Below are positions 1 through 39,749 of a stretch of DNA of 39,749 nt, piece after piece. Positions within the stretch are counted from its first letter, which is position 1; each line of letters starts with the position of its first letter. Position numbers and translations under genes: made by a program. Under the pieces are notes generated by a model, which worked only from the letters and a program-made list of their open reading frames with translations, searched no databases and was not told where the DNA came from. The stretch is taken from the IMG/VR virus record IMGVR_UViG_3300034010_000168, positions 1-39,749 of that record; one strand, given 5' to 3'. Source of the stretch: a virus.

Positions 1-141
1 GACGCCTTGAATTTCGACCGCATGGATAGCACCTGCCAAGTTTGCTTGGAATGCTACATCAGGCAACAAGCGTGCTGCCCTGTCCGCAGGTGCAACGTCT
101 GCAACCTTTGGAACCTCAACACTTGGTGCAGGGTCAGCGGC
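1..141. repeat. Left copy of an exact 141-bp direct terminal repeat. It marks the assembly overlap of a circular or circularly permuted genome with a unique length of 39,608 bp.
   Basis: Bases 1..141 are identical to 39609..39749 when read base by base. The minus-strand sheath ORF stays in frame across the junction. Confidence 0.95.
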
Positions 142-1278
142 CAAACCGCCCACGCGAACACCTTCTTGCAACTGCGCACGCAATTCTGCCTCAACAATCG
201 CAACACCTTGGTCAGTGTAAGGAATCTTTTTGGTGTTGACCAAAAGACCAAACAGACGTTCTTGAATGCGTGCCTGCAACCAGTCGATGAATTGAACGAT
301 GTCAAACCATTCGCCGCCTACAGTTTTCGCATTTTTCACAATCGAAACGCCAGCAAGTTCAATATAGTATGATGCATTTTTGAGTTCCAAATAACCGATT
401 TGGGTTGATGTCAATTTGGCAGGTGTGACCCCGACCAAGTTCTTGTATTCGCCAGTATATGAACCAGGGTCGAATGAAAGAACCGCACCCAAATATGCAG
501 CGTCTGGATATTCAGCCGCAACAGAGTTGAAAAACACCTGTGTGCGCATGAATGACTTGGCTTTCAATCTTGAAACGATGTCAGTTGAAACATTCGTGAT
601 GATTGCAGCCGCTGAACTTCGCGCCAAGTAAACTTTGCGCATTGTCTCGATAGTTTTTGTAGCCTCATCAATCGTCAAATCATCTGCACCAACAGTCAAA
701 AGCGCATACCAGTCGGCATCAAGTTCTGCATATCGCAGAATGTCCGTTGCAATCCCGACGTTCGCAGTTGTCACAACCTGTGCAAGGTTTGCAGATTGTG
801 TGACTGTGAACGAATGCCCTGCCGCTTTTGCAGTCAAGACAAGTGTCGTTGACCCTGATGCGTCCGCAGGACAATTTGTGTCTGCGTCGATCAAAGCCGT
901 GAGGCCTGTCACGATTTCTGCCGCCGTCGCATTTGAATCTGATGTGAACGAATAGACAACGCCGTCAATCGTCACCGTGTAAACCGCAGAGTTCACAACC
1001 GTTGGCGTCAACGTCACAACCTGTGCAACAGGTGTCGAAGTCTTTGCAATCTTAAGTTTCTTGATTTTTGGTTGCTGCGACAAAATTGCCGCTGCCATCT
1101 TGTATTCATCAGACGATGTTGCGAAATCTGCCGCAACTTCGACTAGTGATGCATAGGCGCGAACCTCATTTGTGAATGCTGCATTTGGTCCAAGGATGAG
1201 AGGCACCCCAAAACCTGCGCGTGAAATTGAACGTGTGCCCTTCACGATTGACACGTCAATGATTGAATCTAAAGCCAT
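1..1278 (-). CDS. Tail sheath protein (DUF3383-like). This is the 5' 1278 nt; the last 12 nt and stop lie at 39597..39608 across the circular junction, giving 429 aa in total.
   Basis: ATG at 1276..1278 follows SD AAGGGGGA. I checked every codon of this frame from 1278 down to 1 and found no stop. The ORF is missing from the track because it has no in-window stop. The C-terminus 'KKIPYTDQGVAIVEAEL...[29 protein letters not shown]' is typical of DUF3383 sheaths. The tube gene lies directly downstream. Confidence 0.85.
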   Translation of the reverse strand, partial: MALDSIIDVSIVKGTRSISRAGFGVPLILGPNAAFTNEVRAYASLVEVAADFATSSDEYKMAAAILSQQPKIKKLKIAKTSTPVAQVVTLTPTVVNSAVYTVTIDGVVYSFTSDSNATAAEIVTGLTALIDADTNCPADASGSTTLVLTAKAAGHSFTVTQSANLAQVVTTANVGIATDILRYAELDADWYALLTVGADDLTIDEATKTIETMRKVYLARSSAAAIITNVSTDIVSRLKAKSFMRTQVFFNSVAAEYPDAAYLGAVLSFDPGSYTGEYKNLVGVTPAKLTSTQIGYLELKNASYYIELAGVSIVKNAKTVGGEWFDIVQFIDWLQARIQERLFGLLVNTKKIPYTDQGVAIVEAELRAQLQEGVRVGGLAADPAPSVEVPKVADVAPADRAARLLPDVAFQANLAGAIHAVEIQGV

Positions 1279-1288
1279 GTTTCCCCCT

Positions 1289-1792
1289 TTAATTGTCATC
1301 AACAACAACAGTTGAATTGTCGAGTTCGTTCAAGACCTCGACCGTTTCAATATAACCTGCACCATTGTCAACCCGATTGATCGAAGTTGCAAACCGAAAA
1401 TCAAACTGTGCCCGACCCTCAACGTCTGTTTCCTGCAAAAGGTCTAGGACTCTGACATCACTTGTGTCGATGATGGCAATGTCAGACACCCTCAACAGTT
1501 CCTGAACGCTTGGCATTTCCAAGCTTGTCACCAATCGTTCGGCCAAATCGTTCGCATTGTTCCCAAACACATTGACCGAAAGTGTGAATGACCGCATTCC
1601 TGCAACATAGAACTGACCTGGAATGTCTTGGCGCAAGTTGTCGTGCCCGACCTTCACAGGTCCTGCAATGATGTCAATGGCAACATAAGGAATCGCAGGC
1701 CTTGGCGCACGCTGATTCATCCAAACAGTCGTGACCCCTGAAACAGTCTTGGCCCAATTGTGAATTTGATCTTTTTTGATTCTTGCAATCAT
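1289..1792 (-). CDS. Hypothetical virion protein. It may be a tail completion or sheath terminator protein, judged from position only.
   Basis: 167-aa ORF with TGATG stop/start coupling to the upstream gene. It sits immediately upstream of the sheath gene. No motif recognised. Confidence 0.5.
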   Translation of the reverse strand: MIARIKKDQIHNWAKTVSGVTTVWMNQRAPRPAIPYVAIDIIAGPVKVGHDNLRQDIPGQFYVAGMRSFTLSVNVFGNNANDLAERLVTSLEMPSVQELLRVSDIAIIDTSDVRVLDLLQETDVEGRAQFDFRFATSINRVDNGAGYIETVEVLNELDNSTVVVDDN

Positions 1793-2160
1793 CAGATGAC
1801 CTCGTCCTCAAGAATTGCATCGGCCCTATAATAGGTGATGTTCATGGCCTGCGGTTGAACGAAATTTGTGACTGCGAAAACTTCGAACCGTCTGCCATCA
1901 ATGACCAGAACATCAGAGTTTTTTTGAGTCTTGTCAGATGCGACAACGATTTTTGTGGTCGTGTATATTTTCACAGCCTCGCGGTTTGATTGATTTTCAG
2001 GCAGCCGCTGCAATTCATCTGGCGTCAAAGGTTGAACGCTTGCAATGATGTCAACCTGGACCTTTGGCCCACGAACCCAGTTTCCATTCGTGTCATAAGC
2101 CCCTTGTCCGATTGTCTCAAGCTTGATTTTTCTGCCGAACCTTTGAATCAAAGCAAGCAT
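1792..2160 (-). CDS. Hypothetical head-tail joining (neck) protein
   Basis: 122-aa ORF. Its ATG follows AAGGGGA and the TAA of the upstream gene. It lies in the connector block. Confidence 0.5.
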   Translation of the reverse strand: MLALIQRFGRKIKLETIGQGAYDTNGNWVRGPKVQVDIIASVQPLTPDELQRLPENQSNREAVKIYTTTKIVVASDKTQKNSDVLVIDGRRFEVFAVTNFVQPQAMNITYYRADAILEDEVI

Positions 2161-2691
2161 TTAGTCCCCTTTTTCAACCACAAGGTGTTGAATTGAGTTT
2201 ACAAGTTGACCAGTGTCAATCAATGGTTTTGATGAACCCTTTCGATCAATTGTTTTTGGGTCTAGGTCTGGCTTGATTCCTGCCCTGATTCGTTTCTGGA
2301 CCTTGGACTTGATTGAAAGCCCCAAGATTCCCAGCCCCCTCATTGCATCAATCGAACCAGATGAAACCTTTTTGAAAATGTTCAGCGTTTCAGTTTGCAG
2401 TTCTGATTTGTTGGCATCAATCGTCGCACGCAGAAACGACCGTTCAGGTGTGCGTGATGTTCCAAATTCATGGAACGTCGCAACCTCGACAAGGGTCAAT
2501 CCTGTTGGCTGCGCATTTGGCGAGTCGCCCGAAATTTCCTTGGCCTGGTCTGCCTTGCCCTCAAGAATGCCGACTTTGACAAATGGTTTGTTCGAAATTG
2601 CAGCCGCGTTTGCAAGAATCTTTGCATACAACGGCGAGTTTTTCACTGTGGTTCGAACCGTTCCTTTTGCCAACCTCTGCCCCCTAAACAA
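2161..2691 (-). CDS. Neck or head-closure protein, HK97 gp10-like
   Basis: 176-aa ORF. The C-terminal 'PLIDTGQLVNSI' resembles the TG.L..SI signature of the gp10 family. An alternative TTG start at 2673 lies behind AGGGGGCAGAGG. Confidence 0.5.
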   Translation of the reverse strand: MFRGQRLAKGTVRTTVKNSPLYAKILANAAAISNKPFVKVGILEGKADQAKEISGDSPNAQPTGLTLVEVATFHEFGTSRTPERSFLRATIDANKSELQTETLNIFKKVSSGSIDAMRGLGILGLSIKSKVQKRIRAGIKPDLDPKTIDRKGSSKPLIDTGQLVNSIQHLVVEKGD

Positions 2692-3085
2692 CCAATGGTG
2701 TTCGAAGTAAAGTCTTGCGCAATGCTATGAATTGTTGCCCATAACTCGTCGTCGCCAGTTCATCAGTGCCTGACCCAGTCGTCTGTCCGTATGATCTTGA
2801 GAGTTCACCAACTGATTCAGACGTGACACCGCCGCCGTTTCCCCCTCTGCCTGCCGCCGTGATGAGGTGACAAGTGATGAGGACGTGCGCGAGTTTGAAT
2901 TTTCGCCCGAACTTTGTTTCATTGACGAATGACAGTCCGTATTCAATGAACAGGTTGATTCGTTCGTCGGTTTCGTTTTCGAGTTCTGCCGCGAACGCTT
3001 TGATGTCTTGTGGTGTGATCGGGTCCAACTTCGCCCCCTCATGGTTCAAAGGATAGGGCAGGTCACGCGCACGCGCAACCCGCAT
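2684..3085 (-). CDS. Head-tail connector protein, DUF4054-like
   Basis: 'FGRKFKLAHVLITCHLIT...GGVTSESVGELSRSY' matches the DUF4054 pattern. The true start is probably TTG at 3028, 5 nt after GAGGGGG. Confidence 0.6.
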   Translation of the reverse strand: MRVARARDLPYPLNHEGAKLDPITPQDIKAFAAELENETDERINLFIEYGLSFVNETKFGRKFKLAHVLITCHLITAAGRGGNGGGVTSESVGELSRSYGQTTGSGTDELATTSYGQQFIALRKTLLRTPLVV

Positions 3086-3099
3086 GATTGAAAACCAGA

Positions 3100-3489
3100 C
3101 TATTCAGCCGAGGTTTCCTCTGCCTTTGTTTCGTCTCGATAGACGATTGTTTCAAGTTCTTTGATTTGTTTCTTGATGGCCGCCACAACTGGTTTTCGTT
3201 TTTCAGTTTTTAGCATTTCCTCAAGCGTTGGAACAAGCACCGTTTGCTGAACCAACTCGATGGCCTTGGCAGGTGCCATGTCTGCAAGCAACTTGGCTGC
3301 AACTTTGTCCCCTGATTTTTCCGAGTCCTCAATCACTTCGATCATGCCCTCATCAAGGTATATTTTGACGATTGGGTGTGATTTCACTTTGTCCCAATCA
3401 GATTTCAGAATGTGTGTGTTCAGTCCTGGAATGAGTTTCACCCCATCGCCAGCCTCAAAAATGTTTGCTTGGTTGTATTTTAAAAGCAT
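3100..3489 (-). CDS. Hypothetical protein (129 aa)
   Basis: ATG at 3487..3489 follows AAGGGGGACGCA. The longer track ORF (to 3549) would start inside the terminator stem, so I shortened it. Confidence 0.7.
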   Translation of the reverse strand: MLLKYNQANIFEAGDGVKLIPGLNTHILKSDWDKVKSHPIVKIYLDEGMIEVIEDSEKSGDKVAAKLLADMAPAKAIELVQQTVLVPTLEEMLKTEKRKPVVAAIKKQIKELETIVYRDETKAEETSAE

Positions 3490-3512
3490 TGCGTCCCCCT
3501 TATGTTGTGCCA

Positions 3513-3553
3513 ACAGAAAAACAAAAAACCCATGCCGAGTCAACGACATGGGT
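3513..3553 (-). terminator. Rho-independent terminator just downstream of the major capsid gene
   Basis: In the minus-strand RNA, ACCCAUGUCG / CGGCAUGGGU form a 10-bp stem with one G-U pair and a 6-nt loop. The stem is followed directly by UUUUUUGUUUUUCUG. Confidence 0.75.
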
Positions 3554-3579
3554 CTTGATGCTTTGAATATACTGACCGA

Positions 3580-4506
3580 CTAGATGCCGTCTGCGAATGC
3601 AACCGACAATGGATAGTAAATCAGAACGCCGCCGATTCTCGAATGGCAAGGAACAACAAACTCAAGGTTTCTTGATTGTGGTTCGAATTGTTCGAAATCT
3701 TGCGGAATCTCAAGCGTCAAATGATCAGGTGATTTTTTGTAAACCATCATTCTATTTGTGCCGCCTGCGCCTGCACCTTGCAATTCATTCACCCATTCAA
3801 CTTGCTTGATATAAGGTGACTGCTCAAGGAACAAGTCCAGGATTGATTTGCCATCGCCAGTTGTTGACCATGGTGTTGATTTCAACAAGTTGAATTGAGT
3901 CACTGGCAACAACATTGTGTCAGCTTGCTCAACTGCCCTTGTGTTTTCAACAACAAAGTTTGAAACTCTGTGAAGGTCACGCAAGATTTGTGCAGGTGTT
4001 TTGGTTGCGAATGTGGTTGTTGAACCAGTTCCATCGGCTGCAAGTGTGATTGAGCTAATGTTTGGATGATTCAAGAACCCCAAGATTCCGTGTGCCGCAG
4101 AACCGAAAAATGCAATGCTGTTTTCAATTTGCATGATTGCGCGTTTTGCTGCATTTGCACGACGCTGTTCAAGCGGTTTGCCTGCCATCTTTGCAGCGCG
4201 AATTTCTTGCACGTTGTAACCATAACTTGCACCCAATGAACGAACAACCGAAATGAACTCTTTGCCCCTGACATCGGCGCGAGGAATATCATCAGCATAA
4301 GATGCGATGATTTTCGCCATTCCGACTTGGTCGAATTGTTCATACTTGATTGTTTCTGCGCCAGGTCCTGCTTCAGAGGAAACAGGAATCAAGGCACGCG
4401 CCTTTAATTCTGCATACTTTACGTCATAGCTTTTGGCCTTGACGTGTTCAAGCTGCCGTCCAAAAAAGATGCTTTCGTCTGCATCTAAGTGAATAAATTT
4501 AGTCAT
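3580..4506 (-). CDS. Major capsid protein (DUF2184 / encapsulin-like family)
   Basis: 308 aa. The N-terminus 'DESIFFGRQLEHVKAKSYDVKYAELKARALIPV' and the gene order after DUF2213 and the cement protein are typical of the family. SD is TAGGGGGAACAG. A strong terminator follows. Confidence 0.85.
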   Translation of the reverse strand: MTKFIHLDADESIFFGRQLEHVKAKSYDVKYAELKARALIPVSSEAGPGAETIKYEQFDQVGMAKIIASYADDIPRADVRGKEFISVVRSLGASYGYNVQEIRAAKMAGKPLEQRRANAAKRAIMQIENSIAFFGSAAHGILGFLNHPNISSITLAADGTGSTTTFATKTPAQILRDLHRVSNFVVENTRAVEQADTMLLPVTQFNLLKSTPWSTTGDGKSILDLFLEQSPYIKQVEWVNELQGAGAGGTNRMMVYKKSPDHLTLEIPQDFEQFEPQSRNLEFVVPCHSRIGGVLIYYPLSVAFADGI

Positions 4507-4518
4507 CTGTTCCCCCTA

Positions 4519-5007
4519 TTAAAGATCAATTTCCAACAATGCCAGACCTGCGCCAGTTGTGCTTGAAAGCCATTTTGCATTTGGCAAAACCGCTGTTTCT
4601 GAAGCAACCGCCGCACCTCTGAACCCACCACGTTGACCAACACCTGCATAACGAACGTGAACATCTGATGTCCCTCGCGTCACGGCGTTTTCAACTTGAA
4701 CCCAAACGCGTCCTTTTTTCAGAACATTCACCGCAGAGTTTGGCGCATACTGTGGCAAACCTGACGCTGAACTTTCCATTGCTTGATGTGCAATTGCAAC
4801 ACCAACCAATTTTTTCACGTCTGTCACGTCACCTGCCGCCGCTGGCAATGCGATTTGATTCGCGCCTGCGCCGATTGCCGTCATCACACCAAATGGAATC
4901 GCTGCCGAAAGGTTTTCACCTGTGACAACATCCTGAACCATTCCTGCATCTGCCAACATTCCTGCGAATGCAACAGCCTGGTCAACTGCATAACTTAATT
5001 GAGACAT
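4519..5007 (-). CDS. Head decoration or cement-like protein (DUF2190 / Gp24-like)
   Basis: 162 aa, rich in Gly and Ala. It has the motifs 'IPFGV' and 'VLKKGRVWVQV' and lies between the scaffold/protease and capsid genes. Confidence 0.55.
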   Translation of the reverse strand: MSQLSYAVDQAVAFAGMLADAGMVQDVVTGENLSAAIPFGVMTAIGAGANQIALPAAAGDVTDVKKLVGVAIAHQAMESSASGLPQYAPNSAVNVLKKGRVWVQVENAVTRGTSDVHVRYAGVGQRGGFRGAAVASETAVLPNAKWLSSTTGAGLALLEIDL

Positions 5008-5008
5008 A

Positions 5009-6232
5009 CTATTCCCCCTTTTTCTTTGCCGCGAAAACGTGCGTTTTGTGTGCCTGCATAGACTCTTCGATCATCTTTTTTCGTGCCTCATCAGCACTGG
5101 CAGGAACACCGTCATTTCGAGTCTGTTTGTTTTTTCCAAAATCATCAACTGTTTTTTCTGTGCCCTCGACCATTTCAGCGATTGCATCAAATCGTGCCTG
5201 AACGTATTCAGCCGAACGACCCTCAAAGTTGAAATCTGGATATTTTTTTGAAATCACTTTTTTCATGATGTCCATGTCCAGGTCAGCATCGAACTTGGTT
5301 TCTTTGCCAAGAACGTCGCCAGCAACTTTTTCAAGCTTGATTCTTTTTTGAACCAAAGCGTGAACGGTTTTTTCGTCCGCAGAATCTTTGCGAACTTTCA
5401 ACTGTTCCATGGCCTCATCATACTTTGCTTGCAAGGCGTCTTTTTCCTTTTTCGCAGAGTCGAGTTCAACCTCTAGTTCAGCCTTTTTTTCTTCTTTGCC
5501 GCCCATGTCCTTTTTCATTTCGGCCATGTCCATTTCCATTTGTTGCAACTTTGCCATTTCAGCCTCAATTGCAGCTTTCATTTCTGGCGACACTTCAAAT
5601 TCTTTGCCGCCAATCATGAGTTTGTCCATTTTTCCCCCTTTGGTGTCTTGGTCCTCAAAAAGAATTGCATCATCCGAGTCAAGTTTCAAGCGAACTTGCG
5701 GACCTGCCCGACCTTTCGCAACCAATGCCACATGATTATATTGAATGTTTCGTTGAATCACATCATAAGGTTCGCCCTGAAATACACCTGGCGTTTCATC
5801 AAGTTCTGATTCATAGCCGCACGAAAGTTCATGCTTGCCGCCCTCAACATCTTGAATCGCAGAGTTGTCGTGAATGGTCAGAGTCGTTTCAAGAAACTGA
5901 TCATTCTTTTTCACAAGTTCCCCAGTCCAACCCACAGCCAATTGTTTGGCATTGTCTGCATTCACAAGCACTGTCGGGTGATCATTGGTCACAGGAATCA
6001 GTTTCAAAGTCTCAAGGGACTTTGGTGAAAACACCTCATCAGGGGGTCGCAGTTCCCTGACAATCGAACCGTCTGGTTTCTTGTATTTGAAAACCCCGAC
6101 CCTTGTCACAAAAGCAGGCAAACGAACAAACCCTTGCGGTGTTTTTTCGATCTTTGACAATTGTGTGCGGTCAAAACGACGAACCGTTTTCATCAATGCA
6201 ATGGTGAACTTTGTTTTGTCTGCGTGCAACAA
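5009..6232 (-). CDS. Prohead protease/scaffold protein (DUF2213) with a C-terminal K/E-rich coiled coil
   Basis: 'PQGFVRLPAFVTRVGVFKYKKPDGSIVRELRPPDEVF...IPVTNDHP' is the DUF2213 signature. The start is uncertain: TTG at 6232 or ATG at 6193. Confidence 0.75.
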   Translation of the reverse strand: MLHADKTKFTIALMKTVRRFDRTQLSKIEKTPQGFVRLPAFVTRVGVFKYKKPDGSIVRELRPPDEVFSPKSLETLKLIPVTNDHPTVLVNADNAKQLAVGWTGELVKKNDQFLETTLTIHDNSAIQDVEGGKHELSCGYESELDETPGVFQGEPYDVIQRNIQYNHVALVAKGRAGPQVRLKLDSDDAILFEDQDTKGGKMDKLMIGGKEFEVSPEMKAAIEAEMAKLQQMEMDMAEMKKDMGGKEEKKAELEVELDSAKKEKDALQAKYDEAMEQLKVRKDSADEKTVHALVQKRIKLEKVAGDVLGKETKFDADLDMDIMKKVISKKYPDFNFEGRSAEYVQARFDAIAEMVEGTEKTVDDFGKNKQTRNDGVPASADEARKKMIEESMQAHKTHVFAAKKKGE

Positions 6233-6255
6233 GTTTCTGCCAGCACGACTTTGGA

Positions 6256-7104
6256 CTATTCGGCCAAGAACTCATCGAGAACAGGTTCTGCGGTGCATCG
6301 ACATTGAATAGCCTCGCCTGGATGACCTTCGCTTGGGGGTGTGTCCCATCGGTGTTCTGTTCCCTCAAGGCGTTCGTGCGCGTCACGCACACGTTCGTCA
6401 AGTGATGTGCGCCAAATGTATTTGGTCACGCCGAGTTCACCTTGTCGAAGTTGATTCAGTTGTCCGTTGATCTTGTTGACCTGGTCCCTTGCAATCAGAT
6501 TGGCCCTTGATTCTGAAACGCCAAAGCGTTCCTCAATTTGGTCCGAAATGTTTTCCCATCTAGTCCCAGACGATAGTCCTGAATAGACACGTTCCTCGAT
6601 TTCGGCAAAGGTCCTTTGTGACAAGGACTCAATCAGGTTCACATTCTGCGCGACAAAAAGTTGCAGTTCGCCTTGCAGGTATTTTTCAGCAAAGATGACA
6701 TCAACGCCAGCCACACGTTTGAAACCTTTTTCCAAAGCCTCGCGGTTGAACTCACTGACTGCCATGCCTTTGCGCATTGCTATCCTTGCCAGTTCGGTCG
6801 CCGTGTATTCCTGCGAAAACATTCTTTTGATTTGGTCCATGAGTCGCCTTGCGGTTGACATCGCGTCGCCTGCGTCATCCTGCCTGACCTCAACTGGTCT
6901 TGCCTCGACTGCGGTTGCCACAATTTTCGGCAGTTGCGAAACTAGAACTTGATTTGTGATGGCTTTCATCTTGCGAACGATTGCCAAAAGGTCGCGTTGA
7001 TAGGACCTTTCGAGTTCCTTGGGTGCGCGTGCGCGAGGCCATCGACTGACCCTGCGCTTGGACTGCAATGACTGCCGCAACAAACGGCGTGACCGTTCAC
7101 TCAT
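6256..7104 (-). CDS. Head morphogenesis protein, SPP1 gp7 / Mu F family
   Basis: 'WRTSLDERVRDAHERLEG...HPGEAIQCRCTAEPV' is the MuF signature. TGATG coupling links it to the portal gene. Confidence 0.85.
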   Translation of the reverse strand: MSERSRRLLRQSLQSKRRVSRWPRARAPKELERSYQRDLLAIVRKMKAITNQVLVSQLPKIVATAVEARPVEVRQDDAGDAMSTARRLMDQIKRMFSQEYTATELARIAMRKGMAVSEFNREALEKGFKRVAGVDVIFAEKYLQGELQLFVAQNVNLIESLSQRTFAEIEERVYSGLSSGTRWENISDQIEERFGVSESRANLIARDQVNKINGQLNQLRQGELGVTKYIWRTSLDERVRDAHERLEGTEHRWDTPPSEGHPGEAIQCRCTAEPVLDEFLAE

Positions 7105-9455
7105 CAGCCTCTGACCCCTGATGCAACTGCGGGTTTCGCTGTGCTGAACTTGTCGCCAGTTTCAACATTCGACTTGATGCCGTCTGTGTTGCTATCCTTC
7201 GAAACCTTTTCGCCCTTTTGATTGAATAGGGCTAAACCGCTTGGGTCATGCATTAGATATTCAATGCCATTGTCGCCGCCCACAACAAAACCCTTGATTC
7301 CGTTTTTAACCATTTCCTCGTATGCTTCTTTTTTTGACAGACCTTTGCCCTTCATTAGTGCGCGTTCAAGTTGAATGTTTGGTTGCGAATTAAACAATGA
7401 TGAAACGTGTTGTTCAACGCCCATTTTTTGGGCAGCTTCACGAACTGCGTTCGGGTTTTGTTCAACATTCACGATTGAACCTTTTTCTGCAAAAGCTGTG
7501 TAAACTTGACCAGTTTTTTCGCCAATGCCGTTTTTTGAAACGTACTGTTCAGAATAACTTTTATCAGGTGAAAACGATGTCCCAACGCCACGCTTTTGAC
7601 CATAGTTTGTTGAAAGGTCTTTTTCGTTTCCAACAACTGATTCAAAGCCTTTCAGGTTGTTGTCTAAAGAACCGTGAAACAATGGGTTGTCGATGTCATA
7701 CTGTTCAGACAATGATTCCAAATCAGATTCTGAAATGTTTGTTTCGTTTGAAACTTTTTTTGTGTTCCCTGACCCAGGCTTTCGTCCTGCACCTTCGCGT
7801 GCGCCGCCCCAGGTTCCCTCATCAAGTTCAATCTGCATTTCCTTGAATGCGCCGTCAAACTTTGGGGAACCGCCGCCGCCCTCGCCTGGCAATGGTGTGC
7901 CTGATGGTTTGAACCCTTTGCCTGCCAATCCCATGACTTTTTCTGCCTCATCACTTGTCATGTTGAATGCCTTTTGCAGCATGAACAGACCTGATTCGCG
8001 TGGCAAGTTGCCTGTTGCAACTGACTGAACAATTTCAATCATGCTTGTCACCTGTGCGCCGTTCAGTGCCTGTTGCTGCACGTTTTCAGCTTGTGGTGCA
8101 GGCTGTGCGCCCTCGACCATTTCGCCAGTGATTGGTTCAGCTTGTCGCAAAGTTTCCTCGATTTGGGTTTCCATGCTGTATTTGCCGCCAGCAAAACGAG
8201 ACAATGACACCTCATCAGCGTCAACAACACCGTTTTGAATGTATATCTGGTCAGTTTCTGCCTGTGTTTTGCGAAGTGTTGCCGTTTCCATGTCGTCGAG
8301 TTGATACAACGGCTTGAATGTCAGGTCCAGACCCTCGGCTGCAATGCCAAGTTCTGCCGCAATCATCTTGAAAACCTGCAAAAGCTTGGGTTTCAAATAG
8401 GTTTCTTGCTGGCTTGCAATGTAGTCATACCAGTTGTCCTGTTCATGTCTGCCAGTGCCGCCCATTCCTGTGGGTGATTCACCCAAAAGGACAGTGCGTG
8501 GGATATTCGTGCCCCCAACAAGTCGGTTTTCAACCTTGCCAAGCAATTCAGAAACGCCAGCAACTGACCCAATCTTGTATTCGAAGTCCTCGCCCTCGGC
8601 ATCAATCACCACAGCACGCGCAACCGATCTTGAAAGGTTCGCAATTTCCATTCGCTTGATGATCAAGTCGTCATTGTCAGCCGCAATTTGGTCGGCCAAG
8701 TTCTTGATTTTGAACACGGCAATTCGAAAGTCCTGCAATGTTGAACTGGCTGCGTCATGACTCAACTGATAGTTTCGAATCGAGTTCTGCAAGTTGTTCA
8801 GGACCGAGTCGCCCCAATAGTTGTTTTGCTGCATGAACCGCAAAGGCAAAGTTTTGCCGTCGAATCTGATGATTCGTGTTGCGTGAATCTTTGTCAGGAC
8901 CTCAACCGTCGAACCTGAAACCCTTGGTTGGTATGAATACACCCGAGGGGTCAAATAGTTTGGGGACAAAAGATTAAAGTCCATGTCCTCATGTTGCGCG
9001 TAAAGTTCCCACATCGAAACCGCATTCACCCCACGCAGGAATGCATTGGGTCTCATCGGTTCTTGCAAGTTTCGCATTTCATCGGTCAGCATGATCAAGC
9101 CTGCGCCGCCGTACCGTCGCGCCATTTTCCAAGCGTGTGCGAACTTTGGCAGAATCTGCATTTCAGAGGCTTTCATCAAAAGCTTTTTGGCCTGTTCCTT
9201 GTCGATTCCCTCAAGTTCGAACCCTTCGCGCAAGGACTCATCAACCAAGGCGTCAACAATCTTGGCCGCCATTTCGTCGGCTGCATACAAGTTGTCAGCG
9301 TCAACCTCTGGTAATCGTTCCCAATTGACTTCGGCAGACAAACGCTTGTCCATTCCCTTGACCCCAAGTCCAGTCAGGACGTTGGCCCAGCCATCCATGT
9401 TCACGCGCTTTTGAATCAATGCTTTTGATTGTTTTGAAATTTGTTTCTTTGCCAT
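7104..9455 (-). CDS. Portal protein (DUF1073/HI1409-like, about aa 1-515) fused to a Gly-rich linker and a C-terminal extension of about 230 aa with PARP-like ADP-ribosyltransferase motifs
   Basis: 783 aa. The N-terminus 'DGWANVLTGLGVKGMDKRLS' is portal-like, and the gene lies between terL and MuF. The C-terminal motifs 'PLFHGS', 'GVGTSFSPDKSYSEQY' and 'GIEYLMHD' are discussed in the findings. Confidence 0.85.
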   Translation of the reverse strand: MAKKQISKQSKALIQKRVNMDGWANVLTGLGVKGMDKRLSAEVNWERLPEVDADNLYAADEMAAKIVDALVDESLREGFELEGIDKEQAKKLLMKASEMQILPKFAHAWKMARRYGGAGLIMLTDEMRNLQEPMRPNAFLRGVNAVSMWELYAQHEDMDFNLLSPNYLTPRVYSYQPRVSGSTVEVLTKIHATRIIRFDGKTLPLRFMQQNNYWGDSVLNNLQNSIRNYQLSHDAASSTLQDFRIAVFKIKNLADQIAADNDDLIIKRMEIANLSRSVARAVVIDAEGEDFEYKIGSVAGVSELLGKVENRLVGGTNIPRTVLLGESPTGMGGTGRHEQDNWYDYIASQQETYLKPKLLQVFKMIAAELGIAAEGLDLTFKPLYQLDDMETATLRKTQAETDQIYIQNGVVDADEVSLSRFAGGKYSMETQIEETLRQAEPITGEMVEGAQPAPQAENVQQQALNGAQVTSMIEIVQSVATGNLPRESGLFMLQKAFNMTSDEAEKVMGLAGKGFKPSGTPLPGEGGGGSPKFDGAFKEMQIELDEGTWGGAREGAGRKPGSGNTKKVSNETNISESDLESLSEQYDIDNPLFHGSLDNNLKGFESVVGNEKDLSTNYGQKRGVGTSFSPDKSYSEQYVSKNGIGEKTGQVYTAFAEKGSIVNVEQNPNAVREAAQKMGVEQHVSSLFNSQPNIQLERALMKGKGLSKKEAYEEMVKNGIKGFVVGGDNGIEYLMHDPSGLALFNQKGEKVSKDSNTDGIKSNVETGDKFSTAKPAVASGVRG

Positions 9456-9471
9456 AGCGTCCCCCTGATTT

Positions 9472-10935
9472 TCACATTCTGGTCATCTTCGCCAGTGTTG
9501 CTGATTTTTCCCTGAAACGCAAGATGGCTTGAGTTGAGGCGTCAACACAATCGTCATGACGTGCTGTGGGAAAACCAACAAGTTCGTTGATGTAGTCATG
9601 AACCCAAGGTGCAATCGAAGGGTCTGGCAAAATGATGTTGCCTGCCTCAAAGTCTGGACTGACTGCGTTGAGTCTTGCTTCTTTTGAATCGGTCGGTGAA
9701 ATGCCGACAATCCCTGAAACCTGTCCCTTGAGTGAATCAATCACGGCCTCGCCATTGGCCTTGGCCTCGACAAGTTTCAGATGCGCTTTCGGCCATTTGG
9801 CAGATAGACTTTTGACTGCGGCGACTGTTTCGGTGAAACCGCCTTGAAACCTTGCTTGATCAAGCATCCATTTTTCTGCCCCAATCCTGCCCCAAACCTG
9901 TCCCACGACGTAATCAGAACGGTCGCCGCCCTTGAAGGTCATGTCCCATGACTGGATGATTTCGTCAAACCTCGCTGGCATTTCACGCCAGAACTTGTTC
10001 AGCCATTGCCGTTTGATCAATGAACCCTCGCGTGCGACTGGTTCCTGTTGATATAAGCTGTTCCAAACCCTTGCGCCCTCGTTTTGTGTGGTCACATTCT
10101 TGATGATCATGGTTTCATTCAGGTCGTATTTGTTCGGCCAAAGGACTTCACCTTGATTTCGTGGGTCGCCAGGTGTTGGTTCTGATTCCAAGACCATGGG
10201 GAACTTGACGATTTCCCAATCCATTGACGGTTCACCGCGCTTTTTGGCGTCCGCGTCCTGTTTCAAAAGTCTGCCTGCCAAGTCGTCCTCATGCCATCGG
10301 GTCATAACCAAAGCCATGGAACAGTTTTTTTCACGGCGTGTGAACAGTGTGGACAAATACCAGTCCCAGACCTTTTGCCTGTATGTTGGCGAGTCGGCCT
10401 CACTCTGATTCTTAACGACATCATCAATCAGGATGTAGTTTGCGCCCATGCCTGTGATACCGCCGCCCACGCCTGCGCACCTGTAAACGCCCCCATGTTC
10501 GACGATTTCGAAAATGTCGTTGTTGCGCAGCCAGTTCCCTTGCGCTGCCGTTCGCACGTTTTCCCCTGAAAGCAAGGTGTTTGGAAAAATGTCCCTGTAT
10601 TCCTGCGCGTCGATGATTCGCTGAACATCACGGTTCAACATCTGTGCAAGGTCCGCGCTGTACGATGTCGAAATGATTCGTGCCTTTGGATTGATGCCGA
10701 AAATGTATGCAGGCAACCGTCTTGAAATCAGTTCTGATTTTCCCATTCGTGGCGGCATGAACACCATGATGTTGCGAACCTTTTTGTGTGCGAACTGTTC
10801 AAGTTTTTTGCCCATCAAGACATGGTGCCAGTTGAAATCATAGTCCTTTTTGGTCCATTTGGTGAACGCAAGGAAATTGCCAGCCAGTGCCTTGGCCTTG
10901 ATTGTTTGCCATGCCTTGGCCTGTGCCTCATTCAT
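9472..10935 (-). CDS. terL: Terminase large subunit
   Basis: Walker A 'PPRMGKSE', Walker B 'YILIDD' and nuclease motif 'ARHDDCVDA'. I chose the ATG at 10935 behind GAGGGTTCAGAGG, which overlaps the terS stop by 8 nt. Confidence 0.9.
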   Translation of the reverse strand: MNEAQAKAWQTIKAKALAGNFLAFTKWTKKDYDFNWHHVLMGKKLEQFAHKKVRNIMVFMPPRMGKSELISRRLPAYIFGINPKARIISTSYSADLAQMLNRDVQRIIDAQEYRDIFPNTLLSGENVRTAAQGNWLRNNDIFEIVEHGGVYRCAGVGGGITGMGANYILIDDVVKNQSEADSPTYRQKVWDWYLSTLFTRREKNCSMALVMTRWHEDDLAGRLLKQDADAKKRGEPSMDWEIVKFPMVLESEPTPGDPRNQGEVLWPNKYDLNETMIIKNVTTQNEGARVWNSLYQQEPVAREGSLIKRQWLNKFWREMPARFDEIIQSWDMTFKGGDRSDYVVGQVWGRIGAEKWMLDQARFQGGFTETVAAVKSLSAKWPKAHLKLVEAKANGEAVIDSLKGQVSGIVGISPTDSKEARLNAVSPDFEAGNIILPDPSIAPWVHDYINELVGFPTARHDDCVDASTQAILRFREKSATLAKMTRM

Positions 10936-11539
10936 CCTCTGAACCCTCGATGGCCTCAAGCGCATTGGTCAAGTCTTTGAGTTCTGCAATCACCTCTGAT
11001 GTTGGTTTGACCTCGACCTCTGCCTGTTTCGAATCGTCCTCAACTGTCAGCTTGGCTTTTGGACCCCAACGCAAATTGTGACGGCGTTCAAGTCGCCAGA
11101 TGACTGCCCGAAAGTCTGGCATGATTTCAGACCGCTTGACGATGGGGTTCCCCATAGCATCGCGTTCAATCTTGCCTGTGATTGGGTCACGTTCAAACTC
11201 TTTTGGCCTGCCCTCTGCGAAGGTCTCAACCCTTATGATGTCCCTGACTTCTGACTCTGCAATGGCCTGATGTACTTTTGCCAAAAATTCACCGCATCTT
11301 GACGCAGGGTCCTCTTTTGCTATCCTGCACCATTCCATGAAGGTTGTGCGCGAGACCCCCGAGGCATAAACGGCAACGTCAAAGGCTGCCCCAATCTTGA
11401 TCATGTTGATGACTTTGTCCTCAAGTTCTTGGTCGATTTCGATTTTGGGTCTGCCTGCTTTTTTGTCAGGCTTTGGACCATAGACCGAAAGTGATCTGAC
11501 TGGCGGTTCACCTTTGAGTTTCCTGTATTTTCCAGGCAT
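10928..11539 (-). CDS. terS: Terminase small subunit
   Basis: HTH-like 'GVSRTTFMEWCRIAKE' and 'VIWRLERRHNLRWG', directly upstream of terL. The ATG at 11539 lies 5 nt after the stop of the previous gene, with GAGGAA as SD. Confidence 0.75.
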   Translation of the reverse strand: MPGKYRKLKGEPPVRSLSVYGPKPDKKAGRPKIEIDQELEDKVINMIKIGAAFDVAVYASGVSRTTFMEWCRIAKEDPASRCGEFLAKVHQAIAESEVRDIIRVETFAEGRPKEFERDPITGKIERDAMGNPIVKRSEIMPDFRAVIWRLERRHNLRWGPKAKLTVEDDSKQAEVEVKPTSEVIAELKDLTNALEAIEGSEDE

Positions 11540-11543
11540 GGGT

Positions 11544-11705
11544 CTATTCCTCAACGAAAGCGTCTGCAATGTGCTTTGTGATTTTCATTTCCCTTGGTGC
11601 GACAATAGCAATGACGACCCTGTTCTTGCCTTTGGACTCGACCAGGTGAATTTCAACGAGGTTGTGAATGTTGACAATGTCCCCAAGCTTGATTTCGGTC
11701 AGCAT
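11544..11705 (-). CDS. 53-aa CsrA/RsmA-like small protein (putative RNA-binding translational regulator)
   Basis: 'MLTEIKLGDIVNIHNLVEIHLVESKGKNRVVIAIVAPREMKITKH' aligns by eye to CsrA '[48 protein letters not shown]'. Its ATG overlaps the rusA stop (ATGCTGA). Confidence 0.45.
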   Translation of the reverse strand: MLTEIKLGDIVNIHNLVEIHLVESKGKNRVVIAIVAPREMKITKHIADAFVEE

Positions 11706-12253
11706 TTTCCCAAAGTATTTTTGATGTGGGTCTTGATTTGATTGAGGTTTTGAATTTTTGTCGGTCTGACGACGATGATTGTGCATTCCAAGTCCTTTGA
11801 TTCGCAAGTGACCTTTTGCCAGGTCCCATTCAGAATGAACTTGTCGTCAATGTCTGTCAACTTTGTCAGGCCATCAATGGCCGCTTTGATGTAGTTGTTC
11901 GAATCTGTTCCATGTGGAACATTCGCCCCAACCCAATGCTTTTGATCACCCCTGCCGACTTGTTTCCCCTTGGTGATCATGTCAGGTTCAAAGACTGCAA
12001 AGGTCAAATCAACTGCCAAGACAAACCCCTCATCAATCCATTGCTGCAATGTGCCAGTGATTTCCTGCATGGCTTTGATGTTCTGGTTTCGATAGCGCAG
12101 GACCTCGGCATAGAACATCGTCATTTCATCTGACTTTCGTCTTGAAATAGCAAAAGCAAGTTTAGAGTTGTTGCTCGATGATTTGCGCGTGACCCTGTTG
12201 ACATAGGCCTTGTTCACAGACGGCGGCAGAGGCAGACCGAACAGCGCAATCAT
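11699..12253 (-). CDS. rusA: RusA-like Holliday junction resolvase
   Basis: 'LPLPPSVNKAY' at the N-terminus and 'GTDSNNYIKAAIDGLTKLTDIDDKFI' resemble the RusA D.DN..K...D.L....DD motifs. Confidence 0.6.
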   Translation of the reverse strand: MIALFGLPLPPSVNKAYVNRVTRKSSSNNSKLAFAISRRKSDEMTMFYAEVLRYRNQNIKAMQEITGTLQQWIDEGFVLAVDLTFAVFEPDMITKGKQVGRGDQKHWVGANVPHGTDSNNYIKAAIDGLTKLTDIDDKFILNGTWQKVTCESKDLECTIIVVRPTKIQNLNQIKTHIKNTLGKC

Positions 12254-12278
12254 TCTGGTTTCACAGCATTTTGTTTGG

Positions 12279-12383
12279 TCACAATGCCCCCTTGAGTTTC
12301 ATCCAAATTTCAAAAATCATCACAAGGTTCGCAAGCGTTGCCAGGTATGTGATGACCACAAAGAAAACTAGACCTTTGGTCAT
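12279..12383 (-). CDS. 34-aa single-pass membrane microprotein
   Basis: Hand-translated as MTKGLVFFVVITYLATLANLVMIFEIWMKLKGAL. It has an ATGA start/stop overlap with the upstream 264-aa gene. It falls below the ORF-track cutoff. Confidence 0.55.
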   Translation of the reverse strand: MTKGLVFFVVITYLATLANLVMIFEIWMKLKGAL

Positions 12384-13174
12384 TTCGCCGACCTGATTCC
12401 TGGTTCAATCCATTCGCCCCATTTTTCAAGGCCTCGCCCTGTGCTTGTGTATTTGGTCAAACGCTTGTCCCAATCGGGCACGATTTTCCGATAGACCGAA
12501 ACAATGTCCAACGCCCTTGCGGTTGCAAGCATTGCACCCTGGTCATCATTGTCAGACCAACGAAATGACAATGCCTCAAGGCAAAAGGTTGGCAACCCAA
12601 GCAATTGCAGCAATGTTTTCGGCAAGACCTTCGCGGACGCTGCCAGTGCGCAGATGTGGTGCGGCCATAAGGGGTCAGCGAAGTTGAACCAGACCCATTT
12701 GCCGCCAGTTTCGCGTTTCACAATCTTGGTTGCGAACAGAACAGGCCTTGCATATTTGACCAACCATTGCGGCCAACCTTGAAAGGCAGGTTTCTTTTTG
12801 TGTGGGTTGTCCTTGCATCTGTGTTCATAGTGCGGCCATGGGAACTTGGTCGTTCCCCTGCAATCGCGTTCCCAACTTTGCGCCAAAAACCCATGTTTCA
12901 ATCTTGAAAAAAAGATTCTGCGTGCATTGTCGGTGTGTCCAAGGTGTCCCAACGCGCAGGCAATCGGCATCAACTGGTCGCGTGTCAGATTCCAGGGATT
13001 GTTCCAAGGATATTGCGAAGGATGCCTGCAAACTAGACCTTTTTCGACTTCGAACATTTGAATCATTTGGCAAGGGTCATCAGAAAAAAGAACCGAAAGA
13101 CCTGTGAAGTGTGCCGAATCACCGCCGTCGCCGCCCTCAACAACAACAAAACCATTTGTGTCACGAATCAACAT
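12380..13174 (-). CDS. Hypothetical Trp-rich 264-aa protein with no recognised family
   Basis: The ATG at 13174 is preceded by GAGG. The track extends the ORF to a TTG at 13246, which would overlap the upstream microprotein. No signal peptide or TM segment. Confidence 0.75.
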   Translation of the reverse strand: MLIRDTNGFVVVEGGDGGDSAHFTGLSVLFSDDPCQMIQMFEVEKGLVCRHPSQYPWNNPWNLTRDQLMPIACALGHLGHTDNARRIFFSRLKHGFLAQSWERDCRGTTKFPWPHYEHRCKDNPHKKKPAFQGWPQWLVKYARPVLFATKIVKRETGGKWVWFNFADPLWPHHICALAASAKVLPKTLLQLLGLPTFCLEALSFRWSDNDDQGAMLATARALDIVSVYRKIVPDWDKRLTKYTSTGRGLEKWGEWIEPGIRSAK

Positions 13175-13182
13175 TTCAAACC

Positions 13183-13299
13183 TCACTGACCAAGCGGCAC
13201 TGTTGCCGCATAGATTGCCGCTGCCATTCCAAAACCCATGCCGCAAATCAGTCCTGCAATGATTCCGATTGCAAAACCGTCCTCAAATCGTTTCATCAT
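13183..13299 (-). CDS. 38-aa single-pass membrane microprotein
   Basis: Hand-translated as MMKRFEDGFAIGIIAGLICGMGFGMAAAIYAATVPLGQ. Its start overlaps the stop of the upstream gene (ATGATGA). Its stop lies 8 nt before the ATG of the next gene. Confidence 0.55.
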   Translation of the reverse strand: MMKRFEDGFAIGIIAGLICGMGFGMAAAIYAATVPLGQ

Positions 13300-13577
13300 A
13301 CAACCCCCAACACTTTTTTGATTTCGTGTGCCGTGTCCCCAAGGCGTTCAAGGGTGATGTCGGCAATCATTTCGTTTCGCGTGTTCCTGTTTTGGTGCAA
13401 CAGGTTTCTTGAACCCTCAACATTTGCCAAGCTGTAGGACAAAGTTGCCTCAAGTCGTTCCATGTATTTGATCAAAGGCTTGATTTCAGAATAGTTGACA
13501 AGCAAATCAGCGCGTTCGCCGCCGCCCTTTTGCCGTTCCTCTAGTTGTTTGATGATTGCCAAGACCTCACCGCGCAT
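13296..13577 (-). CDS. Hypothetical early protein (93 aa)
   Basis: ORF with SD GAGGGGGAAAA immediately before the ATG. Confidence 0.7.
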   Translation of the reverse strand: MRGEVLAIIKQLEERQKGGGERADLLVNYSEIKPLIKYMERLEATLSYSLANVEGSRNLLHQNRNTRNEMIADITLERLGDTAHEIKKVLGVV

Positions 13578-13776
13578 TTTTCCCCCTCGGTTTTCGTTGT
13601 GTTTTGATGTTGTATGCCCTCAAGAACATTGAAACGTGTTCTTGTTCCAACAGATTGCCTCGGTTTGTCCGATAGCCCATGTCATTCAAAATGCCTGCAA
13701 TATCTTTTTGGGTCTTGGTTTTCTTGAGTTCAAGGACCTTTGGCAAAATCAGTTGATCAAGCTTTTTGAAAGTCAT
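13567..13776 (-). CDS. Small HTH DNA-binding protein (resolvase-type HTH)
   Basis: 'QKDIAGILNDMGYRTNRGNLL' is HTH-like and resembles the protein at 14592..14843. ATGA coupling to the upstream gene. Confidence 0.55.
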   Translation of the reverse strand: MTFKKLDQLILPKVLELKKTKTQKDIAGILNDMGYRTNRGNLLEQEHVSMFLRAYNIKTQRKPRGKNAR

Positions 13777-14009
13777 TTTTTTGAAGCCTTTTTGCGTGCA
13801 GGTTGGACTTGAAAATCTGCAATGTAAACTTTCAAAGCTGCCTCAACGACTGCTGTGATTGTCACACCCTCTGCCTTGGCCTTGGCAAAAGCTTTTTCAA
13901 CAATGTCCTTGTCAACCTTGGCCTGAACTGGTCGCCAGTTTTTCTTTTTCTTTATTGAGTCTTGAAAGTCCATGTGACCCCTCGCTTGTGTTTCTTTTTG
14001 TCGTGACAT
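13773..14009 (-). CDS. Ribbon-helix-helix (CopG/Arc-like) DNA-binding protein
   Basis: 'RPVQAKVDKDIVEKAFAKAKAEGVTITAVVEAALKVYI' has the strand-helix-helix pattern. Its ATG abuts the upstream TAG. Confidence 0.5.
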   Translation of the reverse strand: MSRQKETQARGHMDFQDSIKKKKNWRPVQAKVDKDIVEKAFAKAKAEGVTITAVVEAALKVYIADFQVQPARKKASKK

Positions 14010-14576
14010 CTAGTCAGACGAATCAGGGTTGAAGTCAATCAATTTCATGATGCCGTTTTCCTGCACCTCGTAAAGCGCACAACCATGGTCTGCCTTTCGA
14101 GTCTTAAGGTCTGGCGGCAGGTATGTTCTGACATGATGTGGTTCAAGCTTGTCGGCAACCTCTGCAAAAGTGTTGAACCCGTCCATGATGTGGTTCATTG
14201 ACCATTGGTGAACCATGACAAACCCTCGAATGTTTTGGGTTGTTTCAGAAAAAACGCTGTTCATGATGGCTTTCATTTGTGATTCACCATTCAACAGCAC
14301 ATCAATGGTTTTGTTCTGGCGTTCATCGGCGGCAAGCTGGCGAACCGCTGCATTCTTTTTGTCGGCAATGCGTGACTGCGCGTTGTGAACCAAGTTCAAA
14401 AGGGTTCTGACAGTGCGTTCGATGTTTTCCAGGTGCGCGTCGGTCATTTCTTTTTCGGGGTCTAGGATGTCGGTCATTCTGCGTTGCCAAATTTTGCACA
14501 TCATCTGCGCATCTTTGCGTTCTGATTGGGTCCAACGGTTCATGAGTTCCAAAAGTTTTTGATTTTCTGTTTTCAT
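14010..14576 (-). CDS. Hypothetical early protein (188 aa)
   Basis: ORF with AAAGGGGAAACAA before the ATG. No motif recognised. Confidence 0.7.
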   Translation of the reverse strand: MKTENQKLLELMNRWTQSERKDAQMMCKIWQRRMTDILDPEKEMTDAHLENIERTVRTLLNLVHNAQSRIADKKNAAVRQLAADERQNKTIDVLLNGESQMKAIMNSVFSETTQNIRGFVMVHQWSMNHIMDGFNTFAEVADKLEPHHVRTYLPPDLKTRKADHGCALYEVQENGIMKLIDFNPDSSD

Positions 14577-14591
14577 TTGTTTCCCCTTTCA

Positions 14592-14843
14592 CTATTTATT
14601 TTTTTTCAGATTGGCCCTTTTGCAACGAATCGTGTCGGTGTTGATAGGCCCCCCGAATTTGGCGGTATATCCCTCAGAGTTTAGTTTTTGAGCAATCTCA
14701 AAGTCCTCAAGCCCTTGCGCCTTAAGTTTTTCGGCCCTATTGAACCAGTCAGGGCTTTCAATTTTCTGCAAAACTTTGTGATATAGCTTGCCGTTTCGTT
14801 TTTCAAATTCAGTCTTGGACAAAATCAGTTTTGTGGTTTTCAT
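14592..14843 (-). CDS. Small HTH DNA-binding protein
   Basis: 'FEIAQKLNSEGYTAKFGGPINTDTI' is HTH-like. SD is TGGGGGAATAA. Confidence 0.55.
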   Translation of the reverse strand: MKTTKLILSKTEFEKRNGKLYHKVLQKIESPDWFNRAEKLKAQGLEDFEIAQKLNSEGYTAKFGGPINTDTIRCKRANLKKNK

Positions 14844-15023
14844 TTATTCCCCCATTTCCTGACCGACTATTTGGCCGCCCTGAAAGGCTGCCTCTGTGGT
14901 CTCATATATTGAAAAAAAGTCGTCATTCATTTCAAGGTCAAAAGGTCTTTTTGCTTTGTCCTCAAAACCGCTGATGAAAGCGGCTTTGAGTTGTTCGATT
15001 GTTGGTTGTTTTTGTTGTTCCAT
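14844..15023 (-). CDS. 59-aa acidic early protein
   Basis: Hand-translated as MEQQKQPTIEQLKAAFISGFEDKAKRPFDLEMNDDFFSIYETTEAAFQGGQIVGQEMGE. Its ATG abuts the upstream TAA, and its own TAA abuts the next ATG. It is one residue below the track cutoff. Confidence 0.6.
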   Translation of the reverse strand: MEQQKQPTIEQLKAAFISGFEDKAKRPFDLEMNDDFFSIYETTEAAFQGGQIVGQEMGE

Positions 15024-15260
15024 TTATTGCCCCTCTGCAATTGGCAGGGTTGCAACAAAGCGACCCTGTAAATCAAGAACTCTTAAGTTCCAACCATTAT
15101 AATTGTCTTGCGCAACAACAAGGTTTTCAAAACCACGAATGAAAGAAAAATCAAAAGTCTCAACTTGATTAAGTTTCAACATCAACACATTGTTACCCTG
15201 TGAATCGTATGCAAAAGTTCCTTTGTTTTTCATTTCCTCAATCAGTTTTTGTTTTGTCAT
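15024..15260 (-). CDS. First gene of the leftward operon; hypothetical (78 aa)
   Basis: I chose the ATG at 15258..15260 with GAGG 6 nt upstream. The track start (TTG at 15311) has no SD. Confidence 0.65.
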   Translation of the reverse strand: MTKQKLIEEMKNKGTFAYDSQGNNVLMLKLNQVETFDFSFIRGFENLVVAQDNYNGWNLRVLDLQGRFVATLPIAEGQ

Positions 15261-15377
15261 TTTCAACCTCGCTTGTGATAACAGAATATAATGCGTCATG
15301 ACGTTCGTCAATACACTTGAAATCTTTTCTCAACATGATACAAGGAAAACTGCCAAATCAATTTTAAGGGGGTTTGA
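15261..15377. promoter_or_regulatory. Divergent intergenic control region between the leftward and rightward operons, with candidate sigma70-like hexamers
   Basis: Rightward candidate: TTGAAA (15317..15322), 16-nt spacer, TGnTACAAG (15336..15344). Leftward candidates: TTGACG (complement of 15306..15311), 15-nt spacer, TATATT (complement of 15285..15290); or TTGATT (15356..15361) with TATCAT (15335..15340). These are hexamer matches only and the spacers are sub-optimal. Confidence 0.3.
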
Positions 15378-16079
15378 GTGTCTCATTTCGAAATGGTTGA
15401 TGTTGAACGTGTTGTGCCAGCGCATTGGAACTATAAGACCGACGACGATGCCAAACAAAAGGACCTTGTCGAACGCATCAAAAAGCGTGGTCAGGTTGCG
15501 ACCCTAGTCGTGCGCGAACTTGAAAATGGAATGCTTGAAAGTGTTGACGGTTCCCATCGCATCCGAGCATTCAAAGAATTGGGAATCAAAAAAATCATGG
15601 TGTGCAACCTTGGCCGCATTGACCAAACCACAGCCGAACAGATTGGCATTGAAATCAATGAGTTCAGATTCGACGCCGACCCATTGAAACTTGATTCTTT
15701 GTTGAAACGTGTGGGACTAAAACCCCTTGACGTGGCACCGCCAAAGAAACTTGACCTTGCACCCTCTGCCGCGCTGATGCCTGATGTAAAGCCAATCATG
15801 CTTGACCCTGGACCAAAGCCAAAGACCGAGGACGCAAGACCGTCAAAGGCACCAATTGGCAAGGTGCCCGACGTGCAGCACTATGAAACGAACATGACCA
15901 TGTTGCAGTTCAGGGTTGAACTCGATGTTGCAAGGCAGTTTAGGGAACAATTGGACCGTGTAAAATCTGCAATGTTTCCCAACGAATCGACCAAGGATGT
16001 CAAAGACACGCTGCCGATTCAAGCCATCTGCCAGGCCTTGGCCGAGTTGCCAAAATCAAAATTTGAAAAACGCAGTTGA
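15378..16079 (+). CDS. ParB-like nuclease domain protein with a Pro-rich linker
   Basis: 'LVVRELENGMLESVDGSHRIRAFKELGIKKI' matches the ParB/Srx DG.HR motif. GTG start 5 nt after AAGGGGG. Confidence 0.7.
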   Translation: MSHFEMVDVERVVPAHWNYKTDDDAKQKDLVERIKKRGQVATLVVRELENGMLESVDGSHRIRAFKELGIKKIMVCNLGRIDQTTAEQIGIEINEFRFDADPLKLDSLLKRVGLKPLDVAPPKKLDLAPSAALMPDVKPIMLDPGPKPKTEDARPSKAPIGKVPDVQHYETNMTMLQFRVELDVARQFREQLDRVKSAMFPNESTKDVKDTLPIQAICQALAELPKSKFEKRS

Positions 16080-16276
16080 AACTTTGAGGCTGTTTGATTA
16101 AGGTCTGGCCCTCGCCCGAATTTTCAAGTTCGGGCCAGTCCTTGGAACTGCGCATTTGTCGATGCCAGTTTTGCGACTCGATTTGAAAGGAAATCGAATG
16201 GCCCTTTTGTCATTTATTTCACACGAAAAATCAACCGCAAATTTGTTCCTTGGATTGAAAACAATTGGGGGAATGC

Positions 16277-17101
16277 GTGCGTTGGTTTAAACATTTCACA
16301 GACAATCATCAGGGTCGGTCAGTCCAAGGATTGATGGACGAAATGGGTCACACAGGCCCATGTTGCCTGTTCTTTTTGATGGAAATTTGTGCCGAAAAAC
16401 TTGAACGAAACCCAAACAAAACCTTGGAAAGTTCTGACTGTTTGTTTGAGTTTCATGAGAGAATTGTCAGACAAAAGCTCAAGATTTCCCTAGCAAAACT
16501 TGAACATTTCCTAGGGATTTGTCAGGGTTTTGGTTTGCTTTCGTATGAATTTCATGGAAAATTCTTGAAAATTTCAATGCCTATGTTGTTGGATTTGTTG
16601 GAATATGATCAAAAAAAATCGCGCACGCGAACCGCACCTGTGCCGCCATCGTCGCGCCTAGAAAAGAATAGAATAGAAAAGAATAGAATAGAAAAGAATA
16701 TAGTAAGCACCGCCGTGGAAAATTCCACGTCGATGCCGCCGCAATTGGTTCCTGTTGTTGTTGAAAAAGTTTCCAAAAAAACAGGTGCAATTTTTGAACT
16801 TGAACACGACCAGACCGCGTTCACTTTGTTGCAAGATGTCACAAAAGACTTGCAAACGAAATGGCTGGCAGCGTATCCAAGCCCCGACTGGATTGTTCAC
16901 GAAATCAAAAAAGCCGATGTTTGGATGACCGCGAACCCAAGCAAGCGGCCAAAGAATTTTGGCAGGTTCATGTCGGGTTGGTTAGCAAAGGGTTTTGAAA
17001 GCTACCGCAAAGGCTTGCCAACAAATCAAAAAACCTATTCGCAAAAAAACGCCGATGCATTGTCTGAAATGCTGCAAATGGTCGATGAGGGGACATTGTG
17101 A
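16277..17101 (+). CDS. Replication initiator / replisome organiser (DUF4373 / SPP1 G38P-like)
   Basis: N-terminus 'RWFKHFTDNHQGRSVQGLMDEMGHTG..LFFLMEICAE', with the helicase loader downstream and internal iterons. I chose the GTG at 16277 behind GGGGGA; the track starts at a TTG at 16265. Confidence 0.6.
   Translation: MRWFKHFTDNHQGRSVQGLMDEMGHTGPCCLFFLMEICAEKLERNPNKTLESSDCLFEFHERIVRQKLKISLAKLEHFLGICQGFGLLSYEFHGKFLKISMPMLLDLLEYDQKKSRTRTAPVPPSSRLEKNRIEKNRIEKNIVSTAVENSTSMPPQLVPVVVEKVSKKTGAIFELEHDQTAFTLLQDVTKDLQTKWLAAYPSPDWIVHEIKKADVWMTANPSKRPKNFGRFMSGWLAKGFESYRKGLPTNQKTYSQKNADALSEMLQMVDEGTL
16661..16705. repeat. Three tandem 15-bp direct repeats (GAAAAGAATAGAATA x2, then GAAAAGAATATAGTA). These are candidate origin iterons.
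   Basis: Seen directly in the sequence. They encode 'EKNRIEKNRIEKN' in the inter-domain region of the initiator gene. The inverted repeat CGTGG-6nt-CCACG follows at 16714..16729. Confidence 0.85.
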
Positions 17102-17886
17102 CAAACCTTGAGGCAATAAAAAAAATTCTGATTGTTGAGTTTGCTTATTACTCGATTGCGACAAACCCAGCACAAATCAAACTTTGGGCAGAGGAAATGC
17201 AGGACCTTGATGCAAGGGCACTGGAAAAAACCCTCAAAGATTTTCGCAAAGAATCTGGCAGAACTAAACCGCCAATGCCTGGCGACATTCGAACAAGAAT
17301 TTTTTCGTTTCCTGATGGCAACGTGGCGTGGTCAACAGTCCAACAAAATCAGAAATCAATTCTTTGGACCGATGAAATGCGTCTGGCTTTTGGTGATGCC
17401 TATGCCTTGATTCAAGAAAACGACATGGTTGCCGCACGAATGGCGTTCTTGAAAGCATACGAGGAACGATGCAAAGAATCTGTTCGTCAAAACAAACCGC
17501 CAGTTTGGAAAATTTCTTATGGTGAACAGCGCGACGATGACCAACTGAACAAACTTTTGATCGAAGGTGTGAACGAAAAAAAGATTTCCATTCAAACCGC
17601 CATGGCATACAGCCCCGATTTGACTTTAGACAACGCAGGAAACCTTTTGACCCATTCATCAAAACTGCTTTTGGAAACAAAGCAGGTTGAAAATAGTTCA
17701 TTGTCGGCAGAGGCCAAAGACAAAATGATTGCAGACATGATTGCGAGAATGGAACAACGAAAACTTGAAATTGAAAAAGAACGTGAACTGCAAAAAGAAA
17801 AAGAACGCCAAGAATGGAAACAAAAAAAAGAACAGGCAAAGGCTATGTTCGACGAATACCAAAGGGGAATGAATGAAAAAACTTAA
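17098..17886 (+). CDS. Helicase loader, SPP1 G39P-like N-terminal domain, with a K/E-rich C-terminal coiled coil
   Basis: 'AYYSIATNPAQIKLWAEEMQDLDARALEKTLKDFRKESGRTKPPMPGDIRTRI' resembles the G39P-family pattern. Its GTG start overlaps the upstream stop (GTGA). Confidence 0.5.
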   Translation: MTNLEAIKKILIVEFAYYSIATNPAQIKLWAEEMQDLDARALEKTLKDFRKESGRTKPPMPGDIRTRIFSFPDGNVAWSTVQQNQKSILWTDEMRLAFGDAYALIQENDMVAARMAFLKAYEERCKESVRQNKPPVWKISYGEQRDDDQLNKLLIEGVNEKKISIQTAMAYSPDLTLDNAGNLLTHSSKLLLETKQVENSSLSAEAKDKMIADMIARMEQRKLEIEKERELQKEKERQEWKQKKEQAKAMFDEYQRGMNEKT

Positions 17887-18553
17887 GACCACAAAAAATC
17901 AATTGCTTGAAATCATCGCAATGATGACCGAGGAACAATTTGACCAGTTCGCAAAAGAAAACAACCGCGAAATCAATCAGCTTGTTTTGTGGGGTGAAGG
18001 TGTTGAGTATGAAGCGAAATCAACATTTCGAATCGCGCACGAAATCATGAAACAGGTTGTGTGTGTTGAGGAACTGGCAGCCTATTGCGCGGACGAAAAC
18101 GCAGAACTTGCGGCACGCGAACAGCTTGCAATCGAACAACACAAACTGAACACGATGTTTGACGACCTTGAAAACAAAGCCGATTCGTTTGGTGCAGTTG
18201 TCACGATGCTTGAAAAAGATTGCGACAAATACGAGGCATTGGCGAACATCTGCAAAGCCAAAGTGAAACGCACCGAAAACCAAATTGCGACGATCAAGAA
18301 AAACATCACGAACATCATGCAAGGTTTGGAACTTGAAAAAATTAAAGGGACCTTTTTCACCCTATCGGTTGGCAAGCCAACGCGGTCAGTCGTGTTGAAC
18401 GAAATGACTGATGAGGAAATTCACGGTTTACCAAAAGAGTTCCTGCGCGTCAAAACCGAAATCGACAAAACCGCTGTAAAGGCTGCACTGGACGATGGGC
18501 AGTCACTGGCATGGGCAGCCTTAATTGAACGCCGTTCGTTGCGTATAACTTGA
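17873..18553 (+). CDS. Siphovirus Gp157-family protein (recombination-module accessory)
   Basis: The N-terminus 'NQLLEIIAMMTEEQFDQF' and the C-terminus 'FTLSVGKPTRSVVL...EFLRVKTEIDKTAVKAALDDGQSLAWAALIERRSLRIT' fit the Gp157 pattern. Confidence 0.6.
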   Translation: MKKLKTTKNQLLEIIAMMTEEQFDQFAKENNREINQLVLWGEGVEYEAKSTFRIAHEIMKQVVCVEELAAYCADENAELAAREQLAIEQHKLNTMFDDLENKADSFGAVVTMLEKDCDKYEALANICKAKVKRTENQIATIKKNITNIMQGLELEKIKGTFFTLSVGKPTRSVVLNEMTDEEIHGLPKEFLRVKTEIDKTAVKAALDDGQSLAWAALIERRSLRIT

Positions 18554-18581
18554 TTGTGCGCGTTTGGCAGGGGGTTCAAAC

Positions 18582-18884
18582 ATGGCACACTGGCAGAAAC
18601 CGAGACCGATTTGCGAACATCGACTTTTTGAAATCAACCGACTGTTTTGGGATGAGGCTTGCGCGACATCGAAAGTTGCACTGTTGACGCGGTCAAGCAT
18701 TCCAGTCGTTGACAGAATGACGTTCGTCATGCGAATTGAATGGGAACAGTTCAAAACTGACTATCTGAAAAAACATCCTGAAAGGAATACAGGAAATGAA
18801 AACACAAGCACCACAACTGCAATCAGCGCAATCACAACCGCCGCAAGACCTGACCAAGAAACAAAACTTTTTGTTGAAAGATGA
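18582..18884 (+). CDS. Hypothetical protein (100 aa). Its 3' end overlaps the next gene by 89 nt.
   Basis: The ATG at 18582 lies behind CAGGGGG. It fills an otherwise non-coding gap of 240 bp. The overlapped tail is low-complexity. Confidence 0.4.
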   Translation: MAHWQKPRPICEHRLFEINRLFWDEACATSKVALLTRSSIPVVDRMTFVMRIEWEQFKTDYLKKHPERNTGNENTSTTTAISAITTAARPDQETKLFVER

Positions 18885-19671
18885 CCTCAAGGGTTTAACC
18901 CCCGAGGAAAAAACAAAGTTCTATCTTGATTTGTGTTCGTTCCTTGGGTTGTCACCAATCACAAAACCGTTCGGCATCTATGAGTTCCAAGGCAAGGAAA
19001 CACTTTACATCAAGGCAGATGCCTTTGACCAACTGTGCGCAAAAAACAAAGTGTCGCGCAAAATCGTTCCTCAACAAATCGTCACCCAGCATGGCGTTGC
19101 AAACCAAGATTTCATTTTGCTTGGTGAAGGGAATGAACAAACCTATTTGGTGAAGGTCGAGGCATCAATCAAAGTTGACGGCGAACTTGTGGTTGCCGAG
19201 GACATCGCAGAGGTTTTAATCAAAGAGGAAAAATTTGAATGGCGAGGCTTTGGCAACGACAAGAAAAAGGTTTCAATCGGGTTTCACCGAAACACCAATG
19301 CGCTGATGAAAGCCATCACAAAGGCCTATCGTCGCGCAGCCAAGAAACTGATTTCACTTGGTGCCGTGTTGCTTGAGGACGACTTGTCAGATTCATCAGG
19401 CATTCGGGAAATCAATTTGCAAAACGGTGAAGTGATCGGCGGCAAAAACAAAAAGGACATTCTTGACCTTGCTTTGCCTGCACCCTGGAAAGGTTTCACG
19501 AACCTGCGCGAACTAGATGACCAAGATTCTGAAAAACTGCACACGCTTTTTGTTGAACTTGAAACCGCAAAGCGTTCTGCAAAAGGACTGTCCGAACAAT
19601 GGGTCACAGTCTTTGAAAAACTGAAAACACATTTTGATTCACTTGAGAGTCAAACAACCATAGGGGGATAA
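18796..19671 (+). CDS. Putative single-strand annealing protein (Sak/Erf/RecT-like recombinase)
   Basis: It lies after the Gp157 gene. 'NALMKAITKAYRRAAKKLISLG' resembles the conserved helix of phage SSAPs. The N-terminus is Q/P-rich. Confidence 0.45.
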   Translation: MKTQAPQLQSAQSQPPQDLTKKQNFLLKDDLKGLTPEEKTKFYLDLCSFLGLSPITKPFGIYEFQGKETLYIKADAFDQLCAKNKVSRKIVPQQIVTQHGVANQDFILLGEGNEQTYLVKVEASIKVDGELVVAEDIAEVLIKEEKFEWRGFGNDKKKVSIGFHRNTNALMKAITKAYRRAAKKLISLGAVLLEDDLSDSSGIREINLQNGEVIGGKNKKDILDLALPAPWKGFTNLRELDDQDSEKLHTLFVELETAKRSAKGLSEQWVTVFEKLKTHFDSLESQTTIGG

Positions 19672-19672
19672 G

Positions 19673-19969
19673 ATGACCGAACGACAACTTGATTCGCAAC
19701 TGACAAAGCTTGAGGGCAAAAAAGTCAGCGTGACAATTCAACAGGTGCGCGAAATTCGCAAGCTTGTTCAAAAACTAGAGGCTGCCTACAGGGTGAAACT
19801 TGCCCTTGAAAAAGGCACACACGTTGACAACGTGTTGAACGCAGATGTTTTTGCGGTTCTTGAAAAAGGAACTGTGAAACTTGCGCGGACTGCATACCGC
19901 AAAGCCAAGGCACAACAGAAAAAAGCTGCAAGCCTTTCGACAAAAACAGTTTTGAAAAAGAAAAAATAA
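19673..19969 (+). CDS. Hypothetical Lys-rich protein (98 aa)
   Basis: ORF with TAGGGGGATAAG before the ATG. Confidence 0.7.
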   Translation: MTERQLDSQLTKLEGKKVSVTIQQVREIRKLVQKLEAAYRVKLALEKGTHVDNVLNADVFAVLEKGTVKLARTAYRKAKAQQKKAASLSTKTVLKKKK

Positions 19970-20278
19970 ATGGGAATCATACGAGACTTGAAAACCGTTG
20001 AGGGTCGGGTGCATGACATCCTTGTCAAACACCCCCAATGTCGTGACAATGACAAGCTGCTTTGGCTTGCATACAATCGAATTTGGAACAACCTGGACGC
20101 CAACGCCCTGACCTCGTATGAAACTTTTAAGGCGTGGGTTTTAAAAGACACCACGCCTGTTTTCGAATCACTTTCACGCGCACGCCGAAAAATACAAGAA
20201 CAACACCCTGAATTAGAGGGTGCAAAAGCAATTCGCATGGAACTAGAATCAGAAGTCAGAAACCTGATGAGGGGGTGA
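19970..20278 (+). CDS. Hypothetical conserved phage protein (102 aa)
   Basis: Its ATG abuts the upstream TAA. 'ESLSRARRKIQEQHPEL' looks like a widespread phage family of unknown function. Confidence 0.7.
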   Translation: MGIIRDLKTVEGRVHDILVKHPQCRDNDKLLWLAYNRIWNNLDANALTSYETFKAWVLKDTTPVFESLSRARRKIQEQHPELEGAKAIRMELESEVRNLMRG

Positions 20279-20279
20279 C

Positions 20280-20858
20280 ATGATTCTTTTGCAACAAATC
20301 AGACTTTTTGGACTTCGCTTGGTCCGACCAATCATCAAGTTCATTGATGGGTTTCATCTGCCGCACACAAACATTGATGACGATGCCTTTGAAATCTTGC
20401 TGCGCGACCTGCAAGACGGCGACATTCTGCTTTCACGCAACAACTGGAATCTGACCAACCTGACCATTCCAGGTTTCTGGAAACACGCCGCAATATATTG
20501 CCAAGGCTATGCAATCGAGGCAGTCGGTGACGGTGTTCGAAAGGAACATTTCGCAAAATGGCTGTTCACAAAGGACCATGTCATAGTTTTGCGCCCCACG
20601 TTCTGCCATGAACTGGTTCGCTCTGCCGCAGGTGTGGTTGCTGCCAGCATGATCGGCAAACCTTATGACCTTGATTTTTCGCCAGGGGTCGAGGCGTTCT
20701 ATTGTTCTGAACTTGTGTATTGGTCTTATGATGAGGCTATGGGGAATGAATCACCATTCAAACCACGCACAATCATGGGTGTTGAAACAATCGCACCTGA
20801 TGACTTTGTCCGCGCAAGATCAAAGTTTCAAATCATTTTCATGCACAAAGGACGCTAA
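20280..20858 (+). CDS. Permuted papain-fold amidase/peptidase, YiiX/YaeF (C92, DUF830) family
   Basis: 'GDILLSRNN...FWKHAAIY...IEAVGDGV' carries the His, followed by 'GKPYDLDF...FYCSELVYWSY' with the Cys, which is the permuted order typical of YiiX. SD is GAGGGGGTGAC. Confidence 0.65.
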   Translation: MILLQQIRLFGLRLVRPIIKFIDGFHLPHTNIDDDAFEILLRDLQDGDILLSRNNWNLTNLTIPGFWKHAAIYCQGYAIEAVGDGVRKEHFAKWLFTKDHVIVLRPTFCHELVRSAAGVVAASMIGKPYDLDFSPGVEAFYCSELVYWSYDEAMGNESPFKPRTIMGVETIAPDDFVRARSKFQIIFMHKGR

Positions 20859-20861
20859 ACC

Positions 20862-21041
20862 ATGGAACAAAAAAACAAACTCATCATCAAGTTCGGCGAG
20901 GAAAAATCTTTTGACTGGTTTACATTGACCAGAAAACAACGCCGTGAATTTTTGAAAAAGGTCCCTGGCTTGAAACAAAAGATTGATGCAGCCTTGGCCG
21001 AAATCGAAGCTGAAAAAGACAAGAACAACGCCGAGTTTTGA
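20862..21041 (+). CDS. 59-aa hypothetical protein; last gene of the rightward operon
   Basis: Hand-translated as MEQKNKLIIKFGEEKSFDWFTLTRKQRREFLKKVPGLKQKIDAALAEIEAEKDKNNAEF. It falls below the track cutoff and has a weak SD. Confidence 0.45.
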   Translation: MEQKNKLIIKFGEEKSFDWFTLTRKQRREFLKKVPGLKQKIDAALAEIEAEKDKNNAEF

Positions 21042-21060
21042 CCGCGCCTTTAAAGCGCGG
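21042..21060. terminator. Short hairpin at the convergence point of the two transcription blocks; possibly a weak bidirectional terminator
   Basis: CCGCGC (21042..21047) and GCGCGG (21055..21060) form a 6-bp GC stem with a 7-nt loop. It overlaps the fibre gene stop. There is no clear U tract on either strand. Confidence 0.3.
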
Positions 21061-24000
21061 CAGGAATCAGGTCAGTGTTTTGCTTGATGGCCGCAATGCC
21101 AGCATTGTCAGGTGCAACCGCGTTCCTTGTTGAAACCGCCACGTCAACCCTTGCAAGTTCTGTTGCCAATTCTGTGCGAACCGCTGCCGCATTCTGTGCC
21201 GCCGTCGGTGCCTCGTTTGGCAATGCCCCCAAGATGTTTGATTCTGCACCCTGAACATCATCAATTGACGCCGCTTGATAGTTCGCAAGCGCAACCTCTG
21301 CAGCAACTGTGGTCTGTGCCGCATTCAGTGGCGCAGTATATGCCGCCCCTGCAAGACGTGATGAAACCGCAGCGTCAAGGTTGTTCAATCTTGAATCTGT
21401 GGTCAATAGAGGGTTCGAAGGAATCGAGTTCAGTTTGCCGCCAGATGTTTCCATTTCAGTTCGGATTGCTGTGCGTTCTGCACCTGTCAAACCATAGCCT
21501 GTTTTGTCTGCAACAACCTGCGCGTTCGCGTTTACATTGCCGCCAGTAAACCCGATTTGATCGGTCTTGGCTTTGATGGCCGCAACATCTGCATTCGCAG
21601 GTGCCGTGTAACCTGCGGTTGCAAGTCTAGTTCCCACAGCAACGTCAAGCTTGGTCGAGTTTGCATCAATTTCGGACCTGATGGCCGCAGCCGTCGGCGG
21701 TGCCGTATATGATGCCGCTGCCAATCTTGTCGAAGTCGCAACGTCAATGCGACCAAGTTCAGTTGTGAGTTCTGTTCTGACTGCCGCTGCAATCGTTGCA
21801 GGACTTGAACCGCCGCCAGCATTTGCCAGTGCCTCGCCTGCGCTGCCTGCAATGGTATGACCTGCAAGCAATTCGTCCCAAACCGCATCTGCAATTTGTG
21901 CAGCCGTTGGACCGCCGCCGCCGCCGCCTGAAACCTCGACCGCATAGGCCTTGTCAGGGTCAAGCTGAATTGAGTTCGAAGCCGCTGCAATCACAGTCGT
22001 GTTGTCGTCTCGATAGATTCGACCGCCCACAATCATCAAAGGTGTTGCAATCACGTTGTCGAGTCGAAGGTTTACAATCGCAGTTCTGATTCGATAGTTG
22101 ACAAAGTCCTCTGCCAAAACCGCATTGAAAAAATTCTGGATGCCCGAGGCTGTGAATTGATTGTGTGCAAACCATGCGTAAATTCTTTGAACTGTCGTTT
22201 CGCCGTCAACGTCATTTGAGTCAATATGAACATTCGGGAAATCGGCTGTGAGTTCAGTCACCAAAGAACCGTCAATGGCATTGGTGTTGTAGACCGTGTC
22301 AAGCTGTTGACCTGCCAAAGCTGCAAAGCCTGTGGCCGTTGCAACTGCAATGATTTCCTGTGGCAACCTTGCGGTCAGTCCGTTCACAAAAGCCAAACGC
22401 AAACGAATGACGTCACCTGCGCTGATTCCTGTGCCGTTGTAGTAGTCATATTCAAATGATGTTCCTGGCACGATTTGGTTCAAGATTTCCGTTGTAGTTG
22501 TGACGTTGTATATTTGCAAGCGTGACCCTGCAATGATGTTTGAAATCGTTCCTTTGGCATCGAATGGCAATGCATATTGCGTTTGCTGTGCCGTTGAGTT
22601 CGTGACCGTGTTGAATGAAATGAAAGTCAAAGCATTGGCAGCATTCGCAACCGTCGTTCGCGCACGCACGCGCAGGCGAAACCCAGGACTTGAATTGATT
22701 GTTTCAGTGATCAAATTCGCGGCATTCAGCGTTTTAAATGTTCCAAAACCTGAACCTGTGTCCACAGCGTATTCATAAACCATGTTGCCAGTGTTGGCCC
22801 CTGTGATTGTTGGTGCCGAGTTTTCAAAAGCTGTGTGACCAAGTGAAAAATAGGGCAAAGTCCATGTAACTTCATCACCCACATTCGGCATTGCGACCTG
22901 ACCGCCAGACGTGAACCTTGGGTTTCCTGCCGTGACCTGACATTGTGCCGCTGTTTCTGCAAGTTGTTCGTTCATCGCAATTGCAAAACGCCCCTGGGTT
23001 GCTGTGATGAAAATGTCCTGCCAGTGGAAACCATAGACCGACGCTTGACCTGTGACCGAGTTCGTCCAACGACACCCACGCGCAAGCACGTTCAGTGCAG
23101 CAATGGCCTGTGAATCGGCACCGTCACCCCAAACATTGGTGATTTCGACACCCTGAACCGTGTTCGTGAAAGTGAATGGCCCTGTTCCTGTGTTCTGCGT
23201 GTAAACCCTTCGAAACAAAAGGTCAGTTGCAACCGCAGCATTCGCAATCAAAAGACATTGGTTGGCCGACCCCATGTTGTACGGTGCCGCCGCAGTTCCA
23301 ACATTGAGCAATGACACAAAATAAGCATTGGCAATGGTCAAGATTCCAGACCTTGGGTGCATATTCGCAAGCCCCCCAAAGTTTGAAAACCCATTGAACA
23401 GAATGTTTGTCGAGGCATTTCCAACCGACAAAGCAAACTGCGCATTTGTTGTGGTCGTGGTTCCTGCAATCTGGTCCGCAAACTGCAAACCATTGCAAGT
23501 GATTCGAACGCATTGTGAAATTTCAATTCTTGAACCCAGTGCCGAACAATCAGTCATCAAAAGGTCATTCACCCGAGTCAAAGAAAACGCAAAAGCCGCG
23601 GCATTTCCCCGAGTCTGCGCAGTCGTTGACCCGAACATTTCAGCCATGACCCGAGTCATCTGCATATTCACGCAGTCAGTTGCAGAAACCACAAACTGTG
23701 ATGCCGCGCTTGACGCATACCGAACAAACCGACAATCAGTCAGCGTTGTTTGTGAAAACTGATTCGACAAAGTCACAGGCGAAAACTCTGTTGTTGAGTT
23801 CAGTCCAACCGCGACGTTCGTCAAGGTTGTGGCACCTGCCGTGCTCGAAATAATGAACGATTGCAAAAGCGCAGAATCTTGAATGTTCACCGTGAAAGCA
23901 CTGGTCAAAGAAACATACCAGTTTGCGCACACATTCCTGATGTCAATGGCACCTGCCGACGTGGTTGTGAAGTCCCAACGTGTGGCAAGGGTCGCATTGA

Positions 24001-24886
24001 TTGTGTTCGCGTTCCAGTTTGTTGCCGTTGAATTTGAAACAATGATGTTTGGAATGCGCACACGGCAGCCAGTTGCAGGCTTGAAACCGCATGAGTTCGT
24101 TGCACGTCTTGCAATTGTGATGATTCCTGTTGCGTTGTCACATCCAAAGTATTTGCCGCGCACATCGGTCGGCACAAATTGTGTTGCCGTTCCCCATCTT
24201 GAACCTGCGTTCAAAAACCATTCATAAACGCCAGACCCAGGTGCGGTCTCGATTTGCAGCGCAGGACAGTTGTCAGTCACTGGATATTGAAAGGTTTGGT
24301 CATCGGCCCCATTAGTCACGCCAAGTTGAAACCAATCACCGCGAGTGTCAAAATTTCCAAGTCGTGGCACTGTTGCCGTTGAGGTTTCCTCAAAAACAGC
24401 GTGTAGCCAACCACGTTGACCGCCAGTTGCAGAGTTCACCAAGGCTGTTGCGCCATTTGAAAAAGTCAGTGTTTCATTGTCCGAAAAATTTCCAACCTTT
24501 GAACGCAATTTCACAAAGCCAGTCGCAGGCATGGCCGCCGCAGGTGCAAGCGGTGCCGCCCCCAAGGTTGCAAAGATGCCAAGCAATTCGCCAGTCGTGC
24601 CAAGGCCGCCAGTCACATCCTGAACCCCAAGCGTTGGCAAGGCTGGCACTGTTCCTGCGCCCCCATCAAATGGCAACCACCACACGTCACGCGCATCAAT
24701 CAGGAATTTCCCCCCAAGTGTTGCTGAAATGTTCACGTTCCCGATGACTGCCGCGTTCTGTGACCAACGATTGTCAGAGTTGACCGTCACCTCACCGCCG
24801 TTGATGATGTAGTCCTCACCGTTCAGCAACCCCAAGGCTGCCGCAGAGTCATGATTGATTGGTGTTGTTGCCGTCACGTTTGCCAT
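21050..24886 (-). CDS. Large tail fibre / tailspike-like protein (1278 aa) with a C-terminal repeat array
   Basis: The middle is long and rich in Thr, Asn, Ser, Ala and Gly, consistent with beta structure. A Gly6 hinge precedes about 290 aa of repeated 'AA(I/V)R(S/T)E..(I/L)D(V/A)A(V/T)S(T/S)RLA.A.YTAP' modules. Confidence 0.75.
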   Translation of the reverse strand: MANVTATTPINHDSAAALGLLNGEDYIINGGEVTVNSDNRWSQNAAVIGNVNISATLGGKFLIDARDVWWLPFDGGAGTVPALPTLGVQDVTGGLGTTGELLGIFATLGAAPLAPAAAMPATGFVKLRSKVGNFSDNETLTFSNGATALVNSATGGQRGWLHAVFEETSTATVPRLGNFDTRGDWFQLGVTNGADDQTFQYPVTDNCPALQIETAPGSGVYEWFLNAGSRWGTATQFVPTDVRGKYFGCDNATGIITIARRATNSCGFKPATGCRVRIPNIIVSNSTATNWNANTINATLATRWDFTTTSAGAIDIRNVCANWYVSLTSAFTVNIQDSALLQSFIISSTAGATTLTNVAVGLNSTTEFSPVTLSNQFSQTTLTDCRFVRYASSAASQFVVSATDCVNMQMTRVMAEMFGSTTAQTRGNAAAFAFSLTRVNDLLMTDCSALGSRIEISQCVRITCNGLQFADQIAGTTTTTNAQFALSVGNASTNILFNGFSNFGGLANMHPRSGILTIANAYFVSLLNVGTAAAPYNMGSANQCLLIANAAVATDLLFRRVYTQNTGTGPFTFTNTVQGVEITNVWGDGADSQAIAALNVLARGCRWTNSVTGQASVYGFHWQDIFITATQGRFAIAMNEQLAETAAQCQVTAGNPRFTSGGQVAMPNVGDEVTWTLPYFSLGHTAFENSAPTITGANTGNMVYEYAVDTGSGFGTFKTLNAANLITETINSSPGFRLRVRARTTVANAANALTFISFNTVTNSTAQQTQYALPFDAKGTISNIIAGSRLQIYNVTTTTEILNQIVPGTSFEYDYYNGTGISAGDVIRLRLAFVNGLTARLPQEIIAVATATGFAALAGQQLDTVYNTNAIDGSLVTELTADFPNVHIDSNDVDGETTVQRIYAWFAHNQFTASGIQNFFNAVLAEDFVNYRIRTAIVNLRLDNVIATPLMIVGGRIYRDDNTTVIAAASNSIQLDPDKAYAVEVSGGGGGGPTAAQIADAVWDELLAGHTIAGSAGEALANAGGGSSPATIAAAVRTELTTELGRIDVATSTRLAAASYTAPPTAAAIRSEIDANSTKLDVAVGTRLATAGYTAPANADVAAIKAKTDQIGFTGGNVNANAQVVADKTGYGLTGAERTAIRTEMETSGGKLNSIPSNPLLTTDSRLNNLDAAVSSRLAGAAYTAPLNAAQTTVAAEVALANYQAASIDDVQGAESNILGALPNEAPTAAQNAAAVRTELATELARVDVAVSTRNAVAPDNAGIAAIKQNTDLIPAAL

Positions 24887-24899
24887 AGTTTTGCGCCCC

Positions 24900-25337
24900 T
24901 TAACTGTATGAAATAGATTCCAGAACCCCTGATGTGTAGTTCAATGTTTTGGTCAATTGAATGCCCCCTGGCGTGTCACCCGAAAGCACAATTGATGTCA
25001 AAAGCGGCCCTGTATAGTTGAAAGTTTTTGTGATTGCCTGACCGCCGCCTAGATCATAGACAATCGAAGTCAGTCGCCCCGACGTGTAAACCAAGTCATA
25101 GGGGTTTGATTGAATGTTTTTTGAGACTGCCTCGAATGATGCCACCGCAGTCCCTGGCGGTCCTTGAATACCTTGCGGCCCCTGTGGTCCTTGCACCCCT
25201 TGAGGCCCACGAATAAAAGGACCCTGAACAACCACGTTCTGCGCGGCAGGGTTTTGAACAGAAACTTGCACCGCAGGTTCTTGCTGAATCTGCACATTGT
25301 TTCTGCCCTGTTCGTCAACGACAACCGTCACAATCAT
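24900..25337 (-). CDS. Small collagen-like fibre protein (145 aa)
   Basis: 'GPQGVQGPQGPQGIQGPPG' forms six Gly-X-Y triplets. The C-terminus has 'YTSGRLTSIVY / YTGPLLTSIVL / YTSGVLESISY' repeats. ATGA coupling to the upstream gene. Confidence 0.7.
   Translation of the reverse strand: MIVTVVVDEQGRNNVQIQQEPAVQVSVQNPAAQNVVVQGPFIRGPQGVQGPQGPQGIQGPPGTAVASFEAVSKNIQSNPYDLVYTSGRLTSIVYDLGGGQAITKTFNYTGPLLTSIVLSGDTPGGIQLTKTLNYTSGVLESISYS
25152..25208 (-). repeat. Collagen-like Gly-X-Y triplet repeat coding segment
   Basis: Residues 44-62 of the 145-aa ORF read G-P-Q-G-V-Q-G-P-Q-G-P-Q-G-I-Q-G-P-P-G. Confidence 0.8.
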
Positions 25338-25714
25338 CGCGTGACCTCTGGACTCACATCGACCAAGCCCTCAAGCCATCGAAAAACTGTGCCATCTGGT
25401 ATTTCAGACTCGATGTCATAGACCGCAGGCGTGATTGCTTTTTCTGCCTGCCTTGCTGAATTGGTTGCAATGGCCGTTGTGATTGACGCTGGCATGGTGA
25501 CAACGACCTGACCCCGAGTCAGCAAGGGAACCTGATCAAGCTTTTGAAATGTGAATGCGCCTTGAATGGCCGCATCTGATGTGGTTTTTCTGACCTGTCC
25601 TCTGAATGTGTGGTCTGTCAAATCAAGCCTGTTGTTTTCGGCATCTGAAAGCGTCAACACCATGGAAAATGTTGCACCTTGTTCGATCAAAATTCTGTGA
25701 TTGCCTGCCGCCAT
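25334..25714 (-). CDS. Hypothetical fibre-associated protein (126 aa), probably an Ig-like beta sandwich
   Basis: ORF with CAGGGGGACCAA before the ATG. 'LDLTDHTFRGQVRK...VYDIESE.PDGTVFRWLEGLVDVSPEVT' resembles small phage Ig-like proteins. Confidence 0.6.
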   Translation of the reverse strand: MAAGNHRILIEQGATFSMVLTLSDAENNRLDLTDHTFRGQVRKTTSDAAIQGAFTFQKLDQVPLLTRGQVVVTMPASITTAIATNSARQAEKAITPAVYDIESEIPDGTVFRWLEGLVDVSPEVTR

Positions 25715-25814
25715 TTGGTCCCCCTGTCAAAAAAAGCATGGACCAAGTTCAACAAAATGTCACCCCTGAACCTGGACGCAAGGCCAAGGTTGACACGTTT
25801 TCCCTCGGCCCACG

Positions 25815-26366
25815 CTATACCTTGAAACCTCTATATGAAATCAAGCGGCCATTGTCATAGGGTGCAATTGAAACCTTGTCCCCTTGATTGCCCCCCAAAA
25901 GCCAAATGAGTCCTGGCGTCTCGTATGCATAGAACCCAACATGGCCCTTTGCAGGGTCACTTGTTCGACTCAAAACCACGATGCAACCCTTGACAGGCTT
26001 GTCGAGTTTCACCCCGAAAGTTGAATATGACCGCGCCCATTTGGACCGCGTTGACCTGATGCCGTTTTTTTCCAAAACCCATGACACAAACGATGCGCAC
26101 CAAGGAACCGAGTCAGGACTTGCGCCGTCACTGGTTGCCTTGTGGTATTCCACAACCCTTGGATTGTCCCCATCGCCCGAAACCTCGCTTGTGCCGATTT
26201 CCTTGAACGCCGTTTCATAGACTTTTTCATAGATTGAATCAGTCGGTTGAACTGGCTTGATTGGTTCGGCAGGCTTTTGCGGTTCTTGCGGTTTTGGTTG
26301 TGGCATAGGTGTCAACACAGGTTGCGGTCGTCTGAAAATGTTTCTGATTCTTCGCCATAGACTCAT
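25815..26366 (-). CDS. Endolysin, TIGR02594 / CHAP-NlpC-P60-like peptidoglycan hydrolase with a cationic, Pro-rich N-terminal extension
   Basis: 'EVSGDGDNPRVVEYHKAT...DSVPWCASFVSWVLEKNG...GHVGFY...LLGGNQGDKVSI' is the TIGR02594 signature. Confidence 0.85.
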   Translation of the reverse strand: MSLWRRIRNIFRRPQPVLTPMPQPKPQEPQKPAEPIKPVQPTDSIYEKVYETAFKEIGTSEVSGDGDNPRVVEYHKATSDGASPDSVPWCASFVSWVLEKNGIRSTRSKWARSYSTFGVKLDKPVKGCIVVLSRTSDPAKGHVGFYAYETPGLIWLLGGNQGDKVSIAPYDNGRLISYRGFKV

Positions 26367-26776
26367 TGTGCGCCCCCTTTTTCTGCAAGTTTTTCGTCGA
26401 TTTCAACAAGCTTTCGTTCCCATGTCTCCACAGTCGAATTGCAAGTGTCTGATTTTTTGCATTCACGAATGATGAATTTCTTGATTTCGGCCCAAGTCTT
26501 TGGCGGCACCAAAACAAATTGTGGTCTCATCTGAAACCACGTCTGACCATTCAAAGTGTTGACCTCATCGACAATCATTTCCTGATTCGAAATGGTCTTT
26601 GTGCAAAACCCCTTCGACATCGACAGTTCAACACAAACAAATTCATCTGGCGGCATGGTCGCGCAGCCAGAAAATAAAAACATGAAAAACAATAGTGCAA
26701 AAATTCTATTGATTGAACTTTGCAAAGACCCTGAAACTGTCAATGAGTTGCTGTTCAGCGCGTTTTTTTTCCTCAT
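26363..26776 (-). CDS. Lipoprotein; the mature part is about 100 aa and Cys-rich
   Basis: Signal peptide ending in the lipobox 'FSGC'. ATGA coupling to the endolysin gene. The start is uncertain: ATG at 26776 or TTG at 26725. An A8 tract covers codons 3-5. Confidence 0.65.
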   Translation of the reverse strand: MRKKNALNSNSLTVSGSLQSSINRIFALLFFMFLFSGCATMPPDEFVCVELSMSKGFCTKTISNQEMIVDEVNTLNGQTWFQMRPQFVLVPPKTWAEIKKFIIRECKKSDTCNSTVETWERKLVEIDEKLAEKGGAQ

Positions 26777-27056
26777 CAGTTCCCCCTTGCTGTGCTTTGT
26801 GGTAAATCATGGCGGCCTGTTCGAAAGCCCTGCCCTGTGCAGAAACTCGCAAATCAATATACCAAAAGAATGCCCCAAGTTCGCCGTTTTCAATGACCGA
26901 TTTCACAACCCAACTGACCGCACGTTCAGCCAAAGGATTAATCAAAGCCAATCGGAAAAAAGCAAAGCGCGAAACAAGCCGTTCCATGACCAGTTTCACG
27001 CCTGCCGAGTATGCCGTTCGTTTCAGATTTTCGACATACTGTTGATGTGTCATCAA
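26706..27056 (-). CDS. Hypothetical protein (116 aa)
   Basis: ORF that directly follows the upstream gene. It has no uninterrupted TM segment. Confidence 0.65.
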   Translation of the reverse strand: MMTHQQYVENLKRTAYSAGVKLVMERLVSRFAFFRLALINPLAERAVSWVVKSVIENGELGAFFWYIDLRVSAQGRAFEQAAMIYHKAQQGGTDEEKKRAEQQLIDSFRVFAKFNQ

Positions 27057-27314
27057 TTAGCCTTTTTGACCGTCGATTTCGTCAACTTTTGCCAAGATGA
27101 ATGACTTCACTGGCGGCAATACTGCCAAGGCAAAATCATCATAAGGGTTTTGAGTCAGCTTCACAGACTGTTCAGTCCATGCAAACACCTCATCAACCAA
27201 AATGACGCCTGCTTTTTCAGCAACGTCCAAAGCTTCAATCTTGATTTCGATTCCGCGTCCCTTAAGTTTTGCAACCAGAACAGCCGTGTCGAATGGTTTC
27301 AACATTGGTTCCAT
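27057..27314 (-). CDS. Hypothetical protein (85 aa)
   Basis: ORF with AAGGGGGACGATAA before the ATG. Confidence 0.7.
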   Translation of the reverse strand: MEPMLKPFDTAVLVAKLKGRGIEIKIEALDVAEKAGVILVDEVFAWTEQSVKLTQNPYDDFALAVLPPVKSFILAKVDEIDGQKG

Positions 27315-27476
27315 TTATCGTCCCCCTTTTTTCATGATGATTGATTTCACCATGTTCAAAATAAGTTGAATTGTCGAGTTCGCCTCAACCTTTTTCGTTC
27401 GTCCCAGCCAGTATTCAATCAGGAACACCAACAAAATCAAGGCAAACTGTGTGCAGTCAAAAGTTTCGCAGTTCAT
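27315..27476 (-). CDS. 53-aa single-pass membrane protein (holin candidate)
   Basis: Hand-translated as MNCETFDCTQFALILLVFLIEYWLGRTKKVEANSTIQLILNMVKSIIMKKGGR. ATGA overlap with the upstream lipoprotein gene. It falls below the track cutoff. Confidence 0.55.
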   Translation of the reverse strand: MNCETFDCTQFALILLVFLIEYWLGRTKKVEANSTIQLILNMVKSIIMKKGGR

Positions 27477-28213
27477 AAGATGTTGCAGTCAATTGGTCCA
27501 AGCGGCAATGACTGGTCCTTTGGATAGGCAATGACAATCTGACTTTTGTTGTTGGCCCTCAAATAAAAATGAACCGCGTGCGAAACGCCGCCAAGATATT
27601 CCTTGGACCCTGGTCCAGTTTCGTGCCCCGAATAGACAACAATCGAACGCCCATCATAGTTCAAAACGAATTTGGTTCCTGGTTTTGGTCTTTGCCCTGG
27701 TCCCCACATCATATTCAACGAAAACATTTCCTGTTCAGGGGTCAGGTTGGCTTTTTGCCAGACTGTTCCACGAGACCCCACGCCAATGGGTCCAGATTCC
27801 GAGGGTGTCCATTGCTTGGCCCATCGTGTTTTGAATAGGTCAGAACACGCCACGTTTGGCACATACTTTTTAAACAAAACACATTCGCGTTCTAAATGTT
27901 TTTCGATTCCGTGTGTGACTGTTTCTGGCGTTCGGGAAATGTGCTTGTCATCTGTGGTCAAATAGTGACTTTCAGCCACGAACTGACCGACATGAGGCAT
28001 CTTGATCACACGACGCCAGCGGTTTCCTGGTCCAACGTGTTCAACTCGATAGTCGCCAATCGCGCATTCGTTTTTTTTTTGCGTGGTCGTGGTCGAACTT
28101 TGCGTGACCGTTGTGGGAACTTCACCAATCGGACGGTTGAACTCATCAACCACAGGCTGGCAACCCAACAAAAGCCCACAAAACAATGCAAAAATTAAGG
28201 TTTTTTCCATCAT
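27473..28213 (-). CDS. Lipoprotein (246 aa) with a possible RlpA-like double-psi beta-barrel C-terminal domain
   Basis: Lipobox 'LLGC'. 'PGTKFVLNYDGRSIVVYSGHETGPGSKEYLGGVSHAVHFYL' resembles the RlpA/3D-domain pattern G.+v.v...G+svvv.v.D.GP....iDLS. The domain call is tentative. Confidence 0.6.
   Translation of the reverse strand: MMEKTLIFALFCGLLLGCQPVVDEFNRPIGEVPTTVTQSSTTTTQKKNECAIGDYRVEHVGPGNRWRRVIKMPHVGQFVAESHYLTTDDKHISRTPETVTHGIEKHLERECVLFKKYVPNVACSDLFKTRWAKQWTPSESGPIGVGSRGTVWQKANLTPEQEMFSLNMMWGPGQRPKPGTKFVLNYDGRSIVVYSGHETGPGSKEYLGGVSHAVHFYLRANNKSQIVIAYPKDQSLPLGPIDCNIL
28071..28080. repeat. Homopolymer of 10 T on the plus strand (A10 in the mRNA) inside the lipoprotein gene
   Basis: Seen directly. 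It encodes 'QKKN' about 45 codons into the ORF. It is the longest homopolymer I noticed in the window. Confidence 0.9.
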
Positions 28214-28473
28214 CTTGCCCCTGATTTGCGCAGTTCTTTTTCGAGTTCCTTGATTTGCTGTGATTGTTCAGCGTTGACCCTTGCCTCATAAGTGATTTGC
28301 GTGACGACGATTGCCATTTTTTCATTCAGTGACATGATTGACATGCCAATCCAGAACAAAAAGCCCGAAATCACGGCCCAAAACATCTTGTCAACAACAT
28401 CACCAAATACAAGACGGCGTTTTTCGTCGTATTCCATTGTCAGTTTTCCCCAAGCTGCAACCATAGTGGTCAT
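28210..28473 (-). CDS. 87-aa membrane protein with one TM segment and a C-terminal coiled coil (holin or i-spanin-like candidate)
   Basis: TM segment 'MFWAVISGFLFWIGMSIMSL' preceded by 'EKRR', followed by 'AEQSQQIKELEKELRK'. SD is AAGGGGCAGTC. Confidence 0.6.
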   Translation of the reverse strand: MTTMVAAWGKLTMEYDEKRRLVFGDVVDKMFWAVISGFLFWIGMSIMSLNEKMAIVVTQITYEARVNAEQSQQIKELEKELRKSGAR

Positions 28474-28489
28474 GACTGCCCCTTAAGTT

Positions 28490-28618
28490 TTATTTGAAAA
28501 ACACGTCGTCGCAAACAAAATATGCATTGTCTTTGGTCTCGACACAATTTTTGACCAATGTCTTGCTTGCGCAGCCTGAAAGCATAAGTAAAAGGCTTAA
28601 AAAGATTGCTGTTCTCAT
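28490..28618 (-). CDS. 42-aa lipoprotein (o-spanin-like candidate)
   Basis: Hand-translated as MRTAIFLSLLLMLSGCASKTLVKNCVETKDNAYFVCDDVFFK. It has a canonical lipobox 'LSGC' and SD GGGGGAAAC. It falls below the track cutoff. Confidence 0.6.
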   Translation of the reverse strand: MRTAIFLSLLLMLSGCASKTLVKNCVETKDNAYFVCDDVFFK

Positions 28619-28658
28619 GTTTCCCCCTCTGTTCACAACCATTTTCGTTGCTTCACCG

Positions 28659-28686
28659 AACAAAAGGCAAGCTTTTGCAGCCTGCC
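28659..28686 (-). terminator. Rho-independent terminator after the 754-aa gene
   Basis: In the minus-strand RNA, GGCAGGC-UGCAAAA-GCUUGCC forms a 7-bp stem with one G-U pair, followed by UUUUGUU. Confidence 0.45.
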
Positions 28687-28722
28687 GTTGTCCTGTATTT
28701 TTTCAAAACCTAGACCATGGTC

Positions 28723-30987
28723 CTATCTTGGACCAACACACTTTATTTCAAAACTTGCATCAGCCCTTGCAAAAGACCCCTGCGTTGTGCCGAAACCAAA
28801 TTGCGTTGGACTATTTAAGGCGTCTCGAAAACAGATTGCGCCAACAGCACCGCCAGCATTGCAAACACAAGTTGGAAACGCCGCGAATGCAGTTGAAAAA
28901 TTTGCAACATATTGTCCAGCCGCAGTTCTTGTGATTGACGAAATGCCCGAGGACCTGTCCATTGAGCATGGCGAGGCCGAGCAGTTTAAGTTTACAGTTG
29001 CACTGACAACGCGTTCTGTTGTCGATGGTGTGCCAGGCAAAAGGCCGCCGACAAGAACAGGCATTGGCACAGCTTGGGTCAGTGGTGTGATTTCCCATTT
29101 GATGTCTCGTTGGCCGATATTTGGCAAAGCATCAGCAATTGCAGTTGAATTGGAAATTGACCCCGATTCAATGTTTTGCTCATAGAAAACCCTTAGTGTT
29201 TTTTGCCCTGCCGAGGCAAAACTAAATGTTCCACACACTCTGAATGGCGTTGTTTGTGCGCCTGCAATTGTTGCCGTGTTGAAATATCTTGACAGCTTCC
29301 CTTTGCCTTCTTGCAAAATTGTCTGCGCATTGTTTGGCGTTTCGACAATTTGAAAAATCTGTTCGGCTGCACTGCTTGTTGGCAAGCTCAAAAATGCATT
29401 CATTGTTGCACACGCCAACACGTCACCGCTTGTTGGTTGCAGCCAAGAAACCGAAACGCTTTCATCTGCCGCTGTGCAAGTCGTGCCAGTAGGTGCAGTC
29501 GTGCCAGCGCAACCAATCTGCGCAGGAATGACCCCAATCCCTGGATTGTTTGTCAGAGTTAAAGATGGGTGCGTCATCCCAGTATATGATGAAACTGACG
29601 CAGTTCCTAAGTTTGGATTGCCGCCTGCAATATTCGCATCAACTCGCCAAGCAACTTGATCAGGTCTGAACGCTTGTTCTGATGACAATGGGAAACGGTA
29701 AACTAGAATTTCCAGGTCAGCCGTGTCGCCGCCAGCAAACAACTGTGCAGTCGCCCCAGTGAATGTTTGAGCTTGAATTTGAAATGTCACATTCGAAAGT
29801 GTTGAATTGATTGTGATTGGCCTTGGTGCCATATTCTGAGCAACAATGTTTGCTGCATCAGTATAGTTCACAACGCTTGAAGAGTGATTTGTCCCATCAC
29901 TAATTCTGTAATAAGTGTAGCGGCCTAAGCCAGCAACGGAACTGTTTGAAGTATTTGCAGTTATAACAAAAACATAATTTCCAGGCGCAAGACTGCTGAA
30001 CGTGATTCCAGGGATTCTTGTAGCAGGTGCCGAGGCAGACCCTGTGACCGTTGGTGCAGAACAATCAGTGTCGGCAGGAAAATTTGAAAAAGAACCTGGC
30101 GAAGCGACATTCCAAATACAGTTCAAGGCTGGCGTGTACTTAATTCCCCCGACAAAAGTCGCCTGACTCACTTGTGACAAGTTGTCAGCTTCACCCAAGG
30201 TCACTTGATCAAGCGCAACCAGTGTCGCGTCTGCCGTTGAACGAACGCGCCATTTGATTGAACCAGATGTCGGGCAAGGGAAATTTAGAGTCAAAGGTCT
30301 GACAGATGCAAAAGCAGAAAACACTTGTTGTGCAAGCTGCACGTTTGAACCGTCTGTTGCCTCGAAAATCAGGTTTGCATCTGCGCCCTTATAATGAACG
30401 CGAGCCAAACAATTGCGACCCCTTAAGATTTCAGGGATTGTGATTGCTTGAGTTTCAAAAACTTGTGCCGCTGCCGATGCGTCGAAGGTCACAGACTGCA
30501 ATCCAAACAAAAGGTTTGAACCTGTGGTCACAACCGCGACAACACCGCCAGTGTTTGTGAACCCTAGTGTGCCGTCCTCAAAGCCTGAATTTTCAATGAG
30601 GTTGATTCCTGCGCCCGACCCAGAACCTGAACCGATAGCCTTGAAATTTGTGCCGTCATTTGTGAACTCAATCTTTGCCGCTGTATTGTTCCAACGAATT
30701 GCAGGGGCAGGACTTGCCCCAGTGTTGAACTCAAGGGATTGATTCGCCGCTGTGCCTGTTCCAAGCTGCATTCTGTTCGTGCGCACGCGCAGGTTGTCTT
30801 GTCCTGGCGTCGTCGAAATCTGTGGGTTTGAAACCGAGTTGTTGTCAAACTCTAGGACCTTGTCACCTGAACTGACCTTGCGGCCAATCTTGGTGCGGTC
30901 TGTGTTCAAAACAGTGTCTGCGGCCAATGCCGTCACTGTCGTCAACAAAATGCCAAGAAAAATTTTGTTCCTCAAAAATGCTTTCAT
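28723..30987 (-). CDS. 754-aa fibre/adhesin-like protein with an N-terminal Sec-type signal peptide, a CBM-like domain and a C-terminal H-type-lectin-like domain
   Basis: N-terminus 'MKAFLRNKIFLGILLTTVTALA/ADT'. 'NLIENSGFEDGTLGF' looks like the start of a CBM. The C-terminus 'GQYVANFSTAFAAFPTCVCN...FGFGTT...ASFEIKCVGPR' is lectin-like. SD is TAGGGGGACGC. Confidence 0.6.
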   Translation of the reverse strand: MKAFLRNKIFLGILLTTVTALAADTVLNTDRTKIGRKVSSGDKVLEFDNNSVSNPQISTTPGQDNLRVRTNRMQLGTGTAANQSLEFNTGASPAPAIRWNNTAAKIEFTNDGTNFKAIGSGSGSGAGINLIENSGFEDGTLGFTNTGGVVAVVTTGSNLLFGLQSVTFDASAAAQVFETQAITIPEILRGRNCLARVHYKGADANLIFEATDGSNVQLAQQVFSAFASVRPLTLNFPCPTSGSIKWRVRSTADATLVALDQVTLGEADNLSQVSQATFVGGIKYTPALNCIWNVASPGSFSNFPADTDCSAPTVTGSASAPATRIPGITFSSLAPGNYVFVITANTSNSSVAGLGRYTYYRISDGTNHSSSVVNYTDAANIVAQNMAPRPITINSTLSNVTFQIQAQTFTGATAQLFAGGDTADLEILVYRFPLSSEQAFRPDQVAWRVDANIAGGNPNLGTASVSSYTGMTHPSLTLTNNPGIGVIPAQIGCAGTTAPTGTTCTAADESVSVSWLQPTSGDVLACATMNAFLSLPTSSAAEQIFQIVETPNNAQTILQEGKGKLSRYFNTATIAGAQTTPFRVCGTFSFASAGQKTLRVFYEQNIESGSISNSTAIADALPNIGQRDIKWEITPLTQAVPMPVLVGGLLPGTPSTTERVVSATVNLNCSASPCSMDRSSGISSITRTAAGQYVANFSTAFAAFPTCVCNAGGAVGAICFRDALNSPTQFGFGTTQGSFARADASFEIKCVGPR

Positions 30988-30995
30988 GCGTCCCC

Positions 30996-31601
30996 CTATT
31001 CTGTCACCGTTCCAAGAATTGATGACGTGTTTGCCAAGTCGTCAATTTCCAGAACGCAGTTGTTGAATCTTGTGTCTCTGATTTGCGTGTAGTCCGAACC
31101 TGCATCAATGACAATTGCCTTGTCGCCAGCGGTCGAAAAATTCACAAATCTGCCGTCCAAAACTTTCACCCCATCAGCCGAAATTTGCAAGCCTGTGGTT
31201 GCAACCCCTCTGATGATTGAAACGCCTGGCGCAAACTCAATGCGGCAGTTGTTCTTTGTGATTTGTTGTGTCGAAGTCAGGGTCAAATCTGAAATGACCA
31301 AGATTCGCGCACCTTGTGGGACGCCAGAATCTGCCATTGCAGCATTCAGCGTGGCATGAGTTGCCAAAGGTCCAGTTCCCACGATTGCAGAATAGATTTG
31401 ATTAAACTGGTCGAGTGAATCAGAAACCGTGTCAATGTATTCAATCCATTCTGACAAGTTCTGAAACAGCCAATTCATATATTCGCGTGGCGGTCGTTCA
31501 TCAACGGCCCATCCTGCCGCTTTTTTTCCTGATGTTGGTTCAAGAACCTGCGGCCCTGTGACCCCAAGCATCCAGTCTGGTTTGATTGTTGGTTTACTCA
31601 T
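30996..31601 (-). CDS. Tail fibre / baseplate-attached fibre protein (201 aa)
   Basis: 'EPTSGKKAAGWAVDERPPREYMNWLFQNLSEWIEYI' is the conserved phage fibre N-terminal motif. The C-terminal half is beta-helix-like. Confidence 0.65.
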   Translation of the reverse strand: MSKPTIKPDWMLGVTGPQVLEPTSGKKAAGWAVDERPPREYMNWLFQNLSEWIEYIDTVSDSLDQFNQIYSAIVGTGPLATHATLNAAMADSGVPQGARILVISDLTLTSTQQITKNNCRIEFAPGVSIIRGVATTGLQISADGVKVLDGRFVNFSTAGDKAIVIDAGSDYTQIRDTRFNNCVLEIDDLANTSSILGTVTE

Positions 31602-31613
31602 CTTCGCGCCCCC

Positions 31614-32297
31614 TTATAAGCTTGTAAATAAGCCGCCCACGATTGGGTCAAACACTGTTCCAAAACCTGAATTGTCAGGATTGAACCCATCAAAAGCAAA
31701 CTTTTTGTCATTTTGTCGTTTCACTGTTGCGAATTTGCCGCCAGCCAATGGGTCAAGTGTGTCACCAAACCCCCGACCAGGCAAAGACCCTGCGAATGCG
31801 AACGGTTCGGTTGCATCAAACGACCCAATGCCGTCGATTCGAACCCCTGCCGCAATCACCTTTTTCATTTCCCTGTGCAAAACATTGATTTGTTCTTGCG
31901 TGAATTGCAAGTTTGCCATCAACGAAAGTTCTGCATAGGCCCCATCATTCAGAATCACAAGGGTTGCCCCTGTCAAAGTCCTGAAAGTTTGGATGACCGA
32001 TTCTGGTTCACCCTCTGAAATGTTCTGACCTATCTTGACTTTCAGTGCCTGCCGATAGTCCGCGTCTGATTGACCAGGAACTCTTGAAAGCCCCACAATC
32101 ACGCCGATTCGATCAAGCTGAACACCTGCCGAAACGTCCAAAGTCCTGTCAGTTGCAAGCAAAGCAAAGACATTTTCAAGGTTTTGAATCTCATTGACCA
32201 CAGCCTCAATGACCCAGCCGACTCGCTGTTTTTCCCTGTATTGGGTCAACAGTCTGTCCTTTGCTTTTTCAATGTGGTCGTTGATTGTTGGAATCAT
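31614..32297 (-). CDS. Baseplate wedge / tail protein, DUF2612 (gpI-like)
   Basis: 'LLTQYREKQRV...LDVSAGVQLDRIGVIVGLSR...DADYRQALKVKIGQNISEG' fits the DUF2612 pattern. ATGA coupling to the baseplate J gene. Confidence 0.7.
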   Translation of the reverse strand: MIPTINDHIEKAKDRLLTQYREKQRVGWVIEAVVNEIQNLENVFALLATDRTLDVSAGVQLDRIGVIVGLSRVPGQSDADYRQALKVKIGQNISEGEPESVIQTFRTLTGATLVILNDGAYAELSLMANLQFTQEQINVLHREMKKVIAAGVRIDGIGSFDATEPFAFAGSLPGRGFGDTLDPLAGGKFATVKRQNDKKFAFDGFNPDNSGFGTVFDPIVGGLFTSL

Positions 32298-33754
32298 GGA
32301 CTTGTCACCGTCACTTTGAGGTTGTCGGTCACTGGTATTTCGTTCGCCAAAATGATCACGTTGTCATCAGTCGTTGGACTTGGCAACTTGCCGATGCGAA
32401 TGACCACATCAAGAATGCCAGGAACGCCAGCGAAAACCGAAATCAATTGTGGATAAGTGATGATGTCGCCGCCAATGCCTCGGGTGTTGATGAAATTCAC
32501 GATGGCATCACGGACAACATCGTCGCCAGTCGCAGGATATAACAAAGAATCAACCGTCAAAGTCACATCACAATAGATTGATACGTTTGTCGGTCTTGAA
32601 AATTTCACGGTTTGCGAAACACCCATTGAGTCCAGGACTGAACCAGTCTCAAAGCCGAATGTTTCAATGCCTGCGGGTTTTGATGCCCACAAAGTGTCGA
32701 AAATGTCTTGGTCATCACCGCCAGCAACGACCGATTCAAATGATTTTGGCGGTCTGCCGTTGACATCAACAACCGTTGAAATGTTTTCGAAAATCAAAGC
32801 ATCTGTGACGCCCTCAACATTCAAAAGCCTTGCGCGAATCGCATCGGGTGTGGCGGCCCCTGCAACCTGCAAGGTGTTTGCCCTGCGTGCGCGAAGTTCC
32901 AAATCTGTTTCGACGTTCCTGCCGACGATTGCTGCCTCAATGTTCTTGACCGAATCGAGTCCAAAAACTGGCGTGTTGATCACGGTCAGTGTTCCATATA
33001 GTGCCTGCGTTGGTCCAAACTCAATCGCGGTCACATCAACCTGACCCTGCGAAACGCCCTCAACAGTTGAAACCAATGTGGTTAAAACCCCTGTGGTGTT
33101 GTTCGAAACCACAATCAAAGGCTGCGGTTGTTTGCCGTCTGCCCCTGCAAAAGTGATTGTGAACCCAGGTCCCATGCTGCCAGTGACAACAACGCCCGAC
33201 AAACTTGGCAACGCATTCAACGCCGCTTGAATTTGTGGTGCAGTTGCATCAAAATTCAGCAAACTTGAAAGTTCGCCCCTGTATGAAAGCCGAAATGAAC
33301 CCGACAATGGCAGGGTTGCGAAGGTCAAAAGCTGAACCTCATCAACGCCAGCAACCAAAGTTCTGTCAGAATCTGTCACGAACCTTGCCTGTGTGTTGCC
33401 TGCAACAGCGAGTTCAGTCCCTTGCGGCACCAAAGTCCCAGCGGTTCCAAACAAACACACGTTTTGAATTTTTGATTTTGTGGCTGGCTGCCTGACAATC
33501 CCTGTGATGGCTGCGACGTTGTCCAATGACACGCCCTCGGCGGTGTCTGGATATTGTGAGTTGTAAACGTCCTCGGAAAGTTCCCAGATTTCAGCCTCGC
33601 GGTCAGCAAAAACGCCGACCAAGTTCCCGAAAACTGACTGCGGCAAAAGGTTGATGAAATTTCCAAACCGCTGCCTAAGAGCGTCCTCAATTTCACCCTT
33701 GATGTCTGACAGACGTTTCCTTGTGAAACCGTCCGAGTTCAAACCAAATGCCAT
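32294..33754 (-). CDS. Baseplate J-like wedge protein with an inserted domain of about 100 aa
   Basis: 486 aa. It lies between the W-like and DUF2612 genes, and its N- and C-terminal parts are J-like. The insertion spans about aa 138-235. Confidence 0.7.
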   Translation of the reverse strand: MAFGLNSDGFTRKRLSDIKGEIEDALRQRFGNFINLLPQSVFGNLVGVFADREAEIWELSEDVYNSQYPDTAEGVSLDNVAAITGIVRQPATKSKIQNVCLFGTAGTLVPQGTELAVAGNTQARFVTDSDRTLVAGVDEVQLLTFATLPLSGSFRLSYRGELSSLLNFDATAPQIQAALNALPSLSGVVVTGSMGPGFTITFAGADGKQPQPLIVVSNNTTGVLTTLVSTVEGVSQGQVDVTAIEFGPTQALYGTLTVINTPVFGLDSVKNIEAAIVGRNVETDLELRARRANTLQVAGAATPDAIRARLLNVEGVTDALIFENISTVVDVNGRPPKSFESVVAGGDDQDIFDTLWASKPAGIETFGFETGSVLDSMGVSQTVKFSRPTNVSIYCDVTLTVDSLLYPATGDDVVRDAIVNFINTRGIGGDIITYPQLISVFAGVPGILDVVIRIGKLPSPTTDDNVIILANEIPVTDNLKVTVTSP

Positions 33755-33763
33755 CGCGTCCCC

Positions 33764-34123
33764 CTAACCAAATGCTTCGCTGAAATCTATCACGCCTGTG
33801 CGCGTGCGAATAGAACAATCAACCTTGAGTTTCCTTGTTCCTGACTCAAAGTCTAGTTCAAAAGTCAGCAACTCGACAACCCCAGGTGTGTCCAAAATAG
33901 TTTGTTTCAAAACACCATCGACAACTTGAATGTTTGGGTTCTTTTTTAATATGTCCTGGAAATAAGGAACACCCACAGACAAATCAAGAAACCATTCCCC
34001 CAAAAATGTGCGCAATCTTTGAACAATCAACTGCCTGATTGCGTCATCTGATTGGGTCAACACAAGATCACCGTTCACAAGGTCCAAGTCATAAGTCTGT
34101 TCATTCAATCTTAAGTCGCCCAC
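33764..34123 (-). CDS. Baseplate wedge protein, gpW/gp25-like (DUF2634-type)
   Basis: 'DLDLVNGDLVL..SDDAIRQLIVQRLRTFLGEWFLDLSVGVPY' is typical of the family. GTG start behind TAGGGGGAAAC. Confidence 0.7.
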   Translation of the reverse strand: MGDLRLNEQTYDLDLVNGDLVLTQSDDAIRQLIVQRLRTFLGEWFLDLSVGVPYFQDILKKNPNIQVVDGVLKQTILDTPGVVELLTFELDFESGTRKLKVDCSIRTRTGVIDFSEAFG

Positions 34124-34131
34124 GTTTCCCC

Positions 34132-34422
34132 CTAGATGATTTTTCCAAGTCCAAGCACTGTGCCAGGTGCAAGCACCGCCCCTGTTCCTGTTGCTGGCGA
34201 AACCTGAACAGGTGCCGCCGCCACGTTCATGGGTGTTGTTCCTGTTGGACTCACATCAGCGTTCGCCACAATGTGCGCAACGATTTCATTCGCAATGATT
34301 TGCCATTTTGCCAATGCCTCGGCGTCTTGTTCTGGCGTATATGTCGCGCCAGTGTCTGCCTTGATTGCATTCCAGATGGCCGAACCTAGTGCGTTCCCAG
34401 TCCCAGTCAGTGCCATGTTCAC
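34132..34422 (-). CDS. Hypothetical baseplate-associated protein (about 94-96 aa)
   Basis: ORF between the spike and W-like genes. The likely start is the ATG at 34416, 6 nt after AAGGGG; the track uses a GTG at 34422. Confidence 0.6.
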   Translation of the reverse strand: MNMALTGTGNALGSAIWNAIKADTGATYTPEQDAEALAKWQIIANEIVAHIVANADVSPTGTTPMNVAAAPVQVSPATGTGAVLAPGTVLGLGKII

Positions 34423-35051
34423 CCCTTCATTTGGTCAAGCAATGTTTTCAGTTGCGCAAACTGCGCAGCATTCAACAAAGGCCCGACCGCAGTCTGTGCC
34501 TGCACCAATTGTTCAAGTGTCTTTGAAAAAAGGTCAATCAGTTCTAGTTGCGCGTTGCCATTGACACCAATCTTGAATTTGCCGTCATCCGAAAGCTGAA
34601 TCAAAGCATCACCAAACTGGACGTTCATCTTACTTGGGTCTGCAACCTCAAAGGCACCGCTTTGAGGCCATGGTCCAGGAATGCAAAGCGCATCTGAAAG
34701 GCTATGTTTTCGGGTGTCGGCAGGGTCAACGACGCCGCCATTCTGTGCCCATCTGTCAATGGACCGTTCTGAAAAAATCAAAAGAACTGAATCACCTTTT
34801 TGCAAAGGGAAATAAACGATTGCGTTCGAACTGCGTGGGAATACCACAGGAACATTGGGAATCACTGGCAATGCCTCGACCCTTGTCCCTTGGCTTGTCA
34901 CAAATTTACGTTTCAAAGCTGGCTGCACGTCTGCCATTTGTGTGCTTGGGTTGAATGACACAACCTCGCCAGGCATAGCCGAATGAAGGTCAACCAACCT
35001 TGTTTCAATCGCTGACTTGATGACCTCTGAGAGTGTGGGTGTTGCCGTCAT
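34419..35051 (-). CDS. Baseplate central spike protein (Gp138-N / gpV-gp45-like OB fold)
   Basis: 'HSAMPGEVVSFNPSTQMADVQPALKRKF...LPVIPNVPVVFPRS...PLQKGDSVLLIFSERSIDRW...HSLSDALCIPG' matches the family pattern. ATGA coupling. Confidence 0.8.
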   Translation of the reverse strand: MTATPTLSEVIKSAIETRLVDLHSAMPGEVVSFNPSTQMADVQPALKRKFVTSQGTRVEALPVIPNVPVVFPRSSNAIVYFPLQKGDSVLLIFSERSIDRWAQNGGVVDPADTRKHSLSDALCIPGPWPQSGAFEVADPSKMNVQFGDALIQLSDDGKFKIGVNGNAQLELIDLFSKTLEQLVQAQTAVGPLLNAAQFAQLKTLLDQMKG

Positions 35052-35851
35052 TTGATTTCTGCCTCAATGATTGTGAACCAGTCGCCAGTGAATGAGTCGC
35101 CCCGATGCTTGACCCTTTGAGGAACAAGCACACCGCGCACGAAATTTGACTGCAACAACACTGGTCTGTCAGGTTTGATTTTGGGGTTCAGCAATGAAGT
35201 GACCTCAATGCCATTGTCCTTTTTTTTCGGGGAACCGATGAGGCCTGTTGATGAACTCAACAAAACAGCTTCCTCGCCAGTCCCCTCGCCTGGTTTCAGA
35301 ATCTGAATGGCCCCATCTTGAATTGACCAAATCAGCCCCTGTTTTGATGTCAGTTCGTCAAGCTTGTCTTTGCTTGAACCCGAAAGGGTCAAGCCGTTGG
35401 CAAAGGTTTCGTTCTGAACCCCTTGTTGCACCTTTACAGGCAAGCCAAATGACTGCGAAACAAAATTCAAAGCGGTTTGGAAATTCACCCCTGGCGCAAA
35501 ACTTTTGTTCACTGTTGAATCATTATATGCAGCCTCGCCGTCGCCAGCCTCGAACTCTGTGATGATGTCCGCGCCCTCGCGTCTGGACATTGCACGCCCG
35601 ACATCACCCTGAAAAATGGTTTCGTTCCTGCCGCCATAGCCTGCCTGCAAAATCACCTGCATTTTTTCTTTTTCGGCCAATGCCCTTGAATCTTTTGTCA
35701 GGTTATAGATTGCCATTTTGCATTTGTTTGGTTCACTCGTTGAGGTTCGTTCGATGTCGAACACCACGCGCAAATCAGTGAAGCGTTTGCCGTACTGACC
35801 AGCAACCCCAAACTGAAATGAAACTGTTCGTTCAAACAAAAATTCACTCAT
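35048..35851 (-). CDS. Baseplate hub protein (gpD/XkdQ-like position)
   Basis: 267 aa. 'LRVVFDIERTSTSEPNKCKMAIYNLTKDS' is common in hub proteins. It lies between the tape measure-proximal genes and the spike gene. Confidence 0.5.
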   Translation of the reverse strand: MSEFLFERTVSFQFGVAGQYGKRFTDLRVVFDIERTSTSEPNKCKMAIYNLTKDSRALAEKEKMQVILQAGYGGRNETIFQGDVGRAMSRREGADIITEFEAGDGEAAYNDSTVNKSFAPGVNFQTALNFVSQSFGLPVKVQQGVQNETFANGLTLSGSSKDKLDELTSKQGLIWSIQDGAIQILKPGEGTGEEAVLLSSSTGLIGSPKKKDNGIEVTSLLNPKIKPDRPVLLQSNFVRGVLVPQRVKHRGDSFTGDWFTIIEAEIK

Positions 35852-36176
35852 CGACTGTCGTGCTTTCTCGATACATCAAAATGTGTCTCGACCCGAGTTC
35901 ATCAACGCCAGGGTCCTTGCCCTCGTTTGCTGAATCAATCACAAACATTGTTCCCAAAGGCAAGCGCGTGTCCTTGAGTCGTTCCAAGATCGGCCAACCT
36001 GTCAAAAGCTTGACGCCTGAAACGATGACCGCCTGTGATTGGTCCTTAATTGTCATGAACCATTTGCCAATTCTGGCATTCCAGTTGAATGAAAAAAAGA
36101 AAACTCGCCCCTCAAGTTCGATTTCGAACTCATAGGCTGGCAAGTCCGCACGCACTGGCAATTTCACATAAGCCAT
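35844..36176 (-). CDS. Hypothetical tail/baseplate protein (110 aa)
   Basis: ORF whose ATG follows GGGGGTTAA, which includes the upstream stop. Confidence 0.6.
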   Translation of the reverse strand: MAYVKLPVRADLPAYEFEIELEGRVFFFSFNWNARIGKWFMTIKDQSQAVIVSGVKLLTGWPILERLKDTRLPLGTMFVIDSANEGKDPGVDELGSRHILMYRESTTVDE

Positions 36177-36923
36177 TTAACCCCCAATGACGCCAAATTT
36201 TTGCAGACCCTGAAACAGCAATGACCCCGATTGTTTTTCTTTTTCTGTTGCTGCCTCGGTTGCCTGTTTTCCAAGGCTTGTTGATGCCGCCCCATGCGCC
36301 TGACCTGTGGCAATGTTTTTGATCAACACAGATTCAGGTTTCACGATGCGAATTTGTTGCGCCTGCAATGAAAAACGCAAGCTGCCCCCATCATTTTGCA
36401 CCCTTGGAAATGTCACGTTTCGAATGACCATGTTGTCAAACTTGCGGCGTTTCGTGACGATTGTGAACAAAGTCTTTTTGCGCCAAATGTCCTCAATTGC
36501 TTTGCGTGCAACATCGGCAGGGTTCAATGCGCGTTCGTTGCCGTCTGCATCTTGGCCCCTGACAGTGTCCCCAAAGATCGAGGCACCCAGAAAACCCCCT
36601 GCAATTCCTGCAAGCTGTGGGTTGAAACCCCCTTGCCTGCCTGCCGCTGCAACTGCACCCGATGTGACAAGGCTTGCTGCCGTCCCTTTCAAGGTGATTG
36701 GTGTTTCTGAAATGACACCGTCAATCTGCAAGGTGATTGGTCGCAAGGCAATGTTGTCGGTCACGTCTGGACCGTCCTCAACAGGGAACGCCGTCACCTC
36801 TGCATCATAGGTCGGGGTTTCTGAAATCGTGGCATCAACCAAAAGCAGGTCAATTTTCCCCTCGGTGTCCATGAACTTGGTTCGAATCGGTGTGTTTCCT
36901 GTCAAAAATGAAAGCAACGCCAT
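36177..36923 (-). CDS. Tail/baseplate protein downstream of the tape measure gene (distal-tail or hub-associated)
   Basis: 248 aa. 'DAEVTAFPVEDGPDVTDNIALRPITLQIDGVIS' is a motif shared by many tail-tip proteins. Its start is coupled to the tape measure stop. Confidence 0.5.
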   Translation of the reverse strand: MALLSFLTGNTPIRTKFMDTEGKIDLLLVDATISETPTYDAEVTAFPVEDGPDVTDNIALRPITLQIDGVISETPITLKGTAASLVTSGAVAAAGRQGGFNPQLAGIAGGFLGASIFGDTVRGQDADGNERALNPADVARKAIEDIWRKKTLFTIVTKRRKFDNMVIRNVTFPRVQNDGGSLRFSLQAQQIRIVKPESVLIKNIATGQAHGAASTSLGKQATEAATEKEKQSGSLLFQGLQKFGVIGG

Positions 36924-38542
36924 TAGTATGCAACCCCCGACTTGAATGTTCTGTTTGATTGTCGCAAGACCGATTCAAGCCCATCGGTGACACCTGTTCG
37001 CGCAGCCCCTGCGATGTCGTTCGGGTTCGCCCCTGGCGGCACGCTGATGTTCAGATTGATGTTGTTCTGGTTGTTCTGGTTTGCTTGCACTGAACCGCTT
37101 TGTGCAGGTGCAGACCCTGGTTCAATTGAACGCAAACCGCCCACAACACCGACTTGATCGGCAGCCCCTGCCGTGAAATCTGCCGTTGCCTGTGCGCCTG
37201 ATTTGAACGCACCCCCCAAAGCCGCAGCAATGGACCCGATTCCTAGTTTTTCAACCAAGAATGAGACCGCTTGACCAAGCTTTTTGAATGCCTCGACCAC
37301 AACGCCAACAATCACCGAACCGATCTTGAACAAGATGCCAAGCAAGCTTGAAAGCAAGTTGAAAAATACTTTGAAAATGGAAACCAGTCCCTCGAAAATG
37401 CTGCCAAAAAACTTGAACGCATTTGGGAACTTGGTCTTGAAAAAATCAAGCAACAAACCAAGCGCAGAGTCTCGACCTTGCGTGAATGCCATGATGTCCT
37501 CTGCAATCAATGCAATGACACCGACAAGCGCAGCAATTGCCAAAGGGATTGCCATGGCTTTCAGGTTCAAAACCCCGAACGCCGTCGCCAAACCATAGAC
37601 CGCAAGTGTGGTCGCACCCAAAACTTTCAAAAACATTGGGTTCATCAGCAAATAGTCTAGACCTTTGTTGAGGTATTCCAGGACATTGCCTGTGCCGCCG
37701 AATGCTTTGGCAAGATTTCCAAAGATTTCGACCGCGCCAACCGCTGCCTTGGTCACAAGATTGACGAACTTGCCAAGAACTTGAAAAACTTTGCCGATGT
37801 TTTGTGCAATGATGTCCCTGTTCTGTGCCATGTAGTCAGCAAAAGCACGCATCAGCTTGGTGATTTCAGGAATCAAAGCATTGCCAAGGATGTTTCGAAC
37901 CCCTGTCAGTGCCGCTTTTGATTCATCAAGTGTGTCGTTGAACTCATCAGCCGCACGCGCCTGCGCTTCACTCAAGACAATCCCATATTTTTCAGCCTTT
38001 GCCCCTGCCTCATCAATGGCCGCAGACCCTTGTTTGAGGAACGGCACCATGCTGGCACCCGAACGACCGAACAATTGCATTGCCAATGCCGCACGTTCTG
38101 GACCCTCTGGCAATGTTTGGAATCTGTCAGCGATTGCACGCAACGCCTGGTCGCCTGACTTGAATGATTTTGGGTCAAGCTTAAGACGTTGGAACGCCTT
38201 GGCCGCATCACCCGAACCCTGTTGTGCCGCAAGCAAGTTCCTTGAAAGGAACCTCATGCCGCCAGCAAATTCGCCGCTTTCGATGTTCGCAAGCTTTGCT
38301 GCAAATTGTAGTTTTTGAAGTGTCTCGACATTGAGGCCAAGCATTTCAGCCGTGTGCAAAGCCTGGTCGCCCGCATCTGCCGTGAATTTTGCGAACCCGA
38401 ACATGGTCCCAGCCGCAGCAACCGCCGCCAGTCCAACCGCGTTCACCTTTGATTGCAACCCAGCCATGTTTTTTTCAAGCTGTTGCAGAGGTTTCATGTC
38501 TACATCGAAACCCCATTTTGTGAACAATTCTTGAACCGTCAT
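36923..38542 (-). CDS. Tail tape measure protein
   Basis: 539 aa, helical and Ala/Gly-rich, with hydrophobic central segments. It lies immediately after the frameshifted chaperone pair. Confidence 0.8.
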   Translation of the reverse strand: MTVQELFTKWGFDVDMKPLQQLEKNMAGLQSKVNAVGLAAVAAAGTMFGFAKFTADAGDQALHTAEMLGLNVETLQKLQFAAKLANIESGEFAGGMRFLSRNLLAAQQGSGDAAKAFQRLKLDPKSFKSGDQALRAIADRFQTLPEGPERAALAMQLFGRSGASMVPFLKQGSAAIDEAGAKAEKYGIVLSEAQARAADEFNDTLDESKAALTGVRNILGNALIPEITKLMRAFADYMAQNRDIIAQNIGKVFQVLGKFVNLVTKAAVGAVEIFGNLAKAFGGTGNVLEYLNKGLDYLLMNPMFLKVLGATTLAVYGLATAFGVLNLKAMAIPLAIAALVGVIALIAEDIMAFTQGRDSALGLLLDFFKTKFPNAFKFFGSIFEGLVSIFKVFFNLLSSLLGILFKIGSVIVGVVVEAFKKLGQAVSFLVEKLGIGSIAAALGGAFKSGAQATADFTAGAADQVGVVGGLRSIEPGSAPAQSGSVQANQNNQNNINLNISVPPGANPNDIAGAARTGVTDGLESVLRQSNRTFKSGVAY

Positions 38543-38772
38543 TGCTTAGACCCCTTTTTCATTGCCCTTGCCTCAACATCTTGCTGAATGTCCAAAGCCT
38601 CGTTTGCGTCGAGCAAGTCTGTCAATGAATAGTGTTCCTCAATTTCCCTCAATGTGGCAACCTTTGACAAGACAACTCGCCAAACAATCCAAACATCAAC
38701 CAAGTGATCGGGCAGTCTTACTGATTCGCCTTGAGTCCCAGACCGTTTCCTCTGGCGAAGTCTCCTAAAAAA
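38539..38772 (-). CDS. -1 frame extension of the tail assembly chaperone (T-like part of a G/GT pair). Together with 38773..39134 it would give a fusion of about 198 aa.
   Basis: The frame is open with no start codon of its own. It is entered at the UUUUUUA site and ends in a TGA that overlaps the tape measure ATG (ATGA). I hand-translated it without finding any stop. Confidence 0.65.
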   Translation of the reverse strand, partial: FFRRLRQRKRSGTQGESVRLPDHLVDVWIVWRVVLSKVATLREIEEHYSLTDLLDANEALDIQQDVEARAMKKGSKQ

Positions 38773-39134
38773 TCTGCATAGTTCAGTTTCAAAACTTCGA
38801 TCAAAAGTTTGAAAATCACTGGCAGTTTTCCCATGAAATGAGTTTCGAACTGTGGTGAAACAGGTTGACCCTGGAAAAACACACAGCCCATGAACTCTTT
38901 GATCAGCGAGTCAACTTCATTTTCGTCCAGACCTTCACGCAAGATTTTTGCAACCGTTGGCAAAACCTCGGTGATGTCTCGTTGACCGCCAGCCAACATC
39001 ACAAGCAAGGGTTCACCCACAAGCTTGATTGTTCTGGTCATCATTTTGATTGCTTTTGTTGGCGGCAATTGTTGCAGGTCATAGACCAACACTTCGCCGC
39101 CATGCTCGATTGAAACTTGCGTCCTAAGCTTCAC
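38718..39134 (-). CDS. Tail assembly chaperone (G-like, 138 aa)
   Basis: It lies between the tube and tape measure genes and contains the slippery site near its 3' end. Confidence 0.65.
   Translation of the reverse strand: MKLRTQVSIEHGGEVLVYDLQQLPPTKAIKMMTRTIKLVGEPLLVMLAGGQRDITEVLPTVAKILREGLDENEVDSLIKEFMGCVFFQGQPVSPQFETHFMGKLPVIFKLLIEVLKLNYADFLGDFARGNGLGLKANQ
38766..38772 (-). promoter_or_regulatory. Slippery heptamer U UUU UUA for programmed -1 ribosomal frameshifting
   Basis: The zero-frame codons are GAU UUU UUA (D-F-L of '...YADFLGDF...'), which fit X XXY YYZ exactly. The site lies 16 codons before the chaperone stop. Confidence 0.65.
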
Positions 39135-39158
39135 GTCACACGTCCTTTATTTGATTGA

Positions 39159-39584
39159 TTAGTTTCCACCAACTGTAGAAACAAGTTCCCCAGTTCTGAT
39201 CACCCATTCACGCGGCCCAGCCTCTGCGCCATAGTTGACGGCAGGCAGCTTTTGAACCCACGCCTGTTCTGCAACATGAAGTGATCGACCTGAATTGTCC
39301 TTGATCATCAGAGGAAATTTGCCGTTGTTGGCAAGTTTGTCTGCCTGATAGTACGATGTCAGAATGTCGTTCATGTCAGACGTTTGCATCAGTCGCAATG
39401 TGACCGTTGCAGCGTTGTTGTTTGATTTGGACCGAGTTGCCTCGCCGTCCGCACCAACCAAAAGGTTCCACGCATCAGCGTCCATTTCGACAGTGACCGC
39501 GTCACCGTCTGCCAGACCTGTTGCTTGAACGCCGCCCATGATGACGGCAACCGATTTGAAATCATAAGTTTTCAATTGTGCCAT
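39159..39584 (-). CDS. Tail tube protein (DUF3277)
   Basis: 'YDFKSVAVIMGGVQATGLADGDAVTVEMDADAWNLLVGADGEATRSKSNNNAATVTLRLMQTSDMNDIL' matches the DUF3277 pattern. SD is AAGGGGGAACA. It follows the sheath gene. Confidence 0.85.
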   Translation of the reverse strand: MAQLKTYDFKSVAVIMGGVQATGLADGDAVTVEMDADAWNLLVGADGEATRSKSNNNAATVTLRLMQTSDMNDILTSYYQADKLANNGKFPLMIKDNSGRSLHVAEQAWVQKLPAVNYGAEAGPREWVIRTGELVSTVGGN

Positions 39585-39596
39585 TGTTCCCCCTTA

Positions 39597-39749
39597 TTAT
39601 ACCTGAACGACGCCTTGAATTTCGACCGCATGGATAGCACCTGCCAAGTTTGCTTGGAATGCTACATCAGGCAACAAGCGTGCTGCCCTGTCCGCAGGTG
39701 CAACGTCTGCAACCTTTGGAACCTCAACACTTGGTGCAGGGTCAGCGGC
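39597..39749 (-). CDS. 3' end of the tail sheath gene. The stop TAA is at 39597..39599; 39609..39749 duplicates 1..141.
   Basis: The sheath frame continued through the repeat reads ...[13 protein letters not shown] followed by a stop. Confidence 0.85.
39609..39749. repeat. Right copy of the 141-bp terminal direct repeat
   Basis: Identical to 1..141. Confidence 0.95.

Follow-up and report, generated by a model that had tools for sequence, protein, structure and literature searches.

A phage portal protein with a C-terminal domain resembling PARP-type ADP-ribosyltransferases

Introduction

[quoted passage not shown] Alt belongs to the R-S-E (Arg-Ser-Glu) clade of ARTs and is a free internal protein with no covalent link to the portal, targeted by a capsid-targeting sequence and cut by the gp21 protease. 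In other phages the enzymatic domain is part of a head-assembly protein, as in the MuF-ART fusions (Alt/VIP2, N4-ART) and in fusions of effectors to portals, and is predicted to be packaged and delivered with it. Portal fusions to Nudix, 2H, PBECR and InPase domains have already been published, while ARTs on portals have been mentioned by Iyer et al. only in general terms. Iyer et al. 2022 also suggested as a possibility that head-linked ARTs counter immunity aimed at the portal or the terminase, and listed NADases and NAD+ phosphorylases among the members of ART clades. No experimental work on portal-ART fusions came up in our literature search.

Two families of ARTs are relevant here. The first one is PARP (PF00644), the H-Y-E clade that includes PARP1, tankyrase and PARP10/14/15. 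The second one is ART-PolyVal (PF18760), of the Tox-ART-HYD2 clade, whose active site is of the H-Y-D type and whose strand 2 carries an aromatic residue. ART-PolyVal domains are found in virion-packaged multidomain proteins, the polyvalent proteins of phages and conjugative elements, and are predicted to modify proteins, and the GNAT domains of phage polyvalent proteins typically adjoin an ART domain (Iyer et al. 2017, PMC5512222).

In this study we have analysed a stretch of 39,749 nt of viral DNA (IMG/VR record IMGVR_UViG_3300034010_000168, hereafter the window) that encodes a portal protein carrying an ART-like domain at its C-terminus. A preliminary description of this DNA was aware of no earlier account of the portal-ART arrangement, which nevertheless is not undescribed given the general mention by Iyer et al. 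What is new here is an ART-like family without prior description, located on a portal and absent among the ART families named in the literature on head-protein fusions; the general theme is known from comparative genomics.

Results

The fusion gene occupies the portal position of a head module

The features of the fusion gene and its neighbours are collected in Table 1. By sequence, the portal part is a member of the Phage_portal_3 family (PF06381/DUF1073), whose threshold it passes: the match of residues 55-404 has an E value of 1.4e-74 and 251.4 bits against a cut-off of 33.8. PHROG 146 'portal protein' matched the 783-aa fusion protein at E 6e-96, and the solved dodecameric portals of the PDB related to it were 9jlf (E 9e-33), Pam3 gp3 (8hds, E 2e-24) and E217 gp19 (E 3e-11). 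The head module has the gene order TerS-TerL-portal-MuF-protease-cement-capsid, and we counted the location of the fusion gene at the portal position as further support for its portal identity. The ATG of the MuF-like gene overlaps the portal stop (TGATGA at the junction); in contrast to the MuF-ART fusions, this phage encodes MuF as a stand-alone protein. The DUF2213 protein, annotated as head maturation protease, has a coiled-coil scaffold-like tail.

Table 1. Coordinates of the fusion gene, its parts and neighbouring genes in the window
Feature	Position	Strand	Description
Large terminase	9472..10965	-	Immediately upstream of the portal gene; Pfam Terminase_6N + Terminase_6C, PHROG 38
Whole fusion gene	7104..9455	-	783-aa portal-linker-ART-like fusion protein; stop codon 7104-7106; from the ORF list
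Portal core, residues 55-404	8244..9293	-	Phage_portal_3 / DUF1073
Portal C-terminal module, residues 405-520	7896..8243	-	Crown/barrel-equivalent; aligns with relatives including extension-less P0002
Gly-rich linker, residues 521-572	7740..7895	-	PGEGGGGSPKF and GGAREGAGRKPGSG (7767-7808)
ART-like domain, residues 573-755 (~180 aa)	7191..7739	-	Region homologous to P0121, P0122 and P0123
His594 codon CAC (F-H-G-S)	7674..7676	-	Candidate NAD-binding His, strand 1; invariant in family alignment
Ser627 codon, in G-x-G-x-S-[FL]-S-P	7575..7577	-	Invariant; site of the PARP/DT triad Tyr
Tyr638 codon	7542..7544	-	Invariant; hhalign equivalent of PARP1 Tyr907, the second nicotinamide-stacking Tyr
Helical insert, residues 667-719	7299..7457	-	Three predicted helices (AlphaFold); pLDDT mostly 83-92, one block 65-70
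Glu732 codon GAA, G-[IK]-E-[YF]-L-x-H-D-P-S	7260..7262	-	Invariant; start of predicted strand; candidate catalytic acid
C-terminal tail, residues 756-783	7107..7190	-	Non-conserved, without homologue counterpart; pLDDT 25-31
MuF-like head morphogenesis protein	6256..7104	-	Pfam Phage_Mu_F E 1.9e-22, PHROG 324
DUF2213 protein	5009..6232	-	Pfam DUF2213 E 1.1e-45; PHROG 530 'head maturation protease' E 1.4e-101

We then located the end of the portal part. Alignment with relatives showed that its conserved C-terminal module finishes at ...AGKGFKPS (residue ~518-520), in agreement with the end near residue 515 that had been proposed from the sequence (residues 516-783 correspond to window coordinates 7107-7910). 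The closest relative without extension, P0002 (63% identity), terminates ~20 residues past the end of this module. As the extension of the fusion protein starts where P0002 ends, we took the alignment as support for a cargo-on-portal architecture. The Gly-rich linker reported after the portal part was also recovered, with Gly-rich stretches at residues 523-533 and 550-563, and the junction GGAREGAGRK.GSG is common to the fusion protein and to its relative P0030, in which an unrelated domain follows. Since an identical 783-aa protein is present on 7 contigs (NCBI, JGI, Logan) and the same architecture recurs in P0121 and P0123, the fusion is genuine rather than a product of misassembly.

The ART-like domain is rare and uncatalogued

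In an exhaustive phmmer search against 1.84 billion representative proteins, only three clusters besides that of the window protein contained the ART-like domain (E 1.7e-53 to 4.2e-40). Two of them, P0121 and P0123, carry it at the C-termini of distant portals. The third, P0122, is a 1659-aa polyvalent phage protein that bears the domain at its N-terminus together with DUF5661 and GNAT domains; it is encoded on a phage contig and a NUDIX gene adjoins it downstream. Thus, three of the four occurrences of the domain are portal fusions. The ART-like domains share 42-53% identity and the portals bearing them just 25-34%. Such a distribution is not that of a common crown domain of related portals, an option that the preliminary description had raised. 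The window domain and these three homologues constitute the four-member family alignment used below.

Other searches returned nothing further. A word-indexed search, with either the domain alone or the four-member alignment, gave 0 matches and missed the query's own protein too; the index itself is the likely reason, given that the exhaustive search then gave three homologous clusters. Megablast and tblastn of the ART-like domain against phage and plasmid records produced no match, a pattern scan of IMG/VR retrieved the same sequence only, and scans of GTDB genomes and JGI metagenomes found no relative. Tblastn of P0122 against phages yielded short DUF5661 and kinase-like matches only. Scans of all four members with NCBIfam and PHROGs gave only noise, and the window's own ART-like domain had no match in Pfam, PHROG or NCBIfam. 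The domain is therefore uncatalogued in these three profile libraries.

Invariant residues define a candidate active site

The preliminary description had recognised three PARP-like motifs in the extension: PLFHGS (residues 591-596), GVGTSFSPDKSYSEQY (residues 623-638) and GIEYLMHD (residues 730-737). The motifs, their spacings (Ser627 sits 33 residues after His594, and Glu732 105 residues after Ser627) and the positions of the His and Glu codons were all accurate, and so were the PARP1 strings used for comparison, which we checked residue for residue in the PARP1 catalytic domain of PDB 4xhu. His594, Ser627, Tyr638 and Glu732 are invariant in the four family members, which confirmed both the conservation of the His and Glu positions and the replacement of the first Tyr of the PARP triad by Ser. 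The helical insert also bears an invariant motif, S-Q-P-N-x-Q-x-E (residues 690-697). His594 was aligned to the PARP catalytic His by HMMER (PARP15) and by hhalign (PARP1), and hhalign paired Ser627 with PARP1 Y896. The candidate active site comprises His594, Ser627 (where a Tyr is usual), Tyr638 and Glu732. The invariant Ser at the position of the triad Tyr could indicate altered or lost NAD+ binding, and Glu732 would be the catalytic acid, an assignment made at motif level.

The N-terminal half of the domain resembles PARP beyond chance

Pfam PARP matched two of the four members, at E 0.023 (14.7 bits) and E 0.055 (13.4 bits), below the cut-off of 26.7; it ranked second in the first homologue, behind an unrelated family at 0.01, and first in the other. 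When the family profile was searched against PDB, PARP15 was found at E 0.1-0.18, with FHG[ST] aligned on LFHGT and GvGvSFsP..SYS on GKGTYFAVDASYS. In the same search, a BMC-H match at E 0.009 was rejected because this value sums two tandem copies, each with a single-domain E >10; a CBS-domain match was also rejected, and the single-domain E value of CcmK2 was 0.92.

The comparison of the four-sequence family alignment with a four-sequence PARP alignment (PARP1/TNKS2/PARP10/PARP14) by hhalign gave a score of 33.2 (E 3e-4, probability 39-46%). Scores of 60 column shuffles were 13.1±2.0 (maximum 19.4), so that the observed value lies ~10 SD over the shuffles; the reversed alignment scored 15.6 and portal decoys 12-17. 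The accepted ART-PolyVal family, used as a positive control against the same PARP profile, reached 22.2, below the 33.2 of the present family, and even the match of PARP1 to tankyrase, which spans the same His-to-Tyr segment, gave just E 1e-4. The significant similarity covers the His motif, the GxGx[S/Y]F strand, the SxSxxY helix and the next strand. Hence, at the level of sequence profiles, the N-terminal half of the ART-like domain is similar to PARP beyond chance.

The C-terminal half behaved differently. The Glu-strand block scored 10.3 against a hand-aligned PARP C-terminal block, not above chance when compared with shuffles (7.6±2.0), and with the helical insert removed the PARP alignment still fell short of the Glu strand. 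The score of this half against ART-PolyVal (19.5) was discarded as evidence because the reversed control was higher (21.3). Comparison of the family with PARP1 as a single sequence by hhalign was not significant. A Pfam search to E 10 found no ART-PolyVal match, and a four-domain ART-PolyVal profile, built from members identified by Pfam and tblastn, did not match the family by hhalign (score 13.7).

Low-confidence structure models have ART-PolyVal as best match

AlphaFold models of two different family members had mean pLDDT values of 56 and 65. In both of them the N-terminal half, that is, the region of the His and Ser motifs, was below 50. Foldseek searches of BFVD with both models returned as top match a 'PolyVal ADP-Ribosyltransferase', A0A8S5RYQ5 (E 7.7e-3 and 8.3e-4, probability 0.96), and other ART-PolyVal entries and polyvalent proteins appeared lower in both lists; the TM-scores of these low-confidence models against ART-PolyVal were only 0.25-0.27. 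A Foldseek search of PDB with model 1 gave no ART but only noise, the best match being an anti-CRISPR at E 0.14. After the Tyr helix, the predicted secondary structure runs strand-strand-(helices)-strand-strand-strand, the same order as in PARP, with a predicted three-helix insert preceding the last three strands. We infer that the domain would adopt a complete ART fold and use NAD+.

In comparison with PARP, the F/L-H-G-[ST] strand of the family aligns, as do the G-x-G-x-[aromatic position]-F-[AS] strand ~33 residues on, the S-x-S-x-x-Y helix and the strand that follows, and the invariant E-[YF]-[IL] that opens a later strand is similar to PARP N-E-Y-I-V. In contrast, the family lies under the Pfam threshold, carries Ser627 where PARP has the nicotinamide-stacking Tyr of strand 2 (G-x-G-x-Y-F), lacks the PARP regulatory and acceptor loops and contains a ~53-residue three-helix insert before the last strands, where PARP has only a short loop; the alignment of the Glu is not significant, and the domain comes from a phage, where it forms part of a portal protein. 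ART-PolyVal supplied the best structural matches of both low-confidence models, and the family shares with it the clade-level pattern of a His plus an acid, the setting of virion-packaged multidomain proteins and, in P0122, the same ART-plus-GNAT arrangement within a polyvalent protein. It differs in having an invariant Ser instead of the strand-2 aromatic residue. The G-Y-D-G motif of ART-PolyVal corresponds by eye to G-I-K-G, so that the acid would be Glu732 or Asp728, and by hhalign the family is more PARP-like (33.2) than ART-PolyVal-like (13.7).

These results bear on whether the extension might be a non-enzymatic accessory of the head or portal (an organiser of the DNA end, a plug or an assembly aid), its motifs being either coincidental or left over from an inactivated ART. 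All the ART matches are under curated significance, the hhalign probability is below 50%, unrelated BMC-H and CBS domains reached comparable E values in profile searches, a Ser occupies the position of the triad Tyr, the models are poor and the PDB fold search contained no ART. Moreover, many related portals have C-terminal extensions without a recognisable enzyme domain. Against this, searches of four independent kinds agree on one superfamily, the hhalign score exceeds both the shuffles and a true ART-against-ART control, the residues aligned to the NAD-binding positions of PARP are among the invariant ones, the BMC-H and CcmK2 values lose their weight when single domains are considered, and the domain is also present in an enzyme-rich polyvalent protein adjoining a NUDIX gene. 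We consequently regard a non-enzymatic extension as unlikely. The structure and profile searches assigned the domain to no unrelated family, the best matches being Pfam PARP, PDB PARP15, PARP by hhalign and ART-PolyVal by Foldseek. The PARP-like ART interpretation of the preliminary description is thus upheld by convergent, individually weak matches, but its alignment of Glu732 is not statistically supported.

The domain occupies a slot that carries other modules in related portals

Other portals of the clade carry different modules at the same place. NUDIX was found at the equivalent C-terminal position in at least seven related portals (P0088, P0095, P0106, P0111, P0114, P0116 and P0118), and ParB-like modules in P0003 and P0006. 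About 25 of the 126 scored proteins have at least 150 aa past the core, some of them being near-identical copies of the query. The presence of Nudix or ParB-like modules at the same portal position suggests a swappable effector slot, and the Nudix-bearing sister portals liken the present case to the known portal-effector fusions.

As Nudix hydrolyses ADP-ribose and related nucleotides, its presence in this slot and next to P0122 raises the question of whether the ART fold could act on NAD+ or small molecules of the same NAD/ADPr pathway, as a NADase or phosphorylase or by making or modifying ADP-ribose derivatives, instead of being a macromolecular ADP-ribosyltransferase. The unusual His-Ser-Glu site and the NADases and NAD+ phosphorylases known within ART clades (Iyer et al. 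2022) would fit such an activity. Nevertheless, in sequence the domain is closest to protein-modifying ARTs of the PARP type and the polyvalent ART family with the best fold matches is predicted to modify proteins, so that we consider a small-molecule enzyme very unlikely.

We next considered where the domain would be located in the virion. Crown and barrel are taken here to be the C-terminal parts of the portal, as in other solved portals. [quoted passage not shown]

Another conceivable reading keeps the ART fold but has the domain stay tethered at the portal vertex instead of serving as an injected, protein-modifying effector. There, it could act in the producing cell, for example by ADP-ribosylating host immune sensors of the portal or terminase, or could modify DNA or head proteins during packaging or ejection. 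The covalent fusion is kept in three of the four occurrences across very divergent portals, and neither a protease site nor an internal start is evident: translation from Met541 was not supported, since the Shine-Dalgarno-like AAGGA is only ~1 base upstream of the ATG, too close to serve it. The idea that head-linked ARTs may act against immunity aimed at the portal or terminase (Iyer et al. 2022) points in the same direction, and the atypical His-Ser-Glu site could mean a non-protein substrate. On the other hand, P0122 bears the domain without a portal, so portal-independent work is possible, and the Nudix and ParB-like modules of sister portals fit a generic cargo slot better. Overall, permanent tethering appears quite unlikely.

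Discussion

Our results favour the view that this portal bears, as linker-attached cargo, a divergent ART-fold member of the H-Y-[E/D] clade (PARP, diphtheria toxin, ART-PolyVal) that acts as a head-packaged NAD+-dependent modifier, a reading to which we assign a probability of roughly 0.55. Judging from its sequence, the ART-like domain is probably a head-packaged NAD-using enzyme. The cargo would hang on the portal C-terminus through the flexible Gly-rich linker and, with portal C-termini facing the capsid interior, twelve copies per virion would sit inside the head by the DNA end. Release from the portal by proteolysis, for instance by the DUF2213 protease, and ejection into the host are conjectural steps. 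The most likely role of the domain is NAD+-dependent modification of host macromolecules at the very start of infection, in line with proposals made for other ARTs packaged in phage heads and for domains of polyvalent proteins.

A more speculative version of the tethered arrangement, which we see as a long shot, is that the twelve portal-bound domains provide a built-in catalytic activity that ADP-ribosylates phage DNA or disarms host immune sensors. One possibility is that the DNA, or its leading or trailing end, is ADP-ribosylated as it passes the portal, so that an anti-restriction mark is written during packaging. The unusual His-Ser-Glu site would then mirror a non-canonical substrate, and the portal itself would be catalytic, going beyond the carriage of cargo.

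These findings do not overturn current views, as head-packaged ARTs and portal-effector fusions had already been predicted by comparative genomics. If active, the domain would represent an ART family not catalogued before, with an unusual His-Ser-Glu site and only four sequence clusters in ~1.8 billion representatives. Its attachment to the portal C-terminus in most occurrences would fix its stoichiometry at twelve per virion, offering a compact, testable model of how phages load first-strike NAD+-dependent enzymes into their capsids. In a broader sense, this portal clade may be seen as a modular carrier, in which Nudix, ParB-like and ART-like cassettes follow conserved Gly-rich junctions.

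The 783-aa portal protein lies in a standard head module and carries a C-terminal extension

The window is probably a complete phage genome of 39,608 bp, either circularly assembled or terminally redundant, because its first 141 nt recur exactly at its end. No tRNA genes were found in it. The gene order around the 783-aa ORF corresponds to a standard head module, and the start of MuF overlaps the portal stop in the sequence TGATGA, which suggests that both genes are translationally coupled. In a plus-strand block that encodes a ParB_N-domain protein, a Sipho_Gp157-like protein and an amidase, several neighbouring ORFs had no Pfam match. None of the ten ORFs scanned in the window was a further NAD/ADP-ribose-related gene.

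Features of the phage genome and of the portal-ART-like gene (window coordinates)
Feature	Position	Strand	Remarks
Exact 141-nt direct repeat	1-141 and 39609-39749		both window ends
Major head protein	3580-4506		head module
Cement protein	4519-5007		head module
DUF2213 'head maturation protease'	5009-6232		head module; protease label by family name only
MuF	6256-7104		head module
TGATGA	7101-7106		stop/start overlap
Portal-ART-like gene, 783 aa	7104..9455	minus	between large terminase and MuF
S-Q-P-N-[IL]-Q-[LI]-E motif	7365-7388		helical insert, residues 690-697
GGAREGAGRK.GSG junction	7767-7808		Gly-rich junction
Large terminase	9472-10965		head module
Small terminase	10928-11569		head module
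ParB_N-domain protein	15378-16079	plus	plus-strand block
Sipho_Gp157-like protein	17873-18553	plus	plus-strand block
Peptidase_C92 (YaeF/YiiX-type) amidase	20280-20858	plus	plus-strand block

Phage_portal_3 spans residues 55-404 of the protein (Pfam, E 1.4e-74), and alignment with relatives showed that the conserved portal C-terminal module reaches approximately residue 520. The nearest extension-less relative, P0002 (63% identity), ends ∼20 residues past this module. The extension is a real feature of the protein. The motifs and codons that a preliminary description had assigned to a PARP-like ADP-ribosyltransferase (ART) domain were all exactly in place, and its PARP1 comparison strings were correct, the PARP1 sequence used being identical to that of PDB 4xhu.

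The C-terminal domain belongs to a rare family

Neither Pfam nor PHROGs matched the domain alone, phmmer against PDB found no relative and tblastn against GenBank phages and plasmids gave no match. An exhaustive phmmer search of 1.84 billion cluster representatives revealed three other clusters carrying the domain; an NCBIfam scan of the resulting four members returned only noise. The domain is placed at the C-terminus of P0121, a portal fragment, and of P0123, a 769-aa portal whose portal part is only ∼25% identical. In P0122, a 1659-aa phage protein, it occupies residues 80-281, ahead of DUF5661 and GNAT acetyltransferase domains, an architecture that agrees with the published adjacency of GNAT and ART domains in phage polyvalent proteins, where GNAT domains usually adjoin an ART domain (PMC5512222). 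The P0122 gene lies on a phage contig directly before a NUDIX gene (both within L001 2890-8267). Other genes on this contig code for a Cpn60-like chaperonin and a PF04860 portal. In Vibrio phage VPs20, a 'DUF2213 domain-containing protein' gives a match to the DUF5661 segment of P0122. When IMG/VR, GTDB genomes and JGI metagenomes were scanned by pattern, nothing beyond the identical sequence came up. A word-indexed protein search found the window protein from the full-length query; given only the C-terminal domain, or the alignment of that domain, it returned no match, self protein included, so that its negatives are unreliable for short divergent domains.

Pairwise identity among the four domains was 42-53%, with 59 invariant positions that include F-H-G, G-x-G-x-S-x-S-P, S-Y...Y, Q-P-N-x-Q-x-E, G-I-K-G-F and E-x-L-x-H-D-P-S. 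The carrier portals, in contrast, are only 25-34% identical. That the domains resemble one another more closely than do the portals carrying them points to either mobility of the domain or strong constraint.

Sequence and structure comparisons support a proposed ART-like fold

The Pfam PARP model matched two of the four members with E-values of 0.023, where an unrelated family ranked first at 0.01, and 0.055, where PARP was the best match; both fall below the cut-off. The family profile also matched PARP15 catalytic domains in PDB (E 0.1-0.18), with FHG[ST] aligned on LFHGT and GvGvSFsP.aSYs on GKGTYFAVDASYS. When the family was compared by hhalign with a PARP profile built from PARP1, TNKS2, PARP10 and PARP14, all four checked against PDB, the score was 33.2 (E 3e-4, probability 39-46%). 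The matched stretch ran from the His motif through the G-x-G strand and the Ser/Tyr helix to the next strand. Controls scored well below 33.2: 13.1±2.0 for column shuffles (maximum 19.4), 15.6 for the reversed alignment and 12-17 for portal decoys. Even a true ART family, ART-PolyVal, represented by roseophage and crAss-like proteins, reached no more than 22.2 with this PARP profile, and PARP1 itself reaches tankyrase only at E 1e-4, over the same segment. Where PARP has the Tyr of its catalytic triad, the family has an invariant Ser, a substitution about which the preliminary description had cautioned.

No alignment above control level placed the Glu732 strand on the PARP catalytic Glu. The C-terminal half scored 19.5 against ART-PolyVal, a result discarded as evidence given that the reversed control scored 21.3, and the whole family did not match a four-sequence ART-PolyVal profile. 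The helical insert carries a motif, S-Q-P-N-[IL]-Q-[LI]-E, to which neither PARP nor ART-PolyVal has an equivalent; its Q, P, N, Q and E do not vary among the four members, while its leading Ser is replaced by Ile in P0123 alone. Because hhalign with relaxed settings puts the PARP N-E-Y-I strand on this motif, Glu697 is a possible, though less likely, candidate for the catalytic role.

As only four sequences exist, both AlphaFold models of the domain were weak (mean pLDDT 56 and 65), with pLDDT below 50 from the His motif to the Tyr helix and mainly 62-92 in the C-terminal half. In Foldseek searches with these models, the top match in BFVD was for both the 'PolyVal ADP-Ribosyltransferase' A0A8S5RYQ5 (E 7.7e-3 and 8.3e-4, probability 0.96), and more ART-PolyVal entries and large polyvalent proteins appeared lower in the lists. 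The PDB search gave only noise, and TM-scores of the BFVD matches were low, about 0.26, as obtained with low-confidence models.

Taken together, the ART-like interpretation of the extension is supported by sequence and models, not proven; we give the ART fold a probability of roughly 0.7, and consider it slightly better than an even bet that the domain is an active NAD+-using enzyme. We read the extension as a domain with the ART fold, within the H-Y-[E/D] clade, that is nearer PARP in sequence and nearer ART-PolyVal in setting. It belongs to neither Pfam family.

The portal C-terminus as a cassette site

Roughly a fifth of the 120 closest portals extend at least 150 residues beyond the portal core; among the 126 proteins scored, which include near-identical copies of the query, the number is about 25. 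At least seven related portals (P0088, P0095, P0106, P0111, P0114, P0116 and P0118) have a NUDIX domain in the equivalent place at the C-terminus. In P0003 and P0006 a ParB-like D-G-H-H-R module stands there (precomputed Pfam match and sequence), and further portals bear modules without family assignment. Short junction motifs, lying where the portal core meets the variable modules, recur among P0003, P0006, P0030, P0059, P0071, P0084, P0106, P0114, P0121, P0123 and the window protein. One is DGG[PEK]GSG, found as DGGPGSG in several related portals; HPRxxxG[KE]F is found in P0106, P0121 and P0123, and GGAREGAGRK.GSG is common to P0030 and the window protein, although the domains behind it are unrelated. 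These motifs may serve as hinges, recombination joints or protease sites. Given the variable modules and the recurring Gly-rich junctions, the portal C-terminus in this clade is, judged by sequence, a cassette site. Two of the occupants known for it, Nudix and the ART-like domain, fall within NAD/ADP-ribose biochemistry.

Proposed function of the portal-borne domain

The window portal is related to that of Pam3 (E 2e-24), whose barrel and crown are innermost, inside the capsid (PMC9942802); we take these to be the C-terminal parts of the portal, by comparison with other solved portals. By analogy, twelve linker-tethered domains would sit within the head, at the portal, adding ∼350 kDa of protein, which by rough estimate would fill under 1% of the packaged volume. 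The domains might be cut off and ejected, though for the neighbouring DUF2213 protein no site of cleavage can be pointed to. A live alternative is that the domains act while tethered at the portal vertex, against portal-recognising sensors or on DNA. The best-supported function would be that already suggested for Alt, for MuF-ART and for the ARTs of polyvalent proteins (PMC5512222, PMC9503650): the enzyme would be produced late, built into the head and be ready at the start of the next infection, when it would ADP-ribosylate host macromolecules.

No experimental study of a portal-ART fusion came up in the literature searches. Portals fused to PBECR, 2H, InPase and Nudix, as well as MuF fused to ARTs, have already been published, so that the earlier view of the arrangement as undescribed was too strong. 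What is new is the ART-like family itself, known from four clusters and lacking a model in Pfam, PHROGs and NCBIfam, together with its candidate His-Ser-Glu site, its helical insert and its marked preference for portal C-termini.
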